Below are positions 1 through 48,438 of a stretch of 48,438 nt of DNA, one piece after another. The notes beneath the pieces are model-generated. The model was not told the origin of the DNA. It searched no databases and saw nothing but the letters and a program-made list of their open reading frames with translations. Numbering within the stretch: position 1 is the first letter of the stretch; each line of letters starts with the position of its first letter. The stretch comes from Perkinsus chesapeaki ATCC PRA-425 (Eukaryota > Protista > Perkinsozoa). A program made the position numbers and the translations under genes. Location: the NCBI GenBank assembly GCA_013115145.1, contig JAAPAO010000240.1:1-48438 (forward strand), written 5' to 3'.

Positions 1-759
1 ATATAATGAGGCTTTTTAGTCGGAAATGGCTAGTTGAAACTTTCTTATCAAACCTTAGCTCAGAAGGTCGAGTCGATTAACCCACTACATCAGGGATGGT
101 GCCTCAGAACACTCCTTCGGGAACGTTCTCTTTCAGACAAACAATGCATGGTTCACATTAAACCACGTCTTGGCGCCGACAAGCTTTGCCCTGACTCGTG
201 AGAGGCCCCAGGAAACTTACCGCGCTCGATGCTCAATTTTTAAAATCTCGCTCGCCGACGTTGATGTATTTCTGCGCCTGATCGATTTCGTCATTTAAGC
301 TACATGAGCCCAAAAGTGAAGTGAACCGCATCTCTGCTGGTTGTGAATCGACACGCTCGTTTACTATCCATGATGGAGTGTATAATGCCTGTCGTGGCTG
401 TTTAGCGAGTCATACCGTACTTTCCTCGACGGCGTTGGAATTGCCGGTATACCTCTCGGCATTGTCAGTCGTGTAGGGTACATCCTGATGAGCACAGCAG
501 AACCTAGCAGTGGCGAATCTCATCAATAGAAAGTCACTTCCTGAATTCTGCCACATTAATATCAGCTGTTTGAACCTTGGGTCGCTGTGTCGGCCTCGGG
601 TATAGGTGCTGATAACATTTCCTTGTTCATTAATAAGTAAGATAGCGTGTACAGTAATAGTACGAGTTAGCTTCTCAATGTAAAAAACCAATTTTTAATG
701 GAACTTGTATTGCTTAGTCCATATCAGCCTCATCCTTCAGTTTATCGCGGCGCTCTTCG

Positions 760-1596
760 ATGATATTCACATCATTCTGGGTCTTCTGCTGGTTCGCCTT
801 TGTTCTGGTGCAAGTAGATGGTATTGTCTTCGGCCCGCGTGGAATGTATTGTTCATCTCAAGATGTTGGCGGCGGCAACCTGCCCATCTTGGTCATGCAC
901 TTTACTCCGTCTTTGTATCATTCCTGGCCAGGTCCAACCCTCTACGGGTACTTCCGCATTCATGGCCTGTCCCACAATGGGACCTATTCATGTATCGTCG
1001 ACGATGAGATTGGATACACGGCCATTCCTGCCGGCGATGTAATTGAGGACTTCCCTACCTCACTCTACTTGCCCAACACGAATCCAATAGGTCGCTTCGC
1101 TTCAGCTATGGGCCTGGAATCACCGCTACCTCTCGTAGAGATGCAATACAAGTACGATAATCATGGCATTGGTTATGTTCAGGTTGCTACTTCTAGTGGT
1201 GACGTTAGATTGACGTTCGCCAGATGCCAACAATCGTTCTTCACCCGAACCTTCTGCTCCACGCCATCCTACGATGATTCGAGCTTTTATATCGCTATCA
1301 GTGAGGGAGAACTAAGCATGTCTATCGGAGGCCTTCCCGTGTATAGAGGACGATATCTGTTGGATACAGACCACTCCCCAATGAATGTCTCATTGGTCAA
1401 GTCCAAGGAAAATCATTTCGATCCTATCTTCAAGTTTATGCATAACGAGACTGAAGCCTTCCACGAATATTTCTGGAACCGTGGCGAAGCTCTCTCATGG
1501 GATCCGATGAGACAAAGAATGAAGCTGCATCATGGAAGATTCCTTGAGGGAGGTTCCCACTCGCCCTTGCCAGATGTCGTTCTGAATCCTTGTTGA
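760..1596 (+). CDS. Secreted hypothetical protein, intronless FGPRGMYCS family (278 aa)
   Basis: Uninterrupted ORF with hydrophobic N-terminus (MIFTSFWVFCWFAFVLVQVDG). Shares FGPRGMYCS, YRG..LDTD..PM, KSKE..FD and HEYFWNRGEAL.WDP with 39977-40816 and the decayed copy at 6613-7473. Confidence 0.85.
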   Translation: MIFTSFWVFCWFAFVLVQVDGIVFGPRGMYCSSQDVGGGNLPILVMHFTPSLYHSWPGPTLYGYFRIHGLSHNGTYSCIVDDEIGYTAIPAGDVIEDFPTSLYLPNTNPIGRFASAMGLESPLPLVEMQYKYDNHGIGYVQVATSSGDVRLTFARCQQSFFTRTFCSTPSYDDSSFYIAISEGELSMSIGGLPVYRGRYLLDTDHSPMNVSLVKSKENHFDPIFKFMHNETEAFHEYFWNRGEALSWDPMRQRMKLHHGRFLEGGSHSPLPDVVLNPC

Positions 1597-4226
1597 GATT
1601 ATCATTAGCAAGTTGAAAGTACAAGCTGGTCTTCATCCATGGAACAGCGGTGACTATGAGAAGTGAAAAACTCATTTTACTTTTCCTGTCATTTGGTAAA
1701 TGACATTTTTAGCCCCTTATCGATATTTCGGGTAACTTCGCCTGTTGCCCCCCTTCTGTGACGTGAACCTAGTAGAGGTATAATTCATTATGACTATTAT
1801 TATCGGTAATGGAATGACACCTTACTCCTCATTTTCTTTTGACGTTAACCTGGCCGTGCTGCGTTGTCGCTCACCACGACTACAAGTCACATCGTGCGCG
1901 CCAGAACTGTCAGTTAGACAAATTGAACAATGACCTCACCAAGTGCCACATCGAAAGTAGCTGGTAGGGAGAAGCTTTCGGTCGGGGCAAAGTCAATCTA
2001 AGTTTTGTACTCAGAACTCGGTATCATTCAGATTCTGAATGATACCGTAATTCAAGGGTTATATGATACTGCATCATACTTGAGCCGCTCAATTGGACCG
2101 TATCGAAGTTTAGAAGGGTATATCTGCCATAAAGCTGCGTTCAGAGAACTCATCAACAGCTGGCGGGGCGGCTCTCCACTAGTTGTGTTAGTTTGGCCAC
2201 AGGATATAGGAAGACGAATACAATGGCGTACCTCAGCGGATTCGAGCCCATAGAACATAAAATACGAGCTACCATTCACTGCTTAACGAGACATTATATC
2301 CAATTACTATCATTTGGGAGCTAGCCTGCAACCACGCTTACTTGGCAGCACCACAAGGCGACGAGGGTAAGCATTCCAAGGACTCCTTGGCAAGGAGTAG
2401 CTATCCATTTAATAATAGCTTTTCTCGATTTATTGAAACACCTTCTCCCAGGGTCACATGCGCTCATCTCACCAAACTTATGACAGGCGTCATAATGAAG
2501 GACTGACAATTAGACTGTTATGCTCAACGAGCAGCACCTAGTTTTAGAATCCACTCCTCAGGGACCCGGAGGAGCACGTAAAAGGATTACAAGCTAAAAT
2601 AAATAATAAATAGAGAAACAATACGCAATACCTACAATAGGTACAATCTTACGCTGTAAGCAGTTATGCTCTGCGAAGTATACCACAGTGCGGAAGTTAC
2701 GAACCGGGACTCGCGGGCGAGTCATCAAAGTCGCTGATTCGGAGAGCCTTCAAGTGTGCTAATTGTTAATACATTATTATTAGTGTTACGCCGATATCAT
2801 TGCCGACTACAGTACCTACAATGCGCGTCTCATCACCTCATCACGCGTCTTCATTTAGATTTAGGTACAACTAGGGTGTGTTGATCAATGAGTACCCTAC
2901 GCTTATGTTTTCAAGCTTAATAGGAGTATCCTCGAAGTCCCAGAGGCGAACTGCTTCCCAGTAGTCAGAAACGAATAAAAAGTACAAAATCGGTTCGCCA
3001 CATTCCGAGGAACCACAGCTCAAAAACTGTTTAACGCTAGACTCATGTTTTTGTTAGGAAAGTGCATAAATGCAAATCAATAAGACCTTACAGGAAACAC
3101 CATTTAAAATCTCATCCTTCTATCACAATTTTGTTTGGCTTTGCCGAAATAAGACACACAAGGCCGCTGGAGGGAGATTGTCTGCAAGTTCCATTTTTTA
3201 GCTGTTGAAGTCTTCTTTCGGCAACCACAATACATGAGTTTTACTTCGTAGAGCCCGTGATAGCAAGCATGGTGAGTTAACGGGCCGAGAGTAGTTAATT
3301 CACTGACACCGTTAGACATCGTGGAAGCGCATAGACTCGAATGAGCCTTCGAATGTCTTCAACATTCATCAGATCTCAGATTTTGCGCTCCATGTTCTTG
3401 CGTACCTCCTTTCTAGAGTTCGTAAAGAACTCTTCTGGATAACCCAAGAATCACAAAAATACAATCACTCAACAGTCCAATAAAGTCGTGATTTCCTTAA
3501 TTGATATTATCAGTCAGTTGAATAGGTATGAGCGAGATTATCAGTGAGGGCCAGGAGAAGCTGTGAAAGCTCTTTTCTTTGCACGTCAATCGAAAACCTC
3601 GGTTGTGGTCTTGCATTTACATGAAGATGACCAGACGAGTCATATGGTTACGGGAGCCCAAGATATGGAAAATAAGGTTTTCCACGTATGGACACTGCGG
3701 AACGTAGGCTTCCGAGCTTTTAGCCAGCCAGAAGTAGAGAATAAGTAGTAGAAGAAACGAGGCCAGAAGGAGTGCTAGCTCCGAGCTATGCCGGCTAAAC
3801 CGGCCACTTTCCTGCAACCCAAGATTTTCGGGTTTGGCCGCCCTGACCGCTCGGCGGAAGTATCGGGCCCTTCTAGTCCAATCAAACGATGATATACAGA
3901 TAAACAAGTTGAGGCAATCATTGAGCATTCATCGCATATGAGCGAGATGTTACTGCGGAACGACGAGGCCAAATTCATACGCGTGCGGAGATCTAGATGC
4001 GCACGACGCGCATCTTCGCCGCTCCCCCAACTTCAGCATGGGTTTTTGCTTCGAAGCGTGATGGAGGTTTACCCTAGGGAACAGCCGACTTGCTGCCTCA
4101 CGGACCTGTACCTGTGGGCCGTGTTCGTAGACCGTGTGACTTCAGATTAGCTATCGACATTCGAGCCCTCCCATAAGACCAATACATCGGTAAAATAACT
4201 GCTTTCTAGTGTCAGATCCACTTTGC

Positions 4227-5230
4227 ATGAGAGTAATCGCTTTCATCGTCATCTCACTCCACACCACCTTCAGCTTCGTGCACACTCAGGAAGCTCAAGG
4301 TAAGGTTCTGAATAACACGAATAAATTGCTGTTTTTAACATCCAGCTCCCAGGGAGCTGCTCCCTACTCCAAACCTACTGGAGACTGCCATTTCGCCGAT
4401 GGCCTGATTGTGGATTGTCACTGCCCAGAAGGCACTCAACCAATATTGACAGACGTGAGATGAGCACCACTGCTGATTTGTGGCACCAAGTCGGTGCTGA
4501 ATTTAGTAGGCTCTGGAGCACTAGTGGTGTACCTTAATTCTCAAACTTTTGCTGTAAGCCTCTCGTAGGTTACAACCTGAGGATACGCTGCCGGCGGCAG
4601 CCGCCGATCCTTCGGGGGCTATACTTTTGAGTTATGTTGTTTTGAAGTGTGCTAGGCTAGTAGAACTAGTTAATAGTGAAAAACGTACTCTCGTTTGAAA
4701 TTAGTTCCCGGTTTGGCCAGAGCTCATTTGAGTTAGTAATCGGTTGACCTATATTTGCCATGATTCGAATCCAATTTCTCAGACACATGCTTATCGTATG
4801 TGTGTGCCTCCTTGCAAGACCAATAAGGACTGCCCCCCCAAGCCCGGGAGGAAGATTTATCAAACCGGTCTGCCTTGGTGAGGAGTATTGCCTGCTCTCC
4901 TGTAACTCGGTAAGTTGATAACGCTTTATGGTGTACGGGTGAATCCATATCTAAAGGGCGTTTGTGCTTGTTCCAGGGCACTGGTTTCGGTCGTCGTACT
5001 AGCAACGGGACTCTCACATGCAGTACAGGGTTCCGGGTTCAGCGGATTCCCATTAGCCGTCCATTCTGCATTTTCTAACTTTCTTACCACATTAGTGGTG
5101 CCCCGTGAAACATACTTATGTCCTGAAAAAGCACCTTCACCATTATCAGATACTCGAGAAATGCCCTGGAAGCACATACTGCAGAAAATCTGATCAAGGC
5201 CGTATATGCCTGTATAACAAGTTCTCATAG
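4227..5230 (+). pseudogene. Multi-exon secreted Cys-rich protein locus, copy A (frameshifted)
   Basis: Signal-like exon MRVIAFIVISLHTTFSFVHTQEAQ|gtaagg, then exons CHCPEG, YNLRIRC, CVPPCKTNKDCP..CLGEEYCLLSCNS|gtaagt and EKCPGSTYCRKSDQGRICLY. Carries +1 indels relative to copy B in a C7 run (4833-4839) and an A5 run (5126-5130). Confidence 0.65.
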
Positions 5231-5389
5231 TGATGATCATATGACTCGCGGTGCGGTACCATTCTTTAAATGTTAATAAGTGTGCCGCCCTTAAGTGGGT
5301 TGAACCCAGTAGGTTTGTCAAGGTCTTAAATGGCTAGTATTTCTGCTGCTGCTGCTGCTGGGCAAGCGCCTGGAGCGTTCGAACCGCGC

Positions 5390-5970
5390 AGCTACTCATT
5401 ACTAGCTGTCATCTTCCCTTTAGAGGGTCCTGGTCACGAAACTTGACAGTGTGGAGTTAACGAGTAAATTGAAAGTATTTCGTAACCCCCTTCTGACTCT
5501 GAGTATTCACTCGAGCTTGAAGCGTTCGATGATAAAGTTTCAAGAGTAACTTGAATGGTACCATGTGGAAGATCATATCTCACTGTGGTATGGTTAGATG
5601 AAATCGCGATAACGGAGGGCTTGCCTGGCAAGTTAAGGATGCGAAGTACTACGTGACAATTTGACAAAGATTTCCCTCTCAAACATTTCTCTTCATGAGA
5701 TATGATGTGAATGCGCAGGAATTATACGTCAAGTTTCGATAACTGGGGGAACAATCGGTGACAGGTTGCTATGTTTGGATGCAGGGCTTGGATAGACTGG
5801 CTTGATGCGGGTTACTAAGCAAAACCAACTCAAGATTGAACAAACCAGACAACGAGGGGTTTTCGGTGCGGAATCTGAGCGTCACAGATCTGCTCATACT
5901 TGCAATAAGATTTTGCCGAAACGTACGGCGTTCAAAGGCCAAGTGAAATAGGTGCATACTCCGAGGGGTC
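5390..5970 (+). pseudogene. Decayed coding remnant, copy A
   Basis: Fragments LDEIAITEGL, FLFMRYDVNAQEL, GTIG..CLDA.LG and RLNKPD..SVRNLSV are conserved with 10300-11020, with differences mostly at third codon positions in the + frame. Multiple stops and frameshifts. Confidence 0.55.
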
Positions 5971-6612
5971 GCCAATTGAGAAATGAAGATCCCTTGGTTG
6001 TTGGTGAGAAGTCCTATTCTCCGTTACTCGAAACTCAACCAACACTCATTTTCTGGAATTTCGAATTCCACATTCCCGGTCAACCCAGCCGCGTAGCACT
6101 ATGAGTCACACTTTATTAAATAGTCACTCTCGAGAGCTTTGTAGCTCTGCAAAAGAGCTGTCAAAAGAACCACCCTCTCGAAACAGTCATTCGAAGAAGC
6201 ACATTTTCGGGTTTGTACATCGTATATCTAGTGTCACTGCGCAGCCGTGCGAATAATCGACCAAGCTCTGGTGGTCGGTGGGAGTGAAGTCGGGCACGCT
6301 GCGTGACTCACGCACACTAGCTCATTCTGCACATCATCAGCACTTCATAACTGACCGTCAAATTCTGACGTCACGCGGCATCGGTATGGAAGGGACCGAT
6401 ACGTTAGCCTTTGGAACGCGCTTCCTGTCCTAGGAAGGACAAGTCGGACGAGACCGAAAGAAAGCCAAGACCGGAGCCGGGCTGTGTCACCGACACCTAG
6501 AATCACATGACAATGCCACGGTGACATCCCAAATGCGTGAGTGACCGAGAGGCGAACTTGTTCAATACTTTGTTGTTGGATATTTTGTATATAGCATATC
6601 AAACTTATTCAG

Positions 6613-7473
6613 ATGCGTCTCGCAGCTTTTCGGCACCAGCTGGCTTATCTTGCTTACCTACGCGCTACAGCAAGCTAGTGGGGAAATCTTAAGTCTACGT
6701 GGTATGTACTACTCAGTCCGAACGGTTGGTGATGATCTACCAAAGATGGCCATGCACTTCACTCCCAGGCGTGTCTTCTAGACCCAGGATACCGCGTTCA
6801 TGGGCGAATTTAAGGCGTATGGCCTCTCGCCGAGTGGTGAATATGGTACGATTGACTGGAAGCAGATCGACTATACAGCGCGTAAGGCCGATTCCGGGGA
6901 TCAACGTGTAGAATCTACACAGTATTCGGTTGCCCGAAAACTTCATCGATGAGCTCTTCGCGTTAGTATGGGACTGGGAAAGAAGGATCTCCTTCATATG
7001 AGCTACATTAAGGGTATTGGTGTCCAAGTCAGCTCTTCAAAAGGATGATACTAATTTATGAAGCTTGCTTGCAAGACTTTGAAACTTGGACTTTTTGAAA
7101 CTGGTGCGCAACACTCGAAACTGGTGGTACCAGATTGAACCTTGTCGCCCACCGCGACGGACTCATTCAGAAACTTTTCATTTCCGCTGGTGCTCAATAT
7201 CTAGTAGATATTGTAGCAGGTATGTAGGAAAATGGGTTCTAGACTCTGACGAGGTCCCTATGAGCCTCGTGGCGGTCAAGTTCCATGAGAGGCAACTCGA
7301 TGGAATCCTGGAATTCACGAAGGAATCTGGAATCTCTCTTCGAGTATTTCTGGAGTGGAGGCAAGGCTCTCAGTTGGAATCCACTTGGGCAACAACTTCA
7401 ACTACATCCCGGGAGATGGACTCCTGAATCTGATGCTCCGCCCCTCCCTTACATTGTTTTTGGAGATCGCTAA
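6613..7473 (+). pseudogene. Pseudogene of the secreted FGPRGMYCS family
   Basis: Spliced-together frames give GEILSLRGMYYS..LPKMAMHFTP, YVGKWVLDSDEVPM and EYFWSGGKALSWNP..LHPGRW..PPLPYIV, homologous to 760-1596. In-frame stops and frameshifts are present. Confidence 0.85.
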
Positions 7474-8004
7474 ACACTGATCCATTAGCTTATTAATAAG
7501 TTGTCATCAGGTACCTTGGTCTTACAATATAATAGTATTACACTTGACTTCACTGCGAATGTCATTCTTCACATCCTTGGCAGTAGCGTGTGCGAGATAG
7601 GAGCTTTCCTTCGTCGCAGCTGAAGCTTTCCCACGAGGGGACATTCCACATATTCATTCATATTTTTCAATTTACTACCGTCATGAAACTGGTCTCGAAC
7701 TTTCAACAGCTTGTGTTGTCAATCAAGCTTCCTAGTCTTCAGTCGATCCTAGCTTGCCAATTCAACTACAGGGTCGAGCTGACTAGATCCTCCGGAGCCG
7801 GAGGATTCATTTCGCTACTCTCGCGTTATAATCTACGCGGGAATACTCGATAGATTTGTCCGATATAGAAACACGAGATAAGTGATATCTCCGGTTACTG
7901 TCAACTAAACACGAGCATTTTACGACATGTTATCACAAATACGTTAATACGTTTCGGATGTCACTCAAAATACAAAACTTTACTTATAAGCAGGACTGAA
8001 TCAC

Positions 8005-8263
8005 AATGCGTCAGTGAGTGTGAACCAAATATCCTCATAGACTTCCTTTTTTAACAGGAACCCACATTGACATTGACTTTGAACACCGAGGAGTTTGCCA
8101 AAGTGCGTTCCTCGGCGAAAGCTGCGTGAATGGCGATGTGAGTTTCATTAAGTTCGTTCACGCTACCAATGAAGACGTCCCCCGAGGGGAAATATCCAAG
8201 GGAGGGGGTAGCTGTGAGAAATGCAGCTGGTAGGACATCGAAGAGCACTATCTATGCTCTCAT
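8005..8263 (-). pseudogene. Pseudogene paralogue of the secreted protein at 22289-22732
   Basis: LFDVLPAAFLTATPSLGYFPSGDVFIG..NSSVFKVNV, then EDIWFTLTD in a shifted frame. TAG at codon 4 after the ATG at 8263. Confidence 0.8.
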
Positions 8264-8319
8264 CAATAATACGCAGGGTAAATCTGTAAGATAGCCTAAA
8301 GAAGAAGAAAACACATATT

Positions 8320-8484
8320 AGCAGATGCACTCGCACTGGTTGACTCAACAACTGGATTGGGCATAATTGGATTAAGTACAAACAATATATTCTTCTCTCG
8401 GATCTCCTATCCAGCCGCTTAGCTGCGACCGGCTCATGCATACAATTATGGGTGAGCGAGATTCGTGCTTGTACGCGCGAACAG
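8320..8484. mobile_element. 165-bp insertion flanked by 8-bp direct repeats (CACATATT)
   Basis: CACATATT at 8312-8319 and 8485-8492. The paralogous upstream region at ~22780 has a single cacatact. No terminal inverted repeat or polyA seen. Confidence 0.45.
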
Positions 8485-8705
8485 CACATATTGTACAGTA
8501 CAATTTGTATACGCGTGCGGAGATCTACATGCACCACGCGCATCTTCGCCGCTCCCCCAATTTCAGCACAGGTTCTTGCTTCGAAGCGTGATGGAGGTTT
8601 ACCCTAGAGGATAACCGACTTGCTGCCTCAAGGACCTGTAGACCGGGTTTGTATACCGTGTGATTCTGTTCGACTTTTGATTAGCTATCAACTTTCGAGC
8701 CCTTC

Positions 8706-9150
8706 TGTAGCCATAGCGGGATCAAGCCACTCGTTTTCTGGTACAAACCCAACAGTCGGGGCATTAGACGAAGAAGGATTAGCCATCAGAAAATGTCAGA
8801 TTAGTACTATAAAGAGATACAAAGGGTACGAGACAATCATACCTACTCGACTGAACTCATGAAACGCCTCAAAAAGTAGAACTTCTTAAGCGAAAAATCA
8901 TCCTGCGGGAGCTCCTTCATCCAAGGCGCATGTTCCTCCCGGAACGACGCGGTGGGCAAGCGTTTTCCAGCACCGACCAGTGTTAAGGAAAGCATAGGAA
9001 TACCAAAGTTGAGAAAAGTATAGCTATCAGCAGAAAAGGTGGAGCATCCGCGTCGCAAGGACACGTACAGGGTAGGCATGCAAAGAGATTCGGCGTCTCA
9101 AACTCAGTTTAGAGCGCGGAGTGCGAGCCAGCCTACCCCCTCTGGCTGCA
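8706..9150. mobile_element. Solo-LTR-like (or MITE-like) insertion, 445 bp
   Basis: Absent from copy A, where the empty site reads gagccctcccataag. Ends TG...CA. Imperfect 15-bp terminal inverted repeat (TGTAGCCATAGCGGG vs reverse-complemented TGCAGCCAGAGGGGG, 12/15). 4-bp near-duplication CTTC/CTCC. Internal TATAAA near 8806. Confidence 0.7.
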
Positions 9151-9209
9151 CTCCCATGAGACCAATACATCGCTAAGATAGCTGATTGTTAGTGTCAGTT
9201 CCACTGCGC

Positions 9210-10202
9210 ATGAGGGTATTTGCTTTCATCGTCATCTCACTCCACACTATCATCAGCTTCGTACACACTCAAGAAGCCCAAGGTGAGGTTTTGAATAACA
9301 CGAAAAAAGTGTTGTCCATACAGTCTTTAACATTCAGCTCCCTACACTAAACCTACTATAGACTGGTCCCACATGGAGGCTCACTGTCCAGAAGGAAGTG
9401 TACTTATAATGACAGACGTGAGATGAGCACCACTGCTGATTGACGGCACTAAGCTGGTGCTGACTTTACTAGACCCCGGAGCACTAAATGTGTATCTCAA
9501 TTTTCAGAATCTTGCTGCAACCCTCTTGCAGGTTACAACCTGAAGGTCCGCTGCCGGCGGCAGCCTGCCGCCCAGGAATTTTGATCCTTCGCGAGCTATA
9601 GTTTCAAGTCATGTTGCTAGGCCGCTTTTTTTCAACGCCTATTTCGACAATAGTGGCTTCAATGTACACGGGCGAACGAGATTTACGTTAAGATTATCGG
9701 AGAATAAATTATAAGAGAATCGGTCGATCTATAATTATCATGATTCGAACCCAACCTCTCAGGTAAATGCTTATTGTATGTGTGTGCCACCTTGCAAGAC
9801 CCGTAAGGACTGCCCCCCAAGCCCGGGAGGAAGATTTATCAAAACGGCCTGCATTGATGCCGACTACTGTGTGCTTACCTGTAACTCAGTAAGTTGATAA
9901 CGCTTAGTGGTGTCCGGGTGACTCGTTCTTAGAGGGCATTTGTATGCTTCCCAGGGCACCGGCTTCATTCGCCGTACTAGCAAAGGGACTCGCACATACA
10001 GTACAGGGCTCCGAGTTCAGCGTATGCTCATTTGCCGTCCGTTCTGGTTTGTTTAACTTACCACATTAGAAGGCCGCGTAGAGCCTACTTGTGTCCTGAA
10101 AAGTACCTCCACCCTTACCAGGTACTCGAGAGATGCCCCGGAAACACACACTGCAGAAAAACCCGTCAAGGCTATGTATGCCTCTATAACCCCCGGGAGT
10201 GA
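9210..10202 (+). CDS. Multi-exon secreted Cys-rich protein locus, copy B (one or two small genes)
   Basis: MRVFAFIVISLHTIISFVHTQEAQ|gtgagg, APYTKPTIDWSHMEAHCPEGSVLIMTD|gtgag, YNLKVRC, open exon 9763-9888 (YCMCVPPCKTRKDCPPSPGGRFIKTACIDADYCVLTCNS), last exon YLCPEKYLHPYQVLERCPGNTHCRKTRQGYVCLYNPRE*. Cys positions are conserved with copy A. The full splice path is not resolved. Confidence 0.6.
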
Positions 10203-10299
10203 TGACCATATGACTGGTGATGCGGTATCATTCCAATAAGTGTGCCGCCCCCCAGTGGGTTGTCAGGGTATTGAATCGCTAGTAGTCTTGCTGCTGCTG

Positions 10300-11020
10300 A
10301 CCGCGCAGCTACTCATTATTTTAGCTGTCATCTTCCTTATGGAAGTACTTTGTAACGAAACTTGAGGGTGTGGTGTTATCGTGTAAGTGAAGAGTATTCC
10401 GTAACCCCCGTCTGACTCTGAGGATTCACTTGAGCTTGGAGTGCTCGGTCACCGAACTTCGGTGATAAAATGAGGGAAACTTGCAAGGTATCATGTGAAA
10501 GATGATACCTCGCTGTGGTATGCTTGGATGAAATCGCGATAACAGAGGGCTTGGCTGACTGATTAAGGATTTACGGCGAAGTACTACGTCGGCAATTCTC
10601 ACTCGAGGATTCCCCGTGCAATCATATCTCTTCCTGAAATATGATGTAAATGCGCGAGAATTGGACGCCAACTCGATAACTGAGGGAACAATTGGTCGCA
10701 CGGTGGTATGTCTGGACGCAGAGCTTGGTTATGTGGACTTGATCATCAAACCTTGATGCGCTCCGCATCCCGCATTATCAAACACAGTTAAATTGAGATT
10801 GAACAAGCCAGACAAGAAGAATTATTCGGTGCGGAATCTAAGCGTTAGAGATCCGCTCATACTTGTAACGCTATAAGAGGTGAACTGGTTATGCTGTCAT
10901 TTCATCCAGGGTGACACGAAATCTGTGCTTTTTTGAATAGCTTTATGAGTAGAGCGAAGATTTTCGCGAAACGTACGGTTTTCGAAGGCTGAGTGAAATT
11001 GGTGCATATTGCACCAAGGG
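10300..11020 (+). pseudogene. Decayed coding remnant, copy B
   Basis: LAVVCLDEIAITEGL, YLFLKYDVNAREL, GTIG..CLDAELG, RLNKPD..SVRNLSV. Stops and frameshifts are present. Confidence 0.5.
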
Positions 11021-11164
11021 GTCCTTCGTCAGAAATATAGTCTCAAACCTCCAACCGTTTGGTGTTGCTAATGAAGTCAATACCAAGTTATCACTTTAAC
11101 TACGGCGGCTAAAGCTCGCAGAGCCTGTATTTCGCCATTCTTGACTTCGATGCTACGTAAAGCC

Positions 11165-11292
11165 TTGATAGACCTGTTCGACATAGAAACATGAGATGAG
11201 TACTATGCCTATGATATGCTACAGTTAACCCGTTTCGGATATCATCACCCAAAATGCAATACTTTACTTATAAGCAGGACTAAATTACAATG
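11165..11292. repeat. Short duplicate of ~7848-8010
   Basis: Shared gatag..tgt.cga.atagaaaca.gagat, cgtttcggat and actttacttataagcaggact blocks. Confidence 0.65.
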
Positions 11293-11363
11293 CAGCAATT
11301 CCGATTGCCACAGCAATGAATGAGCTAACAGCTTAGCCTATAGCCATAGCTAAACTCAGAGAT

Positions 11364-11437
11364 TACCCTGACCGAGAATCGAACCACCTATCTTTGGGTA
11401 GAGGGTCTGACATTCTTCCCAATTGAACTGTCAGACC
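11364..11437 (-). pseudogene. tRNA-like pseudogene or tRNA-derived element (74 nt)
   Basis: Minus strand GGTCTGA CA GTTC AATTGGGAA GAAT G TCAGA CCCTCTA CCCAA AGATA GGTGG TTCGATT CTCGG TCAGGGT A. tRNA spacing and A/B-box-like motifs are present, but the anticodon and T stems pair poorly. Confidence 0.55.
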
Positions 11438-11760
11438 ACTGTATTAGCGGTGGTTCCCGTTCGCAGTTCGGGTCCGGCTACCTACCCGTAATTAGGGGTT
11501 TTGAATCCGTTTCACGCGTTCTATAATAAAACTTATGTTAAGCCACATATAATATACCTTGGTAAATTAGATAACTAAAACCCGAATGTCAACCCTTGAA
11601 ACGAATCCGAGACCCGAACATTAGTCACTTCTCGGTTAGATGTTTGGCTAAGATTTGGGATGAGAGGATAAGCTCAATTCGTGGTTAGAATCGAGCTAGT
11701 TCCTCCCATACGTATGGGCTCTGCCACAACTTTCTTCCGACATCTAAATGTGACACAAAA

Positions 11761-12000
11761 TCACAATGGTTCGCGTAACATCACGGGCCGACTTCCAGCA
11801 GTAGCGCTGGAAGTCGGCCCGGCGGTAGTCTTGGCTGCGGTGGTGGTAGCTCCAGCACTAGTCGCAGTAGCTGTAGTGGTGGCGGCAACTGTAGTGGTAG
11901 TGGCAGTTGTAGTGGTAGCGATAGCCGCAGTTGTGGCAGCGGCGGTGGTAGTCTGAGAGACGACCGAGGTGAAGAGGGTGAGGAGAGCGATGATGCGCAT
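11761..12000 (-). CDS. Small secreted Thr/Ala-rich mucin-like protein (possible extra 3' exon to ~11680)
   Basis: MRIIALLTLFTSVVSQ signal peptide followed by about 50 residues of T/A repeats. A possible intron ends at tgtcacatttag. Confidence 0.75.
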   Translation of the reverse strand: MRIIALLTLFTSVVSQTTTAAATTAAIATTTTATTTTVAATTTATATSAGATTTAAKTTAGPTSSATAGSRPVMLREPL

Positions 12001-12148
12001 TATAATGAACGGGATCTGCTGAATGAGAGCTCCACTTGAATGCATTAAAATTTTCAAATTAAAAACAAGACATGGATTAGATAACCCTATTCATGAAAAG
12101 TGAAGATTTAATCGGAGGAACAGCTAACCATTTCGCCGTATGTTTCAG

Positions 12149-12907
12149 TTACCCGGGCAGTTGCAACCGTTTCAGATACCACTTCGAGCAACTGGAAACC
12201 GAACAGCTTTGTCGGCCGTTTTTTACTCTGACTTTCGTCACTTCTATGAGGCCGATAAGTCGAAATTCATCTACTGGAATCCGCCTGTACATCGATCTAA
12301 CACTACTCATTGAGTACGGGGTCAATTGAGTACTACCGACGATGTCAATCTTGTTTTGTTTACTGTTTACAGCCAAGTGCAATGCACTGACGAAGCCGTT
12401 CCGAAAGGCTTTGTCGCTGACAAGTCTATGTCAACCAGTTGCTCGTTTGCAGGTTCTGCTGCCACTGTGGTCACGGAATTCTGCTATTGTCAGCCCTTAC
12501 AATTTTAGATGACTTCCAGCAAAGCTTGATTTGTTCGGTCTATTAATGCTAGCAGTACTGTGTTACACTACAATCGACTGCACTGAGAATTCACCTTTCC
12601 AAGTTGTTTGAATTGCGCACTCTCTACCGTCAATACTTATTGGGAGTCCCGATTTGGGACAAGCGAAGGAAGTATATTTACGGCACTTAATGTCAACATG
12701 AGAGATGGTGATTCCCTTAACATTTCCATTGAGCTGGACAAAGACTTTAAGGCCATTGCTAAAGATATCGATAGGTTGCTTACTCAGTGGACAGCCAGAT
12801 CCGCACACGATAGGCAGGCGAAGGTAAGACGAACGATATAGATTGGCGGAGAGAGTGGTAGAGGAGGAAGTCGCGGAGGAGCGTTGAGCGCTGCCAGAAT
12901 GCTGCAT
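12149..12907 (-). CDS. Possible multi-exon hypothetical protein
   Basis: Cys-containing ORF piece (VCGSGCP..KCRKYTSFACP..RECAIQTTWK|gtgaat) followed by further open segments. The splice path is unresolved. Confidence 0.3.
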
Positions 12908-12935
12908 TTGATGTCTCTTTTTCTGCTCTATAAGG

Positions 12936-15900
12936 GTGAACTCCTCTCTGATGGATCATAACAGGAAATTATTCTGCAAAAATCTTCGTCGCGTCACTGC
13001 ATCGGGGCCCCAAATTCTGGGGCGACTTTCGAGCCTTAGGAGATACATTTGCGTGAGACTAGATGTAACCCGCGGTGAAGGCGTGTGCTTAAAGAAAGTA
13101 GTTTTTTCAAAGTACCAAGGTGGTACTAGCGGCACGTATGCATCCACTGAGATAGCCTGGTAGCATCCGATCAAAGTTGGGTCATAGGTCCGAGCCGGTC
13201 TTTGGCTCCAGCGTCTCAGAGCTTTCCAGTGTGGCCGCCAGGCAGCTCTACAGCGAACTCGCAACGACTATGCATTATTGCTGAAGCAGGCCTGTGTCAC
13301 TGGTACTTGCTTCACCTCACTTCCCCCTGGACTCCCGTTTCAGGAAGATTTTTGTCGCCTATTGATAAGGCGCCAGCAAAAGAGGATCTGCATCCTTTAC
13401 AGAGGAATGTCGTCTGGTCCCTGAGGCGGTGGGAGAAGGTGAGAGGCTGTTCTGACGGAATAAGTCTCATTCTCCTCCTTCCGTCTGAATTTGGTACCAA
13501 GAATTTGCAAAGTCAAGGTTTTTGTCATGCGATGTTGAAGAGGACTTAGCGACCTTTTCAATAATGCTTTCGGCAGGTTGAAGCGCTTCTTGATCCTGAC
13601 GGTCGCACGCGGAAGATATTTAATATCCTGGCGCGTGACGATGTGATATCATGCGATACCACTAGTGTAATTGATCGGTTTCTGGACCGAGTTAATCGGA
13701 AGAGCCCAGTCGAAGGATGCTCTAAACACGCGCTCAAACAAGGACATGTCTACGTGGACCGAGGTGCGTTGTGAGTTGGGAGTGAATATGTTTCATTGCA
13801 CCAATCTCATGACCCCATTATACCGCTAATCGAACCTTCCATGCGAATAGATTTGAGCTGGTTCGTTGTGAGTAGAAAGACTTACGTTACTTATAAAGCA
13901 TAAACATGCTTATCCTACAAATAACTTGTCTCCTGTGTGTTCGTACGTACTTATATGTATATGCGTTACCCCCTGGAGCAGTATTATTTACTAATGAGTA
14001 GGTATTCTTAATAGTAGTATACTACTAGATGTCCGAACTAACGAAGGTGAACAAGCTTTTCAGCTTCAGAGGCGTGCTGAACCTCGTTACCAAAGTTATG
14101 AGACACATGTGATAGGTTACCTGTTGATGTTGCTCCCAGCGACCTTTGCGTATGTCTGGAGAATGAATTTGAGTTATATCAAATCCCTATTGCGCTTGGC
14201 CTACGACTGACAGTAATGAAAGATGTACACAATTCATTCAACAGTCATAGACATTGAGATAGGTTAGCCAGCATCTTATTACAAGGCAATATGATAGACA
14301 ACACCCGGAAGGGATCTATCTGCAACTACTTCACTTTCAAAGGGGATTCGATTAACAGTGAACAGCTAGAACTGATAATTCTGGTCAGACCAGTCTAAAG
14401 AGTGCGCAACCCAAGCCACGCAATCTAGGCAGAAGAAAGATCCCATTTTAAGAGGTAAGATTGGTACGAAATCGTCAAGGAAAGGTGTGGCTCTCCTCTT
14501 GGTTAAACGACAGGATTATTTTTCTGGTGGATTTAAATCTCGAATGATGAGAAATGCTTCACCGAAGATAGATCATCGGATCTTTTCCAGAATTCTGCTG
14601 ATATTTTCAGCAAACTTGGATTTATATTGGATGATTGACCTGTTAAATGTGGCACCAGGGCAGGCATAGCATACGTATTCTGTCACGCGCCACTAATCTA
14701 TTTCACCACAGGTCTGATCGAAGAAAATCTCGCACTGAAAGAGCAACTCGGAGAAGCTCGGCAGCGAATATTTCATCTCGAAAGACAACTATATCGGTAG
14801 TTTCGTGGCGCGCTAGAAACTATCGAATGAATATTCAAGGTATTCTAATGAGAGGTGCTCGCCACGGATATCACCTAAAATCCTGCCACAGAGACAGTAA
14901 GTTATACATGATGCTGAGCTCGCAGTGAGCAAGTCTCACCGGTAGTAAAACTTATAGTATCAGTCCGATACACTCCATACCTTTGGTGGAGGATTTACTT
15001 TTCAGAAATTATCTTCTTGTGTATCTTCGCTTGATATTTTTCAGTTGTTGGAAGAATTCGGTGTGCTGGTTACCATTTCTAGTATGCGCCTCACTTCCTT
15101 CCGGTATTTTAAGAGTTTGAAATATTTTACCAATTTTAAGAATCTAAATTTTCCAGCTTTAAACGCTCAGTTCTCGCCTTTAAGATTCAAAGTTTGAATC
15201 ACTCACACAAAGTCATCAGTTCTACTTGTAAATAATTTTAGATATCTAAGATTGGACAACTCCTCAAAACTTTTAAATGCAGATATTGCATTATAAACGA
15301 CAAGATCCTCTATGTTCGAATCGAACGGGTCGACGTTACCAGCTTCTCACGGTTGATCCAGTTGTACTGGACCAGTACACCGACGCCCTCTCATTTAGGA
15401 CGGCGACTCGTGTCGGGTCTCCGACCCGATACTCAGTTGAGGAGCTTATGAAAAGGGTTGCCGATTTATCGAGTGATGGTGGCGAGAGCGATGCTATTTT
15501 CAACTTTGACAGGTGAGTTGTTCAATTTTAAAATCGCATGCGTTCGACGGTTCGATAATATTATTCTTCAGCCCTTCACGTCGTGATGACATCTGGTCAG
15601 CAACCCGTCGTAGCATAGATGACCTAATGAGCAGCTTAGACCCTCGAGCCCACACTTCCATGTCTTAGCGGCGGTGTCATGTCGTCTGTTTGAGTGCTAT
15701 CGAGTTCTGCCAGCTCAATCAACATGGGAAATATTTCCTTTGAATTGTTAACTAAACTTTACTTGTTTTAAAGGATCGTTCTTTCCGGTCAACAACGTTA
15801 AAGTGGACGGTCTGTTCAGATGGCTCCACTTCCCTAGCTTACCATAACAGCTGGATATTATCAAGGCATTGCTACATTCAGCGCTGGTGTTAGAGTGTAC

Positions 15901-17050
15901 GGAAACAATGCTTCGCTTTGCTTCACATGGACTACTATGGAGTGCGAATCGTCCATTCACATTTTGCCCGTGATACCAGCGCGAAATCTGGTATGAGTTA
16001 GATTCGTTTCGTACCACCGAAATGGCTGAACAGCATCAGCCTTCGAGGCAGCGCCATCCTACTTTCGATATTATCTTCTATCAGATGGAGTCTCGACACA
16101 CAGTTCCTCTGATTGATAAACACGTCAAAGTTGCAGATTTCATCGCGAAAAGGTGAGGACTATTTCTGAGGGTTCGGCCATGCGAGGAATCACTGAGGGT
16201 AGTTAGTTATTCCTAATTCAGTTAACGTTCCAGACAGAAACTTCTAACTCACCAATTTCTTCAGTTCCGTCAAGAATCGACGATATCAGAGTATATTTTT
16301 ACATTCCCTCGAATTTAACGCAAATCCCCAACTCAAAAAGTTCCATTCAAAATTGTCCCACTCTCATCTGATGCAGAAATGCGTTCCTCTAAACGCATCG
16401 ATAGCGAGTGTCTAATGAGTTGTTATGATCAACTGAGGCATAATTCAAGTCGGCAATTTTTGAACTAACACATAGTTCAAGTTGAAGTCTCCTAAACGGC
16501 ACTATGAGCTCTTCACTGCATCAGAAACTTTATTCCAGACTTGACACGTGATCGCTATTTTCGGATTTTGATTTGGCATTCTTCGCCACAGACGCGCAAT
16601 TCAGTCGCATTTGGAAGTAGTTTTGAAATCGGAGGATGGACGGTTCATGTTAAGGGTTTTGTGGCGCGCGGTCTCAGTCGGTTGGAAGGCTGGCATTACG
16701 GAGAGCTCCAAGACTTGGCGGAGCTGCTCGAGAGAATGGTGAAGTTGTTCCAAGAATATAATCGTCTGGACATTCTATCGGCGATGAAGCATGTCAGTGG
16801 AGATACCGTCACGCACCGCAAAATCGCCATCTGTCAGCTATTAGAGAATTGTCGTCTGCCTTTTATATCTGATCGCGCTTCCGATGTGATGGTCTACGGC
16901 GACAGACTTCCGCAGCTCATTACGGTTATCTGCACCAGTGTTATGGGAGTAGCGGATCCTGGTGATGTTGATGAGGTGAGTTACCGACGAATCCTGATGT
17001 GTGACGGAGAGAGCACTGAGCGAGCTGCAAGATTCGTCGATGACCAATGA
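12936..17050 (+). pseudogene. Long degenerate multi-exon hypothetical gene(s)
   Basis: Protein-like + strand segments (15277-15516 ending at a gtgag donor; 16541-17050, 169 aa) are separated by intron-like and stop-containing stretches. No family recognised. Confidence 0.4.
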
Positions 17051-17080
17051 ATAGTTGAGCTAATATTGGCTCATATAAGC

Positions 17081-17175
17081 TAGCCTATACTCATTGTAGC
17101 TAACTTGTACAATGGGTCTATATTGGAAGTTAGCCTATACTCATTGTAGCTAACTTGTACAATGGGTCTATATTG
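17081..17175. repeat. Tandem direct repeat, 50-bp period, 2 copies
   Basis: tagcctatactcattgtagctaacttgtacaatgggtctatattg (45 nt) is identical at 17081 and 17131. Confidence 0.95.
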
Positions 17176-17400
17176 AAACGGAAAATAATAGGTTACAGTT
17201 TAGGTTTAAGAGTGTTTGAAAGTTGAAGTTACAGAGGCTAAGGTTACACTTTAAGAATAGGTTAAACCTACACCTTGGAAGCTATGACAGAAATATATTA
17301 CTGTGTATTACTAAACCACCAATAGTCACACAGCGAAATGTCTCTCTGACAGTAAGCTGCAAAGTTTCGAGAAACATGGGAATCAGTCGTAAAGAATTCA

Positions 17401-19393
17401 GTGTTTTTTCAATCCCATTTCAGCCACTTCTCTGGTGACCTTTTATTAGAAAAGTTGAGACTTTTTGTTTCCATACGAGACCTTACTCATAGAAGCAATG
17501 AGCTAGATAACCTCTACTTTCGTATACGGGGCTGTAAGGATCTCGAAGTAGACACCCAGCCGCACTTGGACAGTGACAGTCCACTTGATAATGAGAATGC
17601 CAGGATGAGGCGATTTATGAGAAAGCCGCAGTTGTGATAAGCAAATTAAGCGGTATTGGGGCTTGGTGTCGTAGTGGGTATATTTTATGAGATATAATTC
17701 AGGAATCTGATATCGGTATTAAGGAAGCCAAGGTTGGCCTCAGAGAAGTGGTTGCTGAGATAATGAGCAGCATTTCAAGGTGAGGGGATCTTCCTAATTG
17801 GCTTTTATAGTTGAGTAGCACGGTCTCATTTCCGAATGCAATACTGCGTGAATTATTTTGTTATCCTACAAATGCTGTACTTAATTACTGTACTATTCTT
17901 ATAGTAGCATTATAGCCTACCGATATATCTTATAGTCATGCTCATAAGAACTAACTAGAACGGAGAGTAAATGTTGAGTTATTTACTAACGTCAGCATTG
18001 TTGGCGTTTTAGCTCAGCATTAACAGCCGCTTGTTTGGGAGAGAGAGCACCCAATTCGATCAATCTCGAATTGTCATTTTCTCACATCAGACGATTGTTC
18101 CGTTTCAGATGGGGGCAGTCAGATATTATTGAGAGGGAACCATCACAGGAGACAGCTCGACAGATCCTAGCGGCAACCGGCACAGCAAACCTGCGAATAA
18201 TATCTGATGCACGTGAAGTCCTAGTTGAGCTCGTGAAAGCATTTCGAGACGAGAAGGATGCTTCCTCGGTGAGCCAGCTACTTCTTTGTTTTCTGACACC
18301 TCTAGTTGTCGCTTCAGGCGGTTAAGATGTTGACCATGTTCCGGGACATGGCGGTCTTCAGGCCGATCTGTGCTGAGCTTATCAATCTTGGCCTGCCGAT
18401 TGCTGTCCTGCGCCTTCTTCGCGTTAACCTTCACAAAGCAGCCGAGGTAGCGTGCGCATTACAGTTTTTCCTTGTGAAGAGTGTCATGCGGAACGCTCTG
18501 AGTGCTGAGTGCTGCAGTGGAGTAACTCCACAGCTTTAGTGTGTGAACAGTGCAAAGAAGCGGCAACGAAACTGAAGCGTGTGCTCTGAAAATGCGAGTG
18601 TCTTGTCAAACAAAGTCTCCGATGAGCTATGTTGATAATCAACGAGAGGAAGCACAGAGTCATGATAGGACTAATTATAGTACAAGAAATTCCCTTCTAT
18701 CAATAAAAACTCCAAAGAGTGAACAGTAAGCAAGTATTATTGTAAGTGATACTTTGACTAATGAGTGGGAAACGCTGAGACAAGGAAATATATGTAACGG
18801 AAAGTTCGGCGGCTTCAATGCTGGCTTCGGATGAAGAGCAACGCTTCATGAACTACCTGGCCCGGATACTAACCCATTTCAATCAGCGTTCCTTGTTTCT
18901 TTCAGATATTTCTGGTTGCTACTGAGTTATTGGGCAATTTGATAGAGCTTGATCCTGTTGATGGGGCTAGGTCCTGCGGCACACATGACTTTTTCGAGGT
19001 AAGACTTCTTATCGCTGTACAGGACACTCACGCTCGCATGAATGATAGATATATATTTTATCCGACAACTCTTGTTTTTGCAGTTTTTTTGTCCATATTT
19101 TTGATCCCACGGCCTCATCCGTTTTCCTCGGTTTTCGTTATTGGTGTCTCCACTTTTATACGCCATCATCGGACAGGCTTTATACTCTATTCGGAGGGAT
19201 AAGTGACGTGCACAGCCAATTAGCTGCTCTACCTTTTTACAGTGCAAGGGGAGCAAGAATTCCGCCTCTCCCAAGTAGGATCTTGCGTCACATCACTGGG
19301 AGATATCCAAGTTGTGTCACATCCAAGATGTTCAGAATTGTAGGGCATCTTCGCTGTACTTGGCTTCTTATGAGAAGTTTTGCTCCTACTTAG
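17401..19393 (+). CDS. Multi-exon helical (ARM-like?) hypothetical protein, possibly decayed
   Basis: A phase-0 49-nt intron (18269-18317) joins the two ORFs in frame (KDASS|AVKMLTMFRDM). Further donors at SISR|gtgagg and DFFE|gtaag. The Leu-rich helical character is an impression only. Confidence 0.45.
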
Positions 19394-20353
19394 CTGTCTT
19401 CCGCTTTTCTACGCGGCTGGCGCTGAATATTGCCACTATATTGCCACTACATTGTTGCCAATGGATATCTTAGGTCACATCGGAAATACTGAACGAGCTT
19501 GTCGGTCTTTCTGGAGTTAAAAACATGATATGCAGGAATGATATGGCAACCATCTTATTGCTAATCATCGAGCATGCAGTAAGTTGAGAGAGGTCTCTTC
19601 ATGAGGAGACAGAAATACCCGTTAATTCACAAGCACTTGGGTAGAACAACTTCCCCTCGGACTTGTATTTTGGTGGACCTATTGCGGTTGCATATCCTTT
19701 GAAGTTTACGGTGTGATATTTGACAATCATTAATTTATTTGAATCGTAGATTTTCCCTATTTCCCAGGTAACCAAATTAATAAACTACTCAATGTAATTA
19801 CTTAGTATTATTAAGATAATAATTACTAACTCGTAATTAGTACTTATTAATGTAGTAATTAGTATAGTACTTACTAGTAGTAATAATGATAATAGCTTAG
19901 CAGTTCAATAGTGACTCAATAAGAGTCATTTTGTTTAATTACAATGGACGGGCCCTAGTTAATCGGTATACAATCAATATTAACTTCGTAGCTCCCTGTC
20001 AACTATACAGTGTGACCCAAACTGTTATGCAAAGCAGTTTTTCCATAACTCTCGACGAATAGAAACACGAAATTTGAAATATATCACAACCGTTACCAGA
20101 TAATACGATAATAATTGAAATGAGCGATGAAACGGTCATGACAACATCACAGTTCCTGTCGCTCGTAATGATTTGCGAATTCGTAATCATTTCGTCGAAA
20201 AGGTGATTTGAAATGACAAATTGTGATTTGCAAATCGAAAGTGATTTGCATGACAGTTTGGGTCACGCTGTGAATAAGATTTATTAAGGAAGTGATGTCG
20301 GAGTCTTCATCGGCATTAGCTCCAGCGCTCCTCCTCTTCCTCAGACAGATGAA

Positions 20354-21359
20354 GTGTTGAGCAATTTGGTTTCCTCTGGTTTAATGTCGTTATTATTATT
20401 CTGGTCGAAAACAGTTGACGGTCAAGGAGAATATCAACGCATGAAGGAGCTCACTCAGAGTCGAACGGCAAAGCTAAAGCCGCTCACTGATCCTTTGGTA
20501 GGCCAATTTCATGGCGCAGTGACGATTTATGCTTTTCGATAGATGGTGTATGATGTTGACTCGTTACGTGCTGGAAGGATGGGGTCGGTGGAAGATGTTC
20601 AGTTGAGGATTATTTTGTGGCGCGCGGTAGCTTTGGCTGCTGGCAGCAATGACGCTTGTTCTGAAGAGGCTGATGAATTCGGTAGGAGGAGAGAGTCTCA
20701 AGAAGTCAACCGGCTAGAGAGACTCCTGATCTCACTGATTCAACTGTGGGGTTATTGTGGAGTCCCTCTGCGTATGAGTTATTTACTGTTACGCAACTAC
20801 GAAAGAAATTCATCGAGGGATTACCTTTTTCTGAGAAAGGTGAAAAGTTGCCCGAGGATCCAGAGACTTTATAGGACTCAATGAGCATCAAGTAGATATT
20901 AACCGAACAGGATACTTATGAATGAGCTTCCCTTACTTTTCGATCATCGTAACGCTCGCAAAGCCTACTAATTTATGAGGTGTAGTTGGCCTGTTCGGCT
21001 CGACGCGGAGACTTCGAATCTCTGAGATTTCAAAGTTGTTCCGCTGATGTCTTTTAGGTTTCATGGGAACCTGTTTGACCGCTCTCGACAGTGCAGAGGT
21101 CTCCGGGGGGTCCACTGAGTATGCCACCAGGCTTGAAACAGCTGCACTAACATCGATAAGCGTCATGATAGACACTGATAGAGGAATGAGAACGGCATTT
21201 GCTTTGGTGAGAAAGTGTGAAGAACAACCTTATTCAAGCGTTTTATGCGATTTCCCAATCCAGGCAGCACACCAGTGCTGGAGCGCTGTAACTCAAAACG
21301 CTCCTTTCTCGCTAGGGCGAGATAATCTCATCAGATTATCTGGAAATAATATGTCTTAG
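20354..21359 (+). pseudogene. Degenerate hypothetical gene
   Basis: Consecutive protein-like ORFs are separated by single stops. Weak resemblance of SRTAKLKPLTDPLVGQF to NRTGRRYQLLTVDPVVLDQY at ~15320. Confidence 0.4.
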
Positions 21360-22288
21360 TCAGATGATGGCTTTGAGATGGCTGTACGGCGTGAGTGATT
21401 GTTGTTGATTCAGGCAGGTGGTGTTATGGTTGTGTTGCGCTACGTACAAGGCTTGGCATCTGAGCTCAGACGGGGCTGCAGAAGCAGTTTTGATGTGATC
21501 AATAATGATAGGAAAACTGAGCTATTGAAGAAAGCCCTGAACACGCTTATGATAGGTAGGAGTATGGTGAAATGTTAGCTCAAGGCGGCACAAGCCCTGG
21601 AGAGTACCCGGGGTTAAAGAAACCCGAACCCACACGAGACGGAAATAGTCCCACTTAGTTAATCTATCAAATCTCTGGGCAACTTGAATCGAGACGGTCT
21701 ATACCTGTACTGGCATTGCCACTGTATGGTTCACCAAGCCCCGGTGACCACCGAGGGGTGCCTCTTCTGCATAGGCGTCGATCCTGGCTAGGGCCCCGAT
21801 AGACAATACATCGAGCGCCGCTACTCAATCCAAGGATCCCTCGATCTAAGCTTTGTTTCGGGCTTTTGACGATGCAGCTCTCATTTGCGTACCCGTTTTC
21901 GTTTCACAAGGTTCAGCCCACGAATCGTGCTGCATTCTGGGACCAACAGTTTGTAAGTTCAACTTCGCAATTGACCAGAGACTAGTTAGTCAACTCAACA
22001 GGGTTTTTTATAACGAATAACTCGATACTAGTCTCAACCCGACCACTTGCTAGTGCTTCTCGTTGCTGTAGAGCACTTGATGAAAAGTTATTCATCCCAA
22101 TATACCCTTCTCTAATAGTTATATAAAATATTCAACACGAAGACTGTAAAGTGAGTACTCACCCTAAAAGGTCATCATGGTTGTACTGTCGTCTACGGAG
22201 AGACGTTAACGAGGATGCGTAGTGTGACGAAGAGCCGATATTGATGTGAATGGGGCTCTCCATCAAAGATTACTGGCTAGCTGGCGGC

Positions 22289-22732
22289 CTACTTTCTGTA
22301 TAGTATAACATCCTCATCATTTCCGACCTCGACTTGACACATTGTGTACTTTTTATTGGAGTCCTTCTTGAATTCATAGGTATCAAGGGTCTCCTCGGTA
22401 GCTTGGACGCCACACTGCTTGCTGATAAAGGCATGAAGCTTAGGGAGATCCTTGCCCTCCTTGTCCACAACTCCGTATATGTCTTCGTCGACGTCAGTGA
22501 GTGTGAACCAAATATCCTCCTTGACCTTCTTTTCCCCGCAACTCACGATGACATTGACTTTGAACACCGTGGAATTTTCCGCGGTGCGCGTCTTGGCGAA
22601 CCCTGCCTGAATGGCCATGTAAGTCTTACCAGGGACCGTACCAACGAAGACCTCTCCCGAGGGAAAATATCCGATTGAGTGGGTAGCTGTAAGAAATGCA
22701 GCTAGTAGGATGTCGAAGAGCGCGAATCCCAT
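22289..22732 (-). CDS. Secreted hypothetical protein (147 aa, intronless)
   Basis: Hydrophobic N-terminus MGFALFDILLAAFLTATHS, intact ORF, and a clear paralogue at 8005-8263. Confidence 0.85.
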   Translation of the reverse strand: MGFALFDILLAAFLTATHSIGYFPSGEVFVGTVPGKTYMAIQAGFAKTRTAENSTVFKVNVIVSCGEKKVKEDIWFTLTDVDEDIYGVVDKEGKDLPKLHAFISKQCGVQATEETLDTYEFKKDSNKKYTMCQVEVGNDEDVILYRK

Positions 22733-22791
22733 CAGTTGTAGGTAGGATAAAGCTGTAAGGTAGCCTTAAGAAAAAGAAAGCACATACTGTA

Positions 22792-22824
22792 CCAAGCAAT
22801 TTGTACGCCACACAAATTGCTTGG
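22792..22824. repeat. Perfect 13-bp inverted repeat with 7-nt loop
   Basis: CCAAGCAATTTGT acgccac ACAAATTGCTTGG, 60 nt upstream of the ATG of the minus-strand gene. Confidence 0.9.
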
Positions 22825-22999
22825 GCATGCGTGCACTTGGTAAGCCGCTCAACAAGTGCGTCGCTCTACATAAAATGAATAAGTTGTTGGATGACAAGGG
22901 AGCAGTTATATAGTGCTTATAGAGTCTACCTACTCTTGAGCCTACATAACTTCGAATCGAAACCAACCTTATACAGCTCCCAGTTAAGCTTTGACTCGC

Positions 23000-23880
23000 A
23001 AAGGATCAACCCGAAGTGTTGAACGTTTCCTATGAGAGCTAAGAAGCTCGTTCGCCGGTTCTTGAACCACCTTGGCGTAACGTCCTAATACTCGGAACTA
23101 TTTCAGGAAAGCTCCGTCCAGCGTGTTTGGAAGCTCTGGGATCTGTAGGACGAGCAGACCGGTCTCCGCAAAGCCTAGCCGGGAAATATGATCTTTACCG
23201 AGTCCGCTGATTCCCGCGTATTCCCGTCGATCAGCGTCTCCCTAGACATTCGACGAGGAATTCTGCATCTTCAGAATTCACTGCTTGCAAACCGAATCGT
23301 TCGCGCCAAAGGATGGCAGCTGCTTCTGCCAGTCTCATAAGGGCATCCCGTGTTTGCGGGCTACTCTTGCAACGTCAGCGAAAGTTTTTCCTGCTTTTGC
23401 GAGGTCTGCTGGCAACCGACGGTTGGGCATCTTGTTCGCTACGCGAAGACCGGGTAGAGACTCGTAGACTGATGTGATGTTCAGGAGCCCTGCCTCAGGG
23501 ACCACACTAAAAACCCTGGCGAGCCTTGTCCCTCTTCTCCATTTCCACTCATCCACTTTTCACTCATCAACAGCCTCTAACGTCCGCGTTAGCTTCAAAT
23601 GCACGCACGCACATCACTGTGCGTCGGATTCACCTGATCCTCAGTTCGAGAGTTCGCATGCTCCTTTAACTGTAGCGGAATTGTATACATCTCTCCATTC
23701 GACGCGGTGCCCTATATCTTCTTGAAAGGCCGCCTGCTGCTCGATGGAAGCGGCGGTTCGCTATTTCCTTGCATGTTCTCTTGACGAACCGTCCTGAGTG
23801 ACTGCGCACATCTCGGATATGCCTCGCGAAGCCTGTACATTTTGGACGTTTTCTAAGACGGGACTCGCAAGAGACCTTAG
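23000..23880 (-). pseudogene. Degenerate hypothetical gene
   Basis: Protein-like minus-strand pieces (DEWKWRRGTRLARVFSVVPEAGLLNITSVYESLPGL) with an intron-like gtgaat..ttgaag and scattered stops. Confidence 0.35.
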
Positions 23881-24618
23881 TGCAGTACAGTGCTTATTGA
23901 GCCCGGAATAATGAACTCGAATTATAATGCTATTTAATATTCTGCTCAGTGGTTATTATTTTCATAGTCGAGAAGTGATATAGCATTAAATATTAACCCA
24001 TAATAAGGGAGCAGTTATTGGGACTGGATGTTTCAGTCTATAACACCTTCGATGGGTGATAGCTCAATTGCAATGGTGGCGAGCATGTGTGGGAGCTTGT
24101 TAGCCATTGCGGCGAAAATTATCCAGGAGGAATACTGGGGTCTCCGAAATTGAGATAGTTCCTGGATTCTGGTATCTTGCCAGGCCTGGAGTTCATCGGT
24201 GGAGATGTGAGTCAGAGTGCTGCAGCTGGTGGTGGTATACCAGTCCTTTGTGGGATCATAGGCGCGGATGGATACCTTGAAAAACGCACAGGTGAGAGAA
24301 CCGCACCGTTATGACAGCCCATTGCAACTTCACCTACGATTACGAGGCACACTGATAAAAAGTGCAGACTGACCGGAAAATATAATTGATACGGTTATGT
24401 TCACGAAGCCTCCTGATATCCGATGCAGATGGTACAGGATCATTCGGCATAACCTTGGACTGTGCGAAACCCGGGATACAATCGTCTCACTAGAGTGTGT
24501 GATAGAACTCACTGGGCAGATTGTCACTGTGTAGCAGTTATAAACAGTTGAGGACAGTTAAGTGTCATGACTGAATAGTCAAATAGTCCGTCCTCGGTTT
24601 CCGGCCAGGAGTAGGCGT

Positions 24619-25740
24619 TGGTCCAACTCCGAGCCGGAATGGGCCACTCCTGCCTTGAACCGACGCTCACTAGTCTGCGGCGCTGCGTTAACGTGAAGAC
24701 GGGAATTGATCGATTTGGTTTACACTATCATTACACAAGTCACTGTTACAAAGTATCTACCTTATATTCGCGAAACTTTACGAGAAACGTAAATTTAGTG
24801 GATTTGCCTAAGAAAAATTCACGCACCTTAATTACGTAATGAATGCGATATCCTCCTGACTATTGAGGAGGTTTTCACTCTCGACAATTCAGACCTTCTC
24901 AGCTACAAAGTATCTGCTTTCTACAAGCTACAGTATCATCTGAATAATGATCTCATTGATTGATTCGACTAACAAATTACCGTTCACCGATCTTGTCTTA
25001 ATCACTCGAAAATCGATTCACTGCGTATAAACTAGCCATCACACCTGACTGCCAACCTGGCCATTTCAGACGCTCTTCCACCGCTGCCGAGTCAGCCACC
25101 ACAACCGGTGTCGCTGTCAAGTTCTTCAGTGCCAACAATCAACAGTCCGCCTGTTGTTAGCACTCTCGATGAGGACGCAACTGTGGGAGTTATAGCTCAG
25201 GTTTGGGAATTATGGGAAAAAGAAGCTAGTCACCTAAACTAAAATCGTAAAGCCTTTTTCCTCTGCAACATATGTCGATTGACCGAATGAATCTATTGTA
25301 GCGCTGCCCTGAGGCAACCTTTCTTGTAAAAAAGTAAGGTCTCGTTTGGTGAGCATAGCGCTACAGCTAGGTCTTGCCGTTTCCCAAATCAATCTGAGTT
25401 GTAGGATTGCCGCGAGTTGGCGATGCAGTGTTTGAGTATCCTGTGCGCACGGGATCAAAAACGAATGAGGCAGCTGAGACACTGTGATGGTGTTAAGCTC
25501 ATCACGAGGCAGTTGCAAAGGTAAGTATCTCAGCCAACTCCGATACCGAGAAGACCTTTGTTAAGTTCCAGCAACTTTTTAAACCCAATTATCTTTTACT
25601 GTAAGTGCAAGATCGTGCATTGTAGAGAGCGTTCGCGCAGGATTCACATTACCCTTGAATATCATTTATCACGAGTCTCAAGCGGTTAAATTCTCATCTC
25701 GCCTAGAAAGTTTTTCCGCGGGATTCGGGTTTGGGTCGGG
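24619..25740 (+). mobile_element. Possible LTR-retrotransposon relic (PBS-like site plus decayed gag-like frame)
   Basis: TGGTCCaacTCCGAGCCGGAAT resembles the complement of a tRNA-Tyr 3' end (TGGTCCTTCGAGCCGGAAT). A stop-riddled downstream frame has a Pro/Ser linker. No upstream LTR ending in CA was found. Confidence 0.3.
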
Positions 25741-26173
25741 GCAACTATGACTTGTTGATTACTAGACGAACATTAACCAAAACCTGAATATATTCACGAA
25801 ATGAATAACCGAATGTGACGTACAATGCTCCTCGTGGAGGTATTCTTCTGGGAGGGAGCCCATACCGGCGCCTTCGACCACCTGGAGATTTGCTGATGAT
25901 GAGGAGAATGATGGTGATGTTGACGGGACGTAAGTAGAGTAGGCTCTGCAATATCGATTTGTTATCTACTTGGGCACAACTTAGAAAGCTCTGAAGCAAT
26001 CGAGACGTCTTTCATTGGGCCGGGATTCGCCCGGCATAATATGCAATGCTGAGGGTTCTCAACACTGTACGTTTGCACTTGGAGCAATATTAGTATTCTC
26101 GGGGATGCCGAACTTCGAGTAACTGAGGGAATGATTATCAAAAGCTGAGATATAGTCCAAAAAACGCCACTGA

Positions 26174-26755
26174 TTGAGACAACTATGTCCTTTCTATTCA
26201 CTTGCTATTGCATATGTATATATACGTCTCAGATGGTTCGGCGTTATATACATAAGTGTTACTAAGATGTCTTATGTATATGCACGCTTCAGGTTATCCA
26301 TGGGCATCTGCGCAGTTGATTGCGTGTGGAGCTGCATAGTCGGGAGCAAGAAGTCTGAGGAGAGCTTCATCATCAATTACAACGGTGTTGGTCATCTTTT
26401 GGAATGCTTCGAAGTTGCGCCACGAGTATTAAAAAGACAAGTAACAGGACCACAGCACTGCGAGCATGATGGGTATTCTTGTCAGATATTGGGATGTGTA
26501 AGTGACTTACTCAACAACTGCAGGTTCGCTCGACATCAGTTCCTACAGTGGAACTCTCCGGTGAGTTTTCACGATTATGTTAGGTATTCGTGTAGGAAAT
26601 CCTATCTAGTAGCTAAAGGCGATAGAATTGAGCACCGTCTGCCGGGCCCCGGCGGTCTGGTCGCCAAAATGAGGGCTGTCGATTCACATGCGTTACATAG
26701 TGAAACTTATTGGAAATTTGAACTAGCTGGAACTGTAAGGACAGGTAACTCTTAA
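26174..26755 (+). CDS. Hypothetical ORF (193 aa)
   Basis: Supported by ORF length only. No recognised motif. Confidence 0.3.
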   Translation: MRQLCPFYSLAIAYVYIRLRWFGVIYISVTKMSYVYARFRLSMGICAVDCVWSCIVGSKKSEESFIINYNGVGHLLECFEVAPRVLKRQVTGPQHCEHDGYSCQILGCVSDLLNNCRFARHQFLQWNSPVSFHDYVRYSCRKSYLVAKGDRIEHRLPGPGGLVAKMRAVDSHALHSETYWKFELAGTVRTGNS

Positions 26756-27148
26756 GAGTGCTGTGAAGCTGTTATTGGAATTACTCATCCGTGAACAAAA
26801 AGCTGTTGGAGCGATCGATGTAGATGGAACCATGATCGATGTGTAGGTGGAGAGGAATCTCTGTATCCTATACGTATAGGTTATGTTGAAAGAAGTATTA
26901 ATTGTCAATACTTATCTCGACTACTTATTATTCTGTGTAGATTTGACAATATTAATATTTATTGCTTATATACGGTAAATATCTGATTTTTATTCTAACA
27001 TGTGCTTGCATTAGAAAAATGCACGCACAGTAGAAACATTGCGTAGCGGTTACTGGTCTGACTTATCCCAGTGTTGGTGTAGGTCGAGAACCCAAAAGAC
27101 CGTATTGTCTCCGTCACCGTGTCTAACATCAAAGCATGAGGAATAATA

Positions 27149-28840
27149 TTGTGTATACTGCATTGCTTGCTAAGGGCAAAATATACATTTGCCGGAATAA
27201 CTTCTTTGTTTCGCAGATGTCGGCCATGGAATCCCATAGGGGAATCTGATCTCGTTGGAGAGGAAAGCAAAAGTGATTCTAATGAGAACGAAGGCAAGGA
27301 AAATATGAGTAGGGACCTGGAAACTCGCAGAAATATCATCGTGGACGGCTGCTGTCCAATGGAATTAGTGACCGGACTCTCGGTCATATGTATATGAAGA
27401 TAGGGTTATTTAGTAGGCTATAGTCCGACTGGAGTGATTCCCCAATGAGCTGAATCGAACTACAGCCGTCTAAGTCAATGGAATTTTGACTATTCAGTCA
27501 AAGCTCCAAGAGAGCTGATCATTGCGCAAACTTCTTAGACCTCCTAGACAGAAACTTCAGTCACTACCATCGTTTGGTTTAATTATTTTACTGTCTATCA
27601 GACACAGACGAGCCTTTCCAGAGCAGATCAGAGGGTGGTGGCTCACCAATGGTATTCTACACCGGCGACATGAATGATATGAGGATGAGGATATACTGCC
27701 TCTTGTCTGTTGCCGTAAGGCGGCTGTCTCCTCTGGTGTCCGCCGAAAGACAGGGTCGGTTCGCTGGAACTGAGTCATCTTTCTATCAACGTGAAATTAT
27801 TAGGGCACTACTGTCTGGATCAGCAACCATTCTTCTGAGAGGGGAAGTTGTAATCACCCAACCATTGGTTAGTTACCATTTCCATCCGGCCAGAATCATA
27901 ATGCATGCAATTTATAATGCATTAACACCGATAGATACATTACTAATCATCGAGGTATATAGAATAAAATAAGGGCTAAATTTTCCGACGAGTCTGTAGA
28001 ACTACCCGCATCCTGGCCTAGAAGGCATCTGTTGTAGATTGGCTTCAACAGTGTCGAGGAGACTGAGGCGACAGATCCTGCCAAGACCAGTACGGACAGT
28101 TTACAATCCAGTAAAGGGATGAAGTACAGCGTGTTGAAGAAGGAATTATTAACATTGAAGGAGAAGCAGCAATTGGAGGCCATCAGGCTCTATCCCGAAC
28201 TTCGAGAGCTGGAGCTTTGGCAGGTGGGCCGGCGTGACTAGAATATTTCCACCATTTTAGAAGTTGTTTGTGTTTGGTGGATTTACGTTGAACTGTGAGT
28301 GTGAAATCGCTGTTGGTTTCATTCCCGTATTCATTTGTTTGGGATCCGTGCGGCGCTTACTGAAATGAATACACATGTGTTCAACGAAGACTGGGAATAT
28401 GATTTAGTTAAATTGCTGCCATTATGGGGTTCCCTGCAGAAAAAGCCACTGTGGGAATCACATAGTGCCGAATCTATAGGGGGGAGCTTATTCGTTAATC
28501 TCAGGATTTACGGGACTTCCTGAAGGTCGGTGGCGCAATAGAGCCAGCGGTGGGAGATGTTAAATGGATTGAGGATAACATAGAAGTAAATTTGACGAGA
28601 AGCTGCTGGGCTAAGAACATACAAAAAGATATGCTCTTGGCTGAAGAGAAAGTAAGAAAGATGCACAGGTTCGATCCCCGGTCACGACATTTTCTGTGGG
28701 GAAGTTCGAGACTAATGCTACTTGGCTTTATACGACATTTCTTTATAACCTCACTGAGGCAGTTGAATATGTGTTTCGATAGAAATTTAATCTTACCCGA
28801 AGGTAGGGTGTTTCGGTGCCTCGTCAAGTGGCATTGTTAA
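27149..28840 (+). pseudogene. Degenerate multi-exon hypothetical gene
   Basis: Successive protein-like + segments with donor-like ends (ELELWQ|gtgggc) and internal stops. Confidence 0.35.
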
Positions 28841-29523
28841 TCCCTCCGGTTATCACAAGGAGAAATTCGGTTATTAGGCCGGAGCCCACGTAAATTCTCA
28901 CGCGCCACGAATTTCCAGGTGGTTACAGTAGCTTCTTTTGCAGCACCCTGTATTAATAATTCACGAATTCGTAGATTTGAATCGTACAACCGATGAAATC
29001 GATTCGCGTTCGGATCGGTTTAATAACGTGAACCCGCTTCGGTCCTGGCTCATGCCATTTGTGCGACGGCGCAGCACAGAGATAGTTCTTCCTCCTGCTC
29101 CCTCAAAATTTCTGAATGATTTCCAAAGGGTCCACTTTGAGCCTTTCTGTGGGTTATGGCGTGGGGGTTCGGAGAATCGGGGGACAGGAATTGTGTCACA
29201 CAACGCAGCCTTACAGCCATTCCAACGCTACTGCGGTGAGCCCTCCCGCCCGCGCAGTTATTCGGTAATGCTTCAACCGTCACTGCCATAGTCACCCCTT
29301 GGCCGCATAAATCGCTGAGGATTTTGCCACGGTGACTTGTTGCTCAGGCGGAGTTTGCGGACATGCTGATGAGCATAGAAAGCCAGGTGTCGGCAGAGGG
29401 CGCGGGTTCGATCCCCAGCTAAGGCATTTCATGACGGTGTGTTATTAAACGTGCGTTGTGTTACGATCGACGTCGCTCCGCCTAATGATGCGCGTGCGTG
29501 CAAAGGGTGTTGTATAAACTATC

Positions 29524-30366
29524 ATGCCATCGCGCCAAGACGATCCTCTGGCATGTCACTTGTCGACTGCTGCAGGGCAGCATTTGGGTATAAGATACTC
29601 CGACACCTACAGTGATAGTGAGCTCATGCTACTGGAGCTGCCTGAAGGGTTGGAGGTGGGCGTGAAGGAGGGGCAGGAGAAGAGGATACTCGTTGTGAAA
29701 GGTAAGTGAGCATGGGGAAATCTTCTGAGGCTTCTTCCATTAGGGAAAATATCTCCCATGAACCTCCGCACTAGGGACGCCTTTCCACTCGTCGATTAAT
29801 ACATTCCTATTTGGTGGGCCGCGGGATGTTGGGAAGTAAATTCTTGAAAATTCGTGAATTCTAGAATACACTGTGACGGCTCAGAGAGCTGAATGTCCCT
29901 CAACCGACCGACAACGACTAACGAGCTTGTGTTTGGTCGACCTCTCCAACATATCGAACAAGCATTCTTATTACTGATGCTATCGGCTTTGGTAGCCGGA
30001 GGAAATGGGGAAGGTATGGCAGTTTTCTTTAGGGGGCCACAGTGATGGGGCAGTTGCGTGTATAGAAGGGCGCTCTTACGAAGTCAAGTCGCTGAACAAC
30101 TCCAATTCGCGTCTGATATGCCGGTGAGAGATGCCGACTGTGGAGCGGTAAGTCGATCTTAGGCTTGAGGATGGCAGGATTAATGTTGAGTGCAACCAGC
30201 AGGACATGTTCGTATTGGAGCCTATCGCGCCGAGGATCAATGAAGCTGCGGTGAGGATCGACCGTGCGGTGCTTGAGGGAGGATGTGTATCGTTATTTAT
30301 AAAGAATGAGTTGCAACAGATGAGCAGCTGCTGGAGCAGTTGTCGATGCTTTCCTCGGTCGAACTG
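29524..30366 (+). CDS. dcc1: DCC1-like (Ctf18-RFC subunit) gene, N-terminal part only
   Basis: Introns 29702-30032 and 30124-30162 give in-frame LMLLELPEG..ILVVKG|GHSDGAVACIEGRSYEVKSLNNSNSRLIC R|LEDG..FVLEPIAPRI. This follows the DCC1 pattern LLEL..L.I+G..AVLC..TY.+K..SN.L. No C-terminal winged-helix part is visible. Confidence 0.65.
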
Positions 30367-30697
30367 TAGGTTTGGTAAGGGGCAAAATTGAAAATGCTCC
30401 CATGGAAAAATGGTAAAAAGTGTTGAGGAACGCACCTGTGAAACTGTACAGTACTTTTGGTATCAACTAAATACTATTTAAGTTCAAATGGAATTAAGTA
30501 CGAATTGTCTGTTTCAGTCTATTAACATATGTAGGAGATGAATTCAAAGACATTATAGATCCTTTCGAAGTTGAAAGGGTTGTTCGGTGATCAGATAGCA
30601 TCGGTTCTCGAGAGTGATAATGTTGACGGAGTGTCAGACAGGAAGCGATTGAAATGCGAGCTGCAAGCGAGCGACGAGGAGGTAAATGAGGGAGAAG

Positions 30698-30769
30698 AGG
30701 TTCTACCGGGATTTGAACCCAGATAGCCAGATTCAGAGTCTGGAGTGCTAACCGTTACACCATAGAACC
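30698..30769 (-). tRNA. tRNA-Gln(CTG)
   Basis: GGTTCTATGGTGTAACGGTTAGCACTCCAGACTCTGAATCTGGCTATCTGGGTTCAAATCCCGGTAGAACCT. Paired acceptor GGTTCTA/TAGAACC, anticodon arm CCAGA-CTCTGAA-TCTGG, T loop TTCAAAT. Confidence 0.97.
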
Positions 30770-30849
30770 GGCTGTTTTCATACAATCCAATGCCGACCCG
30801 TGCAACCTGAGTTTATTTCAGTTGGACATTACTAGCTTTATCACTTTGT

Positions 30850-31800
30850 GTTTCAGATTGATGCTTTTATCGATGCCCCTGAATCCAATATTGTAGCTGA
30901 CGAGGAAGGCAGACTGATTGTTATGGATGAGAACTACATAGTAGAGGCTTTGGATCTGGTACGTGTCCGGGCGGAGGCCGTCCGACTTTCACGGGTGCAC
31001 AGCCGGTTCTTGGAATTAGTTTCTGTCTGGGTTTTGAAGGTATACAGAGTGTACGGAACTTCCGCTGCAAAGCTCATGCGGCATACCACAATTAACGAGG
31101 GAAAGATAGTAGTCGTGGAAGTTGTTGATGTAGATGTGGTGTAGATGTAGATTGTTCAATGTAGTGTATCATCGAATAAACTGTGAAACGAAATCTATAA
31201 AAATTTCATTCATATGGAAGAGGGTCGTAATTCCAAGTACTTGAACTTTTGTGTGTATCTCTTGTCTCCAGGTTCTCTCAGTTCTCCCCGAGTGTTGTGA
31301 GGAGGCAGATGAAGGTGGTCGCATCAGTGTAGATGTTGAGGAGTGCTGGCAGAGCTTGGACTCTGTGTGTGAGGCTGAGGTGAGGGACGCTGCTTCGATG
31401 TGTTCTCGTGCTCATTTCGTAACCATGATCTGTCGAATGCGTATGATCGATTTTATAGTCTCAGTGGAAGTAGTTGACTTTTCTTGAATGCTATTTTATA
31501 TCTTCTCATCTTCAGGGTCGCCAAACACCGGCATTGTGCATAGTTGCACGCCTCCTTGCCACAGTGGCGACAGACGAAACGGCTAAGTCGAAGACAAGCG
31601 TCGACCTGGACGAAGGGAAAACGCGGGTTGCTCGAGCTACTCAGATCATCTGCCAGCGAAGGGAACTCAGTCTTAGGGAATTCGACCACTTGTTCACGTA
31701 CGGCTTCCTGGTCGGATTTTGGGAGCGCTGTTGTGTAGGCAAGCTGTGGCGAACACAATAGGATGTAGAGTGGATGAAGGGGAAGAGAGGGATGAGGAAA
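30850..31800 (-). mobile_element. Decayed LTR-retrotransposon gag-protease remnant
   Basis: Zinc-knuckle-like CRHCGKEACNYAQC (31531-31572; His replaced by Cys), then a low-complexity linker, then the retropepsin motif ILDSGAS (30871-30891), in gag-to-protease order. Confidence 0.65.
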
Positions 31801-33956
31801 AAATAAGGGAATTGATATATTCGATGGTTAGGGATAAGGTCGTTGTTGATGATGGTGTATCACCTGCTGTGGTGAAGTATATTGATAGGTAAGGAGGGGA
31901 AGGATTTATAGAAGTTGACATCGCCTAACACTATTTACCTCGTTGATGTACCTACATTGATGGACTTACTATACTGATATGATGTATTAGTTTAAATGTA
32001 TGCTTATTTATGGAGACACATCGTACAACGATCTACTCTAGTACTGAATATTACGTAATGATATTATAATAATTAATAGTATCTACGAGTTAATAATAAT
32101 ATATTATCGGGAAGTGTACCGTCACTTACACTATTTCACTGAACAACTATTACCACTAATATTAAGTATTATAATAATAGAGTAGCTCCAATAGTGAGTA
32201 GATAGATGTATTGGATGATATTGTAGATGAGATATTATAAGCCTAATGAGTATGTATATCACATATGCGGTAAATATAATAAGGAATAAGCTCCATGAGT
32301 GTAATGAATTGAAAATAGTGCATTGAATTGTAATGAAAACTCCATTGATGTACTATCAACTATTATGTTGTTATGTTTCGCGAAGAGCGGAAATTTTATT
32401 TTCCTATTTTTATTGCCGGGAATTTCATTTTTTTACGGAAATGTAACGGAAATTTTTGGCATGAATTTTTTTTTCCGAGCGGCGGTTTGCTACTGAGGAC
32501 ATACCTTCTCGGGCTCTGCTGCAAGTGGAGTGACTCAGGTCATCTCTCCCATCGGAGCCACGAGCTCGTATGAAGGTGCTCCTCAGCCTGAGGAAGTACT
32601 GGGATTCGGATTCCCTGAGTCGATGGATAAAGGACGTAAGCTCCACCGGGAAGGGCGTACTACTCTGGAGTTTCCGGTTACTGGGATATTCTTCCGCGAG
32701 AAAAGTTTGAGAACCTCTCCTGGATTTTCACATCTTTCCTGGGATGGTGTTGCTCTGGTATGAAAGTATTATATCGCTGGGTCCTAGTGGGGGGGGGGCA
32801 GCTCCGAGCGTCAATTTTGTACCTTGTTTATCTCCAAGAAAATCGGAAATTTTATTAGAGTAGAAATCCGACTTGTTGATTCCCAGAATCTGCACTGGAA
32901 CTGTCTGGAGTCGCTGATCCTTTCATGGGGAGGGGATGTAAGCCAAGCACCCAATTGTTCATTGGCTGGACGAGTATTTCGCGACCAGTAAAGGGTACAT
33001 CGGTAACCTACACAGTGTGTTCTGCACCCAAGAGATAAAGAGAGAAAAACTGAGAAAACGTGGAAAGTAAAGCGTAGAGTGTGAACTGAGGAAGGCAGGC
33101 GGACACATCACAAAGCCTATATTCCATCTAGATATACTTCGCCAACCTTACTTCCTATCAGGAAGCAGTTTCTGATGGGAACTGGCGGGGGCTTCATTGA
33201 AAAAGAGACGAATTTCAGCAAAGGTGGATTTGAAGATAAATTGAATATTTTTGTAGGGTTATAATACTGCTTAGTTACGTGATCTCGCTGACAGAAAGCA
33301 GCAATGGGAAGAATTATGTCGCCAGTTGGATTCTGCAATGTCGTCTTCCCCGCTGTCCACCTGCGGTTCCGTGACTCGAGCTCGCTCTTTCATTGTTAAG
33401 CTAGTACGCGGACCACGAACAGTTAGTATTCAGTCAATAATTTATACTCCACTACTCATCAAACTTTATGAATGTATATTCGTTATCTTCTTTATTGCTA
33501 GGTTCTCCCCCCAACCGTTCGAGTCGATACGTTCCTAATGAAGTGTTGCCGTCGTGTCGTGGTTAATGATGGTATCACCGGCGTAGAAGAGAATCGATAT
33601 TGCTCTAAGTTTTAATACAATTAACATGCAGTATAATTTTCATAGACCATTTTCGGTGTTAAGTTCTTGTGGGACAGCGGCTAGCGGCCACTTGTGTGGG
33701 CTAGGGGGTGCCGCCGCCGACTTTGGAAAATTGCAGGAACTGTTTGAGAAAGTTCTATACAACTTTTTATTGGGATAACGAAGATGGTTATGAAACTCGG
33801 AAAGGTTTTGAGTAAGAAATTATAAGTACATCCGAGGACACAGGACCGATGCAATTACACTTCTGGTTGAGTTTTGAAAAATTCACCTGAAAAGTCGAGC
33901 TCCCTGGATTCGAACGCGCGCCAGTCAATTCTCTCCTCAGTTACGTAACCTGTTCT

Positions 33957-35333
33957 ATGCCGAATCGCCCAACGTACACACGCCTGACCGACAGGCCATC
34001 CGACTCGTTTGATGGGGCCAGCGGCGGCGAAAGCAGCAGCAGCAGAGACTCTAAAACCAAGAAGCTCCTCCTGGTGTACGCTATCGTCTTCATCGATTTC
34101 GTTGGTGTATCTATTTTTACAAATGTGATGCCTATTCTGGTCGATCCCTCCCTTCCATCCTGTCTCTACGGTATGGGCACCCTCGACCAAGGCACAGCTT
34201 ACTCTATACTCATGTTCTTCTACACCTTCGGAATGCTGTTCTCACCACCGTTGTTTGGGAAGCTCTCCGACATGTACGGTCGACGGCCTCTGCTGTTGGT
34301 GTCCATAATAGGCCTCACTATTGCCTACGCCCTACAAGCGGTCGCCCTCAACTTCTGGGTCTTTGCAGCTGTCAGATTTCTCATCGGGTTGCTAGGTGGT
34401 GGTCGCCCAGTGGCCAGTGCGTATATCTGTGATCTCACCAAGAACGGCGATGAGCAGATCCGGGCCCTCGCGTGGATGAACATGGCACCGGCGCTCTCCT
34501 TCGCCATTGGCCCACCCCTTGGTGGTCTACTGGTTGGTCTCTGCGGTCCGATGTCTCCTCCAGCGTTCGTGGCCATACTGGCGTTGGTGGTGTCTGTATT
34601 GAGCTGGAGGCACTTGGCCGAGGTGACGCCAGGACAGCCAGAGACGCTAACACTTCCCGGAGATACTTCATTTGCGATGTCGAACCGGCGGCGGTCGAGT
34701 GACAGATTTATGTACTCGCTGGTGTTCACTCTGGCGTTGCTGTCCAACTGCATGTACATGACAGACTTCCTCAACTTCCCTTTAGTGCTTAAAGACGAAT
34801 TTGGTTTCTCCCCATTTCTGGCCGGTGCGACCGGCATTGGTGATGGCATCCTTGTGTTCGTCGGTAACTGGATGTACATGGTTTTGGCGACCAATTTGAA
34901 GATCAGAGTTTCTGTGATAGCCTTCTGGGCGTGTGCCTCCTATACCGTATCTGCCTTCGCCCCTCTATGCTTCCACAGTATAGTCGGTCTTCTCATCGTT
35001 AAGTACATAGTGGCCTTGGCCGGTCCTCTGATCTTCGGCACGCTACCGCAGCTTGTTGCCACCATATCGCCTCCTGGTCGAGGCGGCGAGTTCATGGGGT
35101 ACTTCAATTTCTTTTTAAGTATCGGTAACCTTATACCAACTCCGTGGGCCGGTCCAGTCTATGAGCACTGGGGCCATGGAGCCAACTTCTACATAGCAAC
35201 GGTTTTCTCTCTGCTCTGCGTTGTCGCCTTTATCCCATTAATCCCGATGTTAAAGCATTATGAGTGTCCCTCTTTGCGTAAAATGATTTCGCAGAGGATA
35301 ATGTCAACCCAGTCTCCGGTGGCGATGTGGTGA
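33957..35333 (+). CDS. Major facilitator superfamily transporter, DHA1/TetA-like (458 aa, intronless)
   Basis: About 12 hydrophobic segments, MFS motif A GKLSDMYGRRPLLL, RFLIG, antiporter motif C-like AIGPPLGGLL, and C-terminal WAGPVYE. Confidence 0.95.
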   Translation: MPNRPTYTRLTDRPSDSFDGASGGESSSSRDSKTKKLLLVYAIVFIDFVGVSIFTNVMPILVDPSLPSCLYGMGTLDQGTAYSILMFFYTFGMLFSPPLFGKLSDMYGRRPLLLVSIIGLTIAYALQAVALNFWVFAAVRFLIGLLGGGRPVASAYICDLTKNGDEQIRALAWMNMAPALSFAIGPPLGGLLVGLCGPMSPPAFVAILALVVSVLSWRHLAEVTPGQPETLTLPGDTSFAMSNRRRSSDRFMYSLVFTLALLSNCMYMTDFLNFPLVLKDEFGFSPFLAGATGIGDGILVFVGNWMYMVLATNLKIRVSVIAFWACASYTVSAFAPLCFHSIVGLLIVKYIVALAGPLIFGTLPQLVATISPPGRGGEFMGYFNFFLSIGNLIPTPWAGPVYEHWGHGANFYIATVFSLLCVVAFIPLIPMLKHYECPSLRKMISQRIMSTQSPVAMW

Positions 35334-36047
35334 GAACTACTCTGTATAATTATTTACTATAGTACCGAAGTCTATCGAACCATAGCACTTGCGGTATAAA
35401 CTCGTAAGGACCAAGGCCGCGGGTTCGAGCTGTCCTTCTCGAATGCATTATAACCCTGCCAGAGGTAATCTGGTTAATATTTCTCGTCTTGGTGTAAGAA
35501 ACATTTTTCCAGTCGAAAGTTGTAGAAGATGTTTCCATCATCAGGTTTTGTGTTAGTCACCAGTCACTGTGCTCTGTGCAAAATATGTGTGTGATTTTAT
35601 CGAGTCCATCGTCGAATATGTTTGACTGAAACAAGCACAGTATATGTATTAAATTATTCCGTATTATTCTCGGTTCAAGTTGCACATAGAAGGAATAGTC
35701 TAAGTCACTTCTGGACTTAACTGGAAAATAACCTCACACACACATGTTAGATCGTCCATCACGTTTCTGAGTTCGCACAAAGGCTTTTGACCTAACCTGC
35801 AAGGAACACGAGAAATAAGCCTATCGTTGATTTCTCATCAGTAGGAGACTTCAACGGTCGAAATCGAACCGGCTACCTATAAAACAAACTTGGTTTTCAG
35901 TGTCGACGGTGGTGTAAGCCCACTAGGCGGACTAATATATGGAAAAATTGAATTGTCCTTGGTCGACACGCGACGCACTAGAAGGATCTGAAACGGTCGG
36001 GCGCGGCTGCCGCTTTTCTGCCTTTGGTACTCGTGTCACCACTTGTG

Positions 36048-37049
36048 ATGCTTCGTTTGATAAGTTTTGTCATATTCGGAGTCAGCCCTATCGCGTTGCT
36101 CTTCGCTCAAGAGCAGGGCGAAGCATGGGATGACTATTGCCGATACCACAACGGTGCCATGAGCACTTGTGCTATTTTGTCGAACAGCGAAATGGGCTGT
36201 ACACCGGAGGGCCCAGCTTGTGGTAGGGGAGAGGTGCCACCTGTCGCTATATTCGGTATTATTGTTGATGAAGCCGCTACGACCATCACCAGCACTAGTA
36301 CCACATCTACGCCTTCGCCGAGGATCGATGTTAATCAGATTCGAGACAGTTGCGACCACTACTGCCAAGCCGTGAATAACGATGAGGACTCCTACTGTAA
36401 ATGGTGGCTCGAAAATGCTGTATGTATTGGCGGTGATCAACCCTGCGGCACTCCAAGTCTCTGCGAGTTGCCAAGGACCTCGAATCCAACCGAAGGCGCC
36501 GAGGAAGCCGAGGGTGATGGGTTGTATTACGAAGAATGCGACGTTATGTGCCAAAGCATTAACAACGACGATTCCTCGTTTTGTAAATGGTGGCTCGACA
36601 TACCCGTGTGCAAACATGGTAACCAGCCCTGTGGTAATGCTGATGAATGCAGATCAAAGGAGTGGCCATTACCGAGGCCAGCCCCTCAAGATACGGAAGA
36701 AGTCCCCGGGCATCCGCGTCACTCGCCGGCTTGCGACTCCCACTGTCAATCTCTGAACGATGACAGTTCCTACTGCAAATGGTGGAAGGCCGAACCTGTC
36801 TGTCGAGGTGGTGATCAACCATGTGGGCCAAGTGATTGTAGCCCTGGCGATTTTACGACCTCCACAGCGCCTCCGGAGAGACACTCGGGGCCCGATATGA
36901 ATTGCGATGCCTATTGTAGAGATCTGAACCCGACGACTACGGCTGGCGAATCCTACTGCAAGTGGTGGATGCATGTACCGGTGTGCAAGAATGGCGATCA
37001 GCAGTGCAACCCTTCTGTTTGCTCACAGTACTCTACGTCTGTTCCGTAA
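36048..37049 (+). CDS. Secreted Cys-rich repeat protein (four CKWW modules)
   Basis: Signal peptide MLRLISFVIFGVSPIALLFAQ. Four C-D-x2-C-x3-N...S-[YF]-C-K-W-W...V-C-x2-G-x-Q-x-C repeats plus one degenerate N-terminal repeat, joined by Pro/Thr linkers. Confidence 0.9.
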   Translation: MLRLISFVIFGVSPIALLFAQEQGEAWDDYCRYHNGAMSTCAILSNSEMGCTPEGPACGRGEVPPVAIFGIIVDEAATTITSTSTTSTPSPRIDVNQIRDSCDHYCQAVNNDEDSYCKWWLENAVCIGGDQPCGTPSLCELPRTSNPTEGAEEAEGDGLYYEECDVMCQSINNDDSSFCKWWLDIPVCKHGNQPCGNADECRSKEWPLPRPAPQDTEEVPGHPRHSPACDSHCQSLNDDSSYCKWWKAEPVCRGGDQPCGPSDCSPGDFTTSTAPPERHSGPDMNCDAYCRDLNPTTTAGESYCKWWMHVPVCKNGDQQCNPSVCSQYSTSVP

Positions 37050-39976
37050 CATCAACTATATACATATTGTCACGATGCCACCCTATCAGCATGGGGTTCA
37101 TAACAATTTCTGCAGTCGCATGTGCTTTTTGTGATATTGGTTTGTTAAATTACAGTGTTGAGTCAGAACAGTAGCGCCGCTGATGATGATGAAAAGGTCA
37201 CGAGAAAGCGTAAAGCGAAATCCTAACGCTTAGTCCATGGGGGAGCTGAGCCGACCATGGAAAACGGGGAAGAACAATCTCGACGGTTTGATAACACAAG
37301 ATCAGATCAAATCTTCCTCGCTGGTCGGCTCTGGGATCCGACCTGTCTTGTCGCTCCTGATCTTAGTAGAGCAAGAGCATGCTCAGCCATTATAATGTTG
37401 GGAGTTGCCAGGTCTCAACTTCAGCGTCGCCAGGCAGGACCGGAGCTCTGCGGCTTTAGCGGCACCTTTGTTGCAGAGACGTGCATGACCGACGAGAGGA
37501 CTTGCTTGGGTTTTCATCCAATACACATAGTGTTAAGAGCAGCTTCATAAACTGGCCATGCAAAAAATACAGTGTCTTGCCTTCGCGAGCCGATCCTCAA
37601 TAAACATAACAGCAAGACCAGTGCATGGGTAAATCATCTGGTTCCAGCGGATCGAGTCGTGTGGCACGACTCGTGTCAGACAGATGCCGCTAGACATACC
37701 AATGTTTGAGCGACACAAGATAGACTGTCTATCATAGACATCGATATATATAGGCATACATTAGAACAGCAAATGCCATATACATATCCAGTCGGCAATC
37801 GACCGCTGGCAATATGCCCAAGCCCAGATGAATGACCAGCATGAACTTGCACGTAGTGTCGTAGCTACTGAACTCCAGCCAGCTCGGCTGAGGCAAGCCA
37901 ATGTTAAAGATCTCCGTGGCGAACGATCCCTTTGCATCAAGTCTGCACACGGAGACGCGAATAAACTGCTGTTCTTCCCGTTCCAGGCTATAGGCCGTGA
38001 AAGCCCCAAGCAGGAACCTTCGCTAAACACAGGAAATGACCGACATATGGCTGAGCATCATCACGACCATCCTGTGCTCTACCAGCAGACTCTTCTGCTG
38101 ATCTGCCTCGGCAGCTCTCGCTTCAGGAGGCTTGCACCCTATATGTAACCACCAGTGAATAAATGCCTATAGAATGCATCAGATAGAACTCGCTCGGCAT
38201 AGGCCATAAATGTGCAACTCCTGGGGAGTGATATCTCTCAGTCACGTGCTGCGCTTCGAAGGTTCGACTTCTTCAACACATCATCCAATCTCACTCAGTC
38301 CTGGCTTCACCGACCACATTGCCGCCTTCGCCTCGAGTATTAGTAATGGCGCAGCCGAGGATGTTGACGGAAGACCGTTAGCCAGTGCTATGTAGCGCCG
38401 AGCAAGAAAATCTCAACAGAAGCTTCCTGCTGAGAGGCTTTCTGTCAGAAAGCCTGGCCAAAGGCGCATAGGTACAAAGTAGTGAGATCCGTAGCCGGTC
38501 ACATGCCATTCACCTAAAGCACCGATGTAATGTTGAGCCCTGTAAGATACGGACATTGAAGGCAGGTGTGTGTGAGTTCATAGTCCAACGCCGAGATTGG
38601 CTTAGTTAGACTATCCATTCTCTGTGCAGCTTCAGAGCGAGAGTTTAATACCTAAACTGTTATTGTCACTGGAGGGTTTACCAAAAACGAATGTAGCTAG
38701 TCTCAAGAGATCCTACTCCTCCTAGCAGAATTCACTTACATGACCAAGGGCCTGTGTACAACTACCAAAACACAATGGCTCCCTAGGTGCGAGACCACAA
38801 GCTTCATCTCTAGGACTCAAGACAGGTATTCGGACTTGTCAACCACCGCAGATCTGAAACAACCCCAAACAAGGTGACGGCAAACACCGAGTTCTAGATG
38901 AGCGACAAGAATACCGGCATCCAATAGCATCTCATGGGGTAAACCAACCGGGCCATAAATACGACCACATAGTGATCACCGAAACCCTAGGCGGAACACA
39001 TGGATCAGTAGAAGAGTCGAGAGACCACAGCAAGATTCAAAAGCCCTCAACAATCACGAAGCCAATATCAAACACCGTAGCATCAACCCTTCTTGACCCA
39101 GCACAGTTCCTGGCAGATAGGAGACCCCAACACCTCCTACATCTTAGTCTTTGTACTAAGATATGTTCACTTGGCGAGCAACAACTAGCTGCAGGAAAAT
39201 GCACGAAGACATTAAAAAAATAAATAAATAGTGTAAAATAGGGGAAGAGAAAAAGAATCGTGTGTTTTCGCCACAAACTTGAGCCAGCATGGCAACAATC
39301 TACGCTCCGACAACAATCATCCTGCCGTTACAAATACAAATGCATAATCTAGCTTGCACAGGATTGTGTGGCAACACAAATATATGTGAGGAACCGACTC
39401 CGGCTCGAACTGTACCTCCAAGAACTTACCGTGCTCGAACCTATACCGTGCTTTCCAAGTCCACTAGAAAAAAAGGGCGTGGTGGGAGAACCGACGTGTG
39501 AAAGCATTCCGGTATAGGCATACTGGCCCAGTATCATACTGGGCTATAATACCTTAATTCCACAGTACCTTAATACAGTTAGCTACATTGAGCTATGCAA
39601 GTAATGTAGTAACAAAGCAACTACAACTACTTTATGTATCAATTACAGTAACTGCTCTATAACACGGCGACTAGCTGAGGTGAAAGCTGAGGGTTTCTCA
39701 AGAATGGAGGAAGGGGGGTTGAAGGTAAATCTCTGGCGACCCAGCAAGCGAACTTTGCCGATCACAGCGCGCTATGGCCCCCAAGTGCGCGTCGCAGTTC
39801 GCCGAACTGTGACGCGCCTTGGAGCCATCACATCGCAGGCCAATGATTGGACAAAACTGAGTTCGTGCGTCAGGGAGCCAAGCTACAAGAGCTCTTTTCT
39901 GGATATCTCACCTCGTCATCCCCGAAAGCCTTCGTACTACATCGGAATCGAGCTTCGTTTCCAGCTCTTTATAACT

Positions 39977-40816
39977 ATGACAACTCTCGCCATCATTCTT
40001 CTCGCGTATCTCCACGGGTTCCGGCAAGTTAGTAGCGAAGCCTTCGGCCCGCGTGGGATGTACTGTTCACTTGAACCCAGTAGTGGCTATCGTGATCTAC
40101 CTCGAGTGGCGGTGCACTTCTTCCCCGGAGAGTATCTCTCAAGAACGATGAGAACCCTTGGTGGCATCTTTAGAACTTACGTCCTGTCGAAAGACCTTCA
40201 TTACTTGGCAATTGGCAATGGAGAACTCAATTATCAAGTTCTTCGCCGTACCAACGACTCCATGAGAGTGTCTATATCCGCCAGCATTGCCCTGGAACAC
40301 TTGGAAGAAACTTCGGGCTTGAGTCGGGGCGATCTTCACCGGATGCGCTACGATGAGGACCGCTCTCACATTCTGATCAAGACTTCGAAGGGCAGCTTGC
40401 GATTATCTTATCTTGGATGCCAACGTTACTTAGTTGGTCAGACTTTCTGTTCTCCACCCGCGGCAGATGATCGCGTTCTGGGTTTAGCCATCACCATAAG
40501 ACATCGAAGAAGGTACCAAGAGCTGGATATTTCTATCAAACGGAAAAGGGTGTACCGAGGGTCATTTTCGTTGGATACGGATCGCTTTCCTATGAGGATC
40601 GGACTCACCAAGTCCAAGGAGAAGGACTTCGATGGCATCCTGAACGTTATGCCCAACGGCACAGAAGCATCCCATGAATATTTCTGGAACCGTGGTGAGG
40701 CTCTCGCCTGGGATCCAATATTGGAGAAAATAACTCTACATTTTGGAGCCTGGGTATCTAGGAGCACTGGGCCGACACCACCGGATGTTCTCTTGTCAAA
40801 TGGTTTCTGTCGATGA
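39977..40816 (+). CDS. Secreted hypothetical protein, intronless FGPRGMYCS family (279 aa)
   Basis: The likely true start is the ATG at 39977 (MTTLAIILLAYLHGFRQVSSEAFGPRGMYCS). Collinear with 760-1596 to the C-terminus. Confidence 0.85.
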   Translation: MTTLAIILLAYLHGFRQVSSEAFGPRGMYCSLEPSSGYRDLPRVAVHFFPGEYLSRTMRTLGGIFRTYVLSKDLHYLAIGNGELNYQVLRRTNDSMRVSISASIALEHLEETSGLSRGDLHRMRYDEDRSHILIKTSKGSLRLSYLGCQRYLVGQTFCSPPAADDRVLGLAITIRHRRRYQELDISIKRKRVYRGSFSLDTDRFPMRIGLTKSKEKDFDGILNVMPNGTEASHEYFWNRGEALAWDPILEKITLHFGAWVSRSTGPTPPDVLLSNGFCR

Positions 40817-41379
40817 TGCAATCCTTCGAGAGAAGACGTATGTGATAGTCCAACTGAGATCCTAAGGCTCTAGAATCTAAAGGATTCTCAAAAGCCAAAA
40901 TGTCAGAATTACCAAGCTAACTTGGTTTGACCAAGTGATTGTTCTGTCGCAAAGCGATGTTGATCGGTGCCGCTGTGAAATATGTCACGATGGATTCTCT
41001 CAGATCTACACAGCCTGCGATTTGTCATGATGTTGCGTTTATATAGTAACCTTCAATTGATGTCACACATCGTGACTGAGTGTGATGAGTACCATCAATA
41101 AAGTTATAGGCAGTAATCGTTCAGCAAAAAGCAGTTCGATATGGTTAGTTCACGGTATGGGGTATCCTGCCGTACTGGTCAAATCAACTTTATTTCGAAT
41201 CCTATCCCCAGGGGTACTTGCGTTGTAGCCATATACTGCGTCCTGGGCCCAAATATTGCACACGCTGAACGAACACTCGATAAGGTGTCATTGACAGCGT
41301 GCTGAATCACCACTGCGGGTGATCATGTGATATGATCCATATCCTGATTGTTGTTTGCTTAGCCGGTTGCATCCTTTTC

Positions 41380-43533
41380 ATGGGTAATTCTCTCTTCCTA
41401 GGAACGGATTACTGCGTTTTCAAAATCAAGTACGGAAACGAGGCTTTCAGGGTTAGGATTGGAGGTGGTCATTCTCAACAACATGCGGTCCTGAACGAGT
41501 AAGGTGCTATATAACATTCATCTGTGCTGTGGAACAATACACTATCGTGGTTTAATCTTACTAAGCCTATGTCAAGATTTTTTAGGTTGGTTACTGAAGC
41601 CTGGCCAGGTCTTAAAGGTGTTCCACACAATATTGTTGATGTTGAAGGAAATATCGTCATGGAGAAGAAGGATGATACTAAGAATAAAACTGATAGTGTG
41701 ACAGAAAACTACCCCGAACTAACACCTGACCCCTCTGGACTATTCCTCGAGTTCAAGCTCAGTGTGGAACTCGTAGGGAGAGCATCTGGGTCGGTGTCGA
41801 ATACATCTATTTTTCGTCACACAGCCAGTAGTATACTCAACTTCATATTACCTGCGGTGAAAGTAATGGATAAACATGAGGAGGCAATGTTGCATTTCAT
41901 TCCTTGTGGCGAGTGTTGTATGTACCCAACGGTCGGACGAAGGTGAGTCAAACACTTCTGAACTTTCAGCTTGAAATGGTTCAGCTAGTACCGCGCCATT
42001 TACGTTTTTGATACGTACCGTAAATGTTCGCCTGCTCCACATTCACTGTGTAACAGATCCTCCAGTGTTCTTGGTGCAGTACATCCCCTGTTGAAGTGGT
42101 CTCTTTCTAAGGTATCGCTGTTGGACCTGCCATCGGGACTTGTGCTTCCTTTGTTACCGTGAGCATGACAAAGGTCATTCGCTGGGGTCATGCAAGCAAC
42201 TGAATGATGGCTTGTGGGACAACTGCGATCTTTCGCGGATGTGCGAAAGATTTCAGAGCGATGGGACCAGTCAATTCCACCGTGTTGATAAGTGATCAGA
42301 TTTACCTCATTTACATCGTCATTTCTTCTTTATAAGATGGTCCTCTACACTTTCAGCTTGAAATGGTTCAGCTAGTACCGCGCCATTTACGTTTTTGATA
42401 CGTACCGTAAATGTTCGCCTGCTCTACATTCACTGTGTAACAGATCCTCCAGTGTTCTTGGTGCAGTACATCCCCTGTTGAAGCGGTCTCTTTCTAAGGT
42501 ATCGCTGTTGGACCTGCCATCGGGACTTGTGCTTCCTTTGTTACCGTGAGCATGACAAAGGTCATTCGCTGGGGTCATGCAAGCAACTAAATGATGGCTT
42601 GTGGGACAACTGCGATCTTTCGCGGATGTGCGAAAGACTTCAGAGCGATGGAACCGGTCAATTCCACCGTGTTGATAAGTGATCAGATTTACCTCATTTA
42701 CATCGTCATTTCTTCTTTATAAGATGGTCCTCTACACTTTGGCGAGAGAGTAGCGCCCGCGGCCAGGAACGACACAAGTATTTCTGGCCGTGAACAAGGA
42801 GGAAATGATATAGTTGGATACAAAGATTCTGGACTGACCCATTTCCTCCTAATATGCAATGGATGTGGTACCCATGCGCGAACATTAAGAAGGTGGGCTA
42901 AAATATCATGGCCAATCTTTGATTCGCGAACCTCAAGTATTTTCAGATATAAGTGCAATCTTGGAGAAAGGGTCAGCTTCTGCGAGAGGTGCTGCCGTAC
43001 CTATCAGAACATGATTGATAAGACTTGTTACAAAAGAGAGAGGGTTGTACAGCCTGGCTGCTGGGCCTCCGTCCCAGACAGCTGTCCAGGCCAAGGAAAG
43101 CCATGGGGATGGCACAAAGAACATAACGGCTTATATTGCGAAGATTGCAAGCGCCCTATATGTGGCAGAAGGTTAACTTGAGTTTGTAGAAACAGGTTAG
43201 TTGTACGTCATTCGATAGGTTCAACTGTGAGTGCTCTAATCTATGCTATGAATGCTATATCTCTCTCGGACAGAAAGCACACAGGGAGCGACACGAGTTC
43301 GAAGAGTATGCTGGCATTGTGGCCTTGTGGAGTTTCAGCACGAAACCGACGCCACCTGGTACCTCAAACCAGTGGGTCGTGTGCTAGTACGTATCTTCTC
43401 TCTGCCAGGCAAAAAAGCTGTCGAAGGTGCTGCTCCTTCAACTTCACTTAGAGTCAGAACTCTTTCGAAGGTCATGCTCAGGAGCATAATGGGATACTTT
43501 CTCGTCGTGTTAACCTGCTTCGCGACTTTTTAA
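41380..43533 (+). CDS. PB1 + three ZZ zinc finger protein (p62/NBR1-like architecture), about 437 aa, 7 exons
   Basis: Exons 41380-41498, 41577-41942, 42112-42281 (or 42499-42668), 42724-42892, 42947-43171, 43219-43358 and 43409-43533 join in frame via GT-AG introns. PB1-like VFKIKYGNEAFRVRI and DVEGNIV..DD. ZZ1 HFIPCGECCMYPTVGRRYRCWTCHRDLCFLCYREHDKGH, ZZ2 ICNGCG..RRYKC..FCERC, ZZ3 HNGLYCEDCKRPICGRRFNCECSNLCYECY..H...HEF. The first and last introns are the least certain. Confidence 0.8.
41962..42740. repeat. Tandem duplication, 387-bp unit, 2 copies
   Basis: 41962-42348 and 42349-42735 differ at 6 positions, all transitions. 5-bp microhomology ACTTT at the junctions. Confidence 0.97.
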
Positions 43534-44936
43534 TATTGTTCTCATTGATTCGGCTACCTATAACCCTACCTGATGGGTCTTTCTTGCGTTGATCAGATTT
43601 TTTCGCTCACAGTACTAATTGCTTGGGCTATACACTTCATCTACGGAGATGACCCTCGATTCTTCCACAGGTAAGCTTTTTGGTTGGCATCACTATAATA
43701 CTAGAACGTTAGGTAACTTGATGGTTAGGTAGCAAAACTGCAAGCTCCGCCATCCACATCCTCGCGTTCACGTTACGACGAGTTCTAACGCCCTTGGCTG
43801 TCCTAGACGAATCAGAAAAGATTCCTAAATTTCTGATTTCCTAGCAACTTGTGTTGCAGTCTCGATGCCCTTGAGGGCTCAGATGTCACATTACATCAAA
43901 TGATAGCTCTATAACCGGCATTCGGGGTCTCGCCGTGTTAGTTCACAATGTGACCGTCACATGAACGAACAAGGACTGTCTCGCTACAAACCTACATTGT
44001 AGCCTCGGGAACATAAGGCTCACTGGTTCACATGAGGTTCACCTGTCCCATGAATAACATCCTGCGAAACAATCGTGAATGTGAGCTCCTCGAGAATGCA
44101 CCTGGAAGGGCTCTCAAGAAATCTCTTATCTCAACATTTGGCAAGTTCTCTCGATATGCCCTCTCAAAAAAGTTTCGCGAGATAATTTCGCTGGGTAGTG
44201 CGAAACGCGGAACGCTCAACACTTACAGGCTGTAAGTTACAGCTACGAAGAGCATGACGCAGAATGTACGATAACCTATTTCATGCAATACCCAGCAGAG
44301 GGGGCCCCTCTGAGGGGCGCGGTGTGCTCGGCAGGAAATCCTCAACGACGTCCGGACACCCAATCAGGTTTTTCGGGGCTGGACTGGTGTGGCAGTCGGC
44401 CCACACGGGTGTATTCTACACCCGTGTGGGCAGTCTATTACACCGTGCATCTCATTACGCTTTATATTATATCTTTTTGCTACATCTGCATATCTGTGTA
44501 CTTGCAACTGTCTATAAGTATCTGTCGTATCACGGCACACGAACCTGTGACACAGGCCCTCGGTTGCGTAAGTGATTTCTGCTAGGAGGAGTAGGATCTC
44601 TCAACACCAGTTACGCTCCTCTTGGTGACCCATACAGTGATTTAAACTCTTCCCGAAGTTGCACATAGAGTGGATACCTTAAGCCGTTTCTGGCGTTGGA
44701 CCATAAACTCTCCCACACACGCCACACGAACACTATTGAACTTTATAAAACACACACATACAGACACATCAGAGCTCCTGGTCTTACTGATCCAGAAAGA
44801 TGCGGGTATATAAAAGCTGTTGGAACCTTTTGCAGGTTGACGCTCACTATAGTGTTCCTTTGGTGGCGCGAGATGCTCTTCACGTGAAGCAGCTTTTTTC
44901 AACTCGCGTTGCGATGGTTCCGAACCGGAACTTCCG

Positions 44937-45080
44937 ATGAGGATCCGCCATGTAAAAGCTTTCGTAGCTTGTCACATCATATTATGTTTTTTCGGCTTAC
45001 TGCCGCCGATAATGGGTCAAAGACTGGATCTAGATATCACATATGGATCCCTTAGCAGCTATGGTATAGGCGTGTTCTGC
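44937..45080 (+). pseudogene. 5' fragment of an aspartic protease gene
   Basis: MRIRHVKAFVACHII..LLPPIMGQRLDLDITYGSLSSYGIGVFC aligns with the gene at 48226. Similarity stops at ~45080, before the DTG motif. Confidence 0.8.
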
Positions 45081-46258
45081 TGCACAACTTCTGCATGTTC
45101 GATTGGGGTACTACTCCGAGAGATTATTGTTCAATAGTGTACTTTCCCGAATGTTAATTCCAAATAGTAATTAAGGGTCTCCGCTGGGTGGGATATGGTC
45201 TACTCGACCTTAAAAAGGTCAATTCAATCCTGGGCACTCTACTGAGTAGAGTCTAGTCGGGATTGACTGCGTCGGTTGACTATTATTTTAGTCCACACAC
45301 TTGGACACAGTGTTCATCTTTTATAACTGAACTTCAAGCTCGTAGCTTCAAGCCTCATAATACCGCCAAATGGTTGATGGGAAGAGCCTCTTCCCATCAC
45401 TGTCACTGTCAATCGGATTGACAGTACTCCCTCAGGGAGTAGATTCAGTGCTCCGGATAGTCAAGGCTAAACCTAGAAGGACGTTAGATCTTTACTCCTC
45501 GAAACCCGAGCTGCTCATCATCCCGTTAAGACACTCCGGAGGCATGAAGCTCGTGTTTCATTCGTGTACCTGAATTTAGCAATTTGTTCTCGATGCCAAC
45601 AGCCTTTATTACTAATAAGAGATAGAGGACGACGTCAAAATGAATCATAGATAAGGAAAGCAATTATACAGGGACATCCCTACCTGACATACGCACTATT
45701 GCCGCACAATCAGCCAGATCCAGGGAAACGGTCGCCGGAGACCACTGCTCGTAGTATACACGCGTGCAGCCCATTTCCTTGTAGGAGAATGAGAGTGGAT
45801 GGAACACTGTGGGGCGAGCTGCGGAGTCATCTTTCAAGCTTCCTGTACCGCTTTTCAAGAGAGTGCATCGGAGTTCTGGATTCCCAAGTGCAAGTGCTCC
45901 AAACTGTGCAGCATCTACACTGCCAATGATTTCAGCATTTTCGGGAATTTCAACACCAACGGAGGCTCTGTTGGTTGAAAATTGACTCCACTTGGAGCAT
46001 GGGTGAGAATTTGTGACTCATAAAGCCGGCAGAACTCGTATATACTTCTACTCTGATTTTTGCACGTACAAGAATACCAAAGGCTGCCGCATAAATACTC
46101 TATCCCAAACACTTATTGCTAATCCAAACAATCTCTTGCTATTATCTCTAGCTTACTGTCATTAAAATAATGGGTGCTGGCTAGTTATGGAGTCCATAAT
46201 ATGGACTATGTTATGTTAACACTAGTATTTGTTGGGGTGATTTGACGTTCTGTTGTAG

Positions 46259-46972
46259 GTAACGACACTCGCCAACAGGCTGCATCGAAGACCAAACGAG
46301 GACATCCATGTCCGATACTTTCTGGTGAAGTCCAATCGGATAGTACCTCGGAATATAGTGAATGTCACAAACAACGATGAGGAGATCTACCTCAGAGGAC
46401 TCCTCGCATCAGATTTCCCTAATGATGGTAGTGCGTACTATTTTACATGATAAGATAACGTTGTTTATTGTTCAGGTCTAAATATGTCCTTGGATGACGT
46501 TTTAAGTCACTATTATTGTTACCACCTCGTGACAGCATCAAGTGCAGGAATGGTTTGCACGTGCAAGGGTTGGAGAGATTGGGGCTGTTGTGGACATGCA
46601 TACGGAGCCGAGATCCTTTGCGGAACGCAAGTGAGGTACGATTATCTTGAATAATTTATCTACACCGTGTGGACTACACGATAACTACACTGAGTAAGAT
46701 TCGCACCGATCCCCTAGATACTACCCACATGATCGCCAGATTAGGAATGCGCGTAGAGGTCGCCCATCATCAAGAAGAAATCCGGCTGATGATAGATATA
46801 GACACCAGAATGGGCATGGTAGCATTCACGGGTTGATGGAAGAGGACAATCGCTTATGACAATCGTTTCAGGCACCGCTATCAGTGACAGTGACGTATCC
46901 ATTATTTCACATGCTTCGGATGACTCTCCAGCGGCCAATGACGCTAATGATGTTGACTCCATGAGCGAGTGA
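46259..46972 (+). mobile_element. SWIM zinc-finger gene, probably the C-terminus of a Mutator/MULE-like transposase (decayed upstream part ~45300-46110)
   Basis: Exon 46259-46427, 48-nt intron, exon 46476-46630 with CTCKGWRDWGCCGH (C-x-C-xn-C-x-H), and a later RRGRP motif. No terminal inverted repeats or DDE domain confirmed. Confidence 0.6.
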
Positions 46973-48225
46973 CCAAGTATGTCAGATTAAGATAGGCAAT
47001 TACAGCATGCTTCTTTATACTAATCTCGTTACATCAATTAACTTGGCATGATCGTTTCTTGCTCACAACCAACGCCGTTGAGTACTATAGTTGATATGAA
47101 ACTCGGTAGATATTATCTAGTAGGTAACGTACTCACTCTGGTGATAGTTACGAATCATAACTATCGATAATCGTAATACGATACTTTGGGTAATTCACCT
47201 GCTCAGATGTAGTTATGTCTTGTGAACATTGTCGAATACCGATCCTAAGTATCTCGCAGTACCCGGAGTGTCTCGCAGCTCTGCTGCGTTCAGCTGCGAA
47301 GCAGCTGTCCTTAGAGTGAGAGTGCTAGCGTTCGTTGTTTCTGTTTTTTATTTTGGGTTAGCAACGTATGTTTGGGTTAGCTATGTTACGCAAGGCTGCC
47401 TTGCTATGGACGAGTGGGTTGACTCAAACAAACGGCCCTAATGTAGGAAGAAGTGCCTCTTGTGGGCCGCTAATTAGAGACAGCCCCGATCCACCGCGCA
47501 GTGGCCAGAGCCTCCGTGGCGGCCACGGCGTGGCCGCAGAAGTCGCCTGGCGCAGAGGACAGAATAACTCACTTCGGCCACTTCCGCGAATCAGAGTTGC
47601 TCGCCGAGTAAAGAAGTGACGCTGCCTCTGCGAGATAGGAGACGGCGAAGATGGTTAAACACACCCAATACCCTCCATTTCTCTGCGTCTTCATGCATGC
47701 AGTTCTACTGATGCAGGGGAGGAGCGCTGCTGCCCTGACACGGCCCAACTCCCGTTAGCATAATACTCCAGGTTGCTATGCTAGTCTGGCATGGACCATG
47801 CCGCATGGTAGACTGATCAGAGTATGACACACGTGATACCACTAGTAACTTTTCGAGTATCGTAAGTTATGATCGAAACCTTCGATTCAAAAGTGTTTGA
47901 ACACATACTGCTGATGATGCAGCTGAGATCATTGCTGGCTCCACGGATGCCATTTCTGCTACCCTGTTTCATGTCCAGCCCAATCGGAGTATGCGTCGGA
48001 GTGGTGTCCTCACCGCATAACAGGTATGACGTGAACCACCGTGGAGTATATCGGATCTCCGACTCGCTGTTTCATCCCATATAAATGCATTTCAAATGTC
48101 GAGAACGAGCGCCACGGCCTATGGCTGCTCCAACCGATACCGGGCGTGACGCAAGTTCTGTCCCCTCATGGTTGATCCTGCTGCAGTTGAGCCGTTGAGT
48201 TGCATCCCAAGTTGCGATGGTCTCG

Positions 48226-48438
48226 ATGAGGAACCGCCTCGTACAAGTTCTCCTGGCTTGTCACTTTATCCCGCCCGCCTTTCGCTTACTGCCGACCATA
48301 ATGGGCCGAGTACTGGATCTAAATATCAGATATGGAAATCTTGGCGGATATGGCATAGGCCTGTACTGCGTGGTCGGTTTCCCTGGGTACGAAGTCTCTG
48401 CCTTAGTGGACACTGGATCGACGAGCCTCTTCTTCGTT
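48226..48438 (+). CDS. Pepsin-like aspartic protease, N-terminal part (runs off window)
   Basis: MRNRLVQVLLACHFIPP..LDLNIRYG..GIGLYC..SALVDTGSTSLFFV. Signal-like start and catalytic DTGS motif. Confidence 0.85.
   Translation, partial: MRNRLVQVLLACHFIPPAFRLLPTIMGRVLDLNIRYGNLGGYGIGLYCVVGFPGYEVSALVDTGSTSLFFV

Follow-up and report, generated by a model that had tools for sequence, protein, structure and literature searches.

A candidate PB1-like/multi-ZZ adaptor gene with a tandemly duplicated half-finger exon in Perkinsus chesapeaki

The closest described counterparts of the gene reported here are p62/SQSTM1 (PB1-ZZ-LIR-KIR-UBA) and NBR1 (PB1-ZZ-FW-LIR-UBA), which share an N-terminal architecture of a PB1 domain followed by a ZZ finger. 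In fungi, several ZZ fingers of the fission-yeast Nbr1 serve as cargo binders. PMC9582228 takes the FW domain as the minimum requirement for NBR1 homologues, and reports such homologues in Alveolata and p62 in metazoans only. In the ZZ domain of p62, D129, D147 and D149 are each individually needed for Nt-Arg binding (PMC6197226). A sequence-only reading of the locus had proposed a p62/NBR1-like selective-autophagy receptor of a kind not known from perkinsids; likewise, our literature search found no paper that ties Perkinsus to NBR1 or reports a Perkinsus PB1-ZZ protein.

The window analysed was the whole of contig JAAPAO010000240.1 (48,438 nt) of Perkinsus chesapeaki, a clam parasite. As had been proposed from the sequence, splicing from the ATG at 41380 yielded a phase-consistent GT-AG gene model on the + strand, which extends to 43387 or to 43533 and encodes a product of 397 to 457 aa (Table 1). 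The model contains six or seven exons with consistent phases and no internal stops, all introns are GT-AG, and the spliced frame of 1194–1374 nt is free of stops and frameshifts. The codon-usage score of each exon was best or nearly best in the model frame, and that of exon 2 ranked top among the six frames. No second gene of this kind was found on the contig.

Table 1. Coordinates of the gene model and of the tandem duplication within it (slashes mark splice junctions).
Feature	Positions	Strand	Description
Exon 1	41380–41498	+	ATG 41380; PB1-like beta1-beta2 (FKIKYG..FRVRI) and start of helix 1; donor GA/GTAAGG, junction same in NCBI model
Intron 1	41499–41585	+	87 nt, GT-AG; coincides with a 29-codon gap when NCBI protein P0001 is aligned by tblastn
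Exon 2	41586–41942	+	Rest of PB1-like region, linker, N-terminal half of ZZ1 (CGEC..GRR); donor AAG/GTGAGT
Exon 3, copy 1	42112–42291	+	C-terminal half of ZZ1 (YRCWTC..CFLC..H..H) and Cys-rich linker; ZZ significant in Pfam once spliced to exon 2
Exon 3, copy 2	42499–42678	+	180 nt, both ends in the same phase; extra half-finger without the first CxxC
Exon 4	42749–42892	+	Linker and N-terminal half of ZZ2 (CNGC..LRR); start uncertain
Exon 5	42947–43171	+	C-terminal half of degenerate ZZ2, linker, N-terminal half of ZZ3 (CEDC..GRR)
Exon 6	43219–43387	+	C-terminal half of ZZ3, LIR-like EFEEYAGI (43295–43318), stop TAG 43385–43387
Candidate alternative last exon	43409–43533	+	Via 50-nt intron 43359–43408 (CTG/GTACCT ... 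CTCTCTGCCAG/G)
Tandem duplication	41962–42740		2.0 copies of 387 nt, 98% identical

The model is ambiguous at two points, namely the junction between exons 3 and 4 and the 3′ end. Because exon 3 is 180 nt long with equal end phases, the two copies together preserve the frame, and an obligatory mutual exclusion of the copies is not supported; if the donor of copy 1 is left unused, the frame ends at TGA 42293–42295. Exon 4 has the lowest coding score of the model exons and a weak acceptor, and the frame can also be kept by a start at 42767 or 42779 with the donor unchanged, or at 42724 with the donor at 42669. A route to ZZ2 through the strong acceptor at 42722–42723 and the donor at 42679 was rejected, as the resulting frameshift leads to a stop at 42791–42793. 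At the 3′ end, termination in exon 6 gives a product of 397 aa, or of 457 aa with both copies of exon 3, and the alternative last exon gives a 429-aa product with a 41-aa tail whose final ca. 16 residues are hydrophobic. The coding score of this last exon was weak and it had no Pfam match. The length of 437 aa stated in the sequence-only reading was not reproduced by any of these three models. A 28-nt intron (43381–43408) leading to the tail of that reading breaks the frame and is too short, whereas the 50-nt intron fits. Upstream of the model start, use of the in-frame ATG 41332 would extend the protein by a hydrophobic stretch of 16 aa, although a strong acceptor-like site at 41360–41361 could take this codon out of the mRNA.

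Downstream of the PB1-like region the model encodes three ZZ-like fingers, each of which is complete only after two exons are joined and is interrupted by a phase-2 intron at the identical position. Using finger-sized pieces as queries, not the full spliced protein, we obtained ZZ domains as the best PDB matches of all three rebuilt fingers, which bears out this part of the earlier proposal. ZZ1 is a ZZ-type zinc finger by the Pfam gathering cut-off (PF00569; 22.1 bits vs. a cut-off of 21.4, E 1.3e-4) and by its eight Cys/His ligands in cross-brace order (C-x2-C-x11-C-x2-C-x4-C-x2-C-x3-H-x3-H), and it matched the ZZ domains of HERC2 (6.7e-5), PRT1 (4e-4) and p62 (3e-3). ZZ2 reached a sub-threshold 15.3 bits against Pfam ZZ, with HERC2 as its best PDB match (0.045); its first zinc site is kept and zinc site 2 has lost three of its four ligands, in line with the ligand loss seen in the sequence-only reading. 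In ZZ3 the ligand spacing is shortened, with the second Cys pair compressed, and Pfam returned no ZZ match, only a sub-threshold B-box. This B-box identity was rejected, as it scored 23.1 vs. 24.1 bits and ZZ domains headed the PDB matches of the finger (HERC2 at 0.0074, MIB1, and p62 at 0.04; range 0.007–0.05). Degenerate fingers are common within working multi-finger proteins.

The pocket residues of these fingers differ from those of p62. Read from the PDB alignments, the Nt-Arg triad D129/D147/D149 is complete in none of the three fingers: ZZ1 (CGEC, CHRDLC) retains the D149 equivalent alone, ZZ2 (CNGC, GERVSFC) retains none, and ZZ3 (CEDC) has Glu in place of D129 and has lost the D147 and D149 positions in its shortened loop. 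Each finger thus keeps at most one residue of the p62 pocket (D129/N132/D147/D149), which agrees with the partial retention described earlier, and an Arg counterpart of p62 R139 occurs in the fingers (GRRYRC, LRRYKC, GRRFNC). All three fingers had their best sequence matches among fingers that read free protein N-termini (HERC2, PRT1, KCMF1, p300 and MIB1), with which they share the cross-brace ligand pattern; the product modelled here, however, has no catalytic domain such as HECT or RING, and it retains the acidic pocket residues only in part.

The identity of the N-terminus is less firmly indicated. The motifs FKIKYG and DVEGN..DD, on which a PB1 domain had been proposed, are indeed present, strand 1 bears a Lys and strand 2 bears Arg residues, and the region also has a partial OPCA-like acidic stretch (DVEGNIVMEKKDD, 41638–41676 in exon 2). 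Sequence comparison did not add to this: with P0001:30-135 as query, no Pfam PB1 match (PF00564) was found at E<=10, phmmer against PDB sequences gave no match for the PB1-like region at E<=10, and its language-model neighbours in the ESM Atlas included no PB1 cluster. Two AlphaFold models built without an alignment had low pLDDT (38.9 and 42.1); both start beta-beta-alpha, and the second adds two further strands (b-b-a-b-b). In Foldseek the best match was the PB1 domain of Arabidopsis NBR1 (6tgn; E 0.11, TM 0.42), and PB1 structures of p62, MAP2K5 and a PB1 complex were also listed, none of them significant (E>=0.1). In VIA-align all matches were beta-grasp folds (65–80 residues at 2.6–3.5 Å, Z<=5.5, below significance), with PB1 domains mixed with ubiquitin-like proteins. 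The PB1 identity of the N-terminus is plausible but statistically unsupported and not established.

Our preferred reading, held with moderate confidence, is that the locus is a real gene mis-modelled by the public annotation, which would encode a protein of about 400–460 aa with a PB1-type beta-grasp module, three ZZ fingers and a scaffold or adaptor role. The deposited model, FOL47_004212 (218 aa), instead omits all ZZ exons and splices the PB1-like exons from 41772 to 46259–46435 and 46871–46969, so that the ZZ exons would form a separate gene or be non-coding. It has the standing of the deposited annotation, its distal exons also show coding-like codon usage, and intron 1 is common to both models. 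However, its first exon (40592–40696) looks borrowed from another gene because it lies inside a 403-codon open frame with a paralogue at 718–1593, and the model requires a 4.5-kb intron where the other introns here measure 47–207 nt. Its donor (CTC/GTAGGG) is weaker than the exon 2 donor at 41943, and its use removes the first half of the very finger that exon 3 exactly completes. Moreover, the ZZ2 and ZZ3 exons lack a separate start codon upstream of ZZ2, and the deposited product contains no Pfam domain. FOL47_004212 looks chimeric, and we regard it as very improbable that it is correct. A young pseudogene, i.e., a decaying or silent paralogue of a PB1-ZZ family whose open frames are the remnant of a recent functional state, would account for the ligand losses in ZZ2, the shortened spacing in ZZ3, the half-finger inserted by the 387-nt duplication, the weak acceptor of exon 4 and the failure of the annotation pipeline to call the ZZ exons. 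No transcripts were seen, the listed RNA runs being tiny and containing nothing of the stretch, and no homologue was found at any searchable length: all-length phmmer with exon 2 as query, over 1.84 billion representatives, returned the NCBI model itself as the sole match, and, within tool length limits that apply to some of the searches, word-based protein searches (PB1-like region, 152-aa ZZ2/ZZ3 frame and upstream ORF) and two metagenome scans returned none. Against decay stand the intact spliced frame with GT-AG at every splice site, the whole ZZ1 with its eight ligands, coding scores that back the model frame in nearly all exons and the commonness of degenerate fingers noted above. A pseudogene appears quite unlikely, and we maintain that the locus holds a genuine, though diverged, PB1-like/ZZ adaptor gene.

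A narrower question is whether this gene encodes an autophagy receptor whose PB1 polymers would gather cargo bound to the ZZ fingers and be tethered through a LIR to ATG8 on the phagophore. The resemblance to p62 and NBR1 consists of a PB1-like module, with its basic strand and acidic stretch, followed by ZZ, together with the p62 matches of ZZ1 and ZZ3, the NBR1 PB1 domain at the top of the Foldseek list (from a low-confidence model), the NBR1 homologues reported in Alveolata and one LIR-like motif, EFEEYAGI, which has preceding acidic residues and is a candidate at the motif level. There are also differences. p62 has one ZZ finger and a UBA domain, whereas this protein has three fingers and no UBA; its PB1 domain, unlike that of p62, is not detectable by sequence; and the FW and UBA domains of NBR1 are both absent from the gene and from 5 kb downstream. 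In agreement with the sequence-only reading, Pfam gave no FW match in any exon or in + strand frames of at least 46 aa up to the contig end, and no UBA match in exon 6, the alternative tail or downstream. In addition, no finger retains the p62 triad, EFEEYAGI follows the final zinc ligand of ZZ3 without a gap, four-residue motifs of such a kind are frequent by chance, and our literature search found neither a Perkinsus–NBR1 link nor a description of a Perkinsus PB1-ZZ protein. Of the earlier proposal, the PB1-like plus ZZ architecture stands as plausible, with tool support for its ZZ part, whereas the missing FW and UBA, the unretained triad and the PB1 domain undetected by sequence speak against the receptor itself, a reading that is weakly supported and that we consider unlikely. 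A link of this protein to autophagy is possible, but a role there is only a guess because the features that define p62/NBR1 receptors are absent.

For the diverged adaptor gene that we favour, the PB1-like module would dock in front-to-back fashion onto further copies of itself or onto other PB1 proteins, and the ZZ fingers would bind short peptides through a pocket that differs from the one in which p62 binds Arg/N-degrons; the protein may therefore act as a scaffold or adaptor that draws ZZ-bound partners into PB1 assemblies. A more elaborate scenario, which we regard as decidedly improbable, is that perkinsids possess a lineage-specific system of selective degradation or sequestration in which many PB1 proteins with differing tails co-polymerise. 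The present gene would then supply a cargo reader that has ZZ fingers only, with a peptide pocket of a non-canonical kind and no FW or UBA, tethered to ATG8 by EFEEYAGI or to a membrane by the optional hydrophobic tail. If the gene model is right, the known adaptors gain a PB1-like/multi-ZZ architecture that lacks both FW and UBA, its source is a parasite group with no described autophagy receptors, and an apparently chimeric public gene model is corrected. For autophagy biology, its value is that of a candidate only.

The 387-nt tandem duplication is real and present in genomic DNA. The joint between its two copies was spanned by a 55-nt contig in two independent DNA runs from two studies, and DNA read depth was 1.55–1.8× over the repeat and 0.5–0.9× of the flanks at the joint. 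This duplication within the gene had not been mentioned in the earlier reading of the sequence. Each copy runs from the end of one intron through the 180-nt exon with one ZZ half into the beginning of the following intron. The ZZ array may have grown through repeated duplication of a unit split by the fixed-position phase-2 intron, with the 387-nt duplication as the most recent event. The locus would in that case show the growth of a domain array under way, with a symmetric ZZ half-exon just copied. The two copies have diverged by 1.5%, and the two versions of exon 3 differ at four nucleotides, two of the changes being synonymous and the others replacing F with L and S with G.

The window covers contig JAAPAO010000240.1 (48,438 bp; P. 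chesapeaki assembly GCA_013115145.1) from end to end. The gene model, built from the three-frame translation and the sequence using GT-AG introns only, with consistent phases on the plus strand, joins a PB1-like N-terminus to three ZZ-type fingers (see table). It predicts 397 aa if only one exon 3 copy is used and 457 aa if both are, and its introns measure 87, 169, 207, 70, 54 and 47 nt along the gene; the first is also present in the NCBI model FOL47_004212. The sequence-only reading was partly confirmed, namely for the ZZ fingers and for a coherent spliced gene, whereas the length and some junctions differ. Its 437 aa were not reproduced. Exon 6 may be read through to its TAG, or an alternative 50-nt intron leads to a last exon ending at 43533, as that reading had it, giving a 429-aa form whose last ~16 residues are hydrophobic. 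Several frame-keeping donor/acceptor pairs are possible between exons 3 and 4, and the strongest-looking acceptor before exon 4 (42722-42723) needs a weak donor (42669) to keep the frame.

Coordinates of the proposed gene, the overlapping NCBI model and other features of the contig
Feature	Position	Strand	Remark
Exon 1	41380-41498	+	GT-AG model
Exon 2	41586-41942	+	GT-AG model
Exon 3 copy 1	42112-42291	+	GT-AG model
Exon 3 copy 2	42499-42678	+	GT-AG model
Exon 4	42749-42892	+	GT-AG model
Exon 5	42947-43171	+	GT-AG model
Exon 6	43219-43387	+	GT-AG model; stop TAG 43385-43387
Alternative intron	43359-43408	+	50 nt
Alternative last exon	43409-43533	+
FKIKYG	41419-41436	+	PB1-like motif
DVEGNIVMEKKDD	41638-41676	+	PB1-like motif
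ZZ1	41905-42178	+
ZZ2	42855-42992	+	plus following residues
ZZ3	43137-43294	+
EFEEYAGI	43295-43318	+	LIR-like candidate
Tandem repeat	41962-42740		2.0 copies of 387 nt
FOL47_004212 exons	40592-40696, 41401-41498, 41586-41772, 46259-46435, 46871-46969	+	mapping of its protein
403-codon frame	39605-40813	+	stop-free
292-codon frame	718-1593	+	paralogous
SWIM zinc-finger match	46454-46651	+	sub-threshold
tRNA gene	30698-30769	-	Rfam RF00005
Dispersed repeat pair	4165-5905, 9148-10868		1.8-kb direct pair; 70-82% identity
Dispersed repeat pair	8009-8317, 22492-22786		70-82% identity
Dispersed repeat pair	38566-38757, 44718-44550		70-82% identity
Dispersed repeat pair	44935-45080, 48224-48369		70-82% identity

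Searched as separate exon pieces, the region gave no ZZ match; ZZ matches appeared after joining across the proposed junctions. ZZ1 retains eight of eight ligands and exceeds the Pfam ZZ cut-off (22.1 vs. 21.4 bits, E 1.3e-4), and it matched the solved ZZ domains of HERC2 (6.7e-5), PRT1 (4e-4) and p62 (3e-3), as well as those of dystrobrevin, KCMF1 and MIB1. The other two proposed fingers fall short of this cut-off and have ZZ domains as their best PDB matches. ZZ2 (Pfam ZZ 15.3 bits, E 0.017) aligned without gaps to its top match, HERC2 ZZ (0.045). As the earlier reading had noticed, it has lost ligands, with Gly at the fourth Cys and both His absent, and it can therefore form the first zinc site only. 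ZZ3 matched the HERC2, MIB1 and p62 domains at 0.007-0.05 and had no Pfam ZZ match, giving only a sub-threshold B-box (23.1 vs. 24.1 bits); the second Cys pair of ZZ3 reads C-x-C, and the spacer after it has one residue fewer. All three fingers are split alike by a phase-2 intron at an Arg codon just before aromatic-x-Cys (GRR/YRC, LRR/YKC and GRR/FNC). That each of three junctions restores a ZZ domain at an identical position is the strongest evidence for these exons forming one unit that is coding now or was until recently. In the three-frame translation the ZZ2 exon lacks its own start codon and therefore requires upstream exons.

The two copies of the tandem repeat share 98% identity, and each unit holds exon 3 (180 nt) flanked by the final 150 nt of one intron and the initial 62 nt of the following one. 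Two intron positions and four exon positions distinguish the copies, the latter being two synonymous changes, F>L and S>G. In read contigs the repeat was collapsed, at 1.55x and 1.8x the depth of its flanks in two DNA runs from different studies, and a 55-nt contig (42324-42378) spanning the joint between copies reached 0.86x of flank depth in run X3 and 0.5x in run X4. The duplication is therefore real DNA, and it may be confined to some haplotypes. P. chesapeaki is a reportedly polyploid parasite. Because the exon is 180 nt long with equal phases, both copies are usable without frame loss; in the gene model, using both adds a half-finger without the first CxxC, and the copies would not be obliged to be mutually exclusive.

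The only annotated gene over the locus, FOL47_004212 (218 aa, no Pfam domain), looks chimeric. Its exon positions show that it holds the PB1-like exons and omits all the proposed ZZ exons. It requires a 4.5-kb intron, its exon 1 sits within a 403-codon open frame that has a paralogue elsewhere on the contig, and it cuts off the initial half of ZZ1, for which exon 3 supplies the exact remainder. At the 5′ end of our model, an in-frame ATG at 41332 would add a hydrophobic 16-aa extension (41332-41379). A strong acceptor-like site, TTGTTGTTTGCTTAG/CC, lies between the two ATGs at 41360-41361. Spliced-leader trans-splicing is known in Perkinsus, and this site is a candidate leader addition site that could make 41380 the first AUG.

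PB1 identity of the N-terminus is plausible but unproven. Both motifs cited for it are present, and by eye the order is PB1-like (K-x-K-Y-G, a next-strand R-x-R, a helix and an acidic hairpin). Nevertheless, the correctly spliced region (residues 30-135 of the NCBI protein) matched no Pfam family and no PDB sequence at E ≤ 10, and PB1 was absent among its language-model neighbours. Two AlphaFold runs without alignment gave strand-strand-helix and strand-strand-helix-strand-strand (pLDDT 38.9 and 42.1). Foldseek with the second, low-confidence model gave no significant match; its non-significant list was headed by Arabidopsis NBR1 PB1 (E 0.11, TM 0.42-0.44) and otherwise held beta-grasp folds, including PB1 of p62, MAP2K5 and a PB1 complex. 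Matches by VIA-align (65-80 residues aligned) were all ubiquitin-like or PB1, at Z ≤ 5.5, below the discriminating level. The beta-grasp that the earlier reading required is thus not contradicted by these low-confidence models, and the PB1 domain is putative.

The gene is best read as encoding a diverged PB1-like/multi-ZZ adaptor that belongs to the PB1 family. The p62/NBR1-like autophagy receptor originally proposed appears unlikely. A protein counts as an NBR1 homologue when it carries an FW domain together with PB1 or ZZ, and p62 is placed in metazoans only (PMC9582228). The gene here, in contrast, has neither FW nor UBA: in agreement with the sequence-only reading, Pfam found none in any exon, the alternative tail or plus-strand open frames of at least 46 aa to the contig end. 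In p62 ZZ, D129, D147 and D149 are each required for Nt-Arg binding (PMC6197226). Read off ZZ alignments, these acidic residues, which the sequence-only reading called only partly kept, survive solely as the D149 equivalent of ZZ1; ZZ2 keeps none of the three, and ZZ3 has Glu for D129 and has lost D147 and D149 in a shortened loop. One LIR-like candidate with acidic residues ahead, EFEEYAGI, begins immediately after the final His ligand of ZZ3. Motifs of this kind often arise by chance.

A silent or decaying paralogue seems slightly less probable still. Codon usage weakly backs the proposed reading frames: by a log-likelihood trained on the contig's four long open frames, they score above all five alternatives in each exon but exon 4, where the frames tie. 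Run through phmmer at all lengths against 1.84 billion representative proteins, exon 2 returned the NCBI protein and three repeat proteins, which look spurious. Word-based searches found no match to the PB1-like region among candidates of 120-381 aa, or to the 152-aa ZZ2/ZZ3 frame among candidates of 84-266 aa, a range outside which paralogues of at least 400 aa would fall. Metagenome scans were blank, and the papers searched contained no Perkinsus-NBR1 link and no described Perkinsus PB1-ZZ protein.

Elsewhere on the contig, the 403-codon frame sits just 5′ of the gene, with a signal-peptide-like start from Met 39977, and is unannotated apart from the part borrowed by FOL47_004212; it had no Pfam domain or database homologue. 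The 292-codon frame shares 74% nucleotide identity with it over 150 nt. Between the distal exons of FOL47_004212, the SWIM match (15.9 bits vs. cut-off 19.6), which falls in an open frame, hints at a separate downstream SWIM-type gene or a transposase remnant. The tRNA gene (64.4 bits) is the sole Rfam match on the contig. The four dispersed repeat pairs, none overlapping the gene, resemble repeat elements or segmental duplications.
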